Below the pieces are notes generated by a model. The model was not told the origin of the DNA. It did not search any database and was given only the letters and a program-made list of their open reading frames with translations. The position numbers were made by a program, and so were the translations under genes. Source: Candidatus Elulimicrobium sp. (lineage in GTDB: Bacteria > Patescibacteriota > Minisyncoccia > Phycocordibacterales > UBA918). From it: a stretch of DNA of 64,000 nucleotides. The stretch lies in assembly GCA_020720815.1 (NCBI GenBank), contig DYNY01000003.1, positions 1,002 to 65,001 on the forward strand. The letters run 5' to 3'. Numbering within the stretch: the first letter of the stretch is position 1; each line of letters starts with the position of its first letter. This document shows positions 1 through 64,000 of this stretch, piece after piece.

Positions 1-2
1 AA

Positions 3-221
3 TACTTTGAAGCTAACTCAGATAGGTTCGTCAGCGATTATGCCACTCTCTCGCCAGATGAAGATTTGGCCGAGACTTTTGTCACCTTTGTGCATGAAGA
101 AAGGGGAAGAGGTACAACGTTGCGCGAAGAAAAAATAAACGCGTTTTATAGCCTGCCCGAGTTTGTATCAATCCGAAATACTTTGCGAAATAATCTTAAA
201 AAGTTGGGTGTATTGGATTAA
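3..221 (+). CDS. 3' end of an unidentified CDS, 5'-truncated by the window edge
   Basis: Frame 3 is open from the window start to TAA at 219-221. Translation is ...YATLSPDEDLAETFVTFVHEERGRGTTLREEKINAFYSLPEF.... No recognisable family. Confidence 0.3.
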   Translation, partial: YFEANSDRFVSDYATLSPDEDLAETFVTFVHEERGRGTTLREEKINAFYSLPEFVSIRNTLRNNLKKLGVLD

Positions 222-233
222 GAAGGAGGGTTT

Positions 234-262
234 TTGCTACGTCTTGACAGCGGGTATATAAT
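234..262 (+). promoter_or_regulatory. Putative sigma70-type promoter for the Hsp20 gene (TTGCTA-17-TATAAT)
   Basis: ttgcta at 234-239, a 17-nt spacer, tataat at 257-262, about 50 nt upstream of the ATG at 311. Confidence 0.3.
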
Positions 263-310
263 ATAGTCGTAGCATATTGCCATAACTTATTAGTTAAGTA
301 TAAAAATACT

Positions 311-730
311 ATGTCACTAATAAGATGGGAACCATTTGATGAGTTTGATCGCTTCTTTAGGGAGGTACAACCGCTCGTACCAAATCGCCAGAATTCGATG
401 GGCTTTGATATGGCAGTGGATGTTTATGAGGATGGGAAAGATATTGTGGCGGAAATGAATGTACCAGGACTAAAAGGTGAAGATATCGATGTTGAGGTTG
501 AGGATAGTTATTTAAGGATTTCTGGGCGTCGCGAAGAAGTGCAAGAAAAGAAAGAAAAAAATCATTATGCTAAAGAGATTCGTCGCGGTTCTTTTGAAAG
601 GGTAGTGCAGCTACCCGATGCAGTAGAGCAAGAAGCAGTGAGTGCGCAGTACAAAGACGGTGTACTAAAAGTCGTCATGCCTAAACGAGAAAAGACTGCT
701 GACAAGAAAGTAAAGGTACAAGTGCGGTAG
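311..730 (+). CDS. Hsp20/alpha-crystallin family small heat-shock protein
   Basis: 139 aa with an alpha-crystallin domain signature (…DVYEDGKDIVAEMNVPGLKGEDIDVEVEDSYLRISGRR…GVLKVVMPK). Confidence 0.85.
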   Translation: MSLIRWEPFDEFDRFFREVQPLVPNRQNSMGFDMAVDVYEDGKDIVAEMNVPGLKGEDIDVEVEDSYLRISGRREEVQEKKEKNHYAKEIRRGSFERVVQLPDAVEQEAVSAQYKDGVLKVVMPKREKTADKKVKVQVR

Positions 731-789
731 AGGTAAAATTATATAACCTAGAAACAAAGTTGCGCCCTAAAGGCGCAACTTTGTTTCTA

Positions 790-1353
790 CTAGTCTAGAC
801 CAAGTATTCCTTTAAATTTACTCCAGGTACTAGCCGAAGCTTTAGTTTTGGCTTGTATTTCTCTATTAGAATAACCAGTATTGGGTCCAACCACCGCTTC
901 TCCTTGTGGCAGGTCTGTATACCCATTTATCATTTTAGCATCATAAATTGATCCAGTAATTTCTCCATGTGGTTGAGGTTTGCCGAGGATTCCTTCTGTT
1001 GGTCTTACACTAGCTAGATTTGAGTCTCGATTACCAGCGTATAACCTTTCAGTTGTTGCCTCTTCATCAAATCTAGTATTTTCCCAACCAGTTTTTGTGT
1101 GGTCTTTTAGTTCTAAACCAGCCGACAACTCATCCAGCATTTCCTCATTTAAAATTACTTCTTTTCTTTCAATGCCCTTGGCTATTACATCGGTTGTACT
1201 GAAAGGCTCGTTAGCAGCTTCGTTTCCACCTGATTTTATTAAGTAGTCTACAAATTTTTTATTTTCAAGTTTTATGTCAGGCAAAGAATCATTACCATGT
1301 TCGTCCCAGTTATAAACGGGCCCATCTTTTTTTGCCCTACCTTCAATGCTCAT
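790..1353 (-). CDS. Hypothetical soluble protein (187 aa)
   Basis: Long ORF with protein-like composition. No family recognised and no TM or signal peptide. Confidence 0.4.
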   Translation of the reverse strand: MSIEGRAKKDGPVYNWDEHGNDSLPDIKLENKKFVDYLIKSGGNEAANEPFSTTDVIAKGIERKEVILNEEMLDELSAGLELKDHTKTGWENTRFDEEATTERLYAGNRDSNLASVRPTEGILGKPQPHGEITGSIYDAKMINGYTDLPQGEAVVGPNTGYSNREIQAKTKASASTWSKFKGILGLD

Positions 1354-1456
1354 GATTTATTGGCTTATATTTTAATTTAATTACATTTTACACGATTTTG
1401 ACAAAAATTGAACAATGAATTACAGCTAACGCACCAAGGCGTGCTAAAATCTAGCA

Positions 1457-1618
1457 ATGGAAAGAAAACTCATTTGGCTTGGCCTGGCCGTCGGATCTGC
1501 TGTCGGCGGATATATACCGATGTTATGGGGGGACCCTGCCTTCTCAATGTCTTCTGTGTTGTTAAGTGCTGTTGGTGGAATATTAGGGATTTGGCTTGGT
1601 TACCGTCTGGGTAGATAA
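1457..1618 (+). CDS. GlsB/YeaQ/YmgE-family small membrane protein (53 aa)
   Basis: Below the ORF-track length cutoff. Translation MERKLIWLGLAVGSAVGGYIPMLWGDPAFSMSSVLLSAVGGILGIWLGYRLGR has the two Gly-rich TM helices typical of the transglycosylase-associated protein family. The overlapping listed ORF 1408..1614 looks spurious. Confidence 0.55.
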   Translation: MERKLIWLGLAVGSAVGGYIPMLWGDPAFSMSSVLLSAVGGILGIWLGYRLGR

Positions 1619-1712
1619 AGACGAAAACTTTTATTTTAAATAAATAAAGGCCCAGGTCTTAGCGTGCTAAACGCTAGTTTCCTGGACCCTTGTGACCAAC
1701 CTGGTCAATGAA

Positions 1713-3212
1713 TCACTTCTTCCGCATCAGCTCCGTGACCGGCTCGATCTTACCGGCGGTGAGGCTGAATACGGAATAGCGGTCCTCGTCACCGGCCTTG
1801 GGGCACATTGCGAGCGTACCGCTGTTGAGGCCGTGGTCGCGCAATGCACGGATGCCGTCCATGTTGGCCACCACGATGACTTCCTCCATCTCGCCCTTGA
1901 CGGGAACCGTCAGAAACGAAATGGATTGGGGAGCCATTTTTGCCGTGTTGGTGTGGGACAGAGAAGGTTCTCTGGTCACCGCGGTGACCGCTTGGCGAAC
2001 CTTCCTCGCGCCATCCTTCTTCACCATGAAGGATTCAATCAGTTCCCCGACCTCACCCGTCTTGGTGTTGTAGGAAGTGACGGAGATGCAGAAGGCGCCG
2101 TGTCCGAGCATCAGCCACTCATCGCCGACGACCGGATAGCCGTGACGGCGATCGCCCGAGAGGGTGTGTGCGAAGATGCGCTTGCGACCGGCGATTTCCG
2201 CCCGCTTGGCATCCCGCTCCGCTCGGCGCTTGGCACGCTCTTTTTCAGCGACAGCTTCTTCTTCCATCTTGGCCGCTTGACGTGCTGCGGTCAAGGTTTT
2301 GTTGATGGCTGTGCGAAGTGTTGCCTCGCGTTGCGACCAAATTGGCTCGAGGCCCTCGGCCTGCGCGATCAGTTCCTTCAGTGCGACGAGGTCCTTCAAC
2401 TTGCGACCGCCGATGGATTCACCACCGATGCGTTGACGATGGGAGAGATCCCGTACAGGCACCACTTCGCAGAGGCTCTGCTTGGTCGAGATCATGATGA
2501 CGAGTTCGTCACCGACCTCGCGCAGAAACGCCATCCCGGCAAAACCGTAGTTCTTGTACTCCTTTCCAAAGGACCACATTTCCTGGCCGTCAAAGACGAC
2601 TTGGGCAGGGAGGAACTCGGCATGAGGAGCGGCACGCGGAGATCTCAACTGCTCGATCCTGAAACCCTCGAAGAGGGTGGTTTGCAACTGAAAACCCTTG
2701 CTGTCGGTCTTCTCATCGATGATTCGTTTGTTCAAAAGTGGTGAGAAATGCCCTGCGTAAGAGATTTGTAATTCAGGTAGTGCCCAATCTGTACCTCTTA
2801 CTTTTCCTCGGCAGTTTTTAGCACCACAATGACAATCCCAACTTGATATGTAGTCTTCTCGTGCTTCCCAGAGGGCATAGTCAGCTAAAAGCTCTTCACC
2901 AATAGAAATGTTTCTCCGTGCAATAAGGGTGAAGGCGTCGTCCATCCACACATTTGGGTCGCATGAGTGATTGATAAAGTATGTATCATCTTCACCTCTA
3001 TCCTCTACACTGTATAAGTCATTGTCCCATTGCAGTATGAGTTTTTCTTCTTGCACTGCACGCTCAGCTTCTTCCTTATGTACATATTTACCACCCCACA
3101 CAAGCACTTTCTCACCTAAACAGATTGGACTTGTTGCAAACATTCCCTTACCACCAATCTCGGAGGCTTTGATTTCAATGTTTGGATGTATCCAAGACTG
3201 CGTAGGTATCAT
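1713..3212 (-). CDS. SET-domain (lysine-methyltransferase-like) protein fused to a C-terminal ~345-aa domain encoded by a GC-rich block
   Basis: The N-terminal 150 aa carry the SET hallmarks (…YFINHSCDPNV…, GEELLADY, post-SET CHCGAKNCRG). The remainder, 1713-2750, lies in >60% GC DNA with high GC3 in this frame and includes a charged coiled-coil (KMEEEAVAEKERAKRRAERDAKRAEIAGRKR). Confidence 0.6.
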   Translation of the reverse strand: MIPTQSWIHPNIEIKASEIGGKGMFATSPICLGEKVLVWGGKYVHKEEAERAVQEEKLILQWDNDLYSVEDRGEDDTYFINHSCDPNVWMDDAFTLIARRNISIGEELLADYALWEAREDYISSWDCHCGAKNCRGKVRGTDWALPELQISYAGHFSPLLNKRIIDEKTDSKGFQLQTTLFEGFRIEQLRSPRAAPHAEFLPAQVVFDGQEMWSFGKEYKNYGFAGMAFLREVGDELVIMISTKQSLCEVVPVRDLSHRQRIGGESIGGRKLKDLVALKELIAQAEGLEPIWSQREATLRTAINKTLTAARQAAKMEEEAVAEKERAKRRAERDAKRAEIAGRKRIFAHTLSGDRRHGYPVVGDEWLMLGHGAFCISVTSYNTKTGEVGELIESFMVKKDGARKVRQAVTAVTREPSLSHTNTAKMAPQSISFLTVPVKGEMEEVIVVANMDGIRALRDHGLNSGTLAMCPKAGDEDRYSVFSLTAGKIEPVTELMRKK

Positions 3213-3448
3213 AAAAACTACTTAGAATACACACTTTGGGGTACCTTCCAATAGGTTACTTTGCAGTCTCAGTCGGGAATGTATCAGAGCAGGTGGTCAA
3301 AGAATACCTGGAACATCATTTCAGCGACGAGGATGAAGCTGATGATGCGTTCAAGATACAACCCTAACGTTTGACTTCAGTCAGCGAAGCACTCTGTGCG
3401 CTTCAGCGCACAGAGGTTGAAATTTTTAATAGTATGTACTTAGATACA

Positions 3449-5062
3449 TTATGAGTTCATAAGTGGAAAGAGGTAAGCATACCCTTCTTTTTCCATATTA
3501 CTTTGTGAAATAAAACGGAGTGATGCAGAATTCATACAATATCGCTTACCACCCCTATCTGCTGGCCCATCATCGAACACATGCCCGAGATGTGAGTCAG
3601 CAAAGCGCGATCGGACTTCAGTTCGCTTTGTAAAGAGTGTACTGTCTTTGTGTAGCACAACTGCGTCATCCGTAATCGGTTTTACAAATGACGGCCACCC
3701 GGTGCCAGAGTCATATTTATCCTTTGAGAAATACAACGGTTCCCCCGATACAATGTCTACATAGATTCCCTCAACATCATTCTTATCATACTCGTTCTTA
3801 AATGGCGTTTCGGTTCCATCCTCTTGTGTCACCTCATACTGAATTGATGTGAGGCGAGCACGAAGAACTTCAGGGGAAGGCTTCATAAAACTTTGCCAAG
3901 AGTTTTCTTTGGAAGTTATAGTACTTGATCCTGGTTCAGTCCATATACTCGGAGTAACAAACGTATTTGCGGAATCGCCCCAATATTTTTTAATAAATGT
4001 ATCTCTTCCTGAGGCAGTGCGATATAAGTTGTACCGAACTGGATTCTTCTCAGAATAATCTTGATGATATTCTTCAGCTGCCCAAAATGGTACTCGCGGA
4101 GTGACCAGAAGCGGCAATGGATTAGGAAATGTACGAAGTGCATCAACCGTGTCAATGATCCGACGTGCTTCAATCTTTTCGATATCATTTTCGTAGAATA
4201 TTGCTGGTGCATATTCTTTTCCTCGATCACCGAAGGATCCTTCCGCGTCCGTTGGGTCACCGTGTTTAATGATATGTTCGACGAGGTTCCCAAATGTTAG
4301 GGTATTTGCATCATATGTTACCAACACTACTTCACGATGACCACCTTCCTCATAATTCTTATAGGTAGGATTCTCGGTAGACCCGCCCGCGTATCCCGAC
4401 ACTACATCAATAACCCCTGTAACTTCTTCAAGATCATGCTCCACGCACCAGAAACATCCGTTTGCAAGTAGAGCAGTCTTTTTCGACATCTCGTAATTTT
4501 GTTGTCCTGTGGTGGTGCTAGGAATTGGTATTTCGGCGGACTTGCTCATGTCATCACCGTCTTGCATAGAATCTTCAACACTCAATTCGTTTGAAGTTAA
4601 TCCACTAATACTAATGTCCGCGTAGTTAAACAAAACACCAAACTGTTTACACCACGTCATCACGTATTTATAATCAGAAATATCTACCTCTGCAGGAATA
4701 ATGTAGTTGATATTACCCTCTGTGCCACGTAGCTCCCCAAGACTCACAAACTCCTTACCTTCAAGATCTTTGCTTAAATATACAAATAAATCTGGGCCAT
4801 TGATTGTCTTGAAATTTTCATAACAAATAGTTTTTCCTTCCGGAGAATCAATGAGTCTTACGGTTCCTTCAGCTGGATGCCCAACTGTACCCATAACAGG
4901 ATAGCTCTCAACAATCATGACCTCGTCTTTACTACTAGAAACACTTAGCATTACTGGGGCTTCTTCGTTAAGTGTAACTGTTTTAAAGGTTGGAGAGATG
5001 GTGTAATAACCAAAACCGATGAGCACCGTGGCGACGACTGCAATAATTATTTTATTTAACAT
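3449..5062 (-). CDS. msrAB: Membrane-anchored/secreted DM13-MsrA-MsrB fusion (peptide methionine sulfoxide reductase A/B)
   Basis: N-terminal TM helix. DM13-like segment (…[37 protein letters not shown]…). MsrA motif GCFWCVEH…YAGG…NPTY. MsrB motifs (…GWPSF…HLGHVF…, CxxC pairs). Confidence 0.8.
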
Positions 5063-5086
5063 ATACTAATAAGTATATACAAAACA

Positions 5087-5119
5087 AGGAGAATGTAAAG
5101 TTAACTTTACATTCTCCTT
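5087..5119. promoter_or_regulatory. Perfect 33-bp palindrome containing TGTAAAG-N4-CTTTACA, a candidate operator and/or terminator
   Basis: aaggagaatgtaaagttaactttacattctcctt lies between the stop of the DUF2178 gene and the start of msrAB, 25 nt upstream of the msrAB start codon. Confidence 0.5.
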
Positions 5120-5134
5120 AGAGGATAACTCTTT

Positions 5135-5497
5135 TTATCGATTTTTGTCGCTCCAGATGCGCGTAGCAATCTTTGCAACAATCATCACGACCAGCGAAAC
5201 AACGAGCCACGGGTCGACGGTATGTGTATACCCCTCTACAACAATACCCAGAATGAGAAGAGCAGAACCTGCAAGAAATGCGTTTCTCCCCGCAAGGGTC
5301 TCATGCACAGCATCTCGTTCGTCAACAGTCTTCTCACGTAAAATAAAACTTGCAAATATTCCAAAGAGTACTAGTGTGAGAACAAGCATACCCACAACCA
5401 TCATGTCGGGCATCCAAAAGTCAAAAGGATTGAGAAGTAGCACAGCAATAAGTATCAGAAGTAGGGTAGTAAATATTTCAGAAAGATTATTTTTCAT
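5135..5497 (-). CDS. DUF2178-like small polytopic membrane protein, partner of the adjacent XRE regulator
   Basis: Four predicted TM helices. The start is taken at MKNNLSE…, with the ORF track starting 8 codons earlier at 5521. It overlaps the XRE gene stop by a few nt, which is the typical XRE-DUF2178 operon layout. Confidence 0.55.
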
Positions 5498-5699
5498 ACG
5501 ATATGGTAAATAGTTTCTCAACAGACACTTTGAAAAAGTGCGCTATCTTGAGTGCTAATAAAATTGACGGCGTGTAGTTACCTTTTTCAAGCGCAATGAT
5601 AGTCTGACGACTTACGCCCACTGCGCGCGCAAGATCTTCTTGGGTGATTCCTAAATTCACCCGGTAATCAGGTACTTTATTTTTTATACTCTCCTGCAT
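5487..5699 (-). CDS. XRE-family helix-turn-helix transcriptional regulator (70 aa)
   Basis: HTH_3 signature …[49 protein letters not shown]. Confidence 0.8.
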
Positions 5700-5730
5700 A
5701 GTAATATATGTTATAGAGTTTTGATGAGTA

Positions 5731-5748
5731 TGTAAAGTTTTCTTTACA
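5731..5748. promoter_or_regulatory. TGTAAAG-tttt-CTTTACA palindrome in the divergent XRE/msrB intergenic region, a candidate operator
   Basis: Same half-sites as the 5087-5119 palindrome. A third, imperfect copy aGTAAAG-taga-CTTTACa sits at 5825-5842. Confidence 0.45.
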
Positions 5749-5955
5749 CGGGATCACTTGCTTATTGAACTACGTCGTTTACTTACGACAGGGTAGTTCA
5801 ATTGGTCGTTGCAAAAGTTTTAAAAGTAAAGTAGACTTTACATCGGGAAGTGTGAAATTGTAACAATAGTAAAGAAGTAAAAAATAATTAGTATAACCAA
5901 AGTTTCAAAATTATCTTTGACTTGATTGTGTTTATCTATATTAAATCCCACCCGT

Positions 5956-6360
5956 ATGATATCTGACGAACAATTGAAGAAAGTTAACCCCGAATTGTAT
6001 AAAATTGCTCGAGAGGGTGGTACCGAAGCCCCACACTCCAGCGATCTGTTGTATGTTGACGATAATGGAACTTTCCACTGCGCAGTTTGCAACGCGCTGC
6101 TATTTGACTCGGAAACTAAGTTTGATTCCGGATCAGGTTGGCCCTCTTTTACAGATCCAATAAATAAAGAGGCCGTCACCCTCATCCATGATCATAGTCA
6201 TGGGATGCGAAGAACAGAAGTCCGTTGCAGTAATTGCAAGGCGCACTTAGGGCATGTCTTCCCTGATGGTCCAGAACGAACCGGTGGTGGAGAAAGAGAC
6301 TTTGGGCGTCACAATCGATATTGTATCAATGGCATTTCGCTTGAAATGCATAATAAATAA
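5956..6360 (+). CDS. msrB: Peptide methionine sulfoxide reductase MsrB (SelR)
   Basis: CAVCNALLFDSETKFDSGSGWPSF…CSNCKAHLGHVF, the Zn-binding CxxC pairs and the catalytic region. The start is taken at MISDEQ, while the track ORF begins 10 codons upstream. Confidence 0.85.
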   Translation: MISDEQLKKVNPELYKIAREGGTEAPHSSDLLYVDDNGTFHCAVCNALLFDSETKFDSGSGWPSFTDPINKEAVTLIHDHSHGMRRTEVRCSNCKAHLGHVFPDGPERTGGGERDFGRHNRYCINGISLEMHNK

Positions 6361-6363
6361 TTT

Positions 6364-6861
6364 ATGTCACAAAATTACAAAAAGGCTGTGGTGGCAGGGG
6401 GTTGTTTTTGGGGACTTGAAGACTTACTTCGAACACAGCCTGGCATTGTCGAGACTGAGACAGGTTATGCTGGCGGAAAAAATGCTAATCCGACATACGA
6501 ATCTCACCCAGGTCATGCTGAAGCCGTGGAAATTACTTACGACCCTTCAGTTACCGCCTACAAAAATATTCTTGACTTCTTTTTTCAAATCCATAACCCA
6601 ACAACTCTAAATCAGCAAGGAAATGATAAGGGTACTTCATACCGTTCTACAATCTTTTTCGCCACTAAGGAAGAAAAAGATACGGCGGAAGAGATGATAG
6701 GTATTGTAAATGAGTCTGGTCGATGGAATGAGCCTGTTGTCACAACACTTGAGCCGCTGACACGTTTTTGGCCAGCTGTAGATTATCACCAAGATTATCT
6801 ACAGAAGAGTCCTGGTGGTTATACGTGCCATGCCATATATTTTGATAGCTATCTGCAGTAG
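6364..6861 (+). CDS. msrA: Peptide methionine sulfoxide reductase MsrA
   Basis: AGGCFWGLE…GYAGG…NPTYE…HAEAV, the canonical MsrA active-site region. Confidence 0.9.
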   Translation: MSQNYKKAVVAGGCFWGLEDLLRTQPGIVETETGYAGGKNANPTYESHPGHAEAVEITYDPSVTAYKNILDFFFQIHNPTTLNQQGNDKGTSYRSTIFFATKEEKDTAEEMIGIVNESGRWNEPVVTTLEPLTRFWPAVDYHQDYLQKSPGGYTCHAIYFDSYLQ

Positions 6862-7185
6862 TAACTACACACTATATTTTTACCCTAAAATAAGATTCTA
6901 AAAAACAAACCCAAAATCCTCACTAGGGAAACGTTTGACTAGAACCAAAATGTCCCCTGTTTAGGGGACATTTTGGTGTTTTTATATTCTGGGCGACGTC
7001 GTAGAGAAAGTTAGAGTGTGTTTGATTGTTTGAGTGATTTGAGTGTCTATATTCCAGTGTTTAGTACAATACTGAATAGATTACCCTTGGCAATCCGCAT
7101 GGACTATCTTTTGTTGAGAGAAGCAACAAAATCATCTACTGTTTCAAAAACCTCTAGCTCTCCATCCTCAAAAGACTATTCAGCG

Positions 7186-7803
7186 TCACTTCATTTTAAA
7201 TGAAGTGAGCATTCTATCGTATATTTTTGTTGGTAATGTCCATGTTTCATCTCCTCCAAACTTTTCAAAACTGAGTCTATATATAGTATTTCCGTACCCA
7301 ATGAAATAATCATAGTTTAAGTCGGTCGTGATAATTTTGTACGCCGTGTACCCATTTACCTCGGTTTCCTCTGCACTCGCAACAATCGTGTTTGGGTATG
7401 GATAGATACCGTCGCTTTGGACTCGCGACTCTCTCAGATACCAATCCTTCGGGCTGAGTTTTTTTAGGTTCTCATACACGTGCACTGTCATTGAGGTCAT
7501 CTGTTCTTCTCCTCTTGAACTTTTTCCGTTTGTGAAAAAAGTCATTTCTATGCTCTCTGAAATTTCTTTACCGGTTCCTTCTGCTTTCCATCCGCTGGGA
7601 TATTCAATTTGATACGCATATTTGTAATTTTGATAGACTTTGAAGTCATCTTTTTCTTGGCTACAATTAAAACAGGTTTGAGTAAGTACGTACGCAAGGA
7701 CGATGAAAATCCCCATGACTAATACACCCACGTTCAAGTATCGGAATATTTTTTGACTGTTGCTCATCGATTTATTATCACATATCTCTGATTGAACAAT
7801 CAA
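7186..7803 (-). CDS. Hypothetical membrane-anchored protein
   Basis: N-terminal TM helix (NVGVLVMGIFIVLAYVL) followed by a Tyr-rich extracytoplasmic domain. An alternative start MSNSQK lies at 7767. Confidence 0.45.
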   Translation of the reverse strand: MIVQSEICDNKSMSNSQKIFRYLNVGVLVMGIFIVLAYVLTQTCFNCSQEKDDFKVYQNYKYAYQIEYPSGWKAEGTGKEISESIEMTFFTNGKSSRGEEQMTSMTVHVYENLKKLSPKDWYLRESRVQSDGIYPYPNTIVASAEETEVNGYTAYKIITTDLNYDYFIGYGNTIYRLSFEKFGGDETWTLPTKIYDRMLTSFKMK

Positions 7804-8105
7804 TGTGCTACGGGCAGTGAAAGTGTGCTAGAAAATTGTGTCAGCCATCATTTCCATATAAGTCACTTTTTAATTTTACCTAGTGGAACCAGAAGTCCTT
7901 ATTTAGATTTCTTTCTTGCAGGGTAGAGACAGTGGGGCGGCTATCGGGAATATCTTTCATTACATGAACGGTACACCTTTCGTATCGTACTTCGCTAGCG
8001 CTCGTGCGATACACTCAAGGTCTTCGATTCCCGAGCGGAAGCAAAGCAGTTTGCTTCCTTAGCCGCCCAAAACACAAAAGACCCTAAAGGGGTCCTTGTG
8101 TTTTG

Positions 8106-8178
8106 GGCGGCTATCGGGAATCGAACCCGAATCGAAGGCTCCACAAACCTCAGTGTTAACCGTTACACCATAGCCGCC
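8106..8178 (-). tRNA. tRNA-His (anticodon GTG) with an encoded G-1
   Basis: Manual cloverleaf fold. Acceptor GCGGCTA/TAGCCGC, D-stem GTGT/ACAC with a GG loop, anticodon stem GAGGT/GCCTT with loop TTGTGGA giving GUG, T-arm TCGGG-TTCGATT-CCCGA, discriminator C. The extra 5' G pairs with C73, a tRNA-His hallmark. Confidence 0.75.
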
Positions 8179-8419
8179 AGAAGTGTTGTTAGGATTCCGT
8201 TCTTGGAGTCCGTAACGCGCTATTTATACCTATTTTTTGCTAAAAAGTCGAGCCTTTTGTTTGCCCTGACATCTTTGTAGTGCTACACTTGTTCTTGATT
8301 ATGGACCACGAAGCTTTACTGGTCACTTTATTTTTTACCTTCATGCTTGGAGCAGGGGTTGGTTTTTATCTCACCAAATTTTTATTGTAGTTAGTCATTA
8401 TTCACTAAGACCAAAATAA

Positions 8420-9601
8420 ATGCCTAGAATTAAGACGGTAGTAACTAAATTAGTTGCCTTGTTCCTTCTAGGTTCCGTGGTGACACCTCTTTTTGCTCAA
8501 GAGCTACACCAAGATGTTCAGGAGTTACTAAAGGCTGAAGTGTTTGAGGTAGTAGATGAATATGAGCGGGATATTATGGGGACGCAGGCTTCGACAACTG
8601 TTCAAGAACTACGAATCATAATTAAGGAAGGAGAAAGAGAAGGGGAGGTGGTTAGGTTAGAGAATGATTTAATTAAGTTAGCTAAAGGGGACGATATCTT
8701 TGTTACTCGAATGGTGATGATAGATGGAACCGAATATTTCACTTTTAAGGATATTGAGCGGCGACCACCCTTAATTTTTCTCGTGTTTATATTTATCGGC
8801 TTAATAATTTGGCTTTCTGGGATGCAGGGAGTAAGAGCTATTTTGAGTCTTGGGCTTAGTGTTGCGGCTATATTGTTTGTATTGATTCCGGCCTTAAAGC
8901 TCGGCTATTCACCAGCCCTAGTTAGTCTTGGGATTGCTGGAGTAATTTTGGCGGTTACGCTCTTTTTTACCCACGGCTTCAAGCCACGAGTGGTGGTGAC
9001 ATTTCTTGGGACCTTTGGTGCGGTTTTTATTACCTGTATTGTTGCATGGGTTTGGGTAGAGTGGATGCGTTTTACTGGCTTTGGGGATGATGCTTCAGTT
9101 TATTTAAATTTTGCTACCGGTGGAAAGATTGATTTAGCCGGCCTACTTCTAGGGGGAATTATTATTGGTCTTCTCGGAGTATTGGATGATGTCTCTATTA
9201 CGCAAGCTTCGGTGGTGCAGGAACTTAAGGGGGCCAATCCCGGACTTGGTTTCAAGGCACTATACACAAAAGCACTGCGGGTCGGGAAAGACCATGTTGG
9301 TTCCTTGGTAAACACTTTGGCCTTGGCCTACGCCGGTGCCTCATTACCACTGTTGCTTCTTTATGCCTACTCGGAGTCATCAATGTGGGTAATTTTAAAC
9401 CAGGAGGTAATAGCGGCTGAAGTATTAAGAATAGTAGTGGGTAGTATCGGATTGATTTTAGCTGTACCGTTAACGACCGCTCTGGCAGCTTGGTATTTTA
9501 AGGATCAGGTGGTGGAGGAAGAGGATGATCATGGGCATTCGCATAGTCATGGACATAGTTACAATAGTGAAAACAAGCCAAAACATTATGACTACCATTA
9601 A
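8420..9601 (+). CDS. YibE/F-family polytopic membrane protein with a His-rich C-terminal tail
   Basis: Signal/TM at the N-terminus, a soluble N-domain, then ~8 TM helices with an LGVLDDVSITQASVV motif. C-terminal DDHGHSHSHGHSY. Confidence 0.5.
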   Translation: MPRIKTVVTKLVALFLLGSVVTPLFAQELHQDVQELLKAEVFEVVDEYERDIMGTQASTTVQELRIIIKEGEREGEVVRLENDLIKLAKGDDIFVTRMVMIDGTEYFTFKDIERRPPLIFLVFIFIGLIIWLSGMQGVRAILSLGLSVAAILFVLIPALKLGYSPALVSLGIAGVILAVTLFFTHGFKPRVVVTFLGTFGAVFITCIVAWVWVEWMRFTGFGDDASVYLNFATGGKIDLAGLLLGGIIIGLLGVLDDVSITQASVVQELKGANPGLGFKALYTKALRVGKDHVGSLVNTLALAYAGASLPLLLLYAYSESSMWVILNQEVIAAEVLRIVVGSIGLILAVPLTTALAAWYFKDQVVEEEDDHGHSHSHGHSYNSENKPKHYDYH

Positions 9602-9659
9602 TTTTTAAGCTATAATTTAAGTAAGGTTAACTTTAGCACTATTAATTAATAAAATAAAC

Positions 9660-10046
9660 ATGAAAAATTTTGGTCAAGAATTTAAAGCTTTTGTTATGCG
9701 GGGTAACGTGGTCGATCTGGCTGTGGCGGTCGTGATTGGTGCCGCTTTTGGTAAGATTGTTACTTCATTAGTAGAAAACATTATTACTCCACTTATTGGG
9801 GTACTTTTGGGCGGAGTAAATTTTACTGGTTTTTCGTTTACGATCGGTAAGGCGGTTGTAAACTATGGTGTATTCATTCAAAGTATTTTTGATTTTGTCG
9901 TTATTGCGCTAGCTATCTTTGTAGCCATCAAAGCTTTAAGTAAGCTACAAAAGAAAGAAGAAATAGCACCCTCAGCGGAAAAGATAGTAGAACCAACGGA
10001 AGAAATTAAGTTGCTACGAGAGATTCGCGATAGCTTGAGGCGGTAG
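9660..10046 (+). CDS. mscL: Large-conductance mechanosensitive channel MscL
   Basis: FKAFVMRGNVVDLAVAVVIGAAFGKIV…, the canonical MscL TM1 and N-terminal motif. Confidence 0.9.
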   Translation: MKNFGQEFKAFVMRGNVVDLAVAVVIGAAFGKIVTSLVENIITPLIGVLLGGVNFTGFSFTIGKAVVNYGVFIQSIFDFVVIALAIFVAIKALSKLQKKEEIAPSAEKIVEPTEEIKLLREIRDSLRR

Positions 10047-10462
10047 GTAGAGATTAAGAATAAACACAAAAACCAGTGGGTCTTTTTTGTTCGGAAGGCT
10101 CTTTTTTCTTGACCAACTAGTCAGATTTATAGTAGAGGTTTACGGGACTCACAGTTATCCACATTAGTGTTTACCGAACATGGCAATAAGGACTTTATTT
10201 TCAGCCGTTTAACGAAAAATAAGCTTTCTTTAAAAGATGGTATTATTTAATAACGCACGAGTTTCTCCACCGTGTGTTGGGGGTATCTTAGGCACAAGCG
10301 GACATGTACCATGACACAACAACATGGAGGCTGTTCCTGTCATATTTATATCTTTCTTAAACCTAACTGCGGACATTGACTATACAACAATGTATCCACC
10401 ACCAATTATGTTTGTGAGAGATTCCTTGAGAATTTATTGTTAATAGTTTTAGTAGTTGAAGT

Positions 10463-11776
10463 ATGGACATTAAAAATATTCGTAAGCGCGATGGTTCGAT
10501 TCAGTCATTCAATATCGATAAAGTGCAAAGTGCTATTTTGAAAGCACTCTACGAGACACAAGAAGGCGAAGTCACTGACGCCAAAAAAGTGGCTGACCTT
10601 ACTTTGCAAAAAACTATTGCCATGTGTACGCAGGCGGTTAATGCTTTGCCAGATGAGCCAGCGGCATTGAAGTGTGTGGATGGGTATCCGGCGGTAGAAG
10701 AAGTACAAGACTTAGTGGAGCAGTCTTTGATGGAACTTAATTACTTTGAGACCGCCAAGGCATATATAATTTATCGTAATAATAGAAAGAAGCTACGTGA
10801 GAGAGATATTTTTAAGGCTCGAGTAAATCTTAAACCATATGAATACCCAGAGCTTTATGAGTATACTAATTCGATTCGACATTCCTACTGGATTCATACG
10901 GAGTTTAATTACACTAGTGACATCAATGATTTTCATGTAAACGTAACAGAGGGTGAACGAGTGGCGATAAAAAATGCCATGCTTGCGATTGCCCAGATAG
11001 AGGTGTCCGTCAAAACTTTCTGGGGTGATATCTACAAAAAAATGCCGAAACCAGAAATTGGTTCAGTGGGGGCTACTTTTTCTGAAAGTGAAGTAAGACA
11101 CGCCGATGCTTACTCCCACTTGTTAGAAATCCTTGGACTTAATCAGGAATTTGAGCGAGTAAAAGATATTCCTGTGATTCAAGAGCGCATCAAGTACCTT
11201 GAGAAAACTATCAAGTTGTCACAAACTGATGAAAATCGTCAATACATGCACTCAGTGCTATTATTTTCATTATTTATTGAGCACGTCTCACTTTTCTCTC
11301 AGTTTTTGATTATTATGTCTTTCAACAAGCACCGTAATATTTTCAAGGGTATTAGTAATGCGGTTGAGGCTACCTCAAAAGAAGAACAAATTCATGGTTT
11401 GTTCGGTATTGATGTGATCAACATTATTAAGAAAGAACATCCTGAATGGTTTGATGAAGCTTGCAAGGATATGATAATTAAAGCTTGTGAAGAAGCTTAT
11501 GAAGCTGAAAGCAAGATCATTGATTGGATTTATGAAGCAGGGGAATTAGACTTTTTACCATCCACAAATGTAAAGGAGTTTGTCAAAAATCGCTTAAATA
11601 ATTCACTAGCATCAATTGGTTTACCGCGTATCTTTGAGGTAAGTGAAGCATTACTTGAAGAAACGGATTGGTTTGATAACGAAGTGATAGCTACCAAGCA
11701 TGTCGATTTCTTTCATAAGCGCTCAATTAATTACAATAAACGCAGTGCGAGTGTGACGAGTGAGGATTTATTTTAA
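10463..11776 (+). CDS. nrdB: Ribonucleotide reductase class I beta subunit (NrdB/R2) with an N-terminal ATP-cone domain
   Basis: ATP-cone (…IRKRDGSIQSFNIDKV…AKAYIIYRNN) followed by a ferritin-like R2 core with iron ligands (…ESEVRHADAYSHL…, …FSLFIEHVSLFSQF…, EEQIHG). Confidence 0.8.
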   Translation: MDIKNIRKRDGSIQSFNIDKVQSAILKALYETQEGEVTDAKKVADLTLQKTIAMCTQAVNALPDEPAALKCVDGYPAVEEVQDLVEQSLMELNYFETAKAYIIYRNNRKKLRERDIFKARVNLKPYEYPELYEYTNSIRHSYWIHTEFNYTSDINDFHVNVTEGERVAIKNAMLAIAQIEVSVKTFWGDIYKKMPKPEIGSVGATFSESEVRHADAYSHLLEILGLNQEFERVKDIPVIQERIKYLEKTIKLSQTDENRQYMHSVLLFSLFIEHVSLFSQFLIIMSFNKHRNIFKGISNAVEATSKEEQIHGLFGIDVINIIKKEHPEWFDEACKDMIIKACEEAYEAESKIIDWIYEAGELDFLPSTNVKEFVKNRLNNSLASIGLPRIFEVSEALLEETDWFDNEVIATKHVDFFHKRSINYNKRSASVTSEDLF

Positions 11777-11808
11777 ATTTACTAAATTAAATAGCAGATA
11801 AGTTAGAT

Positions 11809-13497
11809 ATGGACTCATGGTACTGGTTGAATGAAAATAGTCTCGGTTTTCTTGCTCGGGGTTATTTAGGGGAAGGACAGACGCCAGAGGAAAGAATTAG
11901 AGTGATTGCTGATACGGCCGAGAAATATCTTGGACGCAAAGGTTTTGCTGACAAGTTTTATAAGTACATGGGTAAGGGATGGATATCTCTAGCTTCACCA
12001 GTTTGGTCAAACTTTGGTAGTACCAAGGGCCTGCCAATTAGTTGTTTTGGTTCTTACATAGCAGACAACATGGGTAGCATTCTTTATTCTAACGCAGAAG
12101 TTGGTATGATGAGTAAGTTTGGTGGTGGCTGTTCTGGATACATGGGGGCACTGCGCGGGCGTGGGTCTAGTATTTCTGATAACGGACAATCTTCCGGCGC
12201 CGTGCATTTTATGCAACTATTTGAAACCTTGGTGGACGTGGTGAGTCAAGGTTCAGTCCGTCGCGGACACTTCTCGCCATACTTACCAGTTGAACACCCA
12301 GATATTTTAGAATTTTTAGACATTGGAACCGAAGGTAACCCAATTCAAAAGTTGACACACGCTGTGACGGTAACTGATAAATGGATGGAAGAGATGGTGG
12401 CTGGTGATAATGAAAAGCGAGCTATTTGGGCACGGGTAATTCAGCGTCGTGGTGAGATGGGTTATCCATATATTATGTTTACCGATACGGCCAACAAAAA
12501 TACCGTTGATGTATACAAAGAAAAAGGCCTCACTATTTATGCTAGTAACATGTGCAGTGAGATTATGTTACCGTCAAACGATGATTGGTCATTTGTCTGT
12601 TGTCTTTCTTCAATTAACCTTCTTCATTATGACGATTGGAAAGATACAGATTTAGTGGAGACTATGATTGCTTTTTTGGATGCTGTGATGGAGGACTTTA
12701 TTGTAAAGCTCGAAGCGATGCGTGATCATAAGGACCCAGAAAAGCGTTTAGGTTTTAGTTTTATGGAGCGAGCTTATAACTTTGCTAAGGCTAACCGAGC
12801 TTTAGGTCTTGGTGTCCTTGGTTGGCATTCACTGTTGCAGGCTAAACAACTAGCTTTTCAAAGCGAAGAAGCGGAAAAGATGAATATCGCAGTTTTCAAA
12901 AACATCAAAGAGCGAGCCACCAAGGCTAGTAAAGATTTAGCGGAAGAGTTGGGTGAACCAGCTGTACTTAATGGTTATGGTCGCCGTAACACCACATTGC
13001 TAGCAATTGCTCCGACCACTTCCTCAGCTTTTATATTGGGGCAGGTATCACAAGGAATTGAGCCAATCTGGTCCAACTGCTACGTTAAGGATGTGGCCAA
13101 GATGAAAGTGACAATCAAAAACCCAACTCTCCAGACTTTGTTGTCGGAAAAAGGAAAAGATACTAAAGTGATCTGGGATAGTATTCGCGATACTGATGGT
13201 TCGGTCCAACACCTCGATTTTTTGACTGACCAAGAGCGAGCGGTTTTTCGTACTTTTTCAGAAATTGATCAAGGAGCGGTGATTAAGCAGGCGGCCGATA
13301 GACAAGTTTATATCGACCAAGGTCAATCATTAAATATTATGGTTGAACCAGATACACCAGTCAAAGATATCAATCAGCTCTATATTCAGGCTTGGAGACA
13401 GGGTATAAAATCCCTTTACTACCAGCACTCGATGAACGCAGCTCAGCAGATGGTGCGCAAGAAGTTGGCCGCTAACGCAAAAGAGGCAGGCAAATAG
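11809..13497 (+). CDS. nrdA: Ribonucleotide reductase class I alpha subunit (NrdA), short form without an ATP-cone
   Basis: Catalytic NMCSEI and SFVCCLSSINL regions, ten-stranded barrel motifs, C-terminal tail. Confidence 0.8.
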   Translation: MDSWYWLNENSLGFLARGYLGEGQTPEERIRVIADTAEKYLGRKGFADKFYKYMGKGWISLASPVWSNFGSTKGLPISCFGSYIADNMGSILYSNAEVGMMSKFGGGCSGYMGALRGRGSSISDNGQSSGAVHFMQLFETLVDVVSQGSVRRGHFSPYLPVEHPDILEFLDIGTEGNPIQKLTHAVTVTDKWMEEMVAGDNEKRAIWARVIQRRGEMGYPYIMFTDTANKNTVDVYKEKGLTIYASNMCSEIMLPSNDDWSFVCCLSSINLLHYDDWKDTDLVETMIAFLDAVMEDFIVKLEAMRDHKDPEKRLGFSFMERAYNFAKANRALGLGVLGWHSLLQAKQLAFQSEEAEKMNIAVFKNIKERATKASKDLAEELGEPAVLNGYGRRNTTLLAIAPTTSSAFILGQVSQGIEPIWSNCYVKDVAKMKVTIKNPTLQTLLSEKGKDTKVIWDSIRDTDGSVQHLDFLTDQERAVFRTFSEIDQGAVIKQAADRQVYIDQGQSLNIMVEPDTPVKDINQLYIQAWRQGIKSLYYQHSMNAAQQMVRKKLAANAKEAGK

Positions 13498-13502
13498 AAA
13501 TA

Positions 13503-13551
13503 AAACAGCCGAACCGCTAATCTAGATGAGGAATTGCTCGGCTGTTTTTAT
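13503..13551 (+). terminator. Rho-independent terminator after nrdA
   Basis: aaacagccga…tcggctgttttta hairpin followed by a T-run. Confidence 0.6.
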
Positions 13552-13924
13552 ATACCAACCAGTACTTGCCATCTTTTTCTGGTCGGAGTACGATATTTAG
13601 TACCTTAAGCCACAGAGGCAAATGAGGGGAAATAAGTACATAATGGAGTGAGTATGGGGAATAAGAATCAGACTGGTGGTGATTTTTGCGGTGGTCTCCC
13701 ACACGCTGAAAGGTGCGCTATCCAGCAGTACAGAATGAGGTTTGGTTGCACCAGTGTAACTGGTGCAAAAACCGCTTCCTTATCTGTAAATGCGCAGAGT
13801 ATTTCGAATGCTGAGCCTGTCCAACAGGGCGATGTCAGCGTTACCGACAAGAAGACCTGAGGACTAGTCACCAACTAGTTCGATTAAGAGGCCTCCGGCA
13901 ACCCCGGCGGCTTTTCGTTTCTGG

Positions 13925-13953
13925 TTGACTTAGTTATGGTCTGGGCGTACTAT
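13925..13953 (+). promoter_or_regulatory. Putative promoter TTGACT-17-TACTAT
   Basis: Read directly from the sequence. It lies 50 nt upstream of the RBS/ATG of the small basic ORF. Confidence 0.4.
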
Positions 13954-14006
13954 TTTTTTGGTCAAGTTTTTAAAGTGTTATTTCGTCAACCAAAAGAGGA
14001 GTTTTG

Positions 14007-14216
14007 ATGCCTTGTATTACAAATGGACGAGCCGGATCAAGGGGGAAGTTGGCTCGAAAGGAGGAAAAGAAATGTGGCAAAGAAGTGGTGCGCCGCAGGG
14101 AATTCCGAAGGAAACTTGCGAAACTTTGCCTGCGTTGGCATAACGCATGGCGAGGGAAGCAGCGAATTCCGAAAGGTCTCATTGAGTCCCTCAAGAAAGA
14201 GGCAAACATCATCTGA
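14007..14216 (+). CDS. Small highly basic protein (69 aa), possibly ribosomal protein S21-like
   Basis: Strong SD (AAGAGGAG) 6 nt before the ATG, own promoter and terminator. MPCITNGRAGSRGKLARKEEKKCGKEVVRRREFRRK… resembles the S21 core (…RRFKRSxEKxGxLxExRRREFYEKP…). Confidence 0.35.
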   Translation: MPCITNGRAGSRGKLARKEEKKCGKEVVRRREFRRKLAKLCLRWHNAWRGKQRIPKGLIESLKKEANII

Positions 14217-14247
14217 TGTTTTGACAAAATGATTGGAAGTAAGATTA

Positions 14248-14275
14248 AGGTGGTCCTTCGGACCACCTTTTAAAT
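14248..14275 (+). terminator. Rho-independent terminator
   Basis: aaggtggtccttcggaccacctttt followed by aaatt. Confidence 0.65.
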
Positions 14276-14508
14276 TGTCTTGGAAAAACGCCTTTTTATA
14301 CCTTTGTAAAGTCTACTAAGTATTTTTGATGAACAAGTAATACACAGGACTGTTGAAAGCTTGGTGGTATGAAAGTGTATACAGTGTATGATAGGGGAAG
14401 TTGAGTATTGGTTAAAAAACAGCGAGCAGGGACTACGTATCGCGACTACGCAGTCCCCGCTCGCTGTTTTTTGTTTTTCTTTTAATAAATTTGTTATAGT
14501 TTAGGTTC

Positions 14509-15453
14509 ATGCGAGCCATTTTTATTTTTGCTTTTATTTTTGCCGTCGTTTTTGCTACCAGTAATTGGTACGTTAATACCGCATCTGTTTGCCCTACACC
14601 TATTACTTATAGTGTTGGTAATCTTGATCCACGTTTTCCTATTTCGGATGATGAAATAAAAGCTGTTGCAACTAAAGCAGAAGCGGTTTGGGAAACTGCG
14701 TCTTTGCGTGATTTATTTGTTTATGACGAACAGTCAGATTTTACAATTAATTTAATTTATGATGAGCGTCAACAGCGGACGGTGACGGAAGAAGAATGGC
14801 GAATAAGGTTAGATGAGATGCAAAAAGAACACCAGGCGTTAATTACTCAAATTGAAGGATTGGGTGTTCGTTACCAAAGTGACGTTGCTTCGTATGATAA
14901 TAAGCGGGAGGAATATGAAGCGAAATTAGTTGCTTACAACGCACAAGTAGAAAAATATAACAAGGCAGGAGGAGCACCACCGGACGTTTTTTCGGCTTTA
15001 CAAGAAGAAGCTGAAAATCTAAATAAAATGCAACGAGAAATGTTGGAATTAGAGAAGAAGCTAAACCAACAAGTCGATATAGTTAATAAGTTAGGAGAAG
15101 AGGGGAATGCCAAAATTGCAGTCTACAACTCTGAAGTCGTAGAGTACAACGAAGTGTTTGGTGCTCTGGAAACCTTTACTCAAGGAGATTACGAACGAGA
15201 ACGAATTAATATCTATAAATTTTCAAGTATTGATGAGTTGACTCGGGTAATAATTCATGAGTTTGGTCACGCCCTTGGTGTTGGTCATGTTGAGGGAGAA
15301 GATTCAGTCATGTATTATTTAATGACAGAGAAAAGTTCCTCGGTTTTATCAGCTGAAGACATCTCTGCTTTAACTGCTATCTGTGGAAGTACTGATACTG
15401 CACAAGCGAAACTACGTCAACTAATAAGAAAACTATTAAAAAACTTTAATTAA
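14509..15453 (+). CDS. Secreted metzincin-type zinc metalloprotease (matrixin/M10-like) with a coiled-coil region
   Basis: N-terminal signal/TM. HEFGHALGVGH…SVMYY is the HExxHxxGxxH motif plus Met-turn. Confidence 0.7.
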   Translation: MRAIFIFAFIFAVVFATSNWYVNTASVCPTPITYSVGNLDPRFPISDDEIKAVATKAEAVWETASLRDLFVYDEQSDFTINLIYDERQQRTVTEEEWRIRLDEMQKEHQALITQIEGLGVRYQSDVASYDNKREEYEAKLVAYNAQVEKYNKAGGAPPDVFSALQEEAENLNKMQREMLELEKKLNQQVDIVNKLGEEGNAKIAVYNSEVVEYNEVFGALETFTQGDYERERINIYKFSSIDELTRVIIHEFGHALGVGHVEGEDSVMYYLMTEKSSSVLSAEDISALTAICGSTDTAQAKLRQLIRKLLKNFN

Positions 15454-15458
15454 TTTAT

Positions 15459-16253
15459 ATGGAAACAACCTTTTTTAGTAACAAGAATAATCGATTGCTG
15501 GGGGCATTAGCTTTGCTAATGTTTATTATCGCCTTAGGTGCTTATACCCAATATACTTTTAAGCAGTCAGAGTATCTATATTCAGGACCAACAACTATTT
15601 CTGTTATTGGTGAGGGCGAAGTCAGTGCTATTCCAGATATTGGCAAGTTTAGTTTTTCGGTTATGGCAGAAGGTGTTGACGCAATAAAAGCACGTGAAGT
15701 GTCAAATACCAAAACAAATGATGTCCTCGCTTTCCTAAAAGAAAAGGGAGTGGAAGAAAAAGATATTAAAACTGAGTCCTACAGTCTTTATCCAAAGTAT
15801 AAATATGAGCAAAGGCCTTGCCCAGTTGGTTCATATTGTCCTGGTGATCAAGTCCAAGATGGATTTGAGGTAATGCAGACTATTTCCGTTAAGGTGCGCA
15901 ATATTGATTTGGCTGGGGATCTAGTTGCTGGAGTAGGCGATAAGGGAGCGACTAACCTCAGTGGTTTAGAATTTACGATTGATGATACGAGTGTACTAAA
16001 AGAGGAAGCCAGAAAAGAAGCGATTGCCGATGCCAAAGCTAAGGCTGAGGTATTAGCTAAGGAGCTAAATGTAAGACTTGAAAGGATGGTTGGTTACTAT
16101 GAAGATGAGAATGGTGGACCGGTGCCATATTATGGTATGGGAGAGGATATGATGGTAAAAACAGCTATGGAGACAGCTCCGGCGTCACCAGACCTACCAG
16201 TCGGAGAGAATGTGACTAAAAGTAGAGTAACAATTACTTACCAAATAAAATAG
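15459..16253 (+). CDS. SIMPL-domain (DUF541/YggE-like) periplasmic protein
   Basis: …ISVIGEGEVSAIPDIGKFSFSV… and …FEVMQTISVKVRNIDLAGDLVAGVGDKGATNLSGLEFTIDDTSVLKEEARKEAIADAKAKAEVLAKELN… align with E. coli YggE. Confidence 0.75.
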   Translation: METTFFSNKNNRLLGALALLMFIIALGAYTQYTFKQSEYLYSGPTTISVIGEGEVSAIPDIGKFSFSVMAEGVDAIKAREVSNTKTNDVLAFLKEKGVEEKDIKTESYSLYPKYKYEQRPCPVGSYCPGDQVQDGFEVMQTISVKVRNIDLAGDLVAGVGDKGATNLSGLEFTIDDTSVLKEEARKEAIADAKAKAEVLAKELNVRLERMVGYYEDENGGPVPYYGMGEDMMVKTAMETAPASPDLPVGENVTKSRVTITYQIK

Positions 16254-16273
16254 GGTAACAGAACACTAAAACA

Positions 16274-16297
16274 AAAAAGCCCTAAGGGGCTTTTTTG
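16274..16297 (+). terminator. Rho-independent terminator
   Basis: aaaaaagccctaaggggctttttt. Confidence 0.7.
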
Positions 16298-16306
16298 TTA
16301 AAAATT

Positions 16307-16334
16307 TTGACATTATTCAAAATATCTGTATAAT
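16307..16334 (+). promoter_or_regulatory. Sigma70-type promoter TTGACA-16-TATAAT upstream of secE
   Basis: ttgaca at 16307-16312, tataat at 16329-16334. Confidence 0.55.
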
Positions 16335-16383
16335 AGTAGTTAATTCGCCCCAGAGGCGTTTTTATTTTGGTAAACTAATTCGT

Positions 16384-16572
16384 ATGAGTAAATTAAGTAA
16401 TTATCTAAGGGACACAATGGTAGAACTTAAGCAGGTATCTTGGCCGACGCAAAGACAAGCTTTTACGTATACAGCATTGGTGATTGTTATTTCAGTGTTC
16501 GTCTCTTTCTTTTTAGGGGCTTTCGATTTCCTATTTACTAAAGTGGTGGAGTTTATTGTTGGAACGGTTTAA
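16384..16572 (+). CDS. secE: Preprotein translocase subunit SecE
   Basis: 62 aa, with a C-terminal TM helix and …ELKQVSWPTQRQAFTYTALVIV…. It lies directly upstream of nusG. Confidence 0.85.
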   Translation: MSKLSNYLRDTMVELKQVSWPTQRQAFTYTALVIVISVFVSFFLGAFDFLFTKVVEFIVGTV

Positions 16573-16591
16573 TTAGTATTAATAATTTATT

Positions 16592-17137
16592 ATGGCTAAA
16601 CAACAAGGCACAGGCGAACGGCATTGGTATGCAATACACACTTACTCCGGCTATGAAAACGCTGTAACCAGAAATCTAAAACAACGTATTGATTCACTTG
16701 GTATGAATGATAAGATTTTCAGTGTGGTAGTACCAACTGAAAAAAAGATTCGCGTGAAGGGAGGGAAGCGGGTAATGGAAGAAGAAAGAATTTATCCGGG
16801 TTATGTATTGGTAGAAATGATCGTCGATGATGAGTCATGGTATGTGGTACGTAATACACCTAGAGTCACCGGCTTTGTTGGTAGTGGTACTCAACCAGTC
16901 CCACTTACTCCAGCCGAATACAATGCTCTAATGGAACGAATGTCGACCGATACGGTAAAGCATAAACTTGATATTGCTCCCGGAGACATTGTTACGATTG
17001 TGGATGGGCCATTCAAAGACCTAGAAGGACACGTCGGTGAGGTTGATGAAAAGAGCGGTAAGGTTAAGGTTTTGGTGTCGATGTTTGGACGCGAGACCCC
17101 GGTCGAGCTAGATTTTTTGCAGTTAAAGCGTGTGTAA
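16592..17137 (+). CDS. nusG: Transcription termination/antitermination factor NusG
   Basis: NGN domain (WYAIHTYSGYENAV…) and a C-terminal KOW domain (…PGDIVTIVDGPFKDLEGHVGEVD…). Confidence 0.9.
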   Translation: MAKQQGTGERHWYAIHTYSGYENAVTRNLKQRIDSLGMNDKIFSVVVPTEKKIRVKGGKRVMEEERIYPGYVLVEMIVDDESWYVVRNTPRVTGFVGSGTQPVPLTPAEYNALMERMSTDTVKHKLDIAPGDIVTIVDGPFKDLEGHVGEVDEKSGKVKVLVSMFGRETPVELDFLQLKRV

Positions 17138-17260
17138 AAGATTCTAATTTTGCATATTGGCTTTGTTGGTCGTCAGAAAATTTTGTTCAATGTACGATAA
17201 AGTACACCTCACAAATTTTCTTTAACCGTCTCGCCATTGCATCAAAACTAAACCTTTTAG

Positions 17261-17287
17261 AAAAAAGCCCCTCGGGGCTTTTTTCTT
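17261..17287 (+). terminator. Rho-independent terminator after nusG
   Basis: aaaaaagcccctcggggctttttt. Confidence 0.7.
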
Positions 17288-17297
17288 GTTTTCCAAG

Positions 17298-17368
17298 CCC
17301 AGCCCCCCAGCTATTTGCGGAGGGCGAATATTGGGGTGGTGGGCGGAGCAAATAGCTGGGGGACTGGG
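17298..17368 (+). promoter_or_regulatory. GC-rich ~20-bp-stem hairpin with a G-rich 30-nt loop in the rplK leader
   Basis: cccagccccccagctatttgc … gcaaatagctgggggactggg is a near-perfect inverted repeat. The loop is ggagggcgaatattggggtggtgggcgga. Confidence 0.4.
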
Positions 17369-17494
17369 CGTAGGGGAATAAGACAGGCCTATTTCTATTG
17401 CAAAATAACCCTTTTTCTTGTAGGATACGCAAGCTTCTAAGTAGGAATCTGTAATGGAACAGGGACTGAAAATAATTTAAATTTAATCAACCAC

Positions 17495-17917
17495 ATGGCA
17501 AAAAAATTAGTAAAGAAAATCAAAGTTCAAGCCACAGGTGGAAAAGCTACACCAGCTCCACCTTTAGGACCAGTACTAGGACAAGCCGGTATTAATATCG
17601 GTGAGTTCGTTAATCAATTTAACGAACAAACACGTGACCGTATGGGTCAGGTAGTACCGGTAGAACTTTCGGTTTACGATGATCGTACTTTTACTTTCAT
17701 TACCAAAGTATCACCAATGTCTCGTCTTATTCTAAAGGCACTCGGTAAAGACAAGGGTTCAAGTAAGAATGCTGTATCAAAAGTCGGTACCCTTACACAG
17801 GCTCAAGTCAAAGCCATTGCTGAAGAAAAGATGGCTGATCTCAACGCTGCTTCACTCGAAGCTGCGATGAAAACAGTGGCCGGTACTGCGCGCTCAATGG
17901 GCGTAAACGTGGAATAA
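17495..17917 (+). CDS. rplK: 50S ribosomal protein L11
   Basis: …QATGGKATPAPPLGPVLGQAGINIGEFVNQFN…, the canonical L11 N-terminal domain. Confidence 0.95.
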   Translation: MAKKLVKKIKVQATGGKATPAPPLGPVLGQAGINIGEFVNQFNEQTRDRMGQVVPVELSVYDDRTFTFITKVSPMSRLILKALGKDKGSSKNAVSKVGTLTQAQVKAIAEEKMADLNAASLEAAMKTVAGTARSMGVNVE

Positions 17918-18113
17918 ATCCACGTTTACGAAGCTTTTGAGCTCTTTTATGAGCGATAGCGATGTAAAAGAGCCAAAAGGTATACAGTTTCTGTTAAGAA
18001 ATAAACGTGGAATAAATCCACGTTTACGAAGCTTTTGAGCTCTTTTATGAGCGATAGCGATGTAAAAGAGCCAAAAGGTATACAGTTTCTGTTAAGAAAT
18101 AAACGTGGAATAA
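17904..18113. repeat. Tandem direct repeat, 98-bp unit x ~2.1 copies, beginning inside the rplK stop region
   Basis: 17904-18001 is repeated exactly at 18002-18099, with a 14-nt partial third copy. Each unit holds two hairpins (acgtgga…tccacgt and gctctttta…taaaagagc). Confidence 0.9.
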
Positions 18114-18200
18114 TAGACAAAATCAAGTAAAAAACCAGCGGTCTCTTAGAGACCGCTGGTTTTTTGGTATTATAAAACTTACTTAAACATTAAGAAAACA

Positions 18201-18722
18201 TTAAGAATTTCGTCTTTTATAATCAACCCATTGAAATTCAAAGTTGCCACTTTGTACTGGTATGTGCTCTTTGGTAGGAACAAAATCATTTTCATATTCT
18301 GGGAAGAAAGAATCAGCTAATGGTTCGCTATCGACAATGGTTAGGTGTAAGCGATCAACATACGGCATGGTTGTTGCGTAAAGTTCGGCTCCACCGCCAA
18401 TGTGTATCTCTTTGGGATTTCCTCTCTCTGCAATAGCAAAGGCAGCCTCTAGTGAACCGGCGGTAATAGCGCCCGGGACTTTGTAGTCAGGGTTACGGGT
18501 GACAATGATATTGGTCCTACCTGGTAGTGGCTTGCCCAGCATAGCGACGATAGATTCAAAGGTCTTTCGCCCCATAATAATAGGATGACCAAGGGTCAGC
18601 TCCTTAAATCGCTTTAAGTCCGCTGGAATATGCCAGAGAAGCTTATTTTTATAACCAATAGCTCGTTTCTTTCGGCTCATCGCCGCCACGATTACGATCG
18701 GTGTGGTTGGAAAGTGCATCAT
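18201..18722 (-). CDS. folA: Dihydrofolate reductase
   Basis: …PIVIVAAMSRKKRAIGYKNKLLWHIPADLKRFKELTLGHPIIMGRKTFES… gives the DHFR fold motifs. The start is chosen at MMHF…, whereas the track ORF starts 6 codons upstream. Confidence 0.85.
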   Translation of the reverse strand: MMHFPTTPIVIVAAMSRKKRAIGYKNKLLWHIPADLKRFKELTLGHPIIMGRKTFESIVAMLGKPLPGRTNIIVTRNPDYKVPGAITAGSLEAAFAIAERGNPKEIHIGGGAELYATTMPYVDRLHLTIVDSEPLADSFFPEYENDFVPTKEHIPVQSGNFEFQWVDYKRRNS

Positions 18723-18793
18723 GGTCACATTATGCCACAAGCCAGAGTGGATGTCTTTTGGCAGACCGCTTCGGGCTCACGTATAATAGAGTC

Positions 18794-19468
18794 ATGTCAC
18801 ACTTTGAAATTGAGATCAAAAGTCTATTAGGTGAAAAAAAGAACGCAGAAGCTTTAATCGAGGCGATGAAAAGCCACGATGGAGAGTGTGCTCTTTTATC
18901 TAAAAACACCCAGTTAAATCATTACTTCACCGGCGGTTCGATTCATGAGTTATACAAAAAAGTTGAACATCTTTTTACCGGGGTTGAGCATGAAAAAATA
19001 AAAACCATTACCGAGCGAGGAAAGGATTTTTCGATTCGTACCCGACAGAGAGATGACGAAGTCTTGTTGGTTATAAAAGCGGCGATTGATGGTGGCACTA
19101 GTGCTAACGCTGTCTCACGCCTTGAGTTTGAAGAACCGGTGGCAATCACCCTAACGGGACTTGATGATTTACTGATGACGGCTGGATATACTTACGAGGC
19201 CAAATGGTCACGCAGGCGTGAGGAGTATGTTTACAAAGGAGTGGCAGTCTGTATTGATAAAAATGCCGGCTATGGTTACTTGGCTGAATTTGAGACGGTG
19301 ACAGAGGATGAAAGTAGTTTGCCAGCAGTGCGGGAGAAATTAAAAGAATTGATGGATGAGCTTGGAGTGGCCGAATTACCGCAAGAACGTCTAGCGCGCA
19401 TGTTCGCACACTACAATTCCAACTGGAAGGAGTATTATGGTACTGAAAAGACTTTTGTTATTGAATAA
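18794..19468 (+). CDS. CYTH-domain protein (triphosphate tunnel metalloenzyme / class IV adenylate cyclase-like)
   Basis: The N-terminal HFEIEIK strand typical of CYTH. The start is taken at MSHFEIEIK, and the track ORF extends further upstream across the divergent folA start. Confidence 0.5.
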   Translation: MSHFEIEIKSLLGEKKNAEALIEAMKSHDGECALLSKNTQLNHYFTGGSIHELYKKVEHLFTGVEHEKIKTITERGKDFSIRTRQRDDEVLLVIKAAIDGGTSANAVSRLEFEEPVAITLTGLDDLLMTAGYTYEAKWSRRREEYVYKGVAVCIDKNAGYGYLAEFETVTEDESSLPAVREKLKELMDELGVAELPQERLARMFAHYNSNWKEYYGTEKTFVIE

Positions 19469-19478
19469 TTATCACAAT

Positions 19479-20033
19479 ATGTTTCTATCTGATGTCGATA
19501 TCATGAAGGGGGTGCACGATGGCAAGATTGTTATTAGGCCGTTTAATGAGTCTCAACTTCAGCTAGCTAGTTATGATGTTACACTTGGGAATGAGTTTGA
19601 AGTAGTAGACAGACATTTACTTGAAGCTTCCGACCCGGCCCATAAAATTTATCCAGCTACTCGCAAAGTAATGATTCCCGATGATGGCGAATTCGTTCTT
19701 CATCCAGGTGAAAATGTTCTCGGTAAGCAACGTGAGTTTATTGGAGTCGATAATGAACACCTGATTCTGCTTTCCGGTAAAAGTAGTTTGGCTCGTATTG
19801 GACTGGTGGTTCATAACACCGCTATGCTTTTTAATCCCGGGCATCATTTCTACCCCACCTTTGAGCTAGTGAATAGTAGTAATATTCCAATTATTCTTCG
19901 TCCGGGTATGCAGGTGGCTCAGTTACTTTTTGCTAGACTGACTTCACCGACCAGTAAAGACTATATGGGTGAGTCCGGAGTTGGGCGTTTTGATAGTGAG
20001 AACTCAGACCATTTTGCTGAACCAAAAAAATAA
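19479..20033 (+). CDS. dcd: dCTP deaminase (dUTPase superfamily)
   Basis: MFLSDVDIMKGVHDGKIVIRPF…QLASYDVTLG… The start is taken at MFLSD. Confidence 0.75.
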   Translation: MFLSDVDIMKGVHDGKIVIRPFNESQLQLASYDVTLGNEFEVVDRHLLEASDPAHKIYPATRKVMIPDDGEFVLHPGENVLGKQREFIGVDNEHLILLSGKSSLARIGLVVHNTAMLFNPGHHFYPTFELVNSSNIPIILRPGMQVAQLLFARLTSPTSKDYMGESGVGRFDSENSDHFAEPKK

Positions 20034-20049
20034 TTTAATTATAATTATT

Positions 20050-21060
20050 ATGTCCCAAAAACACCCCGAGTACCAATACTTAGATTTGATGCAGGATATT
20101 CTTGATAATGGTTTTAATAAGCCACTTTTCTTCAACCAAGTAGTGCTCGATGAGTACGCTAGCAAAGGAGAAGAGCCACCATTTATTCGGTCAGTTTTTG
20201 GACGACAAATTCGGTTTGATTTAAGTGACGGTTTCCCATTGTTGACCACCAAGAAAACCTTTTGGCGAGGCATCACCACTGAACTATTGTGGTTTCTCTC
20301 TGGTAGCTCAAATATTAAACCACTAATTGATGCCAATAATCATATTTGGGATGAATGGGCTTGGAAGCATTACCATATGTGGGCAGTAGAAAATGCACCA
20401 AAAGAGGACATGGAGCAGGATGCTTTTATTGCCAAGCTCTTAGAGTTACCAGAGACTGATCCTTTTGTGCAAAAGTGGGGTGACATTATTACTATTTATG
20501 GTCGAATGTGGCGACGTTGGCCAGCTAAAGATGGTCGTGAGATAGACCAACTAGCCTGGGCGATTGAAGGATTGAAGAATCGACCAGAAAGGAAGTCGTA
20601 TGTGGTGAGTGCCTGGAATCCTGATTTTATTTATGAGATGGCCTCGGAAGGACAACACTCCCAAGTACCACCTTTTTGTCATACTATGTTCCAGTTTCAG
20701 GTAGCCAACGGTAAATTAAATCTTGGTCTCTATCAACGTTCGGGGGATTTGTTTCTCGGTGTGCCATTTAATATCGCAAGTTACGCGCTATTACTCCAAA
20801 TGGTTTCTCAAATAGTTGGCATCCCGCCAGGTGAGTTCGTTCATACTTTTGGTGATGTTCACCTTTACTCCAATCATATGGAGCAAGTAAATGAACAACT
20901 AACTCGTGGGCCACTGCCTTTTCCAACGGTGAAACTTAATCCTGAAATCAAAAATATTGATGATTTCAAAATAGAAGATATAACGCTTGAAAACTACGAA
21001 TCGCATGGAGCCCTGCGGGCCCCAATAGCCAACATTGGTGGTTTTATCAAGAAGAAATAG
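20050..21060 (+). CDS. thyA: Thymidylate synthase ThyA, the long form with insertions
   Basis: …RSVFGRQIRFDLSDGFPLLTTKK…, …VPPFCHTMFQFQV…, YQRSGDLFLGVPFNIASYALLLQM. The start is taken at MSQKHPEY. Confidence 0.85.
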   Translation: MSQKHPEYQYLDLMQDILDNGFNKPLFFNQVVLDEYASKGEEPPFIRSVFGRQIRFDLSDGFPLLTTKKTFWRGITTELLWFLSGSSNIKPLIDANNHIWDEWAWKHYHMWAVENAPKEDMEQDAFIAKLLELPETDPFVQKWGDIITIYGRMWRRWPAKDGREIDQLAWAIEGLKNRPERKSYVVSAWNPDFIYEMASEGQHSQVPPFCHTMFQFQVANGKLNLGLYQRSGDLFLGVPFNIASYALLLQMVSQIVGIPPGEFVHTFGDVHLYSNHMEQVNEQLTRGPLPFPTVKLNPEIKNIDDFKIEDITLENYESHGALRAPIANIGGFIKKK

Positions 21061-21272
21061 ATATACTATTAAAATAATTTTGTAACATGATTTAATACCA
21101 CTCGTTCAATTACAGAAAGACGGTCACTTCATTTTTTGAGTCGTTTGTTCCAGGAATTTTTGCTGGGAAGGGCAAAAATTTGGAACTAAATTAAGTAAGT
21201 AAAGGAGCCATTGAGCGACTATTATGAACTTATGCAAGGCTCAAAATATTCATTACATTCATTTTTTCATTT

Positions 21273-22541
21273 ATGAACGAGTATCAATTTATTAAAGATC
21301 AAGATCCAGAAATTTACGCCACTTTAGTTGGTGAGGAGGAGCGAGAGCGTAAAGGCGTAGAGCTAATTCCCAGTGAGAACTATGTATCGAAGGCTGTACG
21401 TGAAGCCAATGGCTCAGTCTTTACCAACAAATATTCCGAAGGTTACCCTGGTCGACGCTACTATGGCGGACAAGAGTTTACTGACATTATGGAGACAATT
21501 ACTATTGAGCGGGCGAAGAAACTTTTCAACGCCAAGTATGCCAATGTGCAACCGCTCGGTGGGGCAGCGGCTAACGTGGCGATGTACTTTGCTCTGATGG
21601 AGCCGGGTGATACTGTGCTCGGAATGGACTTAAGTCACGGCGGACACTTAACCCATGGACATCCAACGACCGCCATCAACAAAGTTTTTAACTTTGTGCG
21701 GTACAAGATGAAGGATGTTGATACTGGCGAGATAGATTACGAGGCTCTTCGCCAGGTGGCACTCGAACATAAGCCAAAGATTATTCTAGCCGGTTTCTCA
21801 GCTTATAGTCGCGAGCTTGATTATGAGAAGTTTGTGGCGATTGCTAAAGAAGTGGGAGCTTACACTGTTGCTGACATGGCGCATATTGCTGGACTCATTG
21901 CTGGAGGGGTAGCGAAAAATCCTTTTGACGCTGGCTTTGATGTTATTACGACTACTACTCACAAAACCTTGCGTGGGCCACGCGGGGGAATGATTTTGAT
22001 TCGTGAGAATGAAGATATCGCCAAACGTATTAACAAAGCAGTTTTTCCAGGTATGCAAGGCGGTCCACACATGAATACAATTGCCGGTAAAGGGGTGGCT
22101 TTTGGGGAAGCGTTGACGCCAGCTTTTAAGGTCTATGTCGCACAAATTCTCAAAAACACTAAGGCGATGGAGGTAGTCTTTAAAGCACACGATGTTAGAT
22201 TACTTTGTGGGGGAACTGACAACCACTTGTTGTTGGCTGATGTCTTTGGTTCACTAGGCATCACCGGTCAAGAAGCTGAGACAGTCCTAGATGAAGTTGG
22301 AATTACGCTCAATAAAAACATGATTGCTGATGAGACTCGCACTGCTATGGACCCTTCTGGCATACGTTTTGGTACACCAGCCATGACCACTCGGGGCATG
22401 AAGGAAAGGGAGGCTACTAAACTCGCAGAGATTATGATTACTACCATGCAAGCCAAAGATGATTCAGCTAAAAAAGTTGAATTACAAAGAGAAGTACAGA
22501 CTCTCTGCGAGGCTTTCCCTGTACCAGAAAAGTTTGTTTAA
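21273..22541 (+). CDS. glyA: Serine hydroxymethyltransferase
   Basis: …LIPSENYVS…, THKTLRGPRGG PLP-lysine region. Confidence 0.9.
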   Translation: MNEYQFIKDQDPEIYATLVGEEERERKGVELIPSENYVSKAVREANGSVFTNKYSEGYPGRRYYGGQEFTDIMETITIERAKKLFNAKYANVQPLGGAAANVAMYFALMEPGDTVLGMDLSHGGHLTHGHPTTAINKVFNFVRYKMKDVDTGEIDYEALRQVALEHKPKIILAGFSAYSRELDYEKFVAIAKEVGAYTVADMAHIAGLIAGGVAKNPFDAGFDVITTTTHKTLRGPRGGMILIRENEDIAKRINKAVFPGMQGGPHMNTIAGKGVAFGEALTPAFKVYVAQILKNTKAMEVVFKAHDVRLLCGGTDNHLLLADVFGSLGITGQEAETVLDEVGITLNKNMIADETRTAMDPSGIRFGTPAMTTRGMKEREATKLAEIMITTMQAKDDSAKKVELQREVQTLCEAFPVPEKFV

Positions 22542-22677
22542 AACCTTGCTTCCTAGCGATAATTGTGTTGCTATTGTAAAATAGCCAGTTTTATATTACT
22601 ATCAATATAGGTTGTTCATGTCTCCTCCTGGCGCATCTCGTGGCTTCTTTGCAGTTGCCTATGATCTCTGCGCTTTT

Positions 22678-22712
22678 CAGCGGGTCCTTCGGGACCCGCT
22701 TTTTTTTATTTC
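22678..22712 (+). terminator. Rho-independent terminator after glyA
   Basis: cagcgggtccttcgggacccgcttttttttat. Confidence 0.7.
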
Positions 22713-22734
22713 ATTTTGCCTGTTACAATACAAA

Positions 22735-23830
22735 CGTGAATTTAGAATCCCTACGTTCCTCTTTTTTGTATTCGTTTATTAAACATCATTGGTTAACGAT
22801 AGCTTTTCTTTTTGGTTTTGTTACTGATTTTATTTTGCTTAATCGGATTGATGATAAGTTTGATAATGCGGTTTTATTTCTCTATGTTGTCCTGGCTAGT
22901 GCTTCTTTGGTTTTATTTTATTCAAGTGTGGCGGAGAAAGGTCCGTTGTGGTGGGTACGATTATTGACTAGGTTTACACCGATCACCATGCAGTATGCCT
23001 TTGGAGGCCTACTCTCGGGAATGTTGATTTTTTATGGTCGGAGTGGCGATCTGGTTGCTAGTGCACCATTTTTAGTGTTGATTATAGGTGTCATCATTGC
23101 TAATGAAGTGGTTAAGAAACGTTCTGATCGTCTACTGTATAACGTTTCAATTTATTTCATTGGGGTATTTTCGTATTGCGTTTTGATTGTGCCAGTTTTG
23201 CTAGGGTATACCGGTAATTGGATTTTTTATAGTAGTGGTCTTTTGGCTGTGGCAATAACAATGTTTTTAATCAAACTATTAAAGTGGGTTATTCCAAATT
23301 TCTTAACCATGCAGAAAAGGCTACTGGTTTTTTATGTGGGGTGCTTGTATGTCTTATTTAATACTTTCTATTTTTTTAATTTCATTCCACCTATTCCACT
23401 TTCATTGACCGAATTAAGTATTTTTCAATCAGTTGAAAAAAATCAAATTACTGGTATGTACACGATCATGAAAACAGAACCAGCTTGGTATCAAAAATTA
23501 CCTGGTTGGCCACTGACTTTTAGTCCGATGTCTGGTGGTGGGGTGTCTTGCTTTGCACGAGTTTATGCGCCAACTGCATTTAAGACTAATGTTGTACAAC
23601 GTTGGGAATATAAAGATTCTAATGGAGATTGGCAAGAAAGATATAAGCAGACCTACCCAGTCTCTGGGGAGAATAAAAATGGTTATCGTGGGTTCACAAC
23701 TCTTAGTAATGTAACTTCAGGGGTTTGGCGTTGTAGTGTAGAAAATGAACACGGACAAGTCTTAGGCCGCCAGGTGTTTACTGTCGATACTAGCTTGGTA
23801 CCTCAGAACCTCGTGACAGTCACTGAATAA
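22735..23830 (+). CDS. Polytopic membrane protein with a C-terminal soluble beta-rich domain (tentatively DUF2914-like)
   Basis: Eight or more TM helices, then …YPVSGENKNGYRGFTTLSNVTSGVWRCSVENEHGQVLGRQVFTV. The track ORF start at 22640 runs through the glyA terminator, so a GTG start at 22735 is proposed. Confidence 0.45.
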
Positions 23831-23850
23831 TTGGGTATTGTACAGAAGTC

Positions 23851-25536
23851 ATGAAAGATGTAATTACGATTGCGATTCAGGAAACTCTAGTTAATTTGGG
23901 AATGCCCAGAGTGGCTTTTGCGGTGGATCACCCAGAAGAGGTGGCTCATGGTGACTATGCTTGTAATGTAGCGATGGTGTTAGGTAGAAAAGTGGGAAAA
24001 ACACCGAAAGTGGTGGCCGAAGAAATAATGGTCGCTCTGGAAGGACAGATCGAATATGTTGAGCGGATCGCCATCGCTGGTCCGGGCTTTTTAAATTTCT
24101 ATCTTAGTCGAGACTTTTTTGCGACTGAGATAGAACGTGCTAATACTTTAGGTGAGAGTTGGGGTAAAAATAATGATTGGGCCGATAAAAAAGTAATCGT
24201 TGAGTACACTGACCCTAACCCCTTCAAGGAATTTCATATTGGACATCTTTTCACCAATGTCGTGGGAGAAAGTATTGCTCGTTTGTTTATGATGCAAGGG
24301 GCTGATACTAGACGGGTTAATTACCAGGGTGATGTTGGTCTTCATGTAGCCCATGCGGTCTGGGGAATGCAAAAACTCGGCATTGATGTGGCGGGAGATT
24401 TTAGTGCGCGCGAACTTGGTAAGGCTTATGCGCTTGGTGCCACTGCCTACAAAACCGACGAGACAGCTCAAGCTGAGATAAGAGCCATCAACAAAAAGAT
24501 TTATGATCGCTCTGACGAAGATATAAATACTATCTATGATGCCGGGCGTGCGGTCTCACTAGCCTACTTTGAAACGATTTATGCTAGCATAGGTACTCAA
24601 TTCTCATCGTATTTTTTTGAAAGTGAGACGGGGCCTTTGGGTAAAAAATTGGTTTTGGCTAACCCAGAGGTTTTTACGCTAAGTGACGGAGCAAGGATTT
24701 TTAAAGGGGAAGACTATGGTCTCCACACTCGGGTGTTTATAAACAAAGAAGATTTACCGACTTACGAAGCCAAAGAGTTGGCACTAGCTAAACTAAAAGA
24801 AGATAGGTTAGGTAAATATGATTGGTCCGTTATTAGTACCGCCAATGAGGTTTCTGAGTACTTCAAGGTGCTAAAGCAGGCGATGAGTTTTGTTTACCCA
24901 GAATTAGCAGCCAAGACGGAACACATCGGGCACGGCATGGTGCGCTTAGCTACCGGTAAGATGTCCTCTCGAACAGGGGAAGTGATTGCTGCGATAGATT
25001 TTATTGATGAAGTGATACAAGCCGCTGTGGCTAAAATGGGGCAGAGTGGTCATAGCGAACCAGATCCTGAGCTAGCCCGTAGCGTGGCTATGGCGGCCAT
25101 TAAGTACGAGATTTTACGGGGTTCAATTTTGCAGAATTCTATTTTTGACAAAGAAAAAGCTCTTTCTTTTGAAGGCGACTCCGGGCCATATTTGCAGTAT
25201 ACCCATGCTCGAATTTGCAGTGTTTTAGAAAAAACTAGAGTAGCTGGCTTATCTTCGAGTGTGATGCTATTTCCGGAGACACCTTACAAAGTAGAGCGAA
25301 TTATCTATCAATTTGAAGAAGTAGTGAGGGAGGCATTTTGTGAAAGAGCACCACATAAAGTTACTACCTATTTGACTGAACTGGCTGGGGCCTTTAATTC
25401 TTTCTACGCCCAAGAAAAAATTGCTGACCCGACTGATACGTATGCTCCGTATAAGATAGCCGTGGCTGAAGTAGTGTGTACTACGCTCAAGAACGGTTTA
25501 TGGGTTTTGGGTATCAAGGCGCCTGAAAAGATGTAG
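23851..25536 (+). CDS. argS: Arginyl-tRNA synthetase
   Basis: HIGH-region …NPFKEFHIGHLFTNVVGESIARL…, an N-terminal Arg_tRNA_synt_N-like domain, and a C-terminal DALR region. Confidence 0.85.
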   Translation: MKDVITIAIQETLVNLGMPRVAFAVDHPEEVAHGDYACNVAMVLGRKVGKTPKVVAEEIMVALEGQIEYVERIAIAGPGFLNFYLSRDFFATEIERANTLGESWGKNNDWADKKVIVEYTDPNPFKEFHIGHLFTNVVGESIARLFMMQGADTRRVNYQGDVGLHVAHAVWGMQKLGIDVAGDFSARELGKAYALGATAYKTDETAQAEIRAINKKIYDRSDEDINTIYDAGRAVSLAYFETIYASIGTQFSSYFFESETGPLGKKLVLANPEVFTLSDGARIFKGEDYGLHTRVFINKEDLPTYEAKELALAKLKEDRLGKYDWSVISTANEVSEYFKVLKQAMSFVYPELAAKTEHIGHGMVRLATGKMSSRTGEVIAAIDFIDEVIQAAVAKMGQSGHSEPDPELARSVAMAAIKYEILRGSILQNSIFDKEKALSFEGDSGPYLQYTHARICSVLEKTRVAGLSSSVMLFPETPYKVERIIYQFEEVVREAFCERAPHKVTTYLTELAGAFNSFYAQEKIADPTDTYAPYKIAVAEVVCTTLKNGLWVLGIKAPEKM

Positions 25537-25549
25537 TTAACTTTCAATA

Positions 25550-25587
25550 GTAAACGACCACCGGCCCTAAGGCCGGTGGTCGTTTAC
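25550..25587. terminator. Bidirectional hairpin terminator after argS
   Basis: gtaaacgaccaccggccctaaggccggtggtcgtttac. Confidence 0.65.
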
Positions 25588-25983
25588 TTATATGTTGCAT
25601 AGTTTTATTTGTCGTGTAATATTTCTTCTCAGAACCCTGGCGCCGTCGGGGATGTTGATGGAGAAATAAACATGTCTGGATGCTTCAAACCGGAAGTGAC
25701 GGAAGTTACCCCGGCCCATTTTTCGGGCGATGCTCGGCAGTCTTTCATCTTGGGACTTGTTCCCAAGCAAACCTGCATCGAAGTCTCTGGGACCATACTG
25801 TTGGAGCAGGTTGTGGTCGAGTTTCCTCGGCATGACCCACAACTTTTGGCCGAGAGGCTGATTTCGGAGCTTTTGAATCTTCAGGTCAGTCATGGTTTCA
25901 AGATTCGGGGGAGCAAGACGTCCCTGAGGGATATGTTCATTAGTCGACCTCTCGCCTGACATCACGATGCCTGGTCTACACAA
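25588..25983 (-). CDS. Hypothetical protein in a short GC-enriched patch, of uncertain strand and reality
   Basis: A 131-aa ORF convergent with argS and sharing its terminator. A 116-aa ORF on the + strand (25609..25959) covers the same DNA in the same codon phase. No family recognised. Confidence 0.2.
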   Translation of the reverse strand: MCRPGIVMSGERSTNEHIPQGRLAPPNLETMTDLKIQKLRNQPLGQKLWVMPRKLDHNLLQQYGPRDFDAGLLGNKSQDERLPSIARKMGRGNFRHFRFEASRHVYFSINIPDGARVLRRNITRQIKLCNI

Positions 25984-26093
25984 GCCGCACCTGTAAGGTG
26001 CGGCTTTAACGTTTTCGCTAGGCTAAATTAGTGCTATTATGCCGATATATGCCTGATATGCATATTTATTATTATGTCTGATTTACATAACTT

Positions 26094-29000
26094 ATGAGCA
26101 AATTACATGGACGAGAGAATGATTCAGTTAAGGTTGAAGAAGTTTTTAATAAAAGTGAAGTGGCACTACGCGAAGAGGCCATCCAAGCTTTTTGGGTAGA
26201 GCATGATATTTTTAATAAAAGTTTAGAGAAGCCAGCTGGGGTAGAGCCAAAGGGAGATTTTGTGTTTTATGATGGTCCACCGTTTGCCACTGGACTACCG
26301 CACTACGGACATATTCTAGCGGGGACTATTAAGGATGCCATTCCTCGTTTTTGGACGATGCAGGGCTTTCATGTGCGTCGCCAGTGGGGTTGGGATTGTC
26401 ATGGTTTGCCACTAGAGAATTTGATTGAGAAGAAACTAGGTCTTTCTAATAAGCGGGATATTGAGGCGTATGGGGTCAAGAATTTTAATGAGCAAGCGCG
26501 CGAGGCGGTTTTGGAGTATCGTGACGATTGGAAAAAGGTCGTACCACGAATGGGACGATGGGCTGATATGGAGAACGATTATAAAACGATGGATAGCACC
26601 TACACTGAGAGTGTCTGGTGGGTTTTCAAGCAACTGCATGAAAAAGGTCTGGTGTATGAAGGCTTTAAAAGTATGCACCTGTGTCCGCGTTGTGGGACGA
26701 CCCTAAGTAATTTTGAGGTCAATCAGGGTTATAAGGATATTAAAGACATTGCGGTATTTGTTGAATTACCCTTTACTGAGCCACTGCTTGAGGTTGGAGA
26801 ACCAGTCACTTCACTTATCGTTTGGACCACTACCCCTTGGACACTACCGGGTAACATGGCAGCGGCGGTACATAAGGATTTTGATTATGTAGTAGTAGAG
26901 AAAAAAGATGAAGGTAGAGGCGCTTTAGTGCGGTTTGTGGTGGCTAAGGCGCGTGCAGTTTCCGTCTTTGGTAACGATGAGTACATCATTGTTAAAGAAC
27001 TGAAAGGCTCTGATCTCGTTGGTCGTTCTTATGAGCCACCATTTTCGTATTTACAAAATCAGGATTTTAAAGGCAAGGACAAGGTTTGGAAAATTTATCA
27101 CGCCGATTATGTCGAACTTGGTGTAGAGGGTACGGGAGCAGTGCACCTAGCGCCAGCGTATGGTGAAGAAGACATGGTCTTGGCTAAAGCTGAAGGTGTT
27201 CCAATTGTGCACCATGTCGATTATGAAGGACGATTTATGCCATTTGTGACTGACTTTGCCGGAGAATTAGTGAAGCCAAAAGACGACGATGCGTCGGGTA
27301 TTGATCACAAAGACGCTGACATCAAGATACTAAAGGCGCTCCAAGCTAGTGGTAAGATTTTCAAAAAGGAAAATATTACCCATAGCTACCCACATTGTTG
27401 GCGTGACGATACACCGCTTTTGAATTACGCTACCACTTCTTGGTTTGTGAAAGTGACGGATATCAAAGATGACTTGGTAGAAGCTAATAATAAAGTGCAT
27501 TGGGTACCTGAGCATGTTGGTAGTAATCGTTTCGGTCGTTGGCTAGAGGGGGCTCGTGACTGGGCAGTTTCTCGTCAACGTTACTGGGGAGCACCAATAC
27601 CAATTTGGCGTAATCCAAAGACTGGCACATATAAAGTGTTTGGTTCCAAAGGGGAACTGTTGGATCATGTACCAAAGTCTGGTAATACAATTTTTTTGAC
27701 TCGTCATGGTGAATCAGTCTTTAACACCCAAAATCGTCTTAATGGAAAAATTGGTGTAGAGAATGATTTGACTGAATTAGGTCAAAAGCAGTCGGCTGAA
27801 TCGGCCAGGAAATTGAAAACGGCAGGAATTGATTATATTTATTATTCACCACTTCTTCGTACTGAAAAAACTGCTAAAATAATGGCTGAAGTGCTTGGCG
27901 TACCTGAGCAAAATGTACTGGCAGATGAAAGGCTCCTAGAAATGCAGTTTGGTCAGTTTGAAGACAAGACGGTAGAGGAATATCATGCTTTTTTTGGTAC
28001 TGGTTCTGGAAGACTGACTAAAAGACCAGATGGGGGGGAAAGTTGGACCGATGTAAAGAAAAGAATGGGAGTTTTTCTGTTTGAACTTGAGCAAAAACAT
28101 CAAGGAAAAAAGATTTTGGTGGTCTCGCATAATGGCCCGCTACAGATGGTGCAAGCAGCTGCGAGAGGAGATGATTTTGTCACTACCGCTAAGCATATTG
28201 ATAACAATGGTTACGATCTAACAAATGCTGAGCTACGCCAGTTGAATTTTATCTCGTATCCGCATAATGACAATTTCGAACTTGATTACCACCGACCATA
28301 TATTGATGAGGTGACTGTGCTCGATATCGATGCTGTAAAACTTGAACGAGTACCGGATGTATTTGATTGTTGGTTCGAAAGTGGGGCGATGCCATATGGA
28401 CAACACCATTACCCGTTTTCGTGCCCGGTTGATAAATTTGCTAAGGAATATTTCCCGGCCCAATTTATTGCTGAGGGGCTCGATCAAACGCGGGGCTGGT
28501 TTTATTCACTCATTGTGCTTGGTACAGCCTTGTTTGGTAAATCACCGTATGAGAATGTGATTGTAAATGGTCTAGTCTTGGCGGAAGACGGCAAGAAGAT
28601 GAGTAAATCGCTTCGTAACTATCCAGACCCGATGGAATTAGCCGATCGAGTGGGAGTTGATGCGATGCGTTACTATCTACTTTCGGCACCGATTATGAGG
28701 TCAGAAGATCTGGCTTTTTCGGAAAAGGAAGTGCTTGAGTTACAACGAAAAAACATTGGCCGTTTACATAACGTACTAGCAATGTATGAGATGTTCGCTG
28801 ATGGTACCAAAGCTACGGCTGATTCTACCCAGGTGCTTGACCGTTGGATAATTGCACGACTGAATCAGCTAATAGCTGAATCAACACAGTGGTATAAAGC
28901 CTATGAGTTAGATAAAGCTACTCGGCCACTGGCAGATTTTATTGATGATTTGTCGGTGTGGTACTTACGTCGTAGTCGTGACCGTTTCAAGGGGGCTGAA

Positions 29001-29666
29001 GAAGAAGATAAAAAAGTGGCACTGAGTACGCTTCGGTTTGTGCTTCGAGAATTGGCTAAAATAATGGCACCAGCTATGCCGTTTTATGCAGAGTACCTGT
29101 ATCTCGCGGTACGTGAAGAAGTTGAAGCAGAAAGTGTCCATCTTACAGCCTGGCCAGAGGGGGGAGAAGTACATGAATCATTAATAGTCGATATGGTCGA
29201 AGTCCGCCGACTGACCACTGTGGCTCTGGAAGCTAGGACCAAAGCAAAAATTAATGTCAAACAACCACTCGCTCTACTTAAGGTAAAAATATCTGAGCCA
29301 GCAGTTAAGCTTTTGTTTGGACTTCTGGCTTCAGAATTAAACGTAAAAACTGTAGTGGAGGATCCTTTCCTGGAAGGTGAGGGTGTGTGGCTTGATACTA
29401 ATATTACCCCTGAATTAAAAATTGAAGGTGATGCCCGGGAGTTTATTCGTGGTGTTCAGGAGCGTCGCAAAGCCGAAGGCTTTGCGACGCAAGACCGTAT
29501 CGAACTTATTGTTTTTACCGAAAGCGGTGGAGAAGCAGTATTAAATAGTTTCAAAGAAATGATTACCAAAACTGTTGGTGCTAATGAAATTATTTTTGAT
29601 GCTAACTCAGGGACAGAAATCAAAGCTGGAGATTATTTCTTTAGAATTTTGTTGAAAAAAATCTAA
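26094..29666 (+). CDS. ileS: Isoleucyl-tRNA synthetase (type 2 / eukaryote-like) carrying an inserted PGAM-type histidine phosphatase domain
   Basis: PPFATGLPHYGHIL, WAVSRQRYWGAPIPIW, FDCWFESGAMPYGQ, FIAEGLDQTRGWFYS and KKMSKSLRNY are all present. The product is 1190 aa, longer than the usual ~1040-1070. Confidence 0.85.
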   Translation: MSKLHGRENDSVKVEEVFNKSEVALREEAIQAFWVEHDIFNKSLEKPAGVEPKGDFVFYDGPPFATGLPHYGHILAGTIKDAIPRFWTMQGFHVRRQWGWDCHGLPLENLIEKKLGLSNKRDIEAYGVKNFNEQAREAVLEYRDDWKKVVPRMGRWADMENDYKTMDSTYTESVWWVFKQLHEKGLVYEGFKSMHLCPRCGTTLSNFEVNQGYKDIKDIAVFVELPFTEPLLEVGEPVTSLIVWTTTPWTLPGNMAAAVHKDFDYVVVEKKDEGRGALVRFVVAKARAVSVFGNDEYIIVKELKGSDLVGRSYEPPFSYLQNQDFKGKDKVWKIYHADYVELGVEGTGAVHLAPAYGEEDMVLAKAEGVPIVHHVDYEGRFMPFVTDFAGELVKPKDDDASGIDHKDADIKILKALQASGKIFKKENITHSYPHCWRDDTPLLNYATTSWFVKVTDIKDDLVEANNKVHWVPEHVGSNRFGRWLEGARDWAVSRQRYWGAPIPIWRNPKTGTYKVFGSKGELLDHVPKSGNTIFLTRHGESVFNTQNRLNGKIGVENDLTELGQKQSAESARKLKTAGIDYIYYSPLLRTEKTAKIMAEVLGVPEQNVLADERLLEMQFGQFEDKTVEEYHAFFGTGSGRLTKRPDGGESWTDVKKRMGVFLFELEQKHQGKKILVVSHNGPLQMVQAAARGDDFVTTAKHIDNNGYDLTNAELRQLNFISYPHNDNFELDYHRPYIDEVTVLDIDAVKLERVPDVFDCWFESGAMPYGQHHYPFSCPVDKFAKEYFPAQFIAEGLDQTRGWFYSLIVLGTALFGKSPYENVIVNGLVLAEDGKKMSKSLRNYPDPMELADRVGVDAMRYYLLSAPIMRSEDLAFSEKEVLELQRKNIGRLHNVLAMYEMFADGTKATADSTQVLDRWIIARLNQLIAESTQWYKAYELDKATRPLADFIDDLSVWYLRRSRDRFKGAEEEDKKVALSTLRFVLRELAKIMAPAMPFYAEYLYLAVREEVEAESVHLTAWPEGGEVHESLIVDMVEVRRLTTVALEARTKAKINVKQPLALLKVKISEPAVKLLFGLLASELNVKTVVEDPFLEGEGVWLDTNITPELKIEGDAREFIRGVQERRKAEGFATQDRIELIVFTESGGEAVLNSFKEMITKTVGANEIIFDANSGTEIKAGDYFFRILLKKI

Positions 29667-30245
29667 ATGTCTTACACGACATATATCACGCAGGCGTTGG
29701 TATGCGGTACCTTTAACCGCAATACCACTGATCGTACTTATCTACTTTTTACTAGAGAAGCCGGGATGTTGTTTGCTGAGGCGCGTAGTGTACGAGAGGA
29801 GAGAAGTCGCCAGCGTTATGCCCTGCAAGATTTTTCGCGTATCCGTGTCTCCCTGGTAAAGGGTAAGCAAAGTTGGAAAATTGGTAGTGTGGAAGCAGTA
29901 GCTAGTGATTTTTCTGTTGCTACTTCACGCGAGGCACGTGGTGGTGTAGTTTCTTTTTATCGTTTACTACGGCGTTTCATTCGAGGTGAAGAGGCCTCAC
30001 CTGAATTATTTGATTTTTGTCAGCAAGCACTAAATATTTTGATTTTACCCTCTACCCATAGAACTTTTATGGAAATGTGTATCAAGGTCAGATTGCTGTC
30101 TGCTTTGGGTTACGTCGATAATGAAGCGGTGCCAAAAATAATCAGGGATTGCCCGCTTGAGGAAGTAATAACACACCAAACGGATAATTTACTAGCCCAG
30201 ATGCAGTTACTGTATGATCAAGCTATTGACCATAGTCAACTCTGA
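29667..30245 (+). CDS. recO: DNA repair protein RecO-like (short form)
   Basis: N-terminal OB-fold pattern (…ALVCGTFNRNTTDRTYLLFTREAGMLFAEARSVRE…RIRVSLVKGK…). Its start overlaps the ileS stop. Confidence 0.45.
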   Translation: MSYTTYITQALVCGTFNRNTTDRTYLLFTREAGMLFAEARSVREERSRQRYALQDFSRIRVSLVKGKQSWKIGSVEAVASDFSVATSREARGGVVSFYRLLRRFIRGEEASPELFDFCQQALNILILPSTHRTFMEMCIKVRLLSALGYVDNEAVPKIIRDCPLEEVITHQTDNLLAQMQLLYDQAIDHSQL

Positions 30246-30280
30246 CTAAACTATTTTGGTGTTATAATAAACCGTATTAT

Positions 30281-32233
30281 ATGGCAGGTATTAAAGATCA
30301 GGAGAATATTGATGAGTTACGTAGGCGTCTTTATGAACGCGGTGATACTTTGGAATCATCGACCAGGCATCAGCTGACACCGTGTCCGGTGGTTAATGTT
30401 TCTCGAGGCTGGGATACACCCTGGTCAACTCCAGCTCAGTCTTTAAGCACAGTAGACACCATTTCACAAGATAACGAAATAGCTAATGAAGTAGTAGAAG
30501 TAGTAAAGACACCTACTAAAAGACGATATCGTAAGTTTGTCTTAATTGTCAGTTTGATTTTCTTCTTCATTACAGCCACATTGTCATCCCTGTATCTATT
30601 CTTTGGGGCTAATCAAATATCTGCTACTAATGTTAGTATTTCGCTTAGTACCGAATTTTCTATTGCGGCTGGAGAAACCTTGCCCATGCAGGTAAGTATT
30701 ACCAATCAAAATTCAGTTGCCATAGAATCAGCTACTTTGATTATTAACTATCCACCAGGCACTAGAGCTAATGAAGAAAACGGAAAAGATTTATATGAAG
30801 AGAGAATTACGCTAGAGACAATTACACCAGGACAAGCTAAAAATATCCCTCTTCGAGTGGTGTTGTATGGTGAGGAAAATGATAGTAAGGAAATTAAGGC
30901 TTCAGTTGAGTATCGTATCGCTGGTTCAAATGGTACCTTCTTTAAGGAAGCGGTACCACAGTCAGTTATCATCAGTTCCTCACCACTGGTGTTACGGGTA
31001 ACTGGAATCGACAAGATATCTTCCGGTCAGGAGTTAGAAGTACGCTTGCAGTTAAAATCAAACTCTTCGCTCGTTCAGCGTAATATTTTAATCAGTGCTT
31101 CATACCCCAATAGTTTTTCTTTTGTTAAGTCCGAACCGGAAGCTGTTTACGGTGATAATAGCTGGTTGGTTAAAGAGTTAAAACCAGAAGAGACGTTCGA
31201 CATCACTTTGCATGGAAAAATTGCAGGACTCTCGAGTGAAATTTCCGAAATACAGCTTAAGGCCGGTAATCCACAATTAGAAAATCAATTTATGATGGGA
31301 GCGGTTTTGGCACAATCAAAATTTAACTATACGATAGAAAACCCTTTCACTAATGTAGTATTTAGTATTAATGGTGACTCTGATGGAGAGGCTGTACTGG
31401 ACCCTAACACAGAGGCCGTAGTGACGGTTAAGGTAACCAATACTTTAACTGAACCAATTTATGATATGCGAGTGGAATTGAAGCCTCGGGGTAATTTAAT
31501 TCGAGAAGGACTGTTGGTGGTGGAACGTGGACTGTATGATTCTGATAGTAAGAATATAAAATTTGATGTTTCAGGAGATGTAACCTTAGCAGAAGTTAAA
31601 CCAAACGAGACCAGGGAATTTTCTTTTAAGGTAAAACCAGACCCTAAACAAACTACTGCTTCGTTTAATGTTTCGGCCGATATCTATGCGAGACGAATAG
31701 ATGAAACCCAGGTTGCAGAAAGTTTAGTTGGTAATGCCCTGACTGAAGTTAAGTACTCTTCGGTTGCTACCCTAGGTAGCCAACTAGGGTATAGCGATGG
31801 TCCGTTTACAGATTCTGGCCCAGTACCACCGGTGGTTGAGACTGCTACCACCTACACAGTTACGCTGGCCGCTTCTTCTGGTGTAAATGATATGGTAAGT
31901 GCGGTGGTAACAACTAGTCTACCCCAGTATATGACTTGGTTAGAAAAGACTGAAGGAGACGGGCAAATCGAATATAATCCAGTCTCTAAACAAATTCGTT
32001 GGAGTGTTGGTGAAGTATTGGCTGGGCAAAATAAAACTATTAAGTTCCAAGTGTCCCTCTTGCCAACCACGACTCAAGTTGGTAGAACTGCACTAGTGAC
32101 TGGTCCACAAGAGTTGCGTGCTAGTGATAGCTTTACTGGGGTTTCTTTAAGGGCTAGTAACCCTGCCTTATCGAATGAACTTTCTACTGAGTTAGGGTTT
32201 GTGAAAAAAAACGGTGAGATTCAATCACGCTAA
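30281..32233 (+). CDS. Membrane-anchored large surface protein with repeated beta-sandwich (CARDB/DUF11-like) modules
   Basis: Single TM helix near residue 90, then ~550 aa of repetitive T/S/V-rich beta-rich sequence. Confidence 0.4.
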   Translation: MAGIKDQENIDELRRRLYERGDTLESSTRHQLTPCPVVNVSRGWDTPWSTPAQSLSTVDTISQDNEIANEVVEVVKTPTKRRYRKFVLIVSLIFFFITATLSSLYLFFGANQISATNVSISLSTEFSIAAGETLPMQVSITNQNSVAIESATLIINYPPGTRANEENGKDLYEERITLETITPGQAKNIPLRVVLYGEENDSKEIKASVEYRIAGSNGTFFKEAVPQSVIISSSPLVLRVTGIDKISSGQELEVRLQLKSNSSLVQRNILISASYPNSFSFVKSEPEAVYGDNSWLVKELKPEETFDITLHGKIAGLSSEISEIQLKAGNPQLENQFMMGAVLAQSKFNYTIENPFTNVVFSINGDSDGEAVLDPNTEAVVTVKVTNTLTEPIYDMRVELKPRGNLIREGLLVVERGLYDSDSKNIKFDVSGDVTLAEVKPNETREFSFKVKPDPKQTTASFNVSADIYARRIDETQVAESLVGNALTEVKYSSVATLGSQLGYSDGPFTDSGPVPPVVETATTYTVTLAASSGVNDMVSAVVTTSLPQYMTWLEKTEGDGQIEYNPVSKQIRWSVGEVLAGQNKTIKFQVSLLPTTTQVGRTALVTGPQELRASDSFTGVSLRASNPALSNELSTELGFVKKNGEIQSR

Positions 32234-32269
32234 GGGTATGGGTACTATTAAGTAAAGAAAGAAATTTAT

Positions 32270-33664
32270 ATGGATAATGACAAAATGGAAAAAGTAGTAT
32301 CACTCTGCAAAAGACGCGGTTTTGTATTTCAGGGTAGTGAGATATATGGCGGTTTGGCCGGAGTATTTGACTTTGGACCTAATGGAGTAGAACTCTTAAA
32401 TAATTTAAAGCGAGCTTGGTGGAAATCCAATGTTTACGATAAAGAAAGTCATTACGGTATAGATTCCGGTATGTTTAAACACCCAAAGGTTTGGGATGCT
32501 AGCGGCCATACATCGGGCTTCTCTGATCCATTAGCTGAGTGTCGTGAGTGTAATACACGTATTCGAGTGGATAAGGAACTGGGTAAGGTTGGTGTGGTGG
32601 CGGATGAAAAAATGTCAGAAGAAGACATCAATAAGCTTTTTGATGAAAACCGAGATAAGATTGTCTGCCCAAAGTGTGGGCAGAAGAACTTTACCCCTGC
32701 TAGAGCTTTTAACCTCTTAGTAAAATCAAACCTAGGTGACTTTACTGGAGATGGTAGTGACCCAGTTTATTTACCTGGAGAAGCCTGTCAGGGTATTTAC
32801 CTCGACTACAAGAACATTCTTGATTCTATGTCGCCGAAGTTACCGTTTGGTATTGTGCAGATAGGTAAAGCCTTCCGCAATGAAATCTCTCCCCGAAACT
32901 TTCTCTTTCGTACTCGGGAACTGGAGCAAGCTGACACACAACTATTTGTTAAACCAAATCAGAATAAAGAGGCTTACGAACAGCTGAAACAAGATCGAAT
33001 GAATTGGTATATCTCAATTGGAATCAAACCAGAAAATTTACGCTTTAAACAGCACGATAACTTAGTTTTTTATGCTTCTGATGCTTGGGATATTGAATAT
33101 AATTTTCCTAGTCTTGGTTTTGATGAGCTAGAAGGAATACATGATAGAACGGATTACGATCTTACTCAGCATATGAAGTACTCAGGAGTTGATCTTCGCT
33201 ACACCGACTCTGAAACAGGAGAAAAATATGTTCCCTGGATTTTGGAAACTTCAGTTGGTATGGGAAGAATGTTTTTGGCTGTCATCGCTGATGCTTATTA
33301 CGAAGAGGAGATGGGGGACGGTATTCGTACTGTGCTCAAACTACATCCGAGTTTAGCCCCCTACCGAGCGGCTGTTTCGCCTCTTTTAAAGAATAAACCA
33401 GAGTTAGTAGCTAAAGCTCGCGGGGTGTTTTCACTCTTGAAAAAAGAGTTTGGTAATATTGCCTGGGACGATAATGGCAATATTGGCAAGCGCTATCGTC
33501 GCCAAGATGAAATCGGTACTCCGGCTTGCATCGTCATCGATTTTGAAACTCTCGGCGAGGAGAAGTCAGAACTAAAAGATACTGTAACAGTACGAAATCG
33601 TGATACTGGCGCTCAAGAGCGAGTAGCAATCGGGGATTTGGTGGGCTATTTAGCTAACAAGTAA
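32270..33664 (+). CDS. glyQS: Glycyl-tRNA synthetase, dimeric alpha2 type
   Basis: …RRGFVFQGSEIYGGLAGVFDFGPNGVELLNNLKRAWW…, class II motifs, and a C-terminal anticodon-binding domain. Confidence 0.85.
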   Translation: MDNDKMEKVVSLCKRRGFVFQGSEIYGGLAGVFDFGPNGVELLNNLKRAWWKSNVYDKESHYGIDSGMFKHPKVWDASGHTSGFSDPLAECRECNTRIRVDKELGKVGVVADEKMSEEDINKLFDENRDKIVCPKCGQKNFTPARAFNLLVKSNLGDFTGDGSDPVYLPGEACQGIYLDYKNILDSMSPKLPFGIVQIGKAFRNEISPRNFLFRTRELEQADTQLFVKPNQNKEAYEQLKQDRMNWYISIGIKPENLRFKQHDNLVFYASDAWDIEYNFPSLGFDELEGIHDRTDYDLTQHMKYSGVDLRYTDSETGEKYVPWILETSVGMGRMFLAVIADAYYEEEMGDGIRTVLKLHPSLAPYRAAVSPLLKNKPELVAKARGVFSLLKKEFGNIAWDDNGNIGKRYRRQDEIGTPACIVIDFETLGEEKSELKDTVTVRNRDTGAQERVAIGDLVGYLANK

Positions 33665-33668
33665 TTAT

Positions 33669-33707
33669 AAAAAAGCCAGGCACCCGAAGGGTGCCTGGCT
33701 TTTTTTA
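33669..33707 (+). terminator. Rho-independent terminator after glyQS
   Basis: aaaaagccaggcacccgaagggtgcctggcttttttt. Confidence 0.7.
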
Positions 33708-33736
33708 TTTCTACGCTGTGCTACAGTAATTTAATT

Positions 33737-35179
33737 ATGTTAGATAAAAAAGCTCGTTATATTACTACCACCCTACCTTATGTAAACTCCGACCCGCATA
33801 TTGGCTTTGCCTTTGAAATCGTCACAGCTGATGCGCTGGCGCGCTACTGGCGGCTAATGGATTATGAAGTGTTTTTCAATACTGGCACTGATGAACATGG
33901 ACAAAAGATTGCTCAAATGGCAGATAAGGCGGGGCAAGACCGTCAAGCCTATGTTGATCACTATGCTAATGAATTTAAAAAGCTCGGTGAGTCTCTCAAT
34001 CTTTCTTTTGATAATTTCATTCGCACTACGGATGAAAATCATAAGACGGCCGCACAGGAAATCTGGCAACGCTGTGAGGCCAAAGACGATATCTACAAAA
34101 AGAAATACAGTGGTCTATATTGTGTGGGGTGTGAGTCGTTTTATAAAGAGTCTGAACTAGGTACCAATAAGTGTTGTCTGATTCACGGCAAGCCAGCGGA
34201 AGAGATTGAAGAAGAAAATTATTTTTTTAAGCTCTCGAACTACCAAGCTTACTTAGCAGAGTATTTAAATCGGCCAGGTGTAATAGAACCAGAGTGGCGT
34301 CGTCAGGAGGCGATTAATTTCGTGCAGGGTGGCTTGGAAGATTTTAGTATCTCGCGCGAGAAGGCGAGATTAGACTGGGGTATCCCAGTGCCGGGCGATG
34401 ATAATCAAGTGATGTATGTGTGGTTTGATGCCCTAACCAACTACATATCTACCTTAGGCTGGCCGAAAGAGGGTAGTAATTTTGAGAAGTTCTGGATTAA
34501 TGGGGAAGTCATCCAACTGGCGGGTAAAGACCAGGTGCGTTTTCAATCTATCATGTGGCAGGCCATGCTTAAGAGTGCTGACGTAAAAGCGACCGATAAA
34601 CTGGTCTACCATGGCTTTATAAATAGTGGTGGTCAAAAGATGAGCAAGAGTCTCGGTAATGTCATTTCACCTTATGAGCTGATTGCCAAGTATGGTACCG
34701 ACGCCACTCGCTACTTACTTCTACGGCACGTACATCCGTTTGATGACTCAGACATCACTTGGGAGCGTCTCGATGAGTGGTATACCGCCAATCTAGTAAA
34801 TGGTCTAGGAAATCTCGTAGCGCGGGTGATGAAGATGGCCGAGACTCATCTAAGTGAACCTGTTGCGCACCCTGAGGCGGTCGGTTTTGACTCAGCCTAT
34901 AACAATGCCCTCCTGGACAACTTCAACACGCTACAAGCTTGTGATTATATTTGGCAAAAAATTGGTGCTCTAGATGAACGGATAGCTTTGGAACAACCAT
35001 TTAAGGTGGTCAAAGAAGATAAAGCCAGTGCGCAAATGATGATTAAAGAAATGGTCTTAGAACTATATGCTATTGGTCATCTTTTGCATCCAATCATGCC
35101 AGAAACGAATAAAATAATTAAAGAGGCGGTTTTACAAAACAAAAAACCCGCTAATCTTTTCACCCGCCTAGAAAACTAA
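33737..35179 (+). CDS. metG: Methionyl-tRNA synthetase, minimal form
   Basis: …TTTLPYVNSDPHIGFAFE… is the HIGH-like region, and QKMSKSLGN is the KMSKS motif. Confidence 0.85.
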   Translation: MLDKKARYITTTLPYVNSDPHIGFAFEIVTADALARYWRLMDYEVFFNTGTDEHGQKIAQMADKAGQDRQAYVDHYANEFKKLGESLNLSFDNFIRTTDENHKTAAQEIWQRCEAKDDIYKKKYSGLYCVGCESFYKESELGTNKCCLIHGKPAEEIEEENYFFKLSNYQAYLAEYLNRPGVIEPEWRRQEAINFVQGGLEDFSISREKARLDWGIPVPGDDNQVMYVWFDALTNYISTLGWPKEGSNFEKFWINGEVIQLAGKDQVRFQSIMWQAMLKSADVKATDKLVYHGFINSGGQKMSKSLGNVISPYELIAKYGTDATRYLLLRHVHPFDDSDITWERLDEWYTANLVNGLGNLVARVMKMAETHLSEPVAHPEAVGFDSAYNNALLDNFNTLQACDYIWQKIGALDERIALEQPFKVVKEDKASAQMMIKEMVLELYAIGHLLHPIMPETNKIIKEAVLQNKKPANLFTRLEN

Positions 35180-35180
35180 T

Positions 35181-35447
35181 ATGCAAAGTATCGAAGAAAT
35201 CTTAAAGCGAGATAGCCGAGTTGAGCTAGATAAAGCATGGGAAGTCAGTTTTACTAGACGAGCAGTTATTGCTTTCATTACCTACCTCACGGCTACTAGC
35301 TTTTTGTTTTTAATTGATAATAATTTGCCATTTATAAATTCTTTAATACCAACAGGCGGTTATTTACTGTCCACTCTGTCTTTACCTTTTATTAAAAATT
35401 GGTGGTTAAAAAGACAAGTAAATCAAAGTTTACCCGGTGCCGAATAA
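35181..35447 (+). CDS. Hypothetical small membrane protein (88 aa)
   Basis: Two predicted TM helices. It directly follows metG. Confidence 0.35.
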   Translation: MQSIEEILKRDSRVELDKAWEVSFTRRAVIAFITYLTATSFLFLIDNNLPFINSLIPTGGYLLSTLSLPFIKNWWLKRQVNQSLPGAE

Positions 35448-35484
35448 AAGTTTTAGCTAGGTTCTACAATACAGACTGCCTTCT

Positions 35485-35510
35485 AAATAGTACGATCGAT
35501 CGTACTATTT
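35485..35510. repeat. 26-bp perfect palindrome aaatagtacgatcgatcgtactattt, copy 1
   Basis: Read directly from the sequence. It abuts the stop codon of the YerC-like gene. Confidence 0.85.
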
Positions 35511-35513
35511 AGT

Positions 35514-35927
35514 CTAGTGATTTAATTTTTCCAAGGTGCTTTTCCAACGACCACGACCTCGCGGCGGTAGTCCAGCTTGAAGAATAGTCTCTAGTATATT
35601 CAAAATACGAGCGTGCTCGGTTTTATTTTCGGTGATAAATTTTTGAATATTACCGTATTGTCCTATTTGGTAGTTTAGACGTATACGGTCGGCGGTTGAA
35701 GGACTTATTTTTAGGAGTGTCCAGACTCTATATGAGGAATGACCTTCTATGAAAAGAATGATTGCCGCCAAACGCTTTGAGAGCATCAATTTTTCTTCCT
35801 CACCCAAAAGCTCTTCTAGAAACTTTGGGCTTTGAGTTTTGTCCAAGCGAGCGATTATGTCGCTTAGTTGTTTGAAAAGCTCCGTTTGTTTTTCTTCCGT
35901 CATTAGTTGTTTTGAGAGGTGAGCCAT
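35514..35927 (-). CDS. TrpR-like YerC/YecD-family small DNA-binding protein
   Basis: …LMLSKRLAAIILFIEGHSSYRVWTLLKISPSTADRIRLNY… matches the Trp-repressor-like HTH core. The track ORF begins 2 codons upstream with TTG. Confidence 0.55.
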   Translation of the reverse strand: MAHLSKQLMTEEKQTELFKQLSDIIARLDKTQSPKFLEELLGEEEKLMLSKRLAAIILFIEGHSSYRVWTLLKISPSTADRIRLNYQIGQYGNIQKFITENKTEHARILNILETILQAGLPPRGRGRWKSTLEKLNH

Positions 35928-35931
35928 ACCC

Positions 35932-35957
35932 AAATAGTACGATCGATCGTACTATTT
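35932..35957. repeat. 26-bp perfect palindrome aaatagtacgatcgatcgtactattt, copy 2
   Basis: Identical to copy 1. It abuts the start codon of the YerC-like gene. Confidence 0.85.
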
Positions 35958-36100
35958 GGGTATTAGGAGTTGTGGATTGGGTATGTGAGATATGGAACGG
36001 CGGTGAGATTGTGTGCGAATGGATTAGGTATTTTCTGTATAGATTGCAGGAAAGGTGTAAAATTTGGACATCAGACTAGGCGGGCTGGTATAGTATCGTT

Positions 36101-36385
36101 ATGAAACACTTGATAGTTTTGCCTGGTAATAGCCTACAAAATCAGTCCTGGGGGATTCGAATGGCTTCACATTATGGAGAGTATTTTGATTCCATACATA
36201 CAGTCGAATATGATCATTGGAAGACTGGTGAAGCGGATATAAATTTAGCCCTGGAAGAGGAGCGATTGCGGGAGCATGTGGCGACCTTACCCAAAGGGAC
36301 ACAGATTATTGTTTTGGCCAAATCAGCTGGTAGTATTCTGACCTTCTTGGCGGTACAATCCGGGGCGATTAATCCTATCTACTAG
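36101..36385 (+). pseudogene. N-terminal fragment of an alpha/beta-hydrolase (YdeN/RBBP9-like serine hydrolase), apparently truncated
   Basis: 94 aa ending shortly after the nucleophile-elbow-like LAKSAGS. Full-length members run ~190 aa. Confidence 0.3.
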
Positions 36386-36429
36386 ACATGTTCAAGAAAG
36401 ATACTATTTAGCCTAAGCATGAATAGACT

Positions 36430-37281
36430 ATGAAATACATTGATACTCATTCCCATTTGAACCTGTCAGCTTTTGCTGACGATTTAGCTGAAGTAGTAAA
36501 TCGCTGTGTAGATAAAGGAATGGCGGTCATTAACGTTGGTACCAAAGAAAGTACAAGCGTTCGAGCTGTTAAGTTGGCGCTTTTACATCAGAGTCTGTAT
36601 GCCATCATTGGGCTACACCCGACCCAAACAGTCCCCAGTCGGCCAGATATGGTCGATGATGGAAAGGGTGGTACACCGCTACCTGAAGCGGGGGAGATTT
36701 TCAATCAGGCTTTTTATCGTCAGTTGGCGGGTAGTAGCGACGGCAAGGTGGTCGGGATTGGTGAATGTGGTTTTGATTATTATCATACAAAGCAGGGTAG
36801 CTATGCCGTACAAGAGGCGGCTTTTATTGCGCAAATTGAGTTAGCCAACGAACTCAATTTACCACTGATGATTCATACCCGTGGCCCGAGGCCAGGAGAG
36901 GAAAGTCCAACTGGACGAAGTGTTTATACTGACGTTTATGAGGTGCTCAAGCAATACGCTAAAGTACCTTTTAATGTTCACTTTTACGCTGGCTCTCTAG
37001 CGGAAGCTCGGCGATTTTTCGAGTTAGGTGGAACAATCTCTTTTACCGGCGTGATAACCTTTGCGAAAGCCTATGAAGAAATCGTTAAAGCTGTCCCACT
37101 AGAATTAATTCACGCTGAAACGGATTGTCCTTACGTGGCGCCTGTGCCGTATCGTGGACAGCGCTGCGAGCCTTGGATGGTAGAGGAAGTGTATAAAAAA
37201 ATCGCCAGTATTCGTGGAGAAGATGAGGAAAGTGTTCGATTAGCTTTACTTGAAAACTCTAGAAGGTTTTATAAGATCTAA
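36430..37281 (+). CDS. tatD: TatD-family metal-dependent hydrolase/DNase
   Basis: MKYIDTHSHLNL…, …GECGFDYYH…, and a conserved TatD His/Glu/Asp pattern. Confidence 0.85.
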   Translation: MKYIDTHSHLNLSAFADDLAEVVNRCVDKGMAVINVGTKESTSVRAVKLALLHQSLYAIIGLHPTQTVPSRPDMVDDGKGGTPLPEAGEIFNQAFYRQLAGSSDGKVVGIGECGFDYYHTKQGSYAVQEAAFIAQIELANELNLPLMIHTRGPRPGEESPTGRSVYTDVYEVLKQYAKVPFNVHFYAGSLAEARRFFELGGTISFTGVITFAKAYEEIVKAVPLELIHAETDCPYVAPVPYRGQRCEPWMVEEVYKKIASIRGEDEESVRLALLENSRRFYKI

Positions 37282-37391
37282 ATTAGAGTATGATGGAATG
37301 ACAGAAACCAAGAGCCATGCCCTTAGGCATGGCTCTTGGTTTCTGTGTATAACGCTAAATATTACTTTTTTCCATTCTACAATTAAACTGT

Positions 37392-39194
37392 ATGTTTTAT
37401 TACTATGATTTCTTCGCACTATTATTTTTATTAATTATTCCAGTAGTATTGTGGATGATATTTGCCCCGATTTACTTAATTTATAAAACACGCCGGCTTG
37501 AGCGAGAGATAATTTCTTTACGTCAACATTTAGAAAATAACCCACCGGTACCAACTGAGTTAGGTAATGGGGAAGTATTTAATGAACCATTAAACAAGAC
37601 GAAACCGGTTTCGATGTATTCAGATTCTGGCCAGCTCATCCCTAAGCCTAGGGAATTAACCCCAATTCCAGCACCGGAGCCAGAATCAGAATTTTGGCTT
37701 TGGCTAAAACAAGATTTTTTGGTCAAGATTGGAGCCTTCCTACTTATTTTAGCTTTCGCTTGGTTTGTCACTTATGCTTTTGCCAATAATTGGATTGGTC
37801 CGGTTGGACGAATTACTCTGGGAATAATCTTTGGTACAGCGGTGCTTGTATTTGGCACCCAAAGAATGATGAAGAGTCTCAGTCAGGGTTCAATTTTTAG
37901 TATTGTTGGCTCACTTATTATTATAATAACTATTTCCGCCGGTCAGTTTGTTTATGAAATGTTTCCACCACAGGTGGCTCTAGGGCTAATCTTTTTGGTA
38001 TCTGTTTACGTGGCGTTTGTAAGTCTAAGCTATGAACGTAATCAGTTAGCTTATGCCAGCTTGATATCAGCTCTAATGGCACCGTTTCTAATTAACAGCA
38101 ACACCGGTGATTCATTGTCACTGATGTTTTATTTACTACTAATAATAATTGGTACTCTTTGGGTAGTGTGGCGTCTGCGTGCAGAAAAAATCACCCTAGT
38201 CGCCCTTCTAGGTGTAATAGTTTATACCGAAGTGGCTTATAGTCTGGATACCGGGGTAGCTCTATTATTTTCTTTTGTCTTTACCGGTATCTTTTTTGTG
38301 ACCAACATTATTTCGCTGATTCGTCGTTATACAAAATGGGTATCACCGGTTCACGTTATGACAGCCCTTCTGACTGGTGTCTATCTTATTAGCTCAATAA
38401 TTGGCGCATCGCCAGAAGAGTGGCGGAGTACCTACTTACTCTTTTGGGCTTTGGTATTTGCTTATGGCTCATTTCAGGTCTTTATACGTACTCTAAATCG
38501 AACCCCTTTCTATATTTATACCTCGGTTAGTCTGATTATGATGGGTACCGCCACGGTAATTGAACTTTCTGGCCCATGGCTCACCATTGTCCTTACTCTA
38601 GAAGTACTAGCAACTGTTATCTTGCTCAAGCAACTGACTAAAGATAAGAGAGCATCTAATTTGTCCTTGGCACTATTTGTCGTTCCTGGTTTATATACGT
38701 TTGGACATATTAGTACTTATGCTTGGCAGAGTGGTATACCAAATGGGGATTTGTTAGCGCTACTCATTTTTACTGGATCTATCATATTGGCTGGTTTGGT
38801 GAAGAGTGGTTTGTTGCCGGAAACAAACGCTAGTGAAAGCTTAGCTCAAAACGATGGTCAAGTGCTCTTTACGATAGCCGGTATTTATATAGGCATCATC
38901 ATCTGGCTTATCCTGCACGCTTTGTTTACCAATATGGTAGGAACAATGTTAGCGATGATTATTTACAGTATCATCGGCCTTGTTCTTTATATTAAAGGTA
39001 AGTTTGAAAATAACAAAACGATTAAAACTATCGGTATCGTAATCTTATCGTTTGTGGTTATTAGACTAATTTTGGTTGATGTTTGGGCTATGGAAACAGC
39101 CGGCCGCATAATTACCTTCCTAATTATCGGGTTATTATTTATGTCGACTGCCTTTCTACCTAGACTTAAAAAAAATTATCATCAGCCAAACTAA
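37392..39194 (+). CDS. DUF2339-like large polytopic membrane protein (600 aa)
   Basis: An N-terminal TM pair plus a soluble linker, then ~14 TM helices beginning …WLWLKQDFLVKIGAFLLILAFAWFV…. Confidence 0.45.
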   Translation: MFYYYDFFALLFLLIIPVVLWMIFAPIYLIYKTRRLEREIISLRQHLENNPPVPTELGNGEVFNEPLNKTKPVSMYSDSGQLIPKPRELTPIPAPEPESEFWLWLKQDFLVKIGAFLLILAFAWFVTYAFANNWIGPVGRITLGIIFGTAVLVFGTQRMMKSLSQGSIFSIVGSLIIIITISAGQFVYEMFPPQVALGLIFLVSVYVAFVSLSYERNQLAYASLISALMAPFLINSNTGDSLSLMFYLLLIIIGTLWVVWRLRAEKITLVALLGVIVYTEVAYSLDTGVALLFSFVFTGIFFVTNIISLIRRYTKWVSPVHVMTALLTGVYLISSIIGASPEEWRSTYLLFWALVFAYGSFQVFIRTLNRTPFYIYTSVSLIMMGTATVIELSGPWLTIVLTLEVLATVILLKQLTKDKRASNLSLALFVVPGLYTFGHISTYAWQSGIPNGDLLALLIFTGSIILAGLVKSGLLPETNASESLAQNDGQVLFTIAGIYIGIIIWLILHALFTNMVGTMLAMIIYSIIGLVLYIKGKFENNKTIKTIGIVILSFVVIRLILVDVWAMETAGRIITFLIIGLLFMSTAFLPRLKKNYHQPN

Positions 39195-39203
39195 ACAATC
39201 ACT

Positions 39204-40385
39204 ATGACTAAAAATTATATTTTTCGCGCCGCACTATTTTTGGCGATGATAATAGTGGCGCCACTCTTAAGTTATGGTAATGAGGATCCGCGGAATAATT
39301 ATAAAAGTGTAATAGACGTAGTACCGGCTATTTCTACCTTACCGACTGTGGTAGAGGTACCGTTACCAGTAGATGCTGATTATGTACTCGTACAAGAAAT
39401 TACCACTGGAGATTATTTGTCATCGATTATCGGTAGGCGTCAGGTTACTTCGGCCGCAACCTATCAAGCTGATTTACAGACCAGTACTGATGGTGTAAGG
39501 GGAAGTTTAAGTAGTCTACTTGATAAAAATTGGGACACTCAAATAGATTTATTGGTTGAGGGGCAAAATAGAGAAGCCACTACCAATATTAATTTCAACG
39601 CTAGTTTTAGTGAAGTTGTCTCAGAACTACAGATTGACTATGCCTCAAATTCCGCTTTACCTTCGACGGTTGCACTTTTTAGCCTTGTAAATGGACGAGA
39701 GGAGTTGGTGGTAAAGAAGTCTGGTTATGAGTCGATGAGAATGGTTTTTCCTGAACGCTACGGCCAATCTTGGCGAGTAGTATTTACTTATGAAGAGCCG
39801 GTGAGAATTTCTGGTATAAAGTTTGGACCTGAAAAAACTTCCAGTGTGGTTAATTCCGTTCGTTTATTAGCTCAACCAGAACAAAAATATACGATTTACT
39901 TATATCCAGAAAATTTTGTTAGTGTAACACTGCGGGATAGTGGGGTTATGTACGGTGTGGAAGCCATAGCTCCACACTATTCAAGTGCTGTAAAAAACAA
40001 TCCGCTATTTGTTGAATCTGATCGTGACAAGGATACTATTCCCGATGTTAGAGATAATTGCCCAGCTGATTATAACCCCGACCAATTAAGTAGCCGTGGT
40101 GGTATATGGGGTGATGTCTGTGATGATTTTGATAATGATAGTATCCTTAACCCAAAAGATAATTGTCCCTATCTTCCCAATTATAATCAACGTGATACCG
40201 ACAGTGATGGTATTGGAGATGAATGTGATGAAGGGGAGAGCCGATTGACTGAACAGTATCCATGGTTGCCTTGGCTTGGTATAGGTGTCACTTTACTGGT
40301 TATCCTGATGCTATTTATCTTCGTCGCTAGACGTCCACTACCTGTACCAGAAGGAGAAAATGAAAATAGTAATTCGACTGAATAA
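39204..40385 (+). CDS. Secreted protein with thrombospondin type-3-like Ca-binding repeats and a C-terminal TM anchor
   Basis: Signal peptide. Repeats DKDTIPDVRDNCP…NDSILNPKDNCPY…DTDSDGIGDECD. C-terminal TM helix. Confidence 0.45.
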   Translation: MTKNYIFRAALFLAMIIVAPLLSYGNEDPRNNYKSVIDVVPAISTLPTVVEVPLPVDADYVLVQEITTGDYLSSIIGRRQVTSAATYQADLQTSTDGVRGSLSSLLDKNWDTQIDLLVEGQNREATTNINFNASFSEVVSELQIDYASNSALPSTVALFSLVNGREELVVKKSGYESMRMVFPERYGQSWRVVFTYEEPVRISGIKFGPEKTSSVVNSVRLLAQPEQKYTIYLYPENFVSVTLRDSGVMYGVEAIAPHYSSAVKNNPLFVESDRDKDTIPDVRDNCPADYNPDQLSSRGGIWGDVCDDFDNDSILNPKDNCPYLPNYNQRDTDSDGIGDECDEGESRLTEQYPWLPWLGIGVTLLVILMLFIFVARRPLPVPEGENENSNSTE

Positions 40386-40492
40386 TTAAATTTCACTAAA
40401 GTGAAAGAAAAAGCCACACCTTTAAAGGGTGTGGCAGGGTTCGTGCGACCAATCCGGTAAACAGCCATCAGTAATTCATGAGGTTCGTCCGG

Positions 40493-40825
40493 CTAAATGC
40501 TGTTTTGCCGGTGTTCGTCCTCATCTAGCACTGGAATTTTATCCAGGTCCCCAAAAGTCTTCTTGGACCAGGGTCGTGCCTTTTGACGCAGGAATCGCTT
40601 GACGCTGTCCTTGCCGGCAAAGCCAAAGAAATAGGACGTTGCTACGGTCAGACTGGCCATTAACCAGTGATCGTATAGGGTCAAATAATTGATAAAACCG
40701 AGAGCCGAAAGGATGAACAGGGAACCTGAGAGCTGGATATTTCTTTCCTTGTTGCTCACCATCAAACGACCTGTGGCGAAAGTCAAGAAACATAGTGCAA
40801 TTAAGTAAAGAACTTCTTTATCCAT
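40493..40825 (-). CDS. Hypothetical small membrane protein
   Basis: Three predicted TM helices. No family recognised. Confidence 0.35.
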   Translation of the reverse strand: MDKEVLYLIALCFLTFATGRLMVSNKERNIQLSGSLFILSALGFINYLTLYDHWLMASLTVATSYFFGFAGKDSVKRFLRQKARPWSKKTFGDLDKIPVLDEDEHRQNSI

Positions 40826-40877
40826 TTCCCCTCCAGGGAAGTTATGAGCAACTTACATTATAGCACAAAATCAGTAT

Positions 40878-41828
40878 TTAATCAAATATTTTAACTAAAT
40901 AAGCATCTAGTTCGCGTTGATCTAAGTCGTAAAAAGTTTTATCACTATTATATAAGTCATTAGCTAAATCTCGCCCAACAAACCGCCAGTGCCAAGGTTC
41001 AAAGATATAAAACTGGTTACCTTCTGGATAAGAGAGAATAAAGCCATATTTATGAGCGTTCTTTTGAAGCCATGCGTAAGCTTCGGTGGTAGCAAAACTA
41101 GTATTTGTGCCACCAGTTAAGATGTCAGTGATATCTACCGTGGTCCCGAGTTGGTGCTCAGAGTAGCCCTGGTCGGCTGAAAAGGCATTGGAACCACTGC
41201 CATAAACTAGGGTGTGTTGGCTTTTAATTGCAATCTGTTCTTCAAACGAACGAAATGCCGAAATAACTCTAATATCATGACCAGCTTTTTTAGCATCATC
41301 AAGCATGTCTTCAAGGAATTCGATAGCATCGCCATGGAAATACATTTCCTTTCCTGACGACATGTGATATTTTTCAGGAATCAAGGAAAGTTTAAGTGGT
41401 ATGAAGTTCTCATTGAGGAAATAAGTACGGGAATACTTCTGGAGAAGTTCTTTGTCAGTCTTGGATAGTTTATCGAGGACGCCGACTGTGCCGGCAATTT
41501 CCTTAATTTGATCTTCAAACTCATCATTTTTATTTTTCTCCCGCTTGAGGTCGCGCTCGATGTCATCTAACTCCTCATTTGATAGGGAAAGTCTATTGGC
41601 TAGGTCTTGAATAGTTGAGCTAGCCAGCTCTCTTTCCTCGGCTAAAAGCTTGGTTGTGGAAGCCTTTTCTAGGAGAAAATAATCATGCTCTAGGAGAAGT
41701 GTAGTGATTTTTTCTTGATGGCTTTGATTTTGTTGATAAAGGTAAATAGCAACGACACTTAATCCAATTAAGGAGATAAAGATAGTAGCTCGAAAGATAA
41801 CAGTTTTTGTAGAAGGTGTATTGTTCAC
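40878..41828 (-). CDS. Membrane-anchored D-alanyl-D-alanine carboxypeptidase (VanY/peptidase M15B-like) with a coiled-coil
   Basis: …GYSEHQLGTTVDI… and …EPWHWRFVG… are the M15 Zn-ligand motifs. N-terminal TM plus coiled-coil. Confidence 0.7.
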   Translation of the reverse strand: MNNTPSTKTVIFRATIFISLIGLSVVAIYLYQQNQSHQEKITTLLLEHDYFLLEKASTTKLLAEERELASSTIQDLANRLSLSNEELDDIERDLKREKNKNDEFEDQIKEIAGTVGVLDKLSKTDKELLQKYSRTYFLNENFIPLKLSLIPEKYHMSSGKEMYFHGDAIEFLEDMLDDAKKAGHDIRVISAFRSFEEQIAIKSQHTLVYGSGSNAFSADQGYSEHQLGTTVDITDILTGGTNTSFATTEAYAWLQKNAHKYGFILSYPEGNQFYIFEPWHWRFVGRDLANDLYNSDKTFYDLDQRELDAYLVKIFD

Positions 41829-41914
41829 CGGTCTATTCTAGCATGCTTAGGCCTCTTGAATAGGCTTTATTTTCATGGTAGGGTTATGCCGTTATTAAGT
41901 TAAGTTCTGGACAC

Positions 41915-42463
41915 ATGTCAGAAACACAAATGCCAGCAGTCGAAGCGACTAATAGTGCGGAGCAAGAGTTCCAAAGCTATGAGTTCGCTTTCCACATTCT
42001 TCCAACGATTGCTGAAGGGGAAGTCGGAGGAGTCTTTGATTTACTCAAAGCTCGCATTACTAAGGCCGGAGGCGTAATCACCGGTGAAGAAGTACCACAA
42101 CGGTTCGATTTGGCATACGAGATAGTAAAATATCTTGAAGGTAAGAATCGAAAGTTTAGCAGTGCTTACTTTGGTTGGGTACGTTTTAAGCTTGATTCCG
42201 CATCATTGACTGCCCTAACTGAAGAAATTGACTCTATTAAAGAATTACTTCGTTATCTACTCATTAAGCTCACTCGAGTTGAAGAAGAGCATGAGTTTAG
42301 CTTCCATGATTCAATAATAAACAAGAAAATTTACACCATAGCTGACGATGAAATCATAGCTGAGGAAGAGGTGATTGAAGATGTAGTAGGCGAGGAGGCG
42401 GTAGTTGTGGTTGCCGATATTGTAGAATCTACTGATAGCGAAGAGACAAAGGAGGCGGTATAA
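41915..42463 (+). CDS. rpsF: 30S ribosomal protein S6 with an acidic C-terminal tail
   Basis: …YEFAFHILPTIAEGEV…GGVITGEEVPQRFDLAYEI…, in rpsF-ssb-rpsR order. Confidence 0.75.
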   Translation: MSETQMPAVEATNSAEQEFQSYEFAFHILPTIAEGEVGGVFDLLKARITKAGGVITGEEVPQRFDLAYEIVKYLEGKNRKFSSAYFGWVRFKLDSASLTALTEEIDSIKELLRYLLIKLTRVEEEHEFSFHDSIINKKIYTIADDEIIAEEEVIEDVVGEEAVVVVADIVESTDSEETKEAV

Positions 42464-42493
42464 TTGAGTTCTATTTAAGTAACCACAATACCT

Positions 42494-42946
42494 ATGTATC
42501 TCAACAAAGCAATGATCTATGGAAACCTTACCCGTGACCCAGAGATGAAGGCATTGCCAAGTGGCATGCAAGTTTGTTCATTTTCTCTAGCTACTAACCG
42601 TATTTACAACGATCGTGATGGCAAGCGACAAGAGTCGGTTGACTATCACAACGTAGCTGTCTTTGGTAAGCAGGCCGAAAATTGCGCTAAGTACCTGACC
42701 AAAGGTAGCCCTACCTACGTTGAGGGAAGAATGCAGACTCGTAGTTGGGAGAAAGATGGTGTAAAACAGTACCGTACCGAAATTATTGCCGATCGAGTAC
42801 AATTTGGTCCTAAAGGAGGTAGTACTACTGTAGTACCACAACCGGGAGGAGACGGAGGTAAGTCTAGTAGTGGGAACGATAATCGTGAGTCAGCTTTACC
42901 TGATTATCCTGAGGAGGAGATTAATCCTGAGGATATTCCTTTTTAA
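42494..42946 (+). CDS. ssb: Single-stranded DNA-binding protein
   Basis: OB fold (…AMIYGNLTRDPEMKALPSGMQVCSFSLATNR…) and a C-terminal DIPF tail. Confidence 0.9.
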   Translation: MYLNKAMIYGNLTRDPEMKALPSGMQVCSFSLATNRIYNDRDGKRQESVDYHNVAVFGKQAENCAKYLTKGSPTYVEGRMQTRSWEKDGVKQYRTEIIADRVQFGPKGGSTTVVPQPGGDGGKSSSGNDNRESALPDYPEEEINPEDIPF

Positions 42947-43110
42947 AAGCTTTGTTATCTTAGTTACGTCGTTGCCCGATGGCGAAAATAAGTTTCACCG
43001 TAGTCTAGTATGACTCAACTTATTTTCCTGGGGTGCCTCGTATCTAAGCGACAAATTACTTAAAACATTAAATTTGAAAAATTGGCTACTTTAATAGTTA
43101 AAAACACAAC

Positions 43111-43317
43111 ATGGAACAACAACACAACCTACACAAGAAAGCCGCTCTAGAACATATTGATTACAAAGATATTACTCGTCTTAGTGCTCATGTAAATCCA
43201 CACGCACGTATGATGAGTCGCCGCCGCACTGGTTTTTCTGCCAAGGCTCAGCGAGATTTTGCCCGCTCAATCAAACGTGCCCGGTTTATGGCTTTGATGC
43301 CGTACATTCAGCACTAG
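43111..43317 (+). CDS. rpsR: 30S ribosomal protein S18
   Basis: …IDYKDITRLSAHVNPHARMMSRRRTGFSAKAQRDFARSIKRARFMALMPY. Confidence 0.9.
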   Translation: MEQQHNLHKKAALEHIDYKDITRLSAHVNPHARMMSRRRTGFSAKAQRDFARSIKRARFMALMPYIQH

Positions 43318-43435
43318 ACACTGCTGGATTCAAACAAAAGCACCGAGGGACTTCATCTCTCGGGGCTTTTGTTTTATACAATTTCCAGTTATAATAAAAT
43401 AGGTTTATGGTCTTTCAACTGAGGAGGTATTTCTC

Positions 43436-43654
43436 ATGGATGATCTTTTTTGGTCTAACCTGATTTTGTTTGCTGTCTGGGCGGCTTTCTTCATTGCTCT
43501 GGTCTTTTTTTTGTGGGCAGAATATGGGGCAGAATCTCTACCACCCAATGCGGCAGAGTTGGCAGAGGATTGTCTTCGGTCCGAAGGTGTTGGCCAGTAC
43601 TTTTGGGCGAAACGGTGGAAGGCTCTACAAGATACAGGCCAATGGGGTCGGTGA
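43436..43654 (+). CDS. Hypothetical small membrane protein (72 aa) in a GC-enriched patch
   Basis: Strong SD (GAGGAGG) 8 nt before the ATG. One TM helix. Confidence 0.35.
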   Translation: MDDLFWSNLILFAVWAAFFIALVFFLWAEYGAESLPPNAAELAEDCLRSEGVGQYFWAKRWKALQDTGQWGR

Positions 43655-43743
43655 GATAAATTCTTTAAAGAAAGGAAGAGATGCTATCATTCTTATCAAG
43701 AAAAAAGCCACAGCACGAGTGCTGTGGCTTCTCTCGTCTCCTC

Positions 43744-44319
43744 TTAGGCCTTTTCTACTCGTTCTGAATAGTCACCACTTTCAGTATTGATAGCGATAAC
43801 ATCTCCCTGATTAATAAACATTGGCACCATTACCTTAGCCCCAGTTTCCAGAACTGCTTCCTTTAGGGCACCAGAGGAAGTGTTACCCTTGACCGCGTCT
43901 ACTGTTTCGGTCACCTTAAGCTCAATTTTGACTGGTACAGTAACACCAATAACTTCTTCATCATAGATTAAGGCTTTCAGCTCTGAGCGCTCCTTAATAA
44001 ACTTGCCTTGATCACCAATTAAGTCTTCCGCTAAAGTAAAGCGCTCGCCTGGTTTACCAGAAATATGGAACCAATACTCGGACCCTTTGCGGTAAATAAA
44101 GATAATGTTCTGATTTTCTAGGTCAGCTTCTTCAGCTACTTCATTTACATGGAAGGTATTTTCAATCACACGCCCTGATTTTAGGTTCTTTAGCTTAGTA
44201 ATATTTACCGGTTTACGTTGTTGTTTACGAAACACGTGATAAGACAATACCAAATAAGGTTCGTCATTAAAAATGATGACTTTTTTCGGAGTTATTTCGT
44301 TATAAGAGAGGACTGCCAT
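43744..44319 (-). CDS. efp: Elongation factor P
   Basis: …YHVFRKQQRKPVNITKLKNLKSGRVIE… KOW and OB domains, 191 aa. Confidence 0.85.
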   Translation of the reverse strand: MAVLSYNEITPKKVIIFNDEPYLVLSYHVFRKQQRKPVNITKLKNLKSGRVIENTFHVNEVAEEADLENQNIIFIYRKGSEYWFHISGKPGERFTLAEDLIGDQGKFIKERSELKALIYDEEVIGVTVPVKIELKVTETVDAVKGNTSSGALKEAVLETGAKVMVPMFINQGDVIAINTESGDYSERVEKA

Positions 44320-44627
44320 TAAATGAATAGACGAGCGTAGCGACTACTATGAATTTAAGTATAAATAAGGAGTACGAAGTACGACTATATTTTACTTATG
44401 CAGGCGCTTAGTTGAGCCGCGACCCCAAAAGGAGCGGTCAACTGTAGCGCGTTTCTAGGCCCAGCAAATTGCTTGCCCAAGGCAAATCGCTGGAACCACG
44501 ACTCTAAGTGTCATTAACGCTCTGTTAAAAATGAATAATACGCCCACAGTTATACCAAACCCGCACATTAAAAGCAAAGCGTGTATAGTCAGATTTGTAA
44601 AAATTCAATGTTATTATATAAACACAT

Positions 44628-45218
44628 ATGGAAAAACTGACGACCACTGAAGGCACCATTGCGCTCAGAGATGAAGACCTGTTGCGTCGCTCAACGAATG
44701 AGCCATGGCTTTTTTCTTTTCTGGTTGGTCGTTATGAAGCCCCTTTTCTACGCAAGGTTAGAGCGATTTTGCGCGATCCTCGTGATTGTGAGGAGGTAGT
44801 ATTAGATGCTTTTACTAAGATTTACATACACGCTGATTCATTTACACCTCAAAGTGGGGCCCAGTTTTCATCTTGGGCTTATCGTATCCTGCTCAACACT
44901 GCTTTTACCAGGTACCAGAAGCTAGTTAAGGAAGGACAGCGGTTTATTGTCTTTGACCCGGAATTTGAACAGTTAGTCGGTGAGCGGGCTGGGCATACTG
45001 GCTTTGAGGAAAAAAGAGACGGTATTGAACGTGTCTTAGCTAGGTTGCCGGGACACTTTGCTAGTGTGCTTAGGCTGCATTATTTGGAACGATGGTCACA
45101 TGAAGATATCGCAAAAGCTACTGATGAAAATGTCGGCACCATCAAGGCTCGCATCCATAGGGCCAAGGCGGCTTTTAGGCAGGAGAGTAAGGATGGGGAG
45201 GTTGAAGCTTTATTGTAA
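44628..45218 (+). CDS. ECF-type RNA polymerase sigma factor
   Basis: Sigma70 region 2, and region 4 (…HEDIAKATDENVGTIKARIHRAKAAF…). Confidence 0.7.
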   Translation: MEKLTTTEGTIALRDEDLLRRSTNEPWLFSFLVGRYEAPFLRKVRAILRDPRDCEEVVLDAFTKIYIHADSFTPQSGAQFSSWAYRILLNTAFTRYQKLVKEGQRFIVFDPEFEQLVGERAGHTGFEEKRDGIERVLARLPGHFASVLRLHYLERWSHEDIAKATDENVGTIKARIHRAKAAFRQESKDGEVEALL

Positions 45219-45264
45219 CCAGATGAGAGATTAAGTAGTTATATCTATTACATTACAAATACTT

Positions 45265-45618
45265 ATGAAAAACTTTTTATTACCACAAAATAGCTTGCAA
45301 AGACGCATTATGCGTCGGGTTTGGTATAGCTATAGTCTAAGTATTTTAGTCAGTAATGCTATGGCTAGGGGCTTTATTCTTGGTTTCAGTGCGGTACTTT
45401 TTCTAGAATTAGTTTCGGTACCGAGTGTCTTAGCCAACTTACTATCCGTTGAGGTGAAGGCTGTTCCGGAGTATGTTTGGCAGTCGGTATTGCAATCTAT
45501 AGTAACCGGCGAGGTTTTGCAACTCATTATGTTGGGTATCATGTTTCTCTCTCTCTTATCTTTTCGTTTTAACTTACGGTCAACTTTGCCAAAGGGGCAA
45601 GCGATGCAACACGTTTAA
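45265..45618 (+). CDS. Membrane protein downstream of the ECF sigma gene, a candidate anti-sigma factor
   Basis: Position and membrane topology only. No family motif recognised. Confidence 0.3.
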   Translation: MKNFLLPQNSLQRRIMRRVWYSYSLSILVSNAMARGFILGFSAVLFLELVSVPSVLANLLSVEVKAVPEYVWQSVLQSIVTGEVLQLIMLGIMFLSLLSFRFNLRSTLPKGQAMQHV

Positions 45619-45695
45619 TTGGGTGACGATGAAAAAGCCAGTGGAAAGCTTTGCTTTCCACTGGCTTTTTCTAATTTACTAGTTACCTCTAAACT

Positions 45696-46841
45696 TTATT
45701 CCGGTTGAGCTTCTTCAGTTGCTTCTGGACCACTACTACTTTCTACGCCACTATGTCGGGCACTATTTCCTGCTACCTCATCTTTCAGTGCCCTACGAAT
45801 ATGTCCCAAAAGTACTTTCTCTACTTTAGGATTCTCGCGTAGGAAAGTGCGGGCTGCATCATAACCTCGTCCAAGCTTCACTTCAGTACTCTCATCGCCA
45901 CCTGGTGGAAGGAAAGTGTATGAAGCGCCTGACTTACGAACCAGCTTATATTTCTCACCAAGGGCTAGAAGTTCACCTTGTGTACTGATACCCTCACCGT
46001 AGATAAGGTCAAATTCAGTGGTACGGAAAGGAGAGGCGACTTTGTTTTTCACTACCTTTACTCGGTGTCGTCCACCCACCACTTCTTCACCTTTCTTGAT
46101 TTGGGCGATGCGGCGGATATCGAGACGCACTGAAGTATAAAACTTAAGTGCCTTACCGCCTGGGGTAGTTTCTGGATTACCAAACATCACTCCGACCTGC
46201 ATACGGATCTGGTTAATAAAGATAACTACCGTTTTGCTCTTGGCGACGATACCAGTTAGCTTACGCAAAGCCTGACTCATGAGACGAGCTTGTTTGCCAA
46301 CGTGATGTGCTCCCATTTCACCCTCGATTTCATCACGTGGTGTAAGGGCAGCCACGGAGTCGATAACGATGATATCAATTTTTCCGGATCGAACTAGTGA
46401 CTCAACGATTTCCAAAGCCTGCTCACCATTATCAGGTTGAGAAATAAGTAACTGATCAAGTTTGACACCGATGTTGCGAGCGTATTCAGGGTCCATGGCG
46501 TGTTCTGCATCAATAAAAGCACAAATACCGCCAAGCTTTTGTGCTTCTGCTACTGCATGTAGTGCTAGCGTAGTTTTACCGGATGATTCTGGTCCAAATA
46601 TTTCCAATATACGACCACGTGGGTAGCCACCTATACCGAGAGCATCATCTAGTCCGATTGAGCCACTTGGAACGGCGTCCACATCAACTCGTTTGCTCTC
46701 ATTAAGTGTCATTATTGAATCGTCACCAAATTTGGTTTTGATGGCTCGCAGGGTTTCCGCGATACTAGAAATATCACCACCTTTTTTGTCATTGGCTTCG
46801 CCTAGGGTCTTAGCCACCTTAGCTACTTTTTTCTTTACCAT
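45696..46841 (-). CDS. recA: Recombinase RecA
   Basis: Walker [13 protein letters not shown], the N-terminal …[10 protein letters not shown], and a long acidic C-terminal tail. Confidence 0.95.
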
Positions 46842-46850
46842 AGAGATTTA

Positions 46851-47237
46851 TTAGTTTTTAGTAAATGAGGCTGGAGTGTACACAAACGATCTTTCTATTC
46901 GTGTCTCTCGGCCGTACCTATCTTTTGCTCGCAGGGTAGCTACAGTATACCCGTTTTCCAAGACAAGTGCTTCTGTAAAATGCCCGGCTTCATTGGTATA
47001 AATTGGTCGCTCATTGAGCCAGAGGTGGGTAATATTGTAGGCGGTTCCACTGAGTTCTACTAGACGAGTATTATTGTGAATGAGTGGTTCATTTACAAGT
47101 ACTATTTGTGGTCCTGCAATCATAAATCTAGCCTGAAATAGCACATAAACACCAACCACCACTAATAAAATAATCAAACCAACAAAAATCAGAATTGATC
47201 GAAATTCAAAGCGGGGTAAAGAAGTACGAGGTATCAT
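46851..47237 (-). CDS. Hypothetical membrane-anchored protein
   Basis: N-terminal TM helix. Sits between ftsK and recA on the same strand. Confidence 0.35.
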   Translation of the reverse strand: MIPRTSLPRFEFRSILIFVGLIILLVVVGVYVLFQARFMIAGPQIVLVNEPLIHNNTRLVELSGTAYNITHLWLNERPIYTNEAGHFTEALVLENGYTVATLRAKDRYGRETRIERSFVYTPASFTKN

Positions 47238-47243
47238 AGCTGG

Positions 47244-49469
47244 CTAATTTTCTTGCTCATTTTGACTTACTTCACCGTCATTACCGTCATTATTTTTTCC
47301 TATCAAAATCTCGCGTGGTCTAGCGCCGTCGGCTGGCCCAATCACACCTTGTTCTTCTAGTAGGTCTATTAGACGAGCCGCTCTGGAATAACCAATACGT
47401 AGTTTGCGTTGTAAGTATGAAGTTGAAGCTTTACCAGCTTCCATGACTGCGTATTTAGCATCATCAAGTAATTCATCATCACTGTCCACATCATCACCAT
47501 TAAGAGATACCATGAAAGAGTTGGCGTTACCAACACCGTCCTTTTGTTCATCTAAGTCGATAGTGTCAAGCGTGTGATCGCTCTGATCTTTTAGATAAGC
47601 GACCACTTTTTTAATCTCATCACCGGAGATATAGGCTGATTGGATACGAATCAGCCTAGAACCTTCAGAAGAAAATAGCATGTCTCCCTGACCTAGTAGT
47701 TTTTCAGCTCCCATCTGGTCGATAATTGTGCGGGAGTCTATTTGTGAAGCGACGTTTAGGGCAATACGAGTCGGAATATTGGCCTTGATTGTGCCAGTTA
47801 TAACATTTACCGATGGTCTTTGTGTAGCTAATAGGAGGTGTATACCGACGGCGCGACTCATCTGGGCTAAACGGACGATCAAGGCTTCTAGTTCTCGTGG
47901 ATACGCTTGCATTAAGTCATTAAGCTCATCGAGGATAATAACAATATATGGTAGGGGTTCGGGCAGGCTTCCTTTTTCTTCTTCCAGACTCCCTCTTTCT
48001 TCCCAGGCTTTTTTAGCTGGATGGTAAACTTTACTATGATATAACTCTAAACCTTGCACACCTTCGGTCTGTAGTATGTCGTAACGACGAGCCATTTCTT
48101 TCACCGCCCAAGCCAAAGATCGAATCGCTTTTTTTGGTTCAGTAATGACTGGAGTCAAAAGATGGGGAATACCGTTATAGAGGGTAAGTTCTACACGCTT
48201 GGGGTCTACTAAAATAAAACGTAATTGTTCTGGTGAATTTCTGAAGAGTAGGGAAACAATCATATTATGAATTGTGACAGACTTACCCGATCCGGTTGTA
48301 CCAGCAATAAGTGCGTGGGGCATACGGGCGATGTTGGCAAAATGTACGCCACCAGCCACGTCCTTACCAAGGGCTATTAAGAGTGGACGAGGTGAGTCAG
48401 TGTACTCGGGACTTTTCAGGATTGAAGCTAGGCCAACGATAGAACGAACGGCATTTGGTACCTCAATACCAACGAGCGACTTTCCTGGTATTGGGGCTTC
48501 GATACGGATGGTACTAGCCTTAAGTGCTAGTTGTAGTTCTTGTTGGAGAGCGACAATACGGGAGATGCGTACACCTTGGGCTGGTTTCAGTGAGTAGCGG
48601 GTGATAGCTGGTCCACTTTCAACGGCATCCATTTCGACATTAATACCAAACTCCTTGAGGGTACGTTTGATGATGAGTGAGTTGGCTTTTACATCACCTG
48701 CTACCGCCTTACCTTTATCTTTATTGAGTAGCGATAAAGAAGGAGGGATATAGAGACCACTAAAGTTTTTGACCACTATATCATTTAAGTTTCTGTTGGC
48801 ATCTACCATCTCAGTCATCTTACTAGTGACTGCCTCGAGACCCTTTTTTGCTTCCTCACTTGGATTTTTGTTATCCTCGGAAGTTACAGTTTCATGAGGA
48901 GTCTGTTCCAGCCCAGATAAGTCTAAATCAGCTAATCCTAAATCATCTTCTTCGACATTAAGATTTTTATCTTCACGCTTTCCAAGACGAGGCAAAGTTA
49001 GTCCAGTATTGAAGCTAAGGAAAATGGCAATAAGAATAAAACCAATTAGCAAAACCCCGGTTACCATTTCACCTACCAAAAAAGATAAAGGGTAGGTGAG
49101 TGATAGACCAGCTATGCCACCTAGGTCACTTTGGTACAGTTCAAAGAGAGCTAAAACAGAGATAAAGAAAAGTGATATACCAAGTACCTTAGAAATACTG
49201 ATCCGTTCATCTTCACGTGGATTCATTAAGACAAAAACATAAAATACACAAGCCAGTGGAGCAAGCCATGCTCCGGTACCAAAGAGCCAAGTCAAGCCCA
49301 TACTAGTGTAGTCTCCTGCTCGTCCAGCATAGCCTAGAAGCGAGAAGAAGAAGAATATACCAAGTACCCCTACAACTACCGCGCCGATGGCTTGTTTGGT
49401 TTGAGGAGATAGGTCATCAAAGATGGGCGTTCTCTCTTTTATTTCGACGGGTCTTTTCTTTCGTGCCAT
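47244..49469 (-). CDS. ftsK: DNA translocase FtsK/SpoIIIE
   Basis: N-terminal TM helices, a linker, then an ATPase with GTTGSGKS and the gamma domain …SYLQRKLRIGYSRAARLIDLLEEQGVI…. Confidence 0.9.
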   Translation of the reverse strand: MARKKRPVEIKERTPIFDDLSPQTKQAIGAVVVGVLGIFFFFSLLGYAGRAGDYTSMGLTWLFGTGAWLAPLACVFYVFVLMNPREDERISISKVLGISLFFISVLALFELYQSDLGGIAGLSLTYPLSFLVGEMVTGVLLIGFILIAIFLSFNTGLTLPRLGKREDKNLNVEEDDLGLADLDLSGLEQTPHETVTSEDNKNPSEEAKKGLEAVTSKMTEMVDANRNLNDIVVKNFSGLYIPPSLSLLNKDKGKAVAGDVKANSLIIKRTLKEFGINVEMDAVESGPAITRYSLKPAQGVRISRIVALQQELQLALKASTIRIEAPIPGKSLVGIEVPNAVRSIVGLASILKSPEYTDSPRPLLIALGKDVAGGVHFANIARMPHALIAGTTGSGKSVTIHNMIVSLLFRNSPEQLRFILVDPKRVELTLYNGIPHLLTPVITEPKKAIRSLAWAVKEMARRYDILQTEGVQGLELYHSKVYHPAKKAWEERGSLEEEKGSLPEPLPYIVIILDELNDLMQAYPRELEALIVRLAQMSRAVGIHLLLATQRPSVNVITGTIKANIPTRIALNVASQIDSRTIIDQMGAEKLLGQGDMLFSSEGSRLIRIQSAYISGDEIKKVVAYLKDQSDHTLDTIDLDEQKDGVGNANSFMVSLNGDDVDSDDELLDDAKYAVMEAGKASTSYLQRKLRIGYSRAARLIDLLEEQGVIGPADGARPREILIGKNNDGNDGEVSQNEQEN

Positions 49470-49753
49470 AGGTAAAATGTTCAGTATTTCTTAAGTGATT
49501 ACGCCAATAATACCATGAAGTATGGCTATAGGGTTGGGGAAAGTGTCACTATCACTACAAGTTTTGTGCCTTGCACAGGGCCTTTTGGCTGGCCTACATT
49601 GGTACCCCACAAAAAATTAGGTTTCACTAAAAGACAATTAAACAGCCTTGCAAATAAAGCAAAATGTCCTTATAGTAGTACTTAGACCTTTAGCTCAAAA
49701 AGACAGATTTATCAAAGACACACAAGCCAAATAAAAGACTATTAAAGACAGAT

Positions 49754-50488
49754 ATGGATAAAGATAACCCGTTTGCAGTTAAAAGACTTTCCGCCAATAA
49801 TGAGTACTATAGTAATGTTTTCAAAAAGACAGAAAGAACTGTCTCGGTAGTCTTTTACATATTGTCTTACATTGAACGAAACGAACAGACAGAATTCCAT
49901 ATAAAAGTCATGAGTGAAAAAGCCATGCAAGTGCATGAAGCCTCACTGGCTTCTTTGTCCTTATATGAATATGAGGCGCGCGAAAAAATATTTCCTTTCC
50001 AGCAAGCCTTAGTCGCACTTGAGGGTGCTTTTCGGATCGGCAACGCCGCCCGGGTCCTTAATGATGAGGTGCTTGTTTTACTCCTTACGGAAGTAGATTT
50101 GGTTCAGCGTTATCTCCGCAATCACTTCGCCATTCAGCTCCCACAGTCTGTGCGCGAGTACAATTCCCTCATTGCCTCCCCGAGTGAGCCATCTCGTCCC
50201 AATCGTCTTTATCGTGAGAATATTGCACCGAGAGCTTCGCGGGTAAACATTCCGAAAGGGGACATTAGCTCTGATGCCCATATGGTCTATAGTCAACTAG
50301 TAGATCGCTCCGCCCGCATAAAGACAGTCCTTGAAGCTAAACCTGAAGCGACGATAAAAGACATTGCGGAAGTAATAACTGATGTTAGTGAAAAGACAAT
50401 TCAGCGCGAGCTAAATAGTCTCATAGAAAAAGGACAAGTGATAAGACAAGGAGAAAGGCGTTGGTCTAAATACTCAATTGCGAAGTAG
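49754..50488 (+). CDS. Hypothetical transcriptional regulator with a C-terminal winged HTH (DeoR-like)
   Basis: …ATIKDIAEVITDVSEKTIQRELNSLIEKGQVIRQGERRWSKY. N-terminal domain unrecognised. Confidence 0.4.
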   Translation: MDKDNPFAVKRLSANNEYYSNVFKKTERTVSVVFYILSYIERNEQTEFHIKVMSEKAMQVHEASLASLSLYEYEAREKIFPFQQALVALEGAFRIGNAARVLNDEVLVLLLTEVDLVQRYLRNHFAIQLPQSVREYNSLIASPSEPSRPNRLYRENIAPRASRVNIPKGDISSDAHMVYSQLVDRSARIKTVLEAKPEATIKDIAEVITDVSEKTIQRELNSLIEKGQVIRQGERRWSKYSIAK

Positions 50489-51425
50489 TGAATATTTGTC
50501 TCTTATTTATAAAGAACATTGAACAACTGGAGAACTGGGACAGAGTATAGGGTTCATAGACATGAAACAGGGATGATTCCTCGGTTGGAGCGAAATTCAA
50601 GAGATACGAAACGCAGGAGATTTCTCGGTTGTAGCGAAGCGGAAAACGAGGAATTTCCTGAGTGAGTGTCTCTCTTGCACACCCTCTTTTTCCGTGTCGT
50701 GATGCAATTATGGTCGTAAGAAGTGACTACCTAGTGCGTCATAAGAGAAAGGAAGATAGTGTTGTTTTTATTGACGTTTGTTCTACTTTCACGTAATGTG
50801 GCAGCAGAAATCTGTCCATATCACCTAGGCTATATGGTTGTTTGGCCCCTTGTGTTACTTAGCTTAGTGCTTAGTTAGTTTCGTATCACATCCTGGACTA
50901 AGCAATCCACATCTAGCTTGGATAAATGCGGTTGGAGTTTGTCAGTCTTCTGCTATACTTCCGAGTGATGCGCTTATGCGCTTTTTTCTAAAGTCGGTCT
51001 GTGTTTTCCTCTGGGAGAGGAAAACCACCCGAAGCTTTACGACAGGAGAAAGCCGTAAGAGTCGTTATGTTCTTTAACAAACATGTTGCTTTGCAACATG
51101 GGTAGCCGGGAAACCAAACTACTTTCATATCTATAACCACCACCCTGTGCGCAACCTAATATTATATTCATATAATATATAATTATGAAGCACGGACTAC
51201 CGCCTCACTTTTTCCTGCCTTGGTTGCCTATGACAGACACGCAGTCCTTCCTTACAGCTAATCTTTACGTCGCGAGATGTAGAGTTAGTGATATTTCGTA
51301 AGGTGGCGTGATAAACCACTTTATGAATATGAATTAATTCATATTATCAGCCGTTATCAAACTAATTAGCTCGCGCAAGTGAGCACACGCATTAATCCTG
51401 CGTAAAAAAACAAATTACTTAATAT

Positions 51426-53444
51426 ATGACTATTGCAAAAGATTTTGCAGCAAAGGCTTCTGTAGCTTTCGTTGCAGCCGCAATGATCTTCTCAATGATT
51501 GCTCCTGCTGCGCAGGCACAGTCAACAGAGGACTTGCAAACGATGATTAACACACTACTTGCTCAAATTGCGTCTCTACAGGCACAAGTTGGACAGGGAG
51601 GTACATCAGTAGCTTCAGGTGTTTGCCCATACACATGGACACGTGACCTTTCAACCGGTTCAACCGGAGCTGACGTTATGAAACTACAACAGTTCCTAAA
51701 CGCTGACGCTGATACACGAGTAGCAGCTGAAGGTGCAGGTTCAGTAGGTATGGAGACTGAGACTTTTGGTCCAGCTACTGCCGCTGCTGTTTCTAAGTTC
51801 CAGGTTAAGTACCGAGCAGAGACCCTATCACCAGCCGGATTAGTAAATCCAACTGGCTACTTTGGTCCAGCTTCACGTGCTAAGGCTAACTCACTTTGTT
51901 CAGCTCCGGTGGTAACACCAGTAGATGAGACAGATGAGGATATGACTGACGATGAAGATACAGAATCATCTGATCTTTCAGGTGAGGCTTCACTTGATTC
52001 ATTTGAAATAAATGACGGAGATTCAACTATTGAGGAAGGAGATTCAGATGTTGTTATCGGTGAAATCACAGTTGAATTCACAGATGGTGACGCTTCAATT
52101 TCACGACTTGATGTGACTCTAGACGGTCTTGCTTCAGGAGCAAAGCCATGGGACGCCTTTGACACTCTATCACTTTGGGTAGATGGCGAAATGGTGGCTG
52201 AAGTAAATGCTTCTGATAAGGATGACTACACCACTGAAAGTACAGGTATGATTCGTTTCTCAGGTCTAGACATTGTTGCTATGGAGGATGAGGCACTAGA
52301 CATTACTGTTGGTGCTTCAATTCAAAACAATCTTGATACTGAAGAACTTACATCTTGGGATCTTAAGGCTGTAGCAATGCGTTACTTTGACGCAGATGGT
52401 GTAGCAACAACTGAAGATGCAACTCCAGTTACAGATGATACTGCAACATTCGAAATTCAAACAGCTGGAACTGACGAAGAATTGAAATTATCTCTCGCTT
52501 CATCAAATCCAGATTCAACTGACATTGTTGTAGACACAGATGTTGACACTAATGATGTAACCATCATGGTGGCAGATCTAGAAGCTGTTGACAATGACAT
52601 TGAAATGACTACAGTTGTTGTAAAGGTAACTACAGTTGCTACAACTACAACTAACGTTGTTGATGATGTTCGAGTTGTTATTGATGGACAAGAGTTTGAT
52701 GCGGAACCACTAGGATTGCTTTCAGCTGGAAAGTCACAAGCAAGTACTACTGGTAATTTCGTACAATACCTCTTCGATATCGATGGTGATGTAATTATCG
52801 ATGAAGATGATACTGTCGAAATGGAAGTGGTGGTTGATCTTAACGATACCAATGATGGTCTACGTTATGTTAACGGCACAACTATCAAGGCTGAAGTTAC
52901 TTCAACAGAACGAAATCTATGGGTAGCTGAAGGTGCTGATGATCTTGGTACTTCACAGTTCAATGGAACGGCAGTTGGTGATGCTCATACACTAGTAGCT
53001 GAGGGTATCATCGTACCAGTAGACGGCTTCGAATCAGAAGTTGATACTCTAGGTACAAATGACACTATCGGTGAATTCACACTTACATTTGATGTAACAG
53101 CTGTAGAAGGAGACTTCTATGTTACTGAATTTGCAAGTACAAGTGCTACAACTAATGGTGTTCAATTCACAGTTGATGGAACTCTAGGAACAGGAACTAT
53201 TTCTGCTTCAATGACTTCAACTGGTGATGAGGATACTTCGGGAGTATTCACAGTACGTGAAGGTGAGACTGAGACATTCACTTTGACTGTTACAGTTGAC
53301 CCACAAGCTACTGGTACTTTCCGAGTTGAACTTAACGAAGTATGGTACTCTGCAGAAGTAGATGGAACAACTACTTCAGAGATGTATATACCAACCCCAG
53401 TTTCTGACTTCCGAACTGCTTCACAAGCTATCCAAGGTGCTTAA
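51426..53444 (+). CDS. Secreted protein with a peptidoglycan-binding (PG_binding_1-like) domain and a long, extremely acidic D/T/V-rich C-terminal region
   Basis: Signal peptide and a coiled-coil. …TRDLSTGSTGADVMKLQQFLNADADTRVAAEGAGSVGMETETFGPATAAAVSKFQ… Then ~480 aa at roughly 25% Asp+Glu. Confidence 0.5.
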   Translation: MTIAKDFAAKASVAFVAAAMIFSMIAPAAQAQSTEDLQTMINTLLAQIASLQAQVGQGGTSVASGVCPYTWTRDLSTGSTGADVMKLQQFLNADADTRVAAEGAGSVGMETETFGPATAAAVSKFQVKYRAETLSPAGLVNPTGYFGPASRAKANSLCSAPVVTPVDETDEDMTDDEDTESSDLSGEASLDSFEINDGDSTIEEGDSDVVIGEITVEFTDGDASISRLDVTLDGLASGAKPWDAFDTLSLWVDGEMVAEVNASDKDDYTTESTGMIRFSGLDIVAMEDEALDITVGASIQNNLDTEELTSWDLKAVAMRYFDADGVATTEDATPVTDDTATFEIQTAGTDEELKLSLASSNPDSTDIVVDTDVDTNDVTIMVADLEAVDNDIEMTTVVVKVTTVATTTTNVVDDVRVVIDGQEFDAEPLGLLSAGKSQASTTGNFVQYLFDIDGDVIIDEDDTVEMEVVVDLNDTNDGLRYVNGTTIKAEVTSTERNLWVAEGADDLGTSQFNGTAVGDAHTLVAEGIIVPVDGFESEVDTLGTNDTIGEFTLTFDVTAVEGDFYVTEFASTSATTNGVQFTVDGTLGTGTISASMTSTGDEDTSGVFTVREGETETFTLTVTVDPQATGTFRVELNEVWYSAEVDGTTTSEMYIPTPVSDFRTASQAIQGA

Positions 53445-53495
53445 TCTCTGATTAAGACCGCGGACTGCTAAGAACAGTACGTAGTTAAGAAAAGG

Positions 53496-53522
53496 AAAAA
53501 CCCCTTGCGGGGTTTTTCTTTT
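53496..53522 (+). terminator. Rho-independent terminator
   Basis: aaaaaccccttgcggggtttttctttt. Confidence 0.65.
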
Positions 53523-53600
53523 GTCCAAATTTTACCTATAGCTACCCGAAGATAGGTGGCAGGCACCTCCGGAAGGCAAAATCTGTTGTATAATATTTCC

Positions 53601-54245
53601 ATGGCCCGTGCTCCTCGCATTGATATAGCAGATTATCAATATCACGTTCTAAACCGAGCTAATGCCCGTACGCAGATTTTTAATACTACTGAAGATTATC
53701 GACTGTTTATGGAGATACTCACAGATACGGTAGAATTTTTGGACATGCGTCTGCTGGCTTTTTGTTTAATGCCAAATCATTGGCATTTGATTTTGGAACC
53801 AAGAGTTGATGGAGATTTGTCTCGCTTCATGGCTCGCCTTACCAACACTCATGTTAAGCAGTATCAAGCGAAGCATGAGTCAGTGGGGATGGGACATCTC
53901 TATCAGGGTAGGTATAAATCTTTTACGATTGAAGAAGGTCAATACTTCTATACTGTCTTGCGTTATGTTGAACATAACGCTTTAAAGGCAAAACTATGTC
54001 CGCGGGCTGAGGATTGGCCGTGGGGAAGTGCCTACCTGCGAGCAAGGGGCACTACTAAATTACTCTCACCTTTGCCGATAGATTTGTCGGCAAATTATCT
54101 AATAGATTTAAATGCACCACTTTTTGCGTCTGAAGAAGAGGCAGTAGAATTGAGTGAAAACTGCAGCGTTCCATACGCTAGTGCTGTTTGGCAGGATAAT
54201 TTGAATGTTATTGTAGAACAAAAGACGACGGGTAAAATATTGTAA
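53601..54245 (+). CDS. REP-associated tyrosine transposase (RAYT), an IS200/IS605-like Y1 HUH transposase of the COG1943 family
   Basis: HUH motif …MPNHWHLIL. …LYQGRYKSFTIEEGQYFYTVLRYVEHNALKAKLCPRAEDWPWGSA aligns with E. coli RAYT (…IWQRRYWEH…YIHFNPVKHGWV…DWPWSS). The start is taken at MARAPRID. Confidence 0.8.
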   Translation: MARAPRIDIADYQYHVLNRANARTQIFNTTEDYRLFMEILTDTVEFLDMRLLAFCLMPNHWHLILEPRVDGDLSRFMARLTNTHVKQYQAKHESVGMGHLYQGRYKSFTIEEGQYFYTVLRYVEHNALKAKLCPRAEDWPWGSAYLRARGTTKLLSPLPIDLSANYLIDLNAPLFASEEEAVELSENCSVPYASAVWQDNLNVIVEQKTTGKIL

Positions 54246-54262
54246 AACAAAGTTTATATAGT

Positions 54263-54424
54263 ATGAGACACGTTTTTAACCTCACAGAAGAAGAACTTGA
54301 AATTGAAGCTGAATTTGAGCGTGGAGAATACGAGTCTGTGCCGTGTTTGATCGAAGAAAGGCTTCGTCTTAAGCAGACTGCTAGAAATACTATAGCTCGA
54401 AAAAGAGGCAGGTTCAAATTTTAA
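54263..54424 (+). pseudogene. Truncated BrnA-like antitoxin remnant (N-terminal region only, RHH domain missing)
   Basis: MRHVFNLTEEELEIEAEFERGEYESVPCLIEERLRLKQTARNTIARKRGRFKF matches the BrnA N-region (…EEExLLxAFERGEWKSV…AARNTLxKDKR…) but stops before the ribbon-helix-helix part. Confidence 0.3.
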
Positions 54425-54471
54425 GGACCCAACCCATTTACTTAGTGTACATATAAGTGTACACTTGATAC

Positions 54472-54720
54472 ATGAATACAAAATTTATTGGTATTAAAGA
54501 TTTTCGTCAGAATATGGCGCAGTACGCCAAAGAAGCTCGTGCCAAGAGGAGTCGTCTTGTTGTTACTAGTCGCAATACTCCTCTCTTTGCAATTGAGCCT
54601 TTTGAAGAGAGCGAGAATTATGAATCTCTCTATAATAAATTAGTAAAGGCTAAGTCTGATTTGGCGGCCGGACGTACCTACACTGAAGAGGAGATAATGA
54701 AAGAATTCGGGGTGCGTTAG
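54472..54720 (+). CDS. Phd/YefM-family antitoxin
   Basis: …IGIKDFRQNMAQYAKEARAKRSRLVVTSRNTPLFAIEPFEE. Upstream operator-like repeats agtgtaca…gtgtacac at 54441-54466. Confidence 0.7.
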   Translation: MNTKFIGIKDFRQNMAQYAKEARAKRSRLVVTSRNTPLFAIEPFEESENYESLYNKLVKAKSDLAAGRTYTEEEIMKEFGVR

Positions 54721-54729
54721 TCTTTTAGT

Positions 54730-54993
54730 ATGCGTGTCGAATATTCAGCTGAGACACGTAAAGATTTAAAAGCTCTTGATAAGGCCATAGCAGCCAGGAT
54801 TATTAAAAAAGTATCCATCTATGCTTCAGCTAGTGACCATCGAAAGCATGCTAAGTCTCTAACGGGTAGTTTTAGAGGCTTTTACAGATTTCGTGTAGGT
54901 GATTATCGGGTAGTCTTCTCAATCTCTGAAGAAGGAACAGTCTCCATTATTATTGTTATCTTAATCGCTCACCGAAAAGATGTGTATTGGTAA
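54730..54993 (+). CDS. RelE/ParE-family toxin
   Basis: …FRGFYRFRVGDYRVVFSISEEGTVSIIIVILIAHRKDVY. Lies 10 nt after the antitoxin. Confidence 0.7.
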   Translation: MRVEYSAETRKDLKALDKAIAARIIKKVSIYASASDHRKHAKSLTGSFRGFYRFRVGDYRVVFSISEEGTVSIIIVILIAHRKDVYW

Positions 54994-55049
54994 GTTTATA
55001 AAAGATTAGGGGATTTTGTATAAAGCTGGATTTAAGCTAATATAGTCAT

Positions 55050-55580
55050 ATGCTTAAAATAAAAAAAATATTCCTATTAGTTATTATTGCTTTTGTGTCT
55101 TTGCCACAAATTTCTTCGGCTTACCTTACCACTGAACAAACTGCTACTAAGCTAGATGCCAATACCTTCTTATTTACGGTTACTTACAAATTTGGTTTTC
55201 TCAACCGCGAACTGCGGATGCCGATTGGGGCGGTGCGCGGAGTTTCGTTTGGTGCCACTTCACCTTTTGCCGGATACGTAATCCAAAATGATGGAAAGAT
55301 GGTGGTGACTAAAGGGGAAGCTCATTCGATTGTCTTAAGTGGTGCCAAAGTGATAGATAATGAATATTATCTACCACCTGGTAAGGCCAGTAACTTTACC
55401 TTGATCACAGTCCTGAATCTCACACCAGAGATGATAGCGGTAGCCGATGAAGAATCGCGTCTGTCTCTCCTTATAACTTCGTTACCTTTCACTATGATTG
55501 ATAAAGGGAAGGATATTCCGGCTAGACTGAATCCTTCAGAGTTGCAGTACTATGTTACACCGGAATTAAGTATCAAATAA
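55050..55580 (+). CDS. Hypothetical secreted protein
   Basis: Signal peptide. No family recognised. Confidence 0.4.
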   Translation: MLKIKKIFLLVIIAFVSLPQISSAYLTTEQTATKLDANTFLFTVTYKFGFLNRELRMPIGAVRGVSFGATSPFAGYVIQNDGKMVVTKGEAHSIVLSGAKVIDNEYYLPPGKASNFTLITVLNLTPEMIAVADEESRLSLLITSLPFTMIDKGKDIPARLNPSELQYYVTPELSIK

Positions 55581-55623
55581 TACTCTTCTCCCTTGGGTCC
55601 TTTCTAATAAAAAGTGACAAGTA

Positions 55624-55657
55624 AAAACCCCGCGCCTACTATGGCGCGGGGTTTTTA
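55624..55657. terminator. Hairpin terminator
   Basis: aaaaaccccgcgcctactatggcgcggggttttt. Confidence 0.65.
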
Positions 55658-55673
55658 CTTTATTTACTCTGTA

Positions 55674-56009
55674 TTAGAGAGTGATTGCTCCGCTAGCGTC
55701 TTTTGGTTCCGCATCTTCCTTTGGTAGACGAGTCTCGCGACATTCAGTCTTCATGGTTTGTTTAAATTCAGCCCAAGCAGCTTTTCGATCTGTTTTAAGT
55801 GCCACATGTGCTTTCTTGCTAGCATCCTTCCAATTTTTCCATGAATTCTTTAGAGCAGTAGCTCTTTCTTTTACGTTAGTAATTTTCCAAGACTCTACCA
55901 GGGCATCTTTACGTAAGGTCAAGGTAGCGGTAATTGAAGTATTGAACTCTGCCCAAGACTCGATAATAGCCGTCTCACGGTCTAGAACAGCTCCTTGAAC
56001 ACAACTCAA
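55674..56009 (-). CDS. Small K/W-rich helical protein (111 aa)
   Basis: Repetitive …SWKITNVKERATALKNSWKNWKDASKKAHVALKTDRKAAWAEFKQ…, coupled to the upstream signal-peptide ORF. Confidence 0.35.
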   Translation of the reverse strand: MSCVQGAVLDRETAIIESWAEFNTSITATLTLRKDALVESWKITNVKERATALKNSWKNWKDASKKAHVALKTDRKAAWAEFKQTMKTECRETRLPKEDAEPKDASGAITL

Positions 56010-56188
56010 GTCTGTTGTTGGTCGAGAGAAATGGCAGTGGTTGAAGCCATAGCTCGGTTTTTCATTATACTTATATCACTAATACTCACTTTAGCTTCTG
56101 CTTGAGCCTGTGGCATAGCCAATAAGATACTAAACAGAGTGGCCACGAACGCTACAACAACAATATTTTTAGTAATAGTTTGTGTCAT
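56006..56188 (-). CDS. Small secreted protein (60 aa), translationally coupled to the next ORF
   Basis: Signal peptide MTQTITKNIVVVAFVATLFSILLAMPQAQA. ATGA stop/start overlap with the downstream ORF. Confidence 0.35.
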   Translation of the reverse strand: MTQTITKNIVVVAFVATLFSILLAMPQAQAEAKVSISDISIMKNRAMASTTAISLDQQQT

Positions 56189-56321
56189 TTTCTTTAATTA
56201 ATTTTGGTTTAATGTACCTATTAAACCAAGTCTGGCAGGTAATCGCAACCATAAAATTATGAACAAGTGGTCACTATTTGGTTTCCTTGGTGTTAGTATA
56301 GGTAAATAAGACAAAATACTC

Positions 56322-59102
56322 ATGTCACACAATATTACGACCAAAGGCAACAGGAACCAAGGCCAACAAACAGTTGGCCTGACTAAGTTGATTATAATGA
56401 GCAGTCTGGCACTGCTCATTTCCTTTTCACCAGAGACGGCTTTGGCTTGTGGGAATATCATCTCTTGGGATGGTGAAAGTGAGGTGATAGAACCGATTGT
56501 AGATTGCGCTGACCCTTTTAAGGTTACAAATGATCCGCCTTCTCCCTATTCTCTTAGAATAAACGGCACGGTCGTGGCCGATGGCGGTTCGGTGGCCGTG
56601 TCTGAGGTCAAGACAAGTGATATTTTAGTAGAAGGAGAACCATACTTAAATCAGCAAGATTTTTATCTCTATCGTTACGAGGCGGGTAATTATCAGTATG
56701 TACGACAAGAGGCGCCAGTACCGACCTTGAATGATTATCGTGAATTTGCAGTTGGTTATTTCACACTCGCATCTGAAGTGGACTTTTATATAAATATTTT
56801 AAGAGAGGCACAAGAAACGGGGAATACTGATCAGTACTTTTATGACGAATATTTTGTTGAGCTAATAGATGAACAGACAGGAGAGACAATTTATAGTCGT
56901 TATAACAACTTTGTCGCGGCGGCCGATTCATATTTATATTCACTGGTACCGACAATTGGGGTAGGTACTTATACCATGGTGATTGAAGATTCTGAATTGA
57001 TATTTAGTAAGCGGTCAATCTTGCAATACTTTAAAGACCTTATTTTACCAACCACTTTTGCTCAAACTTTTCGTGGTCCCTATATCTATACAATAACTTT
57101 TACCCTGACAGAGCCAATTGAAGAACCACCAACTGGCGCTTCCAGTGTCCTATTTTTACCGGGGATTATGGGTTCAAGACTTTATGAAGATGGGAATTTT
57201 TGTGATAAAGGAGAGGCCCAGTACCAGCTATGGTTCTCGTCTAATGAATGTTATCAGATGCGCCTAACAACAAAGTTTACCGGCCAAAGTAATAATCCTA
57301 TTTATACCAAGCCAGGAGCCGCGGGTATTCTTGATGAAACATTTGGCCTAAACATTTACAAATCATTTATTTCTGATTTAAAAGATTGGAAAGACGAAGA
57401 TATTATTGATGATTACACTGTTGTACCCTATGACTGGCGAGCTGAGTTAGATAATGTACTAAAATCAGGTACCAGGGACGAGACAGGTAACATCTTTGCT
57501 GGGGAAAAGACAACTATCTATGAAGGTAACTTGTATAACCTTATTAAGGAGTTAGCAGACAACTCAAAAAATGGGAAGGTCACGGTTGTGGCTCACTCCA
57601 ATGGTGGTTTAGTCATTAAGCAACTGATAAGTAACCTAAAAAATACTAATGACCCGCTTTTGGATGTAATAGATAATGTAATTTTAGTCGCCGTGCCCCA
57701 ACTGGGGGCACCAAACGCCGCTATTGGCATTCTCCACGGGGAAGATTTGGACCCAGTGATGTCCCAGGCGGTCACTCGTAAACTGATGAACACCATGCCA
57801 TTCTCACACCACTTACTTCCGGTGACTGGTTATTTTGACACGGTGGATACCCCAGTTATTGCGATTGAGCCTGGTGAAGCGACGGATTTGTGGATTAATA
57901 CTTATGGTGGAAGTATTTCTACTCAAGATGACCTACAGAATTTTTTGAGTTTTGACAGTGGAAGAGATAAACCAGAGTTTAATGATCTGGAAAAACCAGA
58001 CGTGGTAGATATTTATTTACTTAACTACGCCAAAACAACAGAAGTGGTTCAAGGTAACTTTGTCCCAACAGCCGGGATGAAAGTGTATCAAATCGCTGGA
58101 GTCGGTTTAGAGACACCGACCAGCCTGGTCTATTTCTCAGATAAAGAGTGCACAAAAAGAAGTTTCTTTTTGTGCACCGAATACAGTCCTAAAATAAGCT
58201 ATCGGGTAGAGATGACAATTGATGGTGATGATACCGTTCCGGTTCCTAGTGCACTGGCTTTGGCAGAAGACTTGAAAGTGAACAGGATGTGGTTAGATTT
58301 TCTTACTTATAATAATGAGTCATTTATAAATCGCCAGCATAAAGATTTTTTCGAAGTGCCAGACGTTAGTAATTTTGTGTCAAATATAATCCAAGCCACT
58401 AATACTAAAACCTACGACTATCTGTCAGATTCTGTGCCAGAGTTAGATGAGGGAGAAAGATTAGTTTTTCAGCTACATTCACCATTAGATATGCTGATAG
58501 AAAGTAGTGATGGAAAGACAGTGAGTAGTTCGACCAATGAGATAGAAGGTTCAGTTTATCGAAGATTTGGCGAATTGCAGTACATTTCTATCCCCGCTGA
58601 TGAAAATGCGACGTTAGTCTTAAACGGTCTGGCCGAAGGTTCCTTCACTCTAGATATAGAGGAGGTGGCTGGGGAAGAAAGGACGCGTCATACATATAGC
58701 GCTATTCCGTCTAGCACTAGTACTCAAGTGACATTAGAAATTGATAGTAGTATCGTGATAGAAAATTCTATTTTGGAAATTGACTACGACGGAGATGGGG
58801 AGGAAGACGTTTTATATAATACTTCTGGTGTAGTAAAAGAAGAAGTCACCTATAAAGATTTATATGAAACTATTAATAACCTAGGACTGAAGAGAGCTCC
58901 TAGGATGGTTCTGCTTGAATTAGCAAAAATAGCCGAAAAGTTTCACGACAAAGCAGTCAAGAATAAAAGATATCTTAAGTTAGAAAAAGTGAGCCTGGGT
59001 TTGTTGGTGAAGCAAGTTATTCTATTTGAGAGAATTAAGTTAATCAGTCTGGATCAAAGAAGAGAGGTTGAAGGTGTTATTACTAAGTTATTAAATAAAT
59101 AG
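56322..59102 (+). CDS. Secreted alpha/beta-hydrolase, LCAT/PGAP1-like lipase/esterase, with a large C-terminal beta-rich extension
   Basis: …LFLPGIMGSRLYEDGN…, VTVVAHSNGGLV nucleophile elbow, and a candidate signal peptide from the internal start MSSLALLISFSPETALA at 56397. Confidence 0.55.
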   Translation: MSHNITTKGNRNQGQQTVGLTKLIIMSSLALLISFSPETALACGNIISWDGESEVIEPIVDCADPFKVTNDPPSPYSLRINGTVVADGGSVAVSEVKTSDILVEGEPYLNQQDFYLYRYEAGNYQYVRQEAPVPTLNDYREFAVGYFTLASEVDFYINILREAQETGNTDQYFYDEYFVELIDEQTGETIYSRYNNFVAAADSYLYSLVPTIGVGTYTMVIEDSELIFSKRSILQYFKDLILPTTFAQTFRGPYIYTITFTLTEPIEEPPTGASSVLFLPGIMGSRLYEDGNFCDKGEAQYQLWFSSNECYQMRLTTKFTGQSNNPIYTKPGAAGILDETFGLNIYKSFISDLKDWKDEDIIDDYTVVPYDWRAELDNVLKSGTRDETGNIFAGEKTTIYEGNLYNLIKELADNSKNGKVTVVAHSNGGLVIKQLISNLKNTNDPLLDVIDNVILVAVPQLGAPNAAIGILHGEDLDPVMSQAVTRKLMNTMPFSHHLLPVTGYFDTVDTPVIAIEPGEATDLWINTYGGSISTQDDLQNFLSFDSGRDKPEFNDLEKPDVVDIYLLNYAKTTEVVQGNFVPTAGMKVYQIAGVGLETPTSLVYFSDKECTKRSFFLCTEYSPKISYRVEMTIDGDDTVPVPSALALAEDLKVNRMWLDFLTYNNESFINRQHKDFFEVPDVSNFVSNIIQATNTKTYDYLSDSVPELDEGERLVFQLHSPLDMLIESSDGKTVSSSTNEIEGSVYRRFGELQYISIPADENATLVLNGLAEGSFTLDIEEVAGEERTRHTYSAIPSSTSTQVTLEIDSSIVIENSILEIDYDGDGEEDVLYNTSGVVKEEVTYKDLYETINNLGLKRAPRMVLLELAKIAEKFHDKAVKNKRYLKLEKVSLGLLVKQVILFERIKLISLDQRREVEGVITKLLNK

Positions 59103-59104
59103 GT

Positions 59105-59500
59105 ATGAATTTAAAAAAAGTAATTTTGTTACCATCATTAGTAGGGACTTTGTTGCTATACTTTCTATTTAATACTCGTGAATTAGGTTTGTGTAACATA
59201 TACTGCGGTTCTGGAATTAATAATTATCAAGATATCTTTATTTTCTTCCCAGTCATTCTCTTTTTCTCTTTGGTTACCTATAAGCTCAAACCCGAAGTAT
59301 TTATTGCTTGGTGGAGATTTGCTCGATTAGCTATACCAGCTGTCTTTGTTGGTTTATTTATCATTAGCTTAGAATTGCATCATAACCCGGGAGGTTGGTT
59401 TAATTTTGATGAAGCAAAAGACATGTTTATGTATTTTGTTATCTATGGAATTTTCGTCATAGGATCTTTCATCCAAATCTACCGGGGGTATAAAAAATAA
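59105..59500 (+). CDS. Hypothetical small membrane protein
   Basis: Four TM helices. Starts 3 nt after the preceding stop. Confidence 0.4.
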   Translation: MNLKKVILLPSLVGTLLLYFLFNTRELGLCNIYCGSGINNYQDIFIFFPVILFFSLVTYKLKPEVFIAWWRFARLAIPAVFVGLFIISLELHHNPGGWFNFDEAKDMFMYFVIYGIFVIGSFIQIYRGYKK

Positions 59501-59637
59501 ATGATGGGGATGTTATACTACTGGCGTGCATGTTCAACAAAACCTTTTATAAGTTTCTGATGAATTTTGTCGCGGTGGTGGCGGCTGTCCTATTTTTTAT
59601 TTTGATAGTGGGGCTCGGGGTGGGGAGTTAATAACGT

Positions 59638-60099
59638 ATGATAAAGATAACGGATCAATATTTTTGGAATTTTGTTTTTCTATCCTTCTTTGGGTTTCTT
59701 TTAATCATGGCCACGATTATCCTTGATACCGAAAGCCGAATTCCGCTCTCTGAATTATCTAAATTTGATCTCGCTGTTATAATTTTGGCGTCGTGGCGAC
59801 TAACCCGACTATTTACTTCCGATATTACTACCAAATTTTTCCGTGAACAATTCTATGACCTGAAGAAAACCGCTCGCACTATTACCTTAGAAAAACCCCC
59901 AACCGGACCAAGACGCACCATCCTTGACATCATTCTTTCTCCGTGGAGCTTTGGGATTGGGATGACGGCCCTCGTTACTTTTTGTTACTTGATTTCTGCC
60001 TATACAGTCTACGTATTATTACTCTTGGCTTTGTCCGGCTTGGTGGCCCTCCTTGAGGTGTGTACACAATATTTGACGGCCAAAGGGAAGGAGGAGTAG
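59638..60099 (+). CDS. Small polytopic membrane protein (DUF1360-like, tentative)
   Basis: …LSKFDLAVIILASWRLTRLFTSDITTKFFRE… motif and three TM helices. Confidence 0.35.
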   Translation: MIKITDQYFWNFVFLSFFGFLLIMATIILDTESRIPLSELSKFDLAVIILASWRLTRLFTSDITTKFFREQFYDLKKTARTITLEKPPTGPRRTILDIILSPWSFGIGMTALVTFCYLISAYTVYVLLLLALSGLVALLEVCTQYLTAKGKEE

Positions 60100-60110
60100 G
60101 CTTCTAGGAT

Positions 60111-60506
60111 ATGAAAATATCCGAAAATTGTCACGAGATGTTACTAAATGCCGAAGGTAAAGCTTTAGCTACGTATAGTCAAGAGACTGGCGTGCACGTC
60201 GTGCCGATTTCTAGTATTAAGGTGGATGGAGATAATATTATTTTGGTCAACTATTTTTTTGGTGCTACCCTACGCAATATTAATAATGACCCACATGTCG
60301 CTTTAGCTGCATGGATTGGACTTAAAGGGTATCAAATAAAAGCGACGGCCATAGAAGAGAAGGAAGGGGAACGATTTGAAGCGGTCGTGAAATGGATTGC
60401 GGAAACTATTCCTGGTTGGGTGGTAAAAAGTATTTTGGTTTTGACCCCAACGCGAATATTTGATGTGAGCGCTGGAGCCGAGGCAGGGAAGGAAGTGTTT
60501 GAGTAA
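60111..60506 (+). CDS. Pyridoxamine 5'-phosphate oxidase-like FMN-binding split-barrel protein
   Basis: …LATYSQETGVHVVPISSIKVDGDNIILVNYFFGATLRNINNDPHVALAAW…. Confidence 0.6.
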   Translation: MKISENCHEMLLNAEGKALATYSQETGVHVVPISSIKVDGDNIILVNYFFGATLRNINNDPHVALAAWIGLKGYQIKATAIEEKEGERFEAVVKWIAETIPGWVVKSILVLTPTRIFDVSAGAEAGKEVFE

Positions 60507-60517
60507 GTGTCCAAGGT

Positions 60518-60555
60518 AAAAGCCGGTCGAGGCGTCTGCCTCGACCGGCTTTTAT
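60518..60555. terminator. Hairpin terminator
   Basis: aaaagccggtcgaggcgtctgcctcgaccggctttta. Confidence 0.7.
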
Positions 60556-60575
60556 AGCATTTGGTCAATTTTTTG

Positions 60576-60646
60576 TCGGGCTAGGCGGAATCGAACCACC
60601 ACCACACACACCCCATGCGTGCACACTACCACTATGCTATAGCCCG
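60576..60646 (-). tRNA. tRNA-Pro (anticodon GGG, tentative)
   Basis: Manual fold. Acceptor CGGGCTA/TAGCCCG, D-arm with a GG loop, anticodon stem CACGC/GTGTG with loop ATGGGGT, T-arm GGTGG-TTCGATT-CCGCC, discriminator A. The D-stem is weak at 3 bp. Confidence 0.6.
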
Positions 60647-60954
60647 AAATCAGTCTAGAAGACTGATTTAGTTGAGTACAATACAGTACTCAAATATTAT
60701 GTTATTCGAAAACAATCTACACACTGAAACCTTATTCGGAAAATCGATTATACAGCCTATTTACATTACATTCCAATCTGGTATAGTGCAAAGCGACAGG
60801 CTCATGACAGCTGGTCGCACGAAAGTGCGGTAATGACTATAAAATAGTCGCCCGCCGAGGTCCAATCTCTTATGTATTGGGGTCGAAGCCTATGACACAA
60901 CATTTTGTTGTGTCCGTGGCCTGTATTTATTAGCACTTTTACACTATAGACATC

Positions 60955-61437
60955 ATGGCCATTAATAAAGCCAAGAAGCAAGACATTCTCGTTAAACTGG
61001 AAACTGTTCGCGAGAGTGCAGATTCAATTGTGTTTGTGCACTACAAGGGTCTTTCCGTAGCCAACACGACTGCTATGCGTAAGGAATTACGTGAGAAGGG
61101 AGTAGGTTACTTTGTTGCCAAGAAGACCCTTATGGAACGAGCATTTGGTTCTACCTTTACCGGTACAATGCCAACTCTCGATGGTGAAATTGCTATCGCT
61201 TATAGTGAAGATGCAATTGCTCCAGCTCAGAACATCAAAGAATTCAGTACCAAATTCAAGGATAATATATCTATCGTTGGAGGAGTGTTCCAAGGAGTAT
61301 TCAAGAATCAGGATGAGATGACAGCTATCGCTTCAATCCCACCACTACAGACTCTGCGAGGTATGTTTGCTCAACTTCTAAATTCACCACGACAGCGTTT
61401 TGCGGTGGTACTTAGCGCAGTTGCTGAGACTAAGTAG
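60955..61437 (+). CDS. rplJ: 50S ribosomal protein L10
   Basis: MAINKAKKQDILVKLETVRESADSIVFVHYKGLSVANTTAMRKELREKGVGYFVAKKTLM…. Confidence 0.9.
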   Translation: MAINKAKKQDILVKLETVRESADSIVFVHYKGLSVANTTAMRKELREKGVGYFVAKKTLMERAFGSTFTGTMPTLDGEIAIAYSEDAIAPAQNIKEFSTKFKDNISIVGGVFQGVFKNQDEMTAIASIPPLQTLRGMFAQLLNSPRQRFAVVLSAVAETK

Positions 61438-61488
61438 AAATTGCAGGACGTCTCCAACATTTCCATTATCTAAATTTAATTAATCAAC

Positions 61489-61848
61489 ATGACACACGAA
61501 CAAATTATCGAAGCGGTTGAGAAGATGACTGTACTTGAGCTAAACGACTTAGTAAAGACGATTGAGGAAAAGTGGGGAGTTTCTGCTACAGCCGTAGCAG
61601 TAGCTGGTCCAGTGGCTGCTGGCGCTGCTGAAGAGCAATCAGAATTCACTGTAGAGCTTACCGAAGCTGGTGCTCAGAAGATTGCTGTTATCAAGGTAGT
61701 TAAGGAAGTACTTGGTCTAGGACTTAAGGAAGCTAAGGATCTCGTTGATGCTGCCCCCTCAGTTGTTAAGGAAGGTATGAAGAAGGAAGACGCTGAAACC
61801 CTAAAGGCCAAGCTTGAAGAAGCTGGAGCAAAAATAACATTGAAATAA
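61489..61848 (+). CDS. rplL: 50S ribosomal protein L7/L12
   Basis: …[28 protein letters not shown]…[42 protein letters not shown]…. Confidence 0.95.
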
Positions 61849-61866
61849 TACAAAGTAATTTTAAAC

Positions 61867-61900
61867 AAACCGGCAACAACTTTAGTGTTGCCGGTTTTGT
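61867..61900 (+). terminator. Rho-independent terminator after rplL
   Basis: aaaccggcaacaactttagtgttgccggttttgtgttg. Confidence 0.7.
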
Positions 61901-61954
61901 GTTGTATAAAAAAGCAACTGCCCTGCTAGGGCAGGGCAGTAAGGCGTAACTAGT

Positions 61955-62176
61955 TCAAGTCTCATCGGCCGTCATGGTGTACCAGACGTCGTCTGGAGGT
62001 ATCCGGGCTTGCACCCGACCTTCCCCGATGACTGTAGGTCCACCATCTTCTCCAAGTGAGGTCACCCCTGGAAGTGAAAAGCTACCATGTTCCGGTGATC
62101 TGGTCACATACTTGGGAGTGTCTCCGACACACTTGTGTGTCGGGGAATTAACTATTTCTTTCCTCTTTATTGGCAT
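61955..62176 (-). CDS. Hypothetical small protein in a GC-enriched patch
   Basis: 73-aa ORF downstream of the response-regulator gene on the same strand. No family recognised. Confidence 0.2.
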   Translation of the reverse strand: MPIKRKEIVNSPTHKCVGDTPKYVTRSPEHGSFSLPGVTSLGEDGGPTVIGEGRVQARIPPDDVWYTMTADET

Positions 62177-62358
62177 TCTGTTCTCCTGATCCCATCAATT
62201 TAATCGGTTGATGATTTACCGTGTACTAACAGCCTATAATATATAACCTTTTTTGCTAAAATAAAAACCACTTATTCTTTTTTGCTATCAAATCATGGTA
62301 AAAAGCAAATCCTGCGAATGGGGATTCGCAGGATGGGTTGGGGTGTACTGGTGTCAGT

Positions 62359-62733
62359 TTAGGAAGGCATCGCCTGTTTGATTGCTTGGGCGATGTCGAC
62401 GCTGGTGAAAGGCTTCGTGATGAAACCCGCTACTGTAAGTTCACTGGCTTCTAGCTTGGTCTTTTCGTCATTCAAGCTTGTAACCATGAAGACAGGAAAT
62501 GACCAGCGTCCAAGACCGGTACGGATCTCCCTCAACAATTCTAGACCAGTCATCTCTGGCATTTCGACGTCGGTGAAGACTGCTTGAAAGTCTTGCTCAT
62601 GCAAAAGAAGCAGTGCTTCGTGGCCATTGTTGACCATGCTTACTTCATACCCGAGTTTGTACAGGACTTGGTAAAGAATTATTCGGCATACCTCATCGTC
62701 ATCGACGATGAGAACTCTAGATAGTGGTTCCAT
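62359..62733 (-). CDS. Single-domain response regulator (CheY-like receiver)
   Basis: …RVLIVDDDEVCRIILYQVL…AVFTDVEMPEMTGLELLREIR…FMVTSLNDEKTKL…AGFITKPF. Phospho-acceptor Asp in TDVEMP. Confidence 0.8.
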   Translation of the reverse strand: MEPLSRVLIVDDDEVCRIILYQVLYKLGYEVSMVNNGHEALLLLHEQDFQAVFTDVEMPEMTGLELLREIRTGLGRWSFPVFMVTSLNDEKTKLEASELTVAGFITKPFTSVDIAQAIKQAMPS

Positions 62734-62911
62734 TGTGTAGTCTCCTGGTGGTTGGGTGGTGAAGAACTATGTTTCCTATTTAACTTACATTAAGCAACGA
62801 AAATGTCAATCTGTATAGGCAAATAAAATCAAAGTTTACTTTACGACACACCCCGTTTTTCTGTCCAGATTTGTGGATAAGTGGATTATGTTATACTCAG
62901 CGAAATTCAGT

Positions 62912-63547
62912 ATGTCAGACCCGCTTTCGATTCTTTTTGGTAGTACGGCTCGTGTTAAACTCCTGCGGTTTTTTCTATTTAATCCCTCTAAAGAATTTAC
63001 CTTTGATGAAATAAGTAAGCGGGCAAGGTTGGTTCGTCGCACTGCTCGCACTGAAATTTCTGCTCTGGAAAAGGCAGAGGTAATAGTGAAGAGAACAGTC
63101 TATGTTGATCAGCCAGGCAAAGATAAGAAACTAAAAGCACTGGGCTTTGCGGTAAATAAAAAGTTTCCCGAGCTACAAGCCTTGCAAACATTTCTGTTTG
63201 AAACAGCTCCGATTGATGGCAAGAATCTACTTAGTCATTTGCGTAAAGCGGGGACGATTGATTTCTTGGTGGTGGCTGGAGTGTTTGTGCGCGAGTTTGA
63301 ACAACAACTTGATGTCTTGATTGCGATGAAGAAAGTCTCGCAAGCAAAAATTGAAAGTGCTATACGATCGCTCGAAGCTGAGATTGGAATTGAGATTCGT
63401 TTTGCAGTGATGACTTCTGATGATCTCTTATACCGAGTAGGGATGAATGATAAGCTAGCGCGTGATTTATTTGATTACAAGCATCAAATACTAGTAGATA
63501 AAATTGGTGTACGGGATGAACGGCACAATGGTTCGTATCCGGGGTAG
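62912..63547 (+). CDS. Hypothetical protein with an N-terminal winged-HTH-like region
   Basis: …STARVKLLRFFLFNPSKEFTFDEISKRARLVRRTARTEISALEKAEVI…. The start is taken at the internal MSDPLSIL. Confidence 0.3.
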   Translation: MSDPLSILFGSTARVKLLRFFLFNPSKEFTFDEISKRARLVRRTARTEISALEKAEVIVKRTVYVDQPGKDKKLKALGFAVNKKFPELQALQTFLFETAPIDGKNLLSHLRKAGTIDFLVVAGVFVREFEQQLDVLIAMKKVSQAKIESAIRSLEAEIGIEIRFAVMTSDDLLYRVGMNDKLARDLFDYKHQILVDKIGVRDERHNGSYPG

Positions 63548-63747
63548 TTAAGACAGCTATATACAGAAGCGTTTTATTATGTACTCTAAAGTTAATAAAT
63601 GCTTATAAATTAATACTAATTGGCTTAGGTAAACACTATTGTTTACCTGGGTATAAACCTGTGGATAGAACTGTAGACAAAAGGACTAGTTTGACCACAG
63701 TAAATACTTGACTTTATTTTTTGATTGTATACAATGGCGCCTACGTA

Positions 63748-63835
63748 TTTATGAGATTTGGAAATCAAGCAAGCTAACCCGGTAAGAACTTCGCTTTGCG
63801 AGTTTCCTGCCGCGGTAACGCGGTCTTTTTTATCC
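63748..63835 (+). ncRNA. Candidate small RNA or riboswitch-like leader, unassigned
   Basis: Promoter-like ttgact-17-tataca at ~63709-63737, then ~90 nt of ORF-free sequence ending in the terminator gccgcggtaacgcggtctttttt. Confidence 0.2.
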
Positions 63836-64000
63836 AGAAATCAAGGGGGTACGCGATCATCGACAGATCCCACGATTAAGCGAAAAGCATTTTAAGTTTA
63901 CTTGAAATGACAAGTACTTTAGTCACACGTGGGAGTTGTATGGTAAAACATACAATCGCATATTCTAGGGGTCAGATTTGATAAGGTCTGACCCTGAAAA

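What the first reader, a model, noticed from the sequence alone, without database searches (positions are those of the whole stretch)
1713..3212. Single ORF spanning an abrupt GC-content boundary: native AT-rich SET domain fused to a >60% GC block encoding ~345 aa
On the minus strand the first ~150 codons (3212 down to ~2755) are AT-rich like the rest of the window. They encode a SET domain with a post-SET Cys cluster (…YFINHSCDPNV…GEELLADY…CHCGAKNCRG).

At ~2750 the DNA switches sharply to >60% GC. The reading frame continues uninterrupted for ~345 more codons and stops at 1713-1715, exactly where AT-rich DNA resumes.

In the GC block, third-codon positions of this frame are overwhelmingly G/C (read directly from the sequence). 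The overlapping + strand ORF 1692..2744 has T-rich third positions and a junk-like translation. So the GC block is real coding sequence from a high-GC donor, in the minus orientation.

The block is flanked by native composition on both sides, which argues against a simple contig chimera. It looks instead like a ~1 kb foreign fragment recombined in-frame onto a resident SET-domain gene. The acquired part includes a long charged coiled-coil (KMEEEAVAEKERAKRRAERDAKRAEIAGRKR) and a C-terminal alpha/beta region I cannot place in any family.
Basis: seen in the sequence. Interest (0 to 1): 0.8.

Follow-up and report, generated by a model that had tools for sequence, protein, structure and literature searches.

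The report
SET methyltransferase fused to orphan gene
A small SET-domain methyltransferase gene in a candidate-phyla-radiation (CPR) bacterium is joined in frame to a normally independent gene of unknown function; that gene is unusually GC-rich in every CPR genome examined, so its composition is a family trait and not evidence of import from a high-GC donor.

Summary
ORF 1713-3212(-) encodes 499 aa. GC3 jumps from 0.36 in the SET part to 0.72 in the rest; window genes average 0.375 +/- 0.063.

The ORF is a fusion of two genes that are otherwise separate. Codons 1-165 are a SET methyltransferase; the closest free-standing relative is 93% identical and ends only four residues later (AVKK*). Codons 166-499 are an uncharacterised family I call X: about 335 representative clusters, nearly all 320-360 aa, with organism labels only from CPR bacteria.

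The crossover lies in a short shared ATC(ATC)G stretch. It removed X's first six codons, its promoter and a conserved 5' leader RNA. An independent Logan read assembly is identical across the whole ORF and both boundaries.

The "high-GC donor" reading is not supported. X is GC-richer than its flanks in all 16 loci examined (mean +0.124). It sits at syntenic positions in related genomes, and no host reaches X's GC. Ribosomal-protein and EF-Tu genes in the same loci have ordinary GC3.

Verdict: a recent singleton gene fusion of modest interest. The X unit, with its persistent GC excess and its leader RNA, is the more novel lead.

The parts
1713..3212 (-). Fused ORF: 499 codons plus stop (SET part plus X part)
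   Evidence: ORF list. One search finds the exact protein in Logan contig SRR1560848_46928. One search finds the protein in NCBI and Logan on a 66,423-bp contig.
2718..3212 (-). SET-derived part, codons 1-165. It carries the GxG motif (GGKGMF), NHSC, ELLADY and the post-SET CHCGAKNC cluster. It lacks only the last 4 codons (AVKK) and stop of the closest free-standing relative.
   Evidence: Pfam SET; 433 homologues; the 120 best listed are 132-207 aa, none with a C-terminal extension. P0283, 169 aa, 93% identical over 165/165 residues, then AVKK*. DNA homology with L018 ends at 2719.
2717..2723 (-). Crossover point: ATCATC(G), which encodes the Ile-Ile present at both the SET 3' end and the X 5' end. 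This is 4-7 nt of microhomology, depending on the parental codons.
   Evidence: SET relatives read CGA ATT ATC GCA (L020) and CGA ATT ATT GCA (L018). X relatives read ACC ATC ATC GAA (L015, L017). The window reads CGA ATC ATC GAT GAG.
1716..2717 (-). X-derived part, codons 166-499. It corresponds to residues 7 to the end of a normally free-standing ~335-aa CPR protein. The model shows an N-terminal beta-rich head, a 48-residue A/E/R/K-rich helix and two C-terminal beta-rich modules. GC 0.59, GC3 0.72.
   Evidence: homologues. (model, pLDDT 94). (no structural neighbour). (composition). (dN/dS 0.15-0.25 against the closest relatives).
1638..1712 (-). X-family 3' UTR and intrinsic terminator: small hairpin TGACCAG/TTGGTCA, long stem GGGTCCAGG...CCTGGGCC, then a T-run. 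It is conserved at DNA level with free-standing X genes.
   Evidence: alignment A6 with L015, L017, L005, L001, L007, L024. (sequence).
3213..3448 (-). Intergenic region upstream of the SET start. It contains the upstream msrAB gene's terminator-like hairpin (3392-3415). By inference it also holds the only promoter and ribosome-binding site now serving the fusion.
   Evidence: sequence. (inverted repeat I21, 11 nt, 100% complementary). One search found no consensus promoter, so the promoter assignment is inference only.
1692..2744 (+). Antisense 350-aa ORF. It is a by-product of the sense frame avoiding TTA, CTA and TCA codons, not a gene.
   Evidence: 0 such codons in the window X. The full-length antisense ORF is not conserved in homologues (145, 162, 217, 280 and 339 aa).

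Best explanation
The ORF is a real and evolutionarily recent in-frame fusion of two resident genes of a Parcubacteria/Paceibacterota-type CPR bacterium.

**Upstream partner.** It is an ordinary ~169-aa bacterial SET-domain (putative lysine) methyltransferase gene.

**Downstream partner.** It is a member of an uncharacterised family ("X"), seen so far only in CPR. X normally forms its own transcription unit: a near-consensus promoter, a ~58-nt structured leader, a ~335-codon GC-rich ORF, and a conserved 3' UTR with terminator.

**How the fusion arose (inferred).** An illegitimate, microhomology-mediated recombination occurred at a shared ATC(ATC)G. Most simply this was a deletion between a SET gene and an X unit lying downstream on the same strand. 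It removed SET's last four codons and stop, whatever lay between the genes, and X's promoter, leader and first six codons.

**Consequence.** A 499-aa protein is made in which an essentially complete SET domain runs without a linker into the first beta-strand of an essentially complete X protein. By inference it is now transcribed and translated from SET's signals and terminated by X's own terminator.

**The GC step.** It is not a mark of a high-GC donor. Elevated GC, especially GC3, is a property of the X family in nearly every host.

**Shown.** The two-gene origin, the junction position, the integrity of both parts, the lost leader, the family-wide GC excess and the independent assembly support.

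**Inferred.** The deletion mechanism, the prior adjacency of the two genes, the expression from SET's signals, and whether the chimera is functional.
For: **Two-gene origin.**
- X homologues are free-standing 334-343-aa proteins that start MxWTI(I/T)xE and align to fusion residue ~160.
- An exhaustive profile search gives 335 representative clusters (166 at E<=1e-30). All of the 150 best listed are shorter than the 499-aa fusion (207-437 aa, most 320-360).
- SET search: 433 homologues at E<=1e-10. The 120 best listed are 132-207 aa and none carries a C-terminal extension.
- The closest SET protein (P0283) is 93% identical over all 165 residues and then ends AVKK*.

**Junction.**
- The junction falls in shared ATC ATC G.
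- The X 3' UTR and terminator are retained.
- The X leader model hits once, directly upstream of X, in 12 of the 15 X loci searched. It hits nowhere else in 264 kb and not in the window.
- No repeat pair brackets the block.

**Assembly support.**
- The exact protein sits on an independent Logan contig that is 99.96% identical over 5115 nt, with both mismatches outside the ORF.

**X is native to CPR.**
- All five genome hits are CPR lineages, and no viral contig was found.
- X is syntenic in L004/L008, L001/L007 and L015/L017.
- Peptidase_Mx1 lies downstream of X in the window/L021, L001 and L028.

**GC excess is a family trait.**
- X exceeds its flanks in 16 of 16 loci, mean +0.124, sd 0.041.
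- Ribosomal-protein and EF-Tu genes in the same loci have GC3 0.25-0.49, against 0.63-0.72 for X.

**The fused copy is intact.**
- All family-invariant residues are retained.
- dN/dS is 0.15-0.25 against the nearest relatives.
Against: - No relative with SET and X adjacent on the same strand was found. In the SET-bearing loci L018 and L020 and in all the X loci, the two genes are not neighbours. The "local deletion" step therefore has no observed precursor.
- The microhomology is inferred from relatives, not from the true parents. It could be as short as 4 nt.
- In the syntenic pair L015/L017, X's silent sites are far less diverged than its neighbours' (pS 0.34 against 0.73-0.90). X alleles therefore do move, or are constrained, within this clade, and lateral arrival of the window's X allele from another CPR bacterium cannot be excluded.
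- The Logan contig may derive from the same sequencing run as the window's source assembly. It controls for assembler error but not for library artefacts.
- Nothing shows that the chimeric protein is expressed or functional.
Confidence: 0.75

Rival explanations
1. One reading: a ~1-kb fragment from a high-GC donor lineage was recently transferred and recombined in frame onto a resident SET gene. The GC step marks unameliorated foreign DNA.
For: - There is a sharp GC and GC3 step at the junction.
- The codon usage of the block is unlike the neighbouring genes: AAG 0.88 against 0.33, ATC 0.81 against 0.25.
- X silent sites are less diverged than the flanks in L015/L017, which is compatible with recent movement.
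Against: - All organism-labelled homologues are CPR bacteria with flank GC of 0.36-0.52, always below that of their X gene.
- The GC excess recurs in 16 of 16 loci across Parcubacteria, Saccharibacteria, Wolfebacteria and Gracilibacteria.
- It persists between copies whose silent sites are saturated (L001/L007, L004/L008). It is therefore maintained, not unameliorated.
- X is syntenic in related genomes, and the X-to-Mx1 linkage is kept in the window.
- No mobility genes and no repeats bracketing the block were found.
Confidence: 0.07
2. Same fusion, different route. An X unit, or a fragment of one, arrived laterally from another CPR bacterium. It integrated by illegitimate recombination at the 3' end of SET, rather than being fused by a deletion between pre-existing neighbours.
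For: - In L015/L017, X has pS 0.34 and the same codon at 77% of conserved residues. The syntenic neighbours show 0.73-0.90 and 37-43%.
- The window's X is only dS 0.46-0.77 from copies in hosts whose flank GC differs by up to 11 points.
- The promoter/leader and the 3' UTR are conserved at DNA level in unrelated neighbourhoods and could serve as recombination anchors.
- No SET-X adjacency is seen anywhere.
Against: - Peptidase_Mx1 lies downstream of X, convergently oriented, in the window, L001 and L028 (X 72% and 47% identical). This suggests X sits at an old position.
- Low dS could instead reflect selection on silent sites.
- A one-sided microhomology join needs a second, unidentified join at the 3' side. 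There, homology ends at the natural terminator, as it does in every locus.
Confidence: 0.2
3. Artefact: an assembly chimera or an amplification (MDA-type) chimera joined two unrelated molecules at a short microhomology.
For: - The junction has only 4-7 nt of shared sequence, which is typical of template-switch chimeras.
- The exact junction 30-mer was not found in the JGI metagenome contigs.
- The fusion is a singleton in its 90% cluster.
Against: - An independently built Logan contig is identical through both boundaries of the block, over a 5115-nt match to the window.
- The 3' side continues from X's own terminator into a neighbourhood that shares Mx1 synteny with other X loci.
- The join is in frame and leaves both domains essentially complete.
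- 4-7 nt is far too short for k-mer assemblers to mis-join.
Confidence: 0.05

Closest known systems
Bacterial/archaeal stand-alone SET-domain proteins (Pfam PF00856; named 'SET domain-containing protein-lysine N-methyltransferase' in NCBI records)
   Same: - Residues 1-165 pass the Pfam gathering score.
- They carry the GxG, NHSC and ELxxDY motifs and the post-SET CxCx4C cluster, read directly from the sequence.
- They are 54-93% identical to the full-length (163-207 aa) free-standing proteins from many bacterial and archaeal MAGs listed.
   Different: - None of the 120 best-listed homologues carries a C-terminal extension.
- Here the last 4 residues and the stop are replaced by a 334-aa unrelated protein.
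- Substrate and activity are unknown for this subfamily. No experiment is cited and none was found.
Gene fusions created by microhomology-mediated (illegitimate) deletion between tandem genes, as described in textbooks of bacterial genome evolution
   Same: - The join is clean and in frame, at a short shared sequence.
- One gene's stop and the other's start and regulatory region are lost.
- No repeat pair brackets the block and no mobility genes are nearby.
   Different: The precursor arrangement (SET and X adjacent) has not been observed in any relative, so the deletion is inferred rather than shown.
Compositionally atypical 'islands' and phage 'morons' (self-contained promoter-gene-terminator units of deviating GC)
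   Same: The free-standing X unit has its own strong promoter, leader and terminator. Its composition differs from the host's, and it occurs in several different neighbourhoods.
   Different: - It is a single gene with no prophage or mobile-element context, and no viral-contig relatives were found.
- The GC excess persists across phylum-level CPR lineages and at syntenic positions, so it is not a transient mark of transfer.
Head-plus-coiled-coil proteins of the XRCC4/XLF/SAS-6/CCDC61 type, and SH2-like alpha-beta3-alpha modules
   Same: - The overall architecture is a beta-rich head followed by a long helix.
   Different: - There is no sequence similarity.
- This is resemblance only, not membership.
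Structured 5' leaders of bacterial mRNAs (5'-terminal stabiliser hairpins; loop-loop pseudoknots next to the ribosome-binding site)
   Same: The X leader has a hairpin near the predicted 5' end and a second hairpin abutting the AGGAG ribosome-binding site. The loops of the two hairpins are complementary, and the pairing is supported by covariation.
   Different: - There is no Rfam family, even at permissive thresholds.
- No ligand or function is known.
- The leader is absent from the window's fused copy.

Membership tests
SET-domain methyltransferase (PF00856) | Profile match above the curated gathering score | tested here: met
   47.3 bits against a cutoff of 22.4, residues 21-112, profile positions 1-104 of 105.
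SET-domain methyltransferase (PF00856) | Catalytic and cofactor motifs: N-terminal GxG, NHxC, ELxxDY (Tyr), and the post-SET CxCx4C zinc cluster | tested here: met
   Read from the translation: GGKGMF, INHSCDPN, GEELLADY, CHCGAKNC. All are invariant or nearly invariant in alignment A3.
SET-domain methyltransferase (PF00856) | Complete domain, as in free-standing orthologues (~169 aa) | tested here: met
   165 of 169 residues of the closest orthologue are present. Only AVKK is missing. That tail varies in sequence and length among homologues.
SET-domain methyltransferase (PF00856) | S-adenosylmethionine-dependent lysine methyltransferase activity | not testable with these tools
   Needs a biochemical assay.
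Family X (uncharacterised CPR protein, ~335 aa) | End-to-end alignment with family members and retention of the invariant residues | tested here: met
   96-99% query coverage. The 31 columns invariant across the 15-sequence alignment A2, e.g. W54, K120, W133, G199, P201, D205-E206-W207, F236, G302, are by definition conserved in the window copy. Only residues 1-6 are missing.
Family X (uncharacterised CPR protein, ~335 aa) | Own promoter and loop-loop leader RNA directly upstream | tested here: not met
   the leader model hits 12 X loci (52-85 bits) and has no hit in the window; no match to the leader's core sequence in the window beyond chance (one 3-mismatch hit at 46339-46352; 2.65 expected). 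The fusion removed the leader.
Family X (uncharacterised CPR protein, ~335 aa) | Conserved 3' UTR and terminator | tested here: met
   (A6): window 1638-1712 aligns with L015, L017, L005, L001, L007 and L024.
Family X (uncharacterised CPR protein, ~335 aa) | GC content above the host genome | tested here: met
   window X 0.588 against flanks 0.404. All 16 loci are positive (+0.04 to +0.18).
Recently acquired genomic island from a high-GC donor | Closest relatives in a donor lineage whose genome composition matches the island | tested here: not met
   all labelled relatives are CPR. The highest host flank GC is 0.52, below X's 0.58-0.66.
Recently acquired genomic island from a high-GC donor | Patchy presence without synteny among relatives | tested here: not met
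   X is syntenic in three genome pairs, and the X-to-Mx1 linkage is shared by the window, L001 and L028.
Recently acquired genomic island from a high-GC donor | Mobility signatures: integrase or transposase genes, flanking direct or inverted repeats, an adjacent tRNA | tested here: not met
   no repeat pair brackets 1640-2717; the adjacent ORFs (Hsp20, a 187-aa ORF, MsrAB; Pfam labels) show no mobility gene, although the window's own ORFs were not scanned individually. The nearest tRNA is at 8106-8177.

The most novel reading that the evidence does not exclude
The interesting object may be the X transcription unit rather than the fusion.

**What X is.** It is a protein family seen so far only in CPR, with a confidently predicted but unmatched fold. 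It is expressed from a near-consensus promoter through a previously undescribed loop-loop (kissing) leader RNA.

**The composition puzzle.**
- The coding sequence is held about 12 GC points above whatever genome it sits in: 0.58-0.61 in hosts of 0.40-0.51.
- Its protein evolves 2-4 times faster than its neighbours in two of three syntenic genome pairs, while its silent sites diverge more slowly.

**What that implies.** One possibility is selection acting on the mRNA itself, for stability or structure. The other is that the unit exchanges laterally among CPR bacteria, with GC-biased gene conversion. Either would be an unusual, gene-specific compositional regime in reduced genomes.

**Where the fusion fits.** The window's SET-X fusion would then be a natural experiment in which X is expressed without its leader.
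Probability: 0.35. Interest if true: 0.65.

Novelty: new variant of a known kind. Interest (0 to 1): 0.45.

Why it matters
**The fusion itself.** It is a clean, datable example of how a new multidomain protein arises in a streamlined CPR genome: one microhomology join, with both domains left intact. It is a single occurrence, so it says little about any functional link between SET methyltransferases and X.

**Method.** A sharp GC/GC3 step inside one ORF would normally be scored as recent horizontal transfer. Here the anomaly is a heritable property of one gene family across CPR lineages, so composition-based HGT calls would be wrong for it.

**Leads.** Family X (hundreds of clusters, no annotation, no structural neighbour) and its covarying leader RNA are concrete, testable leads in the uncharacterised gene content of CPR bacteria.

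Tried and rejected
1. **Known-family searches for the C-terminal part.** Pfam, NCBIfam, PHROGs and PDB sequence searches gave nothing significant. The best were PHROG 'DNA ligase' at E 0.026, TraW at E 0.086 and phiKZ RNAP at E 0.32, which I treat as noise. The profile search against PDB gave 0 hits.
3. **Antisense ORF as the real gene.** Rejected. It is not conserved and is explained by codon avoidance.
4. **Was the 342-aa gene 2.2 kb downstream of SET in L018 an X copy (a deletion precursor)?** Rejected. It is an unrelated secreted-type protein with GC3 0.30.
5. **GC excess as highly-expressed-gene codon bias.** Rejected. EF-Tu and ribosomal-protein genes in the same loci have GC3 0.25-0.49.
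6. **GC excess as an effect of amino-acid composition.** Insufficient. GC1 and GC2 are only slightly raised, and the excess lies in GC3.
7. **Phage origin.** No relatives in IMG/VR, although the pattern-based scan has limited sensitivity.
8. **Independent occurrence of the junction.** The exact junction 30-mer is absent from the JGI metagenome contigs.
9. **A second copy of SET or X, or of the leader, in the window.** None found.
10. **Flanking repeats.** None bracket the block.
11. **Literature.** Nothing on this family, on SET proteins in CPR, or on gene-specific GC excess in Patescibacteria.
Full report
**1. Observation**

The minus-strand ORF 1713..3212 (499 aa) exists. Residues 21-112 match Pfam SET (E 3e-12, 47.3 bits against a cutoff of 22.4). 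The GxG, NHSC, ELLADY and post-SET CHCGAKNC motifs can be read directly from the translation.

Composition changes sharply inside the ORF:
- The 1-kb GC maximum of the whole 64-kb window (0.581) lies at 1751. The mean is 0.418 and the sd 0.029.
- GC3 is 0.364 for codons 1-165 and 0.722 for codons 166-499. The 52 window ORFs average 0.375 +/- 0.063.

The + strand ORF 1692..2744 is real but trivial. It lies in the antisense frame where sense codons TTA, CTA and TCA would read as stops. The window's copy uses none of these codons, and homologues that use 2-3 of them lack the long antisense ORF.

**2. What the two halves are**

*The C-terminal half.* Searching the C-terminal 345 aa alone returned 15 proteins. 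Fourteen are free-standing proteins of 328-343 aa with 31-80% identity.
- They begin MxWTI(I/T)xE(T)TD and align to residue ~160 of the fusion.
- An exhaustive profile search of 1.84 billion representatives found 335 clusters (166 at E<=1e-30).
- Nearly all are 320-360 aa, and none of the best 150 is longer than 437 aa.
- I call this family X.
- It has no Pfam, NCBIfam, PHROG or PDB sequence match.

*The N-terminal half.* Searching the N-terminal 166 aa gave 433 SET proteins.
- The 120 listed are 132-207 aa.
- The closest free-standing one, P0283 (169 aa), is 93% identical over all 165 residues. It then ends AVKK*.
- So neither half is normally fused. The fusion is the only long member of its 90% cluster.

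**3. The junction**

| Source | Protein | DNA |
|---|---|---|
| SET relatives | ...GHFSPLLNKRII-AVKK* | CGA ATT ATC GCA (L020); CGA ATT ATT GCA (L018) |
| X relatives | MTWTII-EETTDNKGF... | ACC ATC ATC GAA GAA |
| Window | ...GHFSPLLNKRII-DEKTDSKGF... | CGA ATC ATC GAT GAG |

- The crossover lies in 4-7 nt of shared sequence at 2717-2723.
- DNA homology to a related SET gene stops at 2719.
- Downstream of the stop, the window keeps the family's conserved 3' UTR and terminator to about 1638.
- Upstream, the fusion has removed X's first six codons and everything 5' of them.
- No repeat pair brackets the block.

**4. Is it real?**

The exact 499-aa protein is encoded on a Logan contig assembled independently from SRR1560848.
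- That contig carries the same neighbours: MsrAB, a 53-aa gene, a 187-aa gene, Hsp20 and Peptidase_Mx1.
- It is 99.96% identical to window 1-5115.
- The two mismatches are at 271 and 274, outside the ORF.
- This excludes assembler error.
- It does not exclude a library-level artefact if the reads are the same, but a dominant chimera is unlikely.
- The junction 30-mer is absent from the JGI metagenome contigs.

**5. Is X foreign?**

The five hits among 185,579 species-representative genomes are all CPR: Parcubacteria, Paceibacterota, Saccharibacteria, Wolfebacteria and Gracilibacteria. No viral contig was found.

X sits at syntenic positions in three genome pairs:
- RecG-X-malic enzyme in L004/L008.
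- NUDIX...X...ABC-L19-PseudoU in L001/L007.
- NTP-transferase-tRNA-X-GatA-GatC in L015/L017.

In the window, Peptidase_Mx1 lies downstream of X in the same relative orientation as in L001 and L028.

X is GC-richer than its flanks in all 16 loci:
- The mean excess is +0.124 (sd 0.041).
- The regression slope on flank GC is 0.83.
- In the window's own clade X stays at 0.58-0.61 while host flanks range from 0.40 to 0.51.
- No host flank exceeds 0.52.
- One member (L024) has GC3 of only 0.42.

Ribosomal-protein and EF-Tu genes in the same loci have GC3 0.25-0.49, against 0.63-0.72 for X. This is therefore not ordinary expression-linked codon bias. The high-GC donor interpretation is not supported; the GC step simply marks the boundary between an ordinary gene and a member of a compositionally odd family.

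**6. A complication**

The silent-site comparison across the three syntenic pairs gives different pictures:

| Pair | X pS | Flank pS | Same codon at conserved residues (X / flanks) |
|---|---|---|---|
| L015/L017 | 0.34 | 0.73-0.90 | 77% / 37-43% |
| L001/L007 | 0.60 | 0.66-0.86 | 52% / 39-53% |
| L004/L008 | 0.72 | 0.84-0.87 | 43% / 34-37% |

In the last two pairs the X protein evolves 2-4 times faster than its flanks: dN 0.23 against 0.11-0.13, and 0.60 against 0.13-0.18.

So X alleles are either exchanged laterally among related CPR bacteria or constrained at silent sites. I cannot separate the two. This keeps open a variant in which the window's X allele came from another CPR bacterium. 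The donor would still not be a high-GC lineage.

Against its closest relatives the window's X part has dN/dS 0.15-0.25 and keeps all invariant residues.

**7. What X looks like**

With a 130-sequence alignment, AlphaFold2 gives mean pLDDT 94. The model has these parts:
- A beta-rich head (residues 1-~110).
- A short helix.
- One 48-residue helix rich in A, E, R and K.
- Two beta-rich C-terminal modules.

Function remains unknown. My working guess, from architecture alone, is a non-enzymatic protein in which the long helix acts as a spacer or oligomerisation element between two binding modules.

**8. The lost leader**

Free-standing X genes share three upstream features:
- A near-consensus promoter (TTGCTT/TTGACT, 17 nt, TGnTATAAT).
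- A ~58-nt leader with hairpin P1 (GGUG-CCCACA-CACC) and hairpin P2 (CUUAAUUC-UGUGGG-GAAUUAAG), which abuts the AGGAG ribosome-binding site.
- Complementary loops on the two hairpins.

Covariation supports all three pairings:
- On the MAFFT alignment, 95.6% of cells are paired. Eight pairs have double changes, 0 of 500 shuffles reach the covariation score, and slid controls give 35-50% pairing.
- On a hand-registered 12-sequence alignment, 99% of cells are paired and 11 of 18 pairs are compensatory. This alignment was made with the structure in mind, so it leans towards it.

A covariance model hits once, immediately upstream of X, in 12 of the 15 X loci searched. Two of these were not used to build the model. 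It hits nowhere else in 264 kb and not in the window. Rfam has no match.

The fused copy has therefore exchanged X's dedicated expression signals for those of SET. That last point is an inference; no consensus promoter was found upstream of SET.

**9. Verdict**

It is wrong on origin, because the block does not come from a high-GC donor.

The most likely mechanism is a recent microhomology-mediated deletion or illegitimate recombination that joined a resident SET gene to a resident, or CPR-derived, X unit.

The fusion itself is a singleton and of modest interest. The X unit is the more novel by-product: a family-wide GC excess, an unmatched fold and a new covarying leader RNA.

Noticed in passing
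L015:1409-1466, L017:2739-2796, L005:9936-9993, L001:9936-9994, L007:5130-5188, L004:9935-9994, L008:9936-9992, L012:2037-2098, L024:137-194, L027:3875-3936, L028:2495-2552, L029:3868-3923: A ~58-nt 5' leader lies upstream of free-standing X genes. It has two hairpins whose loops are complementary (CCCACA/UGUGGG), and compensatory changes occur in all three pairings. A near-consensus extended -10 promoter precedes it, and it ends at the AGGAG ribosome-binding site. There is no Rfam match. It is absent from the window and from the most distant X loci (L013, L014, L026).
   Followed up: yes
16 X loci; window 1716-2717: The gene-specific GC excess of family X persists across CPR lineages (mean +0.124 over flanks; GC3 0.54-0.86). 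L024 (GC3 0.42) and L026 (GC3 0.49) sit lower. EF-Tu and ribosomal-protein genes in the same loci do not share it. The cause is unexplained.
   Followed up: partly
L015:1474-2499 vs L017:2803-3819 and their flanks: X silent sites are much less diverged (pS 0.34) than those of the syntenic neighbours (pS 0.73-0.90), whose GC3 also differs by about 20 points between the two genomes. This points to recent allele exchange or to silent-site constraint.
   Followed up: partly
L029:3380-6402: X and a Pirin gene sit inside the S10 ribosomal-protein operon, between S10 and L3; X is on the opposite strand to the operon, Pirin on the same strand. This is an unusual interruption of a normally contiguous operon.
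   Followed up: no
P0014 (240 aa, ENA, 1.7-kb contig): A second possible chimera involving X. The last ~60 residues are 78% identical to the X C-terminus, while the N-terminal part carries Pfam PF07632. It could be another fusion or truncation, or an assembly artefact.
   Followed up: no
window 3449-5062 (-) and 5926-6360 (+): A 537-aa protein combines DM13, MsrA (PMSR) and MsrB (SelR) domains (Pfam labels from L021). A separate stand-alone MsrB gene lies nearby, so methionine-sulfoxide reductase functions are duplicated next to the fusion.
   Followed up: no
window 1457-1618 (+); 1413-1454 vs 1662-1729: A 53-aa Gly-rich, hydrophobic small ORF (membrane location is only a guess from its sequence) is convergent with the fusion and shares its terminator region. 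Short imperfect direct repeats (D3, D6; 75-88%) link its upstream region to the X 3' UTR. These may be chance matches.
   Followed up: no
L004:7512-9842 vs L008:6981-9821: RecG is one 946-aa gene with a PDDEXK_3 insert in L008. In L004 it is split into three ORFs: wedge, a 180-aa piece and the helicase.
   Followed up: no
L005:16186-16291: A LOOT RNA (RF03000) hit above the gathering score (55 bits) lies in a Parcubacteria-type contig about 5 kb from X.
   Followed up: no
L017:381-1004: A 207-aa ORF with faint LAGLIDADG hits lies next to tRNA genes, about 1.8 kb upstream of X. It may be a homing-endonuclease remnant.
   Followed up: no

Follow-up and report, generated by a model that had tools for sequence, protein, structure and literature searches.

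A probable membrane-anchored DM13–MsrA–MsrB fusion and a conserved palindrome, a likely operator, in a Patescibacteria (CPR) bacterium

The locus was analyzed within a stretch of 64,000 nucleotides (referred to below as the window) from Candidatus Elulimicrobium sp., contig DYNY01000003.1, the host being a Patescibacteria (CPR) bacterium. One open reading frame on the minus strand encodes a protein in which a DM13 domain precedes two methionine sulfoxide reductase domains. Its features, with residues numbered along the protein, are as follows.

3449..5062, minus strand: DM13–MsrA–MsrB fusion gene, membrane-anchored product of 537 amino acids (open reading frame; Pfam and NCBIfam domains; at least 57 full-length homologues of the same architecture)
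4997..5062, minus strand: N-terminal transmembrane (TM) anchor, amino acids 1–22, followed by a conserved YYxxSPxF motif (hydropathy; AlphaFold2)
4616..4906, minus strand: DM13 domain, amino acids 53–149, eight-strand β-barrel
4649..4651, minus strand: codon of Cys138, in a WCK motif; DM13 has no other invariant reactive residue
4496..4600, minus strand: linker between DM13 and MsrA, amino acids 155–189, disordered and non-conserved (pLDDT below 50; family columns without conservation)
3965..4483, minus strand: MsrA domain, amino acids 194–366, with GCFWC (Cys203 catalytic, Cys206 resolving; PF01625, TIGR00401)
3458..3901, minus strand: MsrB domain, amino acids 388–535, with catalytic Cys509 in RYCMN (PF01641, TIGR00357; motif census)
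3392..3415, minus strand: GC-rich hairpin, CTCTGTGCGC-TGAA-GCGCACAGAG, without a U-tract, 34 nt past the fusion stop codon (read from the sequence)

A sequence-only reading of this DNA had proposed a TM anchor, DM13, MsrA and MsrB in this frame. All four were found, the domains scoring above curated cutoffs, and every motif it quoted was present (a DM13 segment at amino acids 61–97, GCFWCVEH at 202–209, GWPSF at 455–459 and HLGHVF at 491–496). The Pfam DM13 profile (PF10517), against which it had suggested a search, matched amino acids 61–149 with 60.1 bits (cutoff 25, E 3.6e-16) over model positions 6–104 of 105, and no thioredoxin (Trx) family, a match that would have spoken against the reading by its own account, was matched in amino acids 1–190. 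For MsrA, the scores were 149.1 bits with PMSR PF01625 (cutoff 23.7; amino acids 196–345) and 123.3 with TIGR00401 (cutoff 108.1); for MsrB, they were 153 bits with SelR PF01641 (cutoff 24.9; amino acids 404–518) and 192 with TIGR00357 (cutoff 113). Cys203 and Cys206 (GCFWC, amino acids 202–206) were invariant across 78 aligned homologues, as was RYCMN with Cys509 among aligned homologues. Judged by its motifs, the fusion MsrB is of the 1-Cys, Zn-less type: it reads GTGWPSF rather than the GCGWPSF of the 2-Cys, Zn-binding class and has zero CxxC motifs in the domain, the only CxxC of the whole protein being the CFWC of MsrA.

Hydropathy analysis gave a single hydrophobic segment, at the N terminus (amino acids 1–19), and AlphaFold2 placed a helix at residues 2–22 (pLDDT about 91). 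This single segment, and MsrAB moieties fused to the C terminus of CcdA in relatives, argue for enzyme domains on the extracytoplasmic side; such a location is likely, and the protein is very probably an exported MsrAB. The YYxxSPxF motif after the anchor is kept in DM13–MsrAB fusions and also in a separate DM13 protein from a related locus (L010). In the full-length AlphaFold2 model (pTM 0.46), no interface between DM13 and the Msr domains was predicted. The hairpin downstream of the gene was not picked out by the terminator scan; from its sequence, it is a possible 3′ end of the transcript.

Upstream of the fusion gene lie four further genes and three copies of a palindrome.

5094..5111, no strand: operator copy 1, TGTAAAGTTAACTTTACA, centre of a 16-bp palindrome, its right arm being the −35 box of the fusion promoter
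5135..5497, minus strand: gene for a four-TM protein of 120 amino acids, in translational overlap with the HTH gene and conserved beside it
5487..5699, minus strand: gene for an Xre-family HTH regulator of 70 amino acids (PF01381 HTH_3, 57.9 bits), which always heads the cluster
5731..5748, no strand: operator copy 2, TGTAAAGTTTTCTTTACA, an exact match overlapping the −35 box of the HTH promoter
5825..5842, no strand: operator copy 3, AGTAAAGTAGACTTTACA, with 1 mismatch, in the divergent region towards the cytoplasmic msrB
5926..6360, plus strand: cytoplasmic msrB, Zn-binding type with two CxxC motifs, probable start at 5956 (PF01641, 146 bits)
6364..6861, plus strand: cytoplasmic msrA, GCFWG type (PF01625, 190 bits)

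The divergent msrB–msrA pair begins 864 nt from the fusion start codon and corresponds to the second, cytoplasmic pair that the sequence-only reading had placed 0.9 kb away; no N-terminal hydrophobic stretch was visible in either protein when the sequences were read by eye. The four-TM protein matched no Pfam or NCBIfam family, is kept beside the HTH gene in 29–30 open reading frames across related loci and has the invariant motifs FWMPxM, E..DER and H..DPW. A partner electron donor in the neighbourhood, which had been suggested as something to look for, was not found: no CcdA, Trx or TlpA gene is encoded within the 64-kb window.

The conserved palindrome, TGTAAAG-N4-CTTTACA, is a new finding. 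The fusion gene, the Xre-HTH/four-TM pair and the cytoplasmic msrBA pair each have it overlapping their −35 box. The fusion promoter has its −35 box, TTTACA, at 5099–5094 and its −10 box, TATACT, at 5077–5072; the promoter-like site of the HTH gene reads TTTACA-17-TAACAT (5736..5708). An initial scan had flagged the palindrome at 5120–5085 as an intrinsic terminator; it was re-read as an operator because it overlaps the −35 box and because conservation between loci extends to its sequence, beyond the mere ability to pair. The site occurs in the same position at related loci L001, L003, L005, L006, L008, L010, L011 and L012. Three sites were found in the window, all at this locus, against 0.40 expected, and three were reached in 0/100 shuffles. 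In 1.78 Mb of related loci, all 34 of 34 exact copies precede trx, msrAB, DM13-msrAB, HTH, ccdA::tlpA or DM13 genes. With good confidence, these genes can be taken as a regulon defined by the operator. The 70-amino acid Xre-HTH protein is presumably the repressor that binds it, a candidate chosen from adjacency only.

With the HTH and four-TM pair at the head of the regulon, and with invariant Met/His/Trp motifs in the outward loops of the four-TM protein, DM13 could be imagined as a signalling accessory: it would inform the four-TM protein about oxidants or the redox state outside the cytoplasm, and the four-TM protein would control the Xre repressor. The model for such a role (cf. SaeP/SaeQ/SaeS) is Staphylococcus aureus SaeP, a DM13-like lipoprotein that joins a membrane protein and a sensor kinase in one complex (PMC7189620). 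We regard this as highly improbable: many HTH-TM-headed operons lack any DM13, and the four-TM protein is not DoxX-like.

A survey of DM13–Msr fusions, again an earlier suggestion, found the fusion in at least 57 protein clusters, every named one of which belongs to CPR, bacteria with highly reduced genomes. DM13 was absent from 61 of the 120 closest homologues, and nearly all the full-length proteins among these 61 begin with a TM anchor and a low-complexity linker ahead of MsrAB. In a quick neighbour-joining (NJ) tree of the Msr moiety, DM13 presence was patchy and the largest pure fusion clade held 10 of 60; non-monophyly of the fusions is tentative because the tree carries no support values. 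One homologue (P0049) has a 252-amino acid N-terminal extension in the place of DM13, in which no Pfam domain was matched.

The genes around the fusion and around separate DM13 genes were then compared. Orthologues of the fusion at L007 and L009 stand in the order HTH-TM-Trx-CcdA-TlpA-[DM13-MsrAB]-VTT-Pyr_redox, whereas the minimal fusion operons (the window, L005 and L008) have no adjoining Trx or CcdA. Besides the minimal fusion operon at L008, the metagenome-assembled genome JBKJIT01 contains a full Trx/CcdA::TlpA operon that ends in a separate DM13 gene (L010). When the best 120 CcdA::TlpA homologues were compared with fusion-bearing genomes by indirect matching, 0 were paired. CcdA itself takes several forms: in related loci its C terminus bears TlpA/ResA domains (DipZ-like), and MsrAB is fused to the C terminus of a six-TM CcdA in continuous open reading frames of 616–660 amino acids at L014, L017, L020 and L021 (close homologues). 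By phmmer, single open reading frames of 601–630 amino acids at L094, L113 and L134 matched CcdA, MsrA and MsrB, as judged from the matches and not from reading the sequences. At L001–L004 and L006, the fusion is followed by a gene whose MerT-like product, a membrane protein, has a CC pair and is no true MerT (34 bits against a cutoff of 150).

For separate DM13 genes, 43 loci could be evaluated, each offering 3 kb or more of upstream sequence, and at nine of these (21%) DM13 is the last gene of a Trx-CcdA::(TlpA|MsrAB) operon, against about 1–2% expected by chance for thiol-redox operons, itself a rough estimate. Of the closely related DM13 genes that stand alone, about 80% lack the operator and lie beside unrelated housekeeping genes. 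This last observation, together with the patchy distribution, would suit a redox-inert DM13, either a spacer or a surface, cell-wall or ligand-binding β-sandwich that positions MsrAB, with the cysteine being structural. A low-complexity spacer of 40–100 amino acids occupies the same place in MsrAB-only relatives; DM13 relatives elsewhere are found together with fn3, Ig-like and glycosidase-associated modules, the company expected of a generic surface domain; and insect DM13 proteins (Knickkopf) organize chitin and cuticle (PMC4140639). We nevertheless hold an inert role to be fairly unlikely. A lone, absolutely invariant extracytoplasmic cysteine would be unusual if purely structural, the frequency of separate DM13 genes in thiol-redox operons exceeds the estimated chance level, and an isolated DM13 gene at L109 bears the regulon operator.

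The predicted structure of DM13 is all-β, an eight-strand barrel that is SOD-like and not thioredoxin-like. Searched by sequence against the PDB, the DM13 segment gave nothing meaningful, and Foldseek against the PDB gave no significant match (E at least 0.23). Resemblance to Cu,Zn superoxide dismutase barrels (Bacillus subtilis YojM, PDB 1s4i) is one of fold only, with about 12% identity; homology was rejected because the six-His/Asp site that binds copper and zinc is absent from DM13, whose single His is H62. Cys138, in a WC motif, is shared by 58/58 fusions, 21/21 diverse DM13 relatives and 90% or more of the 149 cluster representatives. With one invariant cysteine, DM13 alone could not perform dithiol–disulfide exchange. 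The idea that it supplies the resolving cysteine missing from MsrB was also considered; there was no covariation, and MsrAB-only relatives also read GTGWPSF. It can still be entertained, since some MsrAB-only operons hold separate DM13 genes. The electron-transfer function attached to DM13 is a contextual prediction (Iyer, Anantharaman and Aravind 2007, as cited in PMC7189620).

The sequence-only reading had cast DM13 as the electron-delivery domain of the fusion, in the position of the PilB thioredoxin domain, so that electrons would pass from a membrane donor through DM13 to MsrA and MsrB. Its placement between anchor and MsrA matches that of the thioredoxin domain in PilB, its cysteine is invariant, the minimal operons lack an adjoining Trx or CcdA, and the MerT-like CC-pair protein could be pictured as the donor. 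The single invariant cysteine, with no CxxC-type dithiol, and the all-β, SOD-like fold instead argue that DM13 is no replacement for the PilB thioredoxin, as do anchored sister MsrABs that manage without DM13 and the Trx, CcdA and TlpA genes retained beside the L007 and L009 fusions. The MerT-like gene is found after MsrAB genes without DM13 as well and is therefore no DM13-specific partner, and the predicted model shows no interdomain docking. Direct electron delivery by DM13 is accordingly improbable. The broader proposal, that DM13 is tied to extracytoplasmic methionine sulfoxide repair, is borne out by the recurrent fusion, by separate DM13 genes in Trx/CcdA/Msr operons and by the shared operator, and a literature search gave no paper joining DM13 and Msr, in line with the novelty claimed for the link.

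Taken as a whole, the account that we consider probable on balance is that of an anchored extracytoplasmic MsrAB with its reductant supplied in trans, DM13 as an accessory and a shared operator. MsrA (Cys203/Cys206) would reduce Met-S-sulfoxide, and the Zn-less 1-Cys MsrB (Cys509) Met-R-sulfoxide, in surface-exposed proteins. Cytoplasmic reducing power would be delivered by a CcdA/DipZ-type membrane thiol–disulfide transporter and anchored Trx/TlpA-like proteins, by analogy with the orthologous loci; because none of these is encoded in the window, they would act in trans, which by the same analogy seems rather likely. The operator over each −35 box would coordinate the fusion gene, the Xre-HTH/four-TM pair and the divergent msrB–msrA pair. 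What the sequences show directly is the motifs and domain order of the protein, the recurring fusion, the gene contexts and where the operator lies; the topology, the electron route and the identity of the repressor are what we infer from these.

The DM13 barrel, on its flexible linker of ~35 amino acids, would be an optional accessory module and no thioredoxin substitute. As for its biochemical role, we infer, tentatively, that DM13 works through its thiol as a partner or client of the pathway that reduces MsrAB, the likeliest role because one cysteine is its only invariant reactive residue. Cys138 might serve the 1-Cys MsrB as relay or resolving thiol; alternatively, it might react with oxidants, with Trx/TlpA keeping it in the reduced state. 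A more specific version makes DM13 a single-cysteine redox module, fused or separate, in which Cys138 serves as resolving or relay thiol for the MsrB sulfenate, possibly for other clients too, and is recycled by CcdA/DipZ-Trx/TlpA. We think this version unlikely; if true, it would be the first biochemical function for DM13 and would bear on Skeletor/Knickkopf and S. aureus SaeP.

The "electron transfer" label of DM13 has been contextual since 2007; its recurrence in thiol-based extracytoplasmic repair makes a vague annotation experimentally addressable. To our knowledge, gene regulation and envelope physiology are barely characterized in CPR/Patescibacteria, for which the locus offers a probable oxidative-damage regulon over two compartments, with its operator defined and with candidates for both the repressor and a membrane sensor.

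Among known systems, the Neisseria PilB-type Trx-MsrA-MsrB protein (NCBIfam PRK14018; PDB 1l1d and 3bqe are relatives) is an exported single chain, as the fusion very probably is, in which a further N-terminal domain precedes MsrA and then a Zn-less MsrB. The two reductase parts of the fusion align with its model at 314.9 bits, below the cutoff of 522, and only amino acids 183–532 are covered. The two differ in the N-domain (DM13 rather than a CxxC thioredoxin fold), in the fusion MsrB, which lacks the resolving cysteine, and in the fusion MsrA, which is of the CFWC type. Animal Skeletor/Knickkopf DM13 domains (PF10517) share the Pfam score above gathering, the conserved cysteine of the family and, probably, an extracytoplasmic location, but here there is no DOMON partner and the context is thiol–disulfide/Msr rather than heme/cytochrome b561. 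S. aureus SaeP (SaePQRS) is also bacterial, with a membrane-tethered extracellular DM13-like domain and an adjoining small multi-pass membrane protein and oxidative/neutrophil-stress regulator; unlike the fusion, it carries no enzyme, and its partners are the DoxX-like SaeQ and a histidine kinase.

DipZ-type CcdA::thioredoxin fusions resemble the related loci in which TlpA/ResA-like domains are fused to the CcdA C terminus and which probably conduct electrons for the regulon; none lies in the window, and some relatives carry MsrAB as C-terminal passenger in place of the Trx-like domain. The closest precedent is provided by CcdA-Etrx-MsrAB pathways, which have been studied experimentally (PMC3914529, PMC7034828, PMC9239216). 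As in Streptococcus pneumoniae CcdA-Etrx-MsrAB2 and the msrAB loci of S. gordonii and Fusobacterium nucleatum, the MsrAB is surface-exposed and membrane-associated (predicted here), and in related CPR loci it is co-encoded with CcdA, exported thioredoxin-like proteins and a dedicated regulator. In the window, by contrast, CcdA and Trx are not adjacent and a DM13 domain is added; regulation would involve an Xre-HTH/four-TM pair and a palindromic operator in place of a two-component system, and related CPR loci add optional MerT-like or VTT and FAD-oxidoreductase genes downstream.

The domains of the fusion protein are listed below, with residue ranges from an AlphaFold2 model built with a 78-sequence alignment and the cysteines that are invariant in 58 fusions.

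3449-5062, minus strand: DM13-MsrA-MsrB open reading frame, 537 amino acids
Residues 2-22: transmembrane (TM) helix
Residues 53-149: DM13 domain, with Cys138 in a WCK motif
Residues 155-189: disordered linker
Residues 194-366: MsrA domain, with Cys203 and Cys206 in a GCFWC motif
Residues 374-381: disordered linker
Residues 388-535: MsrB domain, with Cys509 in an RYCMN motif

Every motif named in the sequence-only reading of this tri-domain fusion was found in the frame. Its assignment of the N-terminal domain also held: Pfam placed DM13 (PF10517) at residues 61-149 (60.1 bits, above the cutoff of 25), PMSR/MsrA at residues 196-345 (149 bits) and SelR/MsrB at residues 404-518 (153 bits), and a thioredoxin-like N-domain was looked for and not found. 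The protein passed the NCBIfam domain equivalogs for MsrA and MsrB, scored 315 bits against the full-length PilB-type model PRK14018 (cutoff 522) in an alignment beginning only at residue 183, and contained a single hydrophobic segment, at its N terminus. Mean pLDDT was 87.5, with confident domains; the pTM of the full model was only 0.46, and therefore no fixed packing between DM13 and the enzyme is predicted. Exactly four cysteines were invariant across the 58 fusions, and Cys80 was found in the window sequence alone among them. The MsrB domain carries GTGWPSF, without the resolving cysteine, and lacks the zinc CxxC pairs; covariation of resolving-cysteine loss with DM13 gain was ruled out, since MsrAB-only relatives also carry GTGWPSF.

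Homologues of the fusion protein were searched for among about 5.8 billion proteins. The DM13-MsrA-MsrB architecture was present in 59 of the best 120 matches (identity 50-99%), and the source names of these were all Candidatus Kaiserbacteria, Pacebacteria, Parcubacteria or Paceibacteria (Patescibacteria/CPR); public databases name such proteins by automatic MsrA/MsrB annotation. The other 61 were MsrA-MsrB without DM13; in nearly all full-length examples the N terminus was a TM helix, with a low-complexity linker of some 30-80 amino acids after it. Anchored MsrAB is therefore the general state of the clade, and in some members DM13 has been inserted between the anchor and the enzyme. In a quick neighbor-joining tree of the Msr moiety (no support values), fusions were interspersed among MsrAB-only and CcdA-fused forms, tentatively suggesting that the N-terminal module is readily exchanged.

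The DM13 segment was run against 1.84 billion cluster representatives in an exhaustive HMMER search, which gave no fewer than 3000 relatives, including 825 with E < 1e-10. Most of the relatives were proteins of 140-250 amino acids that have an anchor, a linker and DM13 at the C terminus, or that carry tandem DM13, and only two of the best 150 representatives were Msr fusions. Across diverse relatives the cysteine of the WC motif was the sole invariant reactive residue (His62 was common; Asp91 and Lys139 were variable). Because of this single invariant thiol, a role for DM13 as a thiol-based partner or client is the most economical hypothesis. That DM13 is instead a structural module is a serious alternative, and a signalling role is possible by analogy with Staphylococcus aureus SaeP, a DM13-like lipoprotein acting with a membrane protein and sensor kinase (PMC7189620).

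When metagenomes were scanned with an alignment of DM13 alone, 79 separate, unfused DM13 genes and one fusion were found. In 9 of the 43 evaluable loci (at least 3 kb upstream), DM13 was the final gene of an HTH-TM-Trx-CcdA::(TlpA or MsrAB) operon, with more partial cases on short contigs; the remaining separate genes had non-recurrent housekeeping neighbours. This share, about one in five, is far above the 1-2% that we roughly estimate for chance; it also means that most DM13 genes are not bound to this Msr system.

Two genes preceded the fusion in L001-L008, which are all the fusion loci with upstream flank captured. Their window copies are as follows.

5487-5699, minus strand: Xre-type HTH gene, 70 amino acids
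5135-5497, minus strand: four-TM protein gene, 120 amino acids, overlapping the HTH gene; no family match

Gene content beyond these two genes and the fusion differed between loci, and only these three core genes were present in the window, L005 and L008. L007 and L009 shared the order Trx-CcdA-TlpA-[DM13-MsrAB]-VTT-FAD/NAD(P) disulfide oxidoreductase, with HTH and TM genes ahead of Trx in L007 and the L009 contig beginning inside the Trx gene. The proposal of the sequence-only reading that DM13 takes the place of thioredoxin as electron donor is the least supported, given one invariant cysteine, anchored MsrAB without DM13, and the adjacent Trx-CcdA-TlpA genes of L007 and L009. In the metagenome-assembled genome JBKJIT01 (Paceibacteria ant_bin.173), two paralogous HTH-TM-headed operons occur: the minimal fusion operon L008, and L010, ordered HTH-TM-MsrAB-VTT-oxidoreductase-Trx-CcdA::TlpA-DM13, whose DM13 is a separate protein of 191 residues that shares the YYxISPxF motif at its anchor. 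They form a natural fused/split pair of DM13 and MsrAB within one genome.

A MerT-like protein (122-123 amino acids; 123 in L001-L004 and L006, where it is added to the fusion locus) has a Cys-Cys pair in TM1 and one loop cysteine, and scored under the cutoffs of MerT models.

L001, 11615-11986: MerT-like gene
L003, 11627-11998: MerT-like gene
L006, 9616-9984: MerT-like gene

The gene also lies 3' of MsrAB in L011, L015, L017, L018, L021, L023, L024, L028 and L036, following MsrAB both with and without DM13; there it appears mutually exclusive with the pair of VTT/DedA and class-I FAD disulfide oxidoreductase (RclA/MerA/Har-like) genes. It is absent from the window.

In several relatives MsrAB was joined to the C terminus of a six-TM CcdA with both canonical cysteine motifs, placing membrane electron conduit and client enzyme in one polypeptide. 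Four such frames (616-660 amino acids) were read in sequence.

L014, 6086-8029: CcdA::MsrA-MsrB
L017, 6230-8080: CcdA::MsrA-MsrB
L020, 6053-8035: CcdA::MsrA-MsrB
L021, 6218-8068: CcdA::MsrA-MsrB

L094, L113 and L134 each contained a single frame of 601-630 amino acids matching CcdA, MsrA and MsrB. Because CcdA C termini in relatives are fused either to TlpA/ResA (DipZ-like) or to MsrAB, MsrAB would act outside the membrane, and these fusions are the strongest argument available here for that location. The anchored thioredoxins at L007 5943-6602 and L010 10313-10957 carry a strikingly Met-rich linker (...MMEKEAMEKAEMMKKEEM...). Its match to the 'pentapeptide MXKDX repeat' model is weak, at 25.9 bits where the cutoff is 41, and it may be a sacrificial methionine sink recycled by MsrAB.

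The hairpin that separates the TM gene from the fusion gene, flagged as a terminator, is a palindrome with the core TGTAAAG-N4-CTTTACA. This core was kept in sequence and position in all loci inspected, regardless of the downstream gene, and its right arm forms a -35-like TTTACA followed in most loci by TATACT after 16-17 nt; on these grounds the terminator reading was set aside. The window copies of this operator and the second Msr pair are listed below.

5094-5111: operator before the fusion gene
5731-5748: operator before the HTH gene
5825-5842: one-mismatch copy of the operator, facing cytoplasmic msrB in the divergent region
5926-6360, opposite strand to the fusion gene: second msrB, with two CxxC zinc motifs
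6364-6861, opposite strand to the fusion gene: second msrA

The additional pair, reported earlier as about 0.9 kb away, lies 864 nt from the fusion gene, and no N-terminal hydrophobic stretch was visible by eye in either protein. A strong intrinsic-terminator-like hairpin (6944-6977, plus strand; 15-bp stem and T-run) 3' of cytoplasmic msrA delimits the divergent msrBA unit.

All three operator copies in the window fall at this locus (0.40 expected by chance), and none of 100 shuffled sequences reached three. The 1.78 Mb of fetched loci contained 34 exact copies, all immediately 5' of thiol-redox/Msr-set genes (trx 14, DM13-msrAB 8, HTH 6, msrAB 4, ccdA::tlpA 1 and, in L109, separate DM13 1), and 15 of 16 one-mismatch copies were likewise upstream of such genes. 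Besides the window, the loci with the operator are L001, L003, L005, L006, L008, L010, L011, L012, L016, L032, L081, L088-L113, L134, L155 and L165. At the promoters of exported msrAB, HTH-TM and cytoplasmic msrBA it overlaps the predicted -35 box, and we infer a repressor-operator regulon that spans the Msr enzymes of both compartments, exported and cytoplasmic, and in which the neighbouring Xre protein binds the operator. Three motifs are invariant in the co-transcribed four-TM protein: FWMPxM and H..DPW lie in loops with a predicted outward orientation, and E..DER has a predicted inward orientation. Speculatively, this protein may sense oxidants through methionine and so control the repressor.

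Other genes of the window were also noted.

1713-3212, minus strand: 499-residue protein, N-terminal SET domain (47 bits), C-terminal ~380 residues without assigned domain; directly 3' of the fusion gene and co-oriented with it; not kept at this position in related loci
7186-7803, minus strand: 205-residue protein, one TM helix followed immediately by a CFNC motif; no Pfam family
10463-11776, plus strand: ribonucleotide reductase small (NrdB-like) subunit, 437 amino acids, ATP-cone (62.6 bits) and Ribonuc_red_sm
11809-13497, plus strand: ribonucleotide reductase large subunit, 562 amino acids, without ATP-cone; in L001 and L003 the ATP-cone is instead on the large subunit (about 970 amino acids)

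In the best-supported reading, anchored extracytoplasmic MsrAB would repair surface methionine sulfoxides and would be reduced through a CcdA/DipZ to Trx/TlpA relay, by analogy with the CcdA/Trx-type relays to exported MsrAB of Streptococcus pneumoniae, S. gordonii and Fusobacterium nucleatum (PMC3914529, PMC7034828, PMC9239216). The relay genes of this genome would be encoded outside the window, and DM13 would be an optional module of the system. As the sequence-only reading had supposed, no paper treating DM13 together with a methionine sulfoxide reductase was found in the literature searched, where DM13 appeared only in insect Knickkopf, SaeP and incidental proteomics. The exported Msr system as such is known; here it has an additional DM13 module, and this module and the regulator-operator pair are previously undescribed features of the exported Msr system of CPR bacteria.

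Follow-up and report, generated by a model that had tools for sequence, protein, structure and literature searches.

A candidate CylR2-like XRE repressor and its putative palindromic operators at an envelope oxidative-repair locus of Paceibacteria

Results and discussion

In the 64-kb window (the whole stretch of DNA analysed in this study), a small XRE-family gene and an overlapping membrane-protein gene lie beside genes for the repair of oxidised proteins. The encoded pair is probably made up of a CylR2-like repressor, which would control both its own operon and the adjacent repair operon, and a protein with four transmembrane (TM) helices as the presumed sensor. Because the XRE gene, the membrane gene and a palindrome at both promoters are conserved together, the locus looks like a kinase-free switch for the repair of oxidative damage in the envelope. 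In Patescibacteria, whose genomes are tiny, hardly any regulators have been characterised, and the locus offers a candidate regulator, operator and regulon in approximately 80 uncultured species. It would also tie a widespread module, consisting of an XRE protein and a small membrane protein, to the repair of oxidised envelope proteins, giving context to an uncharacterised class. A literature search covering Msr regulators of Patescibacteria, XRE proteins with msrAB and CcdA, CylR2-like proteins and DUF2178 returned nothing describing such a system.

Palindromic sites in the window

The whole window was searched for TGTAAAGNNNNCTTTACA with up to two mismatches. Three copies of TGTAAAG-N4-CTTTACA were found, all inside 750 bp, where 0.40 copies are expected, and none of 100 shuffled controls contained three or more. 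These are the three copies claimed by an earlier sequence-only reading of this DNA: the core of O2 (5094-5111) and O1 (5731-5748, TGTAAAG-TTTT-CTTTACA) are perfect matches, and O3 (5825-5842, AGTAAAG-TAGA-CTTTACA) has one mismatch, in its AGTAAAG half. The same reading had allowed that the motif might turn up at many unrelated sites; neither the window nor 595 kb of related loci from 80 species contained an unrelated copy with one mismatch or fewer. A laxer search of the window with a 12-base core, for additional regulon members, gave five further matches against approximately four expected, which is chance level, and the site at 9621-9636 before mscL (two mismatches), being among these matches, was discarded. 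Since only 64 kb of this genome was scanned, the regulon may be larger.

O1 overlaps the predicted promoter of the XRE gene on the minus strand (5708..5736), in which an O1 half-site supplies the -35 box TTTACA (5736-5731), a 17-nt spacer follows, and the -10 box TAACAT (5713-5708) ends 8 nt before the XRE ATG. Conservation was assessed in 80 species-level Paceibacteria loci (595 kb; denominators of 75 to 79 for individual features). In 67 of 77 species, the XRE gene is preceded by a copy of O1 with at most two mismatches, which in most of them ends 26-44 nt from the XRE ATG, with its right half as the -35 box; the spacer to the -10 box, which is mostly TATAAT, is 17 or 16 nt long. A copy of O2 follows the membrane gene in 76 of 79 loci, and both of its half-sites are perfect in 74 of 79. 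The palindrome thus passes at both positions the comparison with relatives that had been suggested for it.

O3 is found towards msrB in the divergent intergenic region, at a distance of 94 bp from O1, and may be an additional operator or a -35 box for msrB-msrA. The imperfect third copy noted earlier is therefore real, but it is confined to one lineage, the window and three near-identical loci, and its role is uncertain. No convincing -10 box was found 16-18 nt from O3. For a possible msrB promoter with O3 as its -35 box, the best -10 candidate is TAACAA, 18 nt away and without the conserved final T. The alternative TATATT (5937-5942) has no -35 box.

Terminator, putative operator and -35 box in one element

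O2 is a perfect 34-bp palindrome (5086..5119, 17 + 17) with the core ATGTAAAG-TTAA-CTTTACAT at 5093-5112. The palindrome had been recognised from the sequence as perfect, although as 33 bp long and 25 nt upstream of the msrAB start; it measures 34 bp and its end is 23 nt from the msrAB ATG (5062). The earlier proposal that it doubles as the terminator of the XRE operon is well founded. A minus-strand terminator call at O2 comprises 16 pairs followed by TTTTGT, and the folding energy is -22.9 kcal/mol (z = -6.0), so that the whole palindrome is the intrinsic, rho-independent terminator hairpin of the XRE-membrane operon.

Across 76 distinct O2 sequences, the two parts of this stem behave differently. 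The inner eight pairs are essentially invariant (seven never vary and the eighth departs in two sequences). The outer seven pairs covary, with 128 double-change cells compared to 42 +/- 5 in shuffled alignments (0 of 500 shuffles as high) and a covariation score of 0.292 (shuffles, 0.088; slid controls, 0.06-0.13). O2 is therefore constrained in sequence, through its invariant inner 8 bp, and not only in structure, through its covarying outer 7 bp.

The half-site of O2 nearest the msrAB gene is also the -35 box of the predicted promoter of that gene (5072..5099, minus strand), in which TTTACA (5099-5094) is separated by a 16-nt spacer from the -10 box TATACT (5077-5072), with 10 of 12 matches in the promoter scan. 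The msrAB ATG is 9 nt past the -10 box, and the mRNA is therefore predicted to be nearly leaderless. This geometry is a fixed feature of related loci with O2: TTTACA followed by TATACT or TATAAT was found in 76 of 76, with a spacer of 17 nt in 69 and 16 nt in seven. With the putative operator inside the terminator stem, a single 34-bp element would serve as terminator, operator and -35 box, a compact design in which sequence and structure constraints can be read separately.

A simpler interpretation is that O2 is merely a terminator overlapping the next promoter, with the -35 box kept for the sigma factor and the distal arm for pairing with that box, the XRE protein at most self-regulating and the repair operon constitutive. 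The hairpin and its T-run are real and covarying, the right half of O2 is a -35 box at a fixed distance from the -10 box, and at O2 alone a -35 box forced to pair in the stem could yield a palindrome. However, both halves of the dyad are also conserved at O1, where the hairpin extension is absent (median of 1 bp, with flank pairing at chance level in related loci), and XRE-membrane modules of unrelated phyla also have the dyad on their 5' side. At O2 itself, the flanking A/T (-1, +18) and the spacer-adjacent G/C are invariant although they lie outside the -35 hexamer, and O2 matches the dyad better than O1 does. In addition, O2 is missing from three of the four loci that have no redox genes, although the XRE-membrane operon has to be terminated there as well. 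A terminator without an operator is thus considered very unlikely.

Repair genes and conservation across Paceibacteria

On the minus strand, beyond O2, lies a gene for a 537-aa DM13-MsrA-MsrB fusion (3449..5062; Pfam DM13 3.6e-16, PMSR 1.5e-43, SelR 3.5e-45), which has a hydrophobic N-terminus (anchor) and is annotated as membrane-anchored or secreted. On the plus strand, at the other side of the module, are genes for a cytoplasmic MsrB of 134 aa (5956..6360, SelR 4.4e-43; the ORF is listed as 5926-6360, with a likely ATG at 5956) and a cytoplasmic MsrA of 165 aa (6364..6861, PMSR 3.9e-56), followed by a terminator at 6944-6977. The Pfam domains confirm the two flanking Msr loci that had been read from the sequence. 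The fusion is predicted to be the gene controlled from O2 in the window lineage, and two related loci have the same DM13-MsrA-MsrB architecture after O2.

In most relatives, a different set of repair genes occupies this position. The usual order after O2 is Trx, then CcdA-MsrA-MsrB or CcdA-redoxin, then msrB-msrA, the last on the same strand as the Trx-CcdA genes and behind them; for example, locus L009 has Trx, DsbD_TM, PMSR and SelR domains after O2, and L027 has DsbD_TM, Redoxin and Thioredoxin_10. No Trx or CcdA gene was found in the 64-kb window, and it appears that, in the window lineage, msrB-msrA were relocated to the opposite flank of the module, with O3 in the region upstream of them. 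The first gene after O2 encodes a thioredoxin, CcdA, DM13 or Msr protein in 71 of 75 loci, whereas an msr gene occurs within 4 kb in just 44 of 75. The association of the module with msr genes proposed earlier consequently survives in a broader form, with a redox gene first after O2, and not for the msr genes alone as a unit; the regulated unit is predicted from this gene content to be an operon for envelope thiol and methionine-sulfoxide repair.

The content after O2 in relatives resembles that of extracytoplasmic repair systems such as CcdA-Etrx-MsrAB2 of Streptococcus pneumoniae and Trx-CcdA-MsrAB of Fusobacterium nucleatum (PMC9239216). The shared elements are an anchored thioredoxin, CcdA/DsbD as the electron conduit in the membrane, and either MsrA-MsrB or a Thioredoxin_10-containing redoxin. 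The Fusobacterium nucleatum locus is reportedly controlled by the two-component kinase ModRS (PMC9239216). Unlike these known systems, the relatives of the window have CcdA fused to MsrA-MsrB or to a redoxin, and the window lineage has a DM13 domain in place of Trx and CcdA. Further extracytoplasmic repair systems are PilB/MsrAB of Neisseria and DipZ of Mycobacterium, and ECF sigma factors control other known envelope repair systems. Compared to such kinase or ECF sigma control, the predicted control by an XRE protein and a membrane partner would be of a different kind.

The XRE protein and its resemblance to CylR2

The XRE/Cro-C1 HTH protein (5487..5699, minus strand) is a single domain of 70 aa, and its earlier assignment to the XRE family agrees with its HTH_3 match (PF01381, residues 12-63, E = 1e-15, 57.9 bits against a cut-off of 23). 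In a phmmer search of the PDB, the best match was 9k3w (6.4e-11) and the second was CylR2 (5.5e-9; PDB 1UTX), which regulates the cytolysin operon of Enterococcus faecalis. BLASTP aligned the two proteins at 49% identity over 47 aa (E = 3e-15), an alignment that spans the HTH and C-terminal helices and includes an identical VSRQTI recognition helix. With a single domain in the 66-70 aa range and this close similarity, the protein falls into a CylR2-like subfamily. Its HTH segment is nearly invariant across the 80 species and the recognition helix is invariant, like the half-sites; since helix and operator are both essentially invariant, co-variation between them is uninformative. The 70-aa protein is nevertheless the presumed binder of the palindromes, judging from its position and relatedness.

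The resemblance extends to the DNA site. CylR2 reportedly binds an inverted repeat of the cyl promoter. On a pAD1-type plasmid record (L205), this promoter has TGTCAAG-N5-CTTGACA at 857-875, with a half-site containing a -35-like TTGACA. A promoter-overlapping dyad with TGTxAAG-type half-sites is thus common to both systems, with six of seven half-site bases identical (TGTCAAG/CTTGACA and TGTAAAG/CTTTACA) and a spacer of 5 nt in cyl compared to 4 nt here. In both, the XRE gene is co-transcribed with an overlapping gene for a small multi-TM protein. CylR2 is a repressor, and the membrane protein CylR1 is needed for induction (PMC3709268); how such kinase-less pairs signal is not understood (PMC3709268), and the XRE-membrane modules provide more cases in which to study it. 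There are also clear differences, as the membrane gene comes first in cyl and second here, the cyl target is a lantibiotic toxin operon with a peptide signal whereas redox repair genes are found here, and cyl belongs to a plasmid or pathogenicity island of a Firmicute whereas the present locus is a core chromosomal locus of Patescibacteria.

Repressors of the phage 434/lambda type offer another parallel. They share the XRE fold (434 repressor, E = 3e-4), autoregulation and overlap with the -35 box, as well as binding as a dimer to a dyad whose half-sites are centred 11 bp from each other, a mode that is predicted here. Unlike them, the present protein has a membrane partner and has neither a C-terminal oligomerisation/cleavage domain nor a lysis-lysogeny context.

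The membrane partner

The membrane gene (5135..5497, minus strand) encodes 120 aa and overlaps the XRE gene by 11 nt, by which it is, judging from the sequence, translationally coupled to it. An overlapping 4-TM gene stands beside the XRE gene in all 80 species, and more than 670 homologues of the protein at 69-100% identity come from Patescibacteria. An AlphaFold2 model of moderate confidence (pLDDT 67.5) places helices at residues 5-21, 31-54, 61-90 and 96-119, and the conserved motifs are NP..MP, E..DERE..H..AGR and DPWL.

The protein had been described as a DUF2178-type partner overlapping the XRE gene. The membrane protein and the overlap stand, but membership in PF09946 does not: the window protein has no Pfam match to this family even at E <= 10, none of 24 close relatives matches it in Pfam or NCBIfam scans (which returned noise-level membrane families alone), and more distant family members reach 13.9-15.0 bits, below the gathering score of 22.8 bits. 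Precomputed DUF2178 assignments on record are marked 'weak'. The label was therefore lowered to DUF2178-like, and DUF2178 was not mentioned in the searched papers. The architecture is that of XRE-DUF2178 modules, in which a small XRE gene overlaps a gene for a four-helix protein of approximately 120-150 aa, in which a cytoplasmic DER motif precedes TM3. In addition, the 20-bp dyad is also found 5' of modules with a partner at or near the DUF2178 threshold (L117 at 23.5 bits, L178 at 19.6 and L203 at 18.6, with a cut-off of 22.8). Unlike these modules, the Paceibacteria family has invariant motifs of its own (one beginning NPFx, and DPWL), and its module has a second putative operator aimed at a neighbouring operon. 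Homology to CylR1, which has three TM helices and shares with the 4-TM partner just a short K-DER motif that follows a TM helix, was dropped, since a profile comparison (hhalign) gave a probability of 0.6% and no detectable similarity; only the analogy is kept.

Since small XRE proteins are often antitoxins, the pair could instead be a selfish or defence module, an antitoxin with a membrane toxin, that is autoregulated through the dyad and adjacent to redox genes without regulatory meaning. Similar modules do occur across phyla in varied contexts, and the XRE protein has weak NCBIfam matches to Y4mF/HipB-type antitoxins, although all fall below their cut-offs (the best, Y4mF, has 43 bits against 71.65) and the membrane partner matches no toxin family in Pfam or NCBIfam. 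The pair thus presents neither a known toxin nor a qualifying antitoxin as a type II toxin-antitoxin system would. Moreover, it is vertically inherited in Paceibacteria at 60-80% identity, with synteny that is fixed downstream and variable upstream, and a perfect putative operator sits exactly on the downstream promoter. A selfish origin is accordingly regarded as highly improbable.

Proposed mechanism

In the proposed repressor mechanism, a dimer of the XRE protein would recognise the 20-bp dyad ATGTAAAG-N4-CTTTACAT, of which the half-site nearest each regulated gene holds the -35 hexamer TTTACA of that promoter. Bound at O1, it would limit transcription of its own two-gene operon, and bound at O2, it would block the strong TTTACA-N16/17-TATACT promoter of the envelope oxidative-repair operon. 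The 11-nt overlap would keep the membrane partner in fixed proportion to the XRE protein. The partner would act as the sensor, in parallel to what has been proposed for CylR1 with CylR2, and an envelope signal, most plausibly oxidative, would relieve repression.

It is also conceivable that the XRE protein binds the same palindromes but activates the repair operon, in the manner of class II activators or lambda CI, and is held inactive by the membrane partner until a signal arrives. The dyad is centred near -39, which places its midpoint approximately 3.5 bp upstream from the -35 hexamer, and both lambda CI (OR2, at PRM) and the controller proteins of restriction-modification systems activate from a position near -39. 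Furthermore, the related regulator GakR reportedly acts positively, although the promoter contains an inverted repeat (bioRxiv 10.64898/2026.09.04.749385). However, the half-site here is the -35 hexamer itself, so that the XRE protein and sigma factor would be rivals for the same bases. Optimally spaced -35 and -10 boxes close to consensus are typical of repressed and not of activator-dependent promoters, which fits a promoter that needs repression, and CylR2, the closest characterised relative, represses. Activation is therefore considered unlikely.

The dyad outside Paceibacteria

Among 120 independent metagenome matches to the exact 20-mer, from very different organisms, 58 have an XRE homologue at most 700 nt away. 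XRE homologues occur at 0.385 per kb near the 20-mer and 0.0065 per kb farther off, a 59-fold enrichment, and the unrelated bacteria with such pairs range in GC content from 0.28 to 0.72. The motif is always 5' of the module in the 44 modules outside the Paceibacteria group, 34 of which have a multi-TM partner. This co-occurrence and the CylR2 half-site support binding of the palindrome by the XRE subfamily. Only part of each genome was examined, which leaves room for a different regulator, encoded elsewhere, to bind the dyad while the adjacent XRE protein recognises another site; given the association with XRE homologues and the six half-site bases shared with the CylR2 operator, this is judged extremely improbable.

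The same 20-bp putative operator thus appears across phyla. A stronger version is offered tentatively and with a modest chance of holding: the pair could sense envelope oxidative damage directly, with the conserved Met-Pro and Asp-Pro-Trp motifs in the two outer loops of its membrane protein as candidate sensing elements, and switch on extracytoplasmic repair of methionine sulfoxides and thiols. It could then be a main oxidative-stress regulator of Paceibacteria, in which regulators are few, and one 20-bp operator could be common to XRE-membrane modules from bacteria of 28% to 72% GC. In that case, the uncharacterised XRE-DUF2178 modules and those of the CylR1/CylR2 type would share a mechanism that is open to testing.

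The remaining 62 metagenome matches, which have no nearby XRE gene, showed no common gene content, with one exception. In that locus (L145), the dyad is flanked by msrA and by a gene for an ABC transporter.

Organization of the locus

The XRE-family module lies on the minus strand of the window, where the gene for a 70-aa HTH protein (5487-5699; HTH_3, E = 1e-15) overlaps by 11 nt the gene for a 120-aa membrane protein (5135-5497). On the same strand, 3449-5062 encodes a 537-aa fusion of DM13, MsrA and MsrB that has a hydrophobic anchor at its N-terminus, and cytoplasmic msrB (ATG at 5956, end at 6360) and msrA (6364-6861) are divergent on the plus strand. The sequence-only reading, whose coordinates were right to within 1-2 nt, had reported three copies of the dyad TGTAAAG-N4-CTTTACA, and a search of the whole 64 kb allowing two mismatches recovered three (5094, 5731 and 5825), all inside one 750-bp stretch, versus 0.40 expected; three copies were reached in 0 of 100 shuffles. 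The copy at 5094, after the membrane gene (O2), is the center of a perfect palindrome of 34 bp (5086-5119) rather than the 33 bp first described. This palindrome folds at -22.9 kcal/mol (z = -6) and is followed on the minus strand by TTTTGT, where it is called as a terminator.

In the window, the gene-proximal half-sites of O2 and of the copy upstream of the XRE gene (O1) are a -35-like TTTACA. The predicted promoters are TTTACA-16-TATACT, 9 nt ahead of the ATG of the msrAB fusion, and TTTACA-17-TAACAT, 8 nt ahead of that of the XRE gene. Predicted -10 boxes lie only 8-13 nt ahead of the start codons of the fusion and the XRE gene, and possibly of that of msrB (5062-5077, 5699-5713 and 5937-5958), and Shine-Dalgarno sequences are absent at these starts in the window; together these features suggest leaderless or near-leaderless mRNAs. 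Unlike these short leaders, that of the thioredoxin gene found in most relatives is 55-75 nt long.

In the window lineage, msrB-msrA has been relocated across the module. Its upstream region holds the third dyad (O3, 5825-5842), which no sequence other than the window and the near-identical L001-L003 was seen to carry. The centers of O3 and O1 are 94 bp apart, about nine helical turns, and the window sequence has no convincing -10 box 16-18 nt from O3, which may serve msrBA as a promoter operator or act as an auxiliary site. Elsewhere in the window, a GC-rich island (1601-2800; 0.53-0.60 compared to approximately 0.40 around it) sits within a 499-aa ORF (1713-3212, minus strand), in its C-terminal two-thirds; this ORF has a domain match at its N-terminus only (SET, 3e-12) and a 350-aa ORF on the opposite strand. 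Foreign origin, a chimeric assembly and an unusual gene are possible explanations of the island.

Distribution of the module and constraint on the dyad

More than 670 homologues of the membrane protein were found at 69-100% identity, and all those with a named source are Patescibacteria or Paceibacteria. Scanning one genome per species gave 80 loci (L005-L084), with source names including Nomura-, Kaiser-, Taylor-, Zambryski-, Yonath-, Campbell- and Lloydbacteria. An XRE gene of 60-80% identity is present in all loci with enough upstream sequence, its HTH segment is almost invariant, and the gene overlap is alike in nearly all loci (...YEK* / MKNN...). Three loci (L045, L068 and L078) have a C-terminally extended XRE protein (...YDPSIKTQGHGE; approximately 3752-3958, or 1600-1806 in L068) and no overlap, the membrane gene beginning approximately 45-70 nt later. 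At L004 (448-1011), which encodes a membrane protein 100% identical to that of the window, a frameshift divides the XRE gene and O1 has the degenerate sequence CGTAAAG-GCAA-CTTTACT; upstream there is a DUF1905 gene.

In the 595 kb of sequence covering these 80 species, two fixed positions hold the dyad, which occurs essentially nowhere else, in agreement with the expectation that it would be restricted and kept in relatives. O1 has two or fewer mismatches in 67 of the 77 loci that could be assessed. In 74 of 79 loci both half-sites of O2, 7-70 nt past the membrane gene, are perfect, and two others show a single mismatch. The sole extra dyad is a tandem O2 duplicate in L080, where identical copies at 4398 and 4693 lie 295 bp apart before the thioredoxin gene. 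Information content follows an 8-4-8 pattern, ATGTAAAG-N4-CTTTACAT, with a variable spacer. The flanks of O1 are unpaired (median extension 1 bp; pairing of 41-55%, the chance level at this composition), whereas those of O2 differ in sequence yet pair (median extension 7 bp). In a formal count over 76 distinct O2 sequences, the inner eight pairs were essentially invariant (seven never vary and the eighth departs in two sequences), while the outer seven pairs gave 128 double-change cells versus 42 +/- 5 in shuffles, with 0 of 500 as high, and a covariation score of 0.292 versus 0.088 shuffled and 0.06-0.13 with partners slid.

Because the inner pairs are essentially invariant while the outer pairs covary, O2 evidently carries two separable constraints, with the outer stem and T-run acting as an RNA terminator hairpin and the core held at the sequence level. 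The right half of each site is a -35 box, with a promoter spacer of 17 or 16 nt. The -10 box is TATACT or TATAAT at O2 (76 of 76 loci), and at O1 TATAAT predominates. This arrangement is also compatible with a main alternative, in which O2 is purely an overlap of terminator and promoter; the constraint on the O2 core, however, exceeds what a hairpin alone needs. In most species, a conserved (AT)CCAC immediately precedes the O2 hairpin, between stop codon and stem (columns 1-4 of alignment A2, e.g., L009 4387-4390), where the window has CTCT.

Genes downstream of O2

The upstream neighbors of the module vary, and the downstream genes are conserved. Downstream sequence of 1.5 kb or more is available for 75 loci, and in 71 of these the first gene after O2 on the same strand is a redox gene: an anchored thioredoxin (60 loci), a CcdA fusion (8), DM13-MsrA-MsrB as in the window (2) or msrB-msrA-DM13 (1). 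After the thioredoxin comes a CcdA/DsbD_TM fusion of one of two kinds, either with MsrA-MsrB or with Redoxin and Thioredoxin_10 (DipZ-like), and often then msrB, msrA and a second msrB. O2 is present in all 71 loci with a redox gene and absent from three of the four without. Because redox genes come first after O2 and O2 tracks their operon, the conserved unit, judged from these sequences, is the XRE gene, the membrane gene, O2 and an envelope thiol and methionine-sulfoxide repair operon. The link to msr genes proposed earlier holds (44 of 75 loci have an msr gene no more than 4 kb away) as part of this broader unit. Another main alternative is that the XRE-membrane pair is a selfish module, a view against which the conserved downstream genes speak.

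The three loci with neither O2 nor the redox operon (L037, L064 and L084) have a variant O1 right half (CTGTACA) and, directly after the membrane gene, an unannotated 253-285-aa protein with no Pfam match. Stand-alone anchored DM13 proteins recur at the locus (L007 and L008, both 3244-3699; L063, 3233-3697; L076, 1375-1845; L048, from 8146; L058, 5376-5867), some divergent from O1 approximately 100 nt from the XRE ATG and others after msrA; in lineages lacking Trx-CcdA at this position, DM13 may contribute to supplying the envelope Msr proteins with electrons. The 246-aa database protein P0267 combines residues 2-81 of the membrane family, its N-terminal half, with Redoxin and Thioredoxin_10 fragments, and is either a real sensor-redox fusion or a gene-calling artefact across O2.

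Candidate binder of the dyad

Metagenome contigs contained the exact 20-mer dyad at 120 or more loci (L085-L204). Among the matches listed, an XRE homologue lies within 700 nt in 58 of 120, with a density of 0.385/kb near the dyad versus 0.0065/kb farther away (59-fold), and the Paceibacteria membrane gene is present in 16 of 120. Fourteen of these 58 loci are of the Paceibacteria type, with the dyad 3' of the module; the other 44 span 28-72% GC, have the dyad 5' of the module in every case (e.g., L094 11956, L108 755, L117 540, L138 1757, L178 5945, L189 1237 and L203 976), and in 34 include an adjacent multi-TM partner, ordered membrane-XRE in 26, as in cylR1-cylR2, and XRE-membrane in 8. 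Given exact dyads 5' of such modules over this GC range and in both gene orders, one operator sequence appears to be common to several phyla.

The best solved-structure match of the XRE protein is an uncharacterized PbsX-family regulator (9k3w, 6.4e-11). The second-best match of the XRE protein is CylR2 of the Enterococcus faecalis cytolysin operon (5.5e-9; 49% identity over 47 aa), with an identical VSRQTI helix. From the invariant recognition helix and half-sites, the co-occurrence of dyad and XRE genes across phyla, and the CylR2 precedent, we infer that the adjacent XRE protein is the best-supported candidate binder. Binding by a different protein is a main alternative, and would have to accommodate the 59-fold enrichment. 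In L145, the exact dyad (947-966) separates msrA (382-912), which runs divergently on the minus strand, from an ABC-transporter ATPase gene (995-1786) that has TTTACA-17-CATACT 6 nt ahead of its ATG; no XRE gene is found within 5.5 kb of sequence, and this dyad may be a distant regulon member.

The membrane partner

The membrane protein had been assigned to the DUF2178 type and is better called DUF2178-like: the Pfam model matches neither the window protein nor 23 close relatives. Distant family members score 14-15 bits, and three metagenome partners reach 23.5 (L117; threshold 22.8), 19.6 (L178) and 18.6 (L203). The family comprises 495 representatives (50% clustering, E <= 1e-3), and AlphaFold2 predicts four helices with moderate confidence (pLDDT 67.5). 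In 139 representatives that are 31-57% identical to the window protein, the first loop conserves N23-P24 and M29-P30, the loop before helix 3 conserves E55 and D59-E60-R61-(E/D), the start of helix 3 conserves H65 and A69-G70-R71, and the third loop conserves D95-P96-W97-L98. If the N-terminus is inside, loops one and three would face outward and the DER loop would be cytoplasmic. The DER motif also occurs in membrane partners from other phyla and has a counterpart, KKDERIL, in CylR1. Because profile comparison of the family with CylR1 found no similarity, the two are treated as analogous, homology being undemonstrated.

Proposed mechanism and relation to known regulators

In the proposed mechanism, an XRE dimer would sit on dyads whose gene-proximal half-site is the -35 hexamer, repressing its own operon from the usually imperfect O1 and the repair operon more tightly from the perfect O2, which would double as terminator of the regulator operon. 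The co-translated membrane protein would pass on an envelope signal, lowering operator occupancy; the genes of the regulon suggest that this signal is oxidative damage. The same promoter geometry could accommodate a further main alternative, activation by the XRE protein from approximately -39. The characterized relative CylR2, however, represses the cytolysin promoter, and CylR1, the membrane protein of the overlapping upstream gene, is needed for induction by a mechanism that is unknown (PMC3709268).

A literature search found no paper mentioning DUF2178 or describing this XRE-membrane-repair system. To our knowledge, envelope Msr regulators are two-component kinases or ECF sigma factors. 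One such system, ModRS, is named in PMC9239216. The XRE-membrane system is a variant form of the CylR2/CylR1 regulator type, from which it differs in its membrane partner, its redox repair target, its host group (Patescibacteria, which is new) and the fusion of its operator into a terminator. The cytolysin promoter of pAD1-type plasmids carries TGTCAAG-N5-CTTGACA, which contains TTGACA and shares six of seven half-site bases with the dyad.
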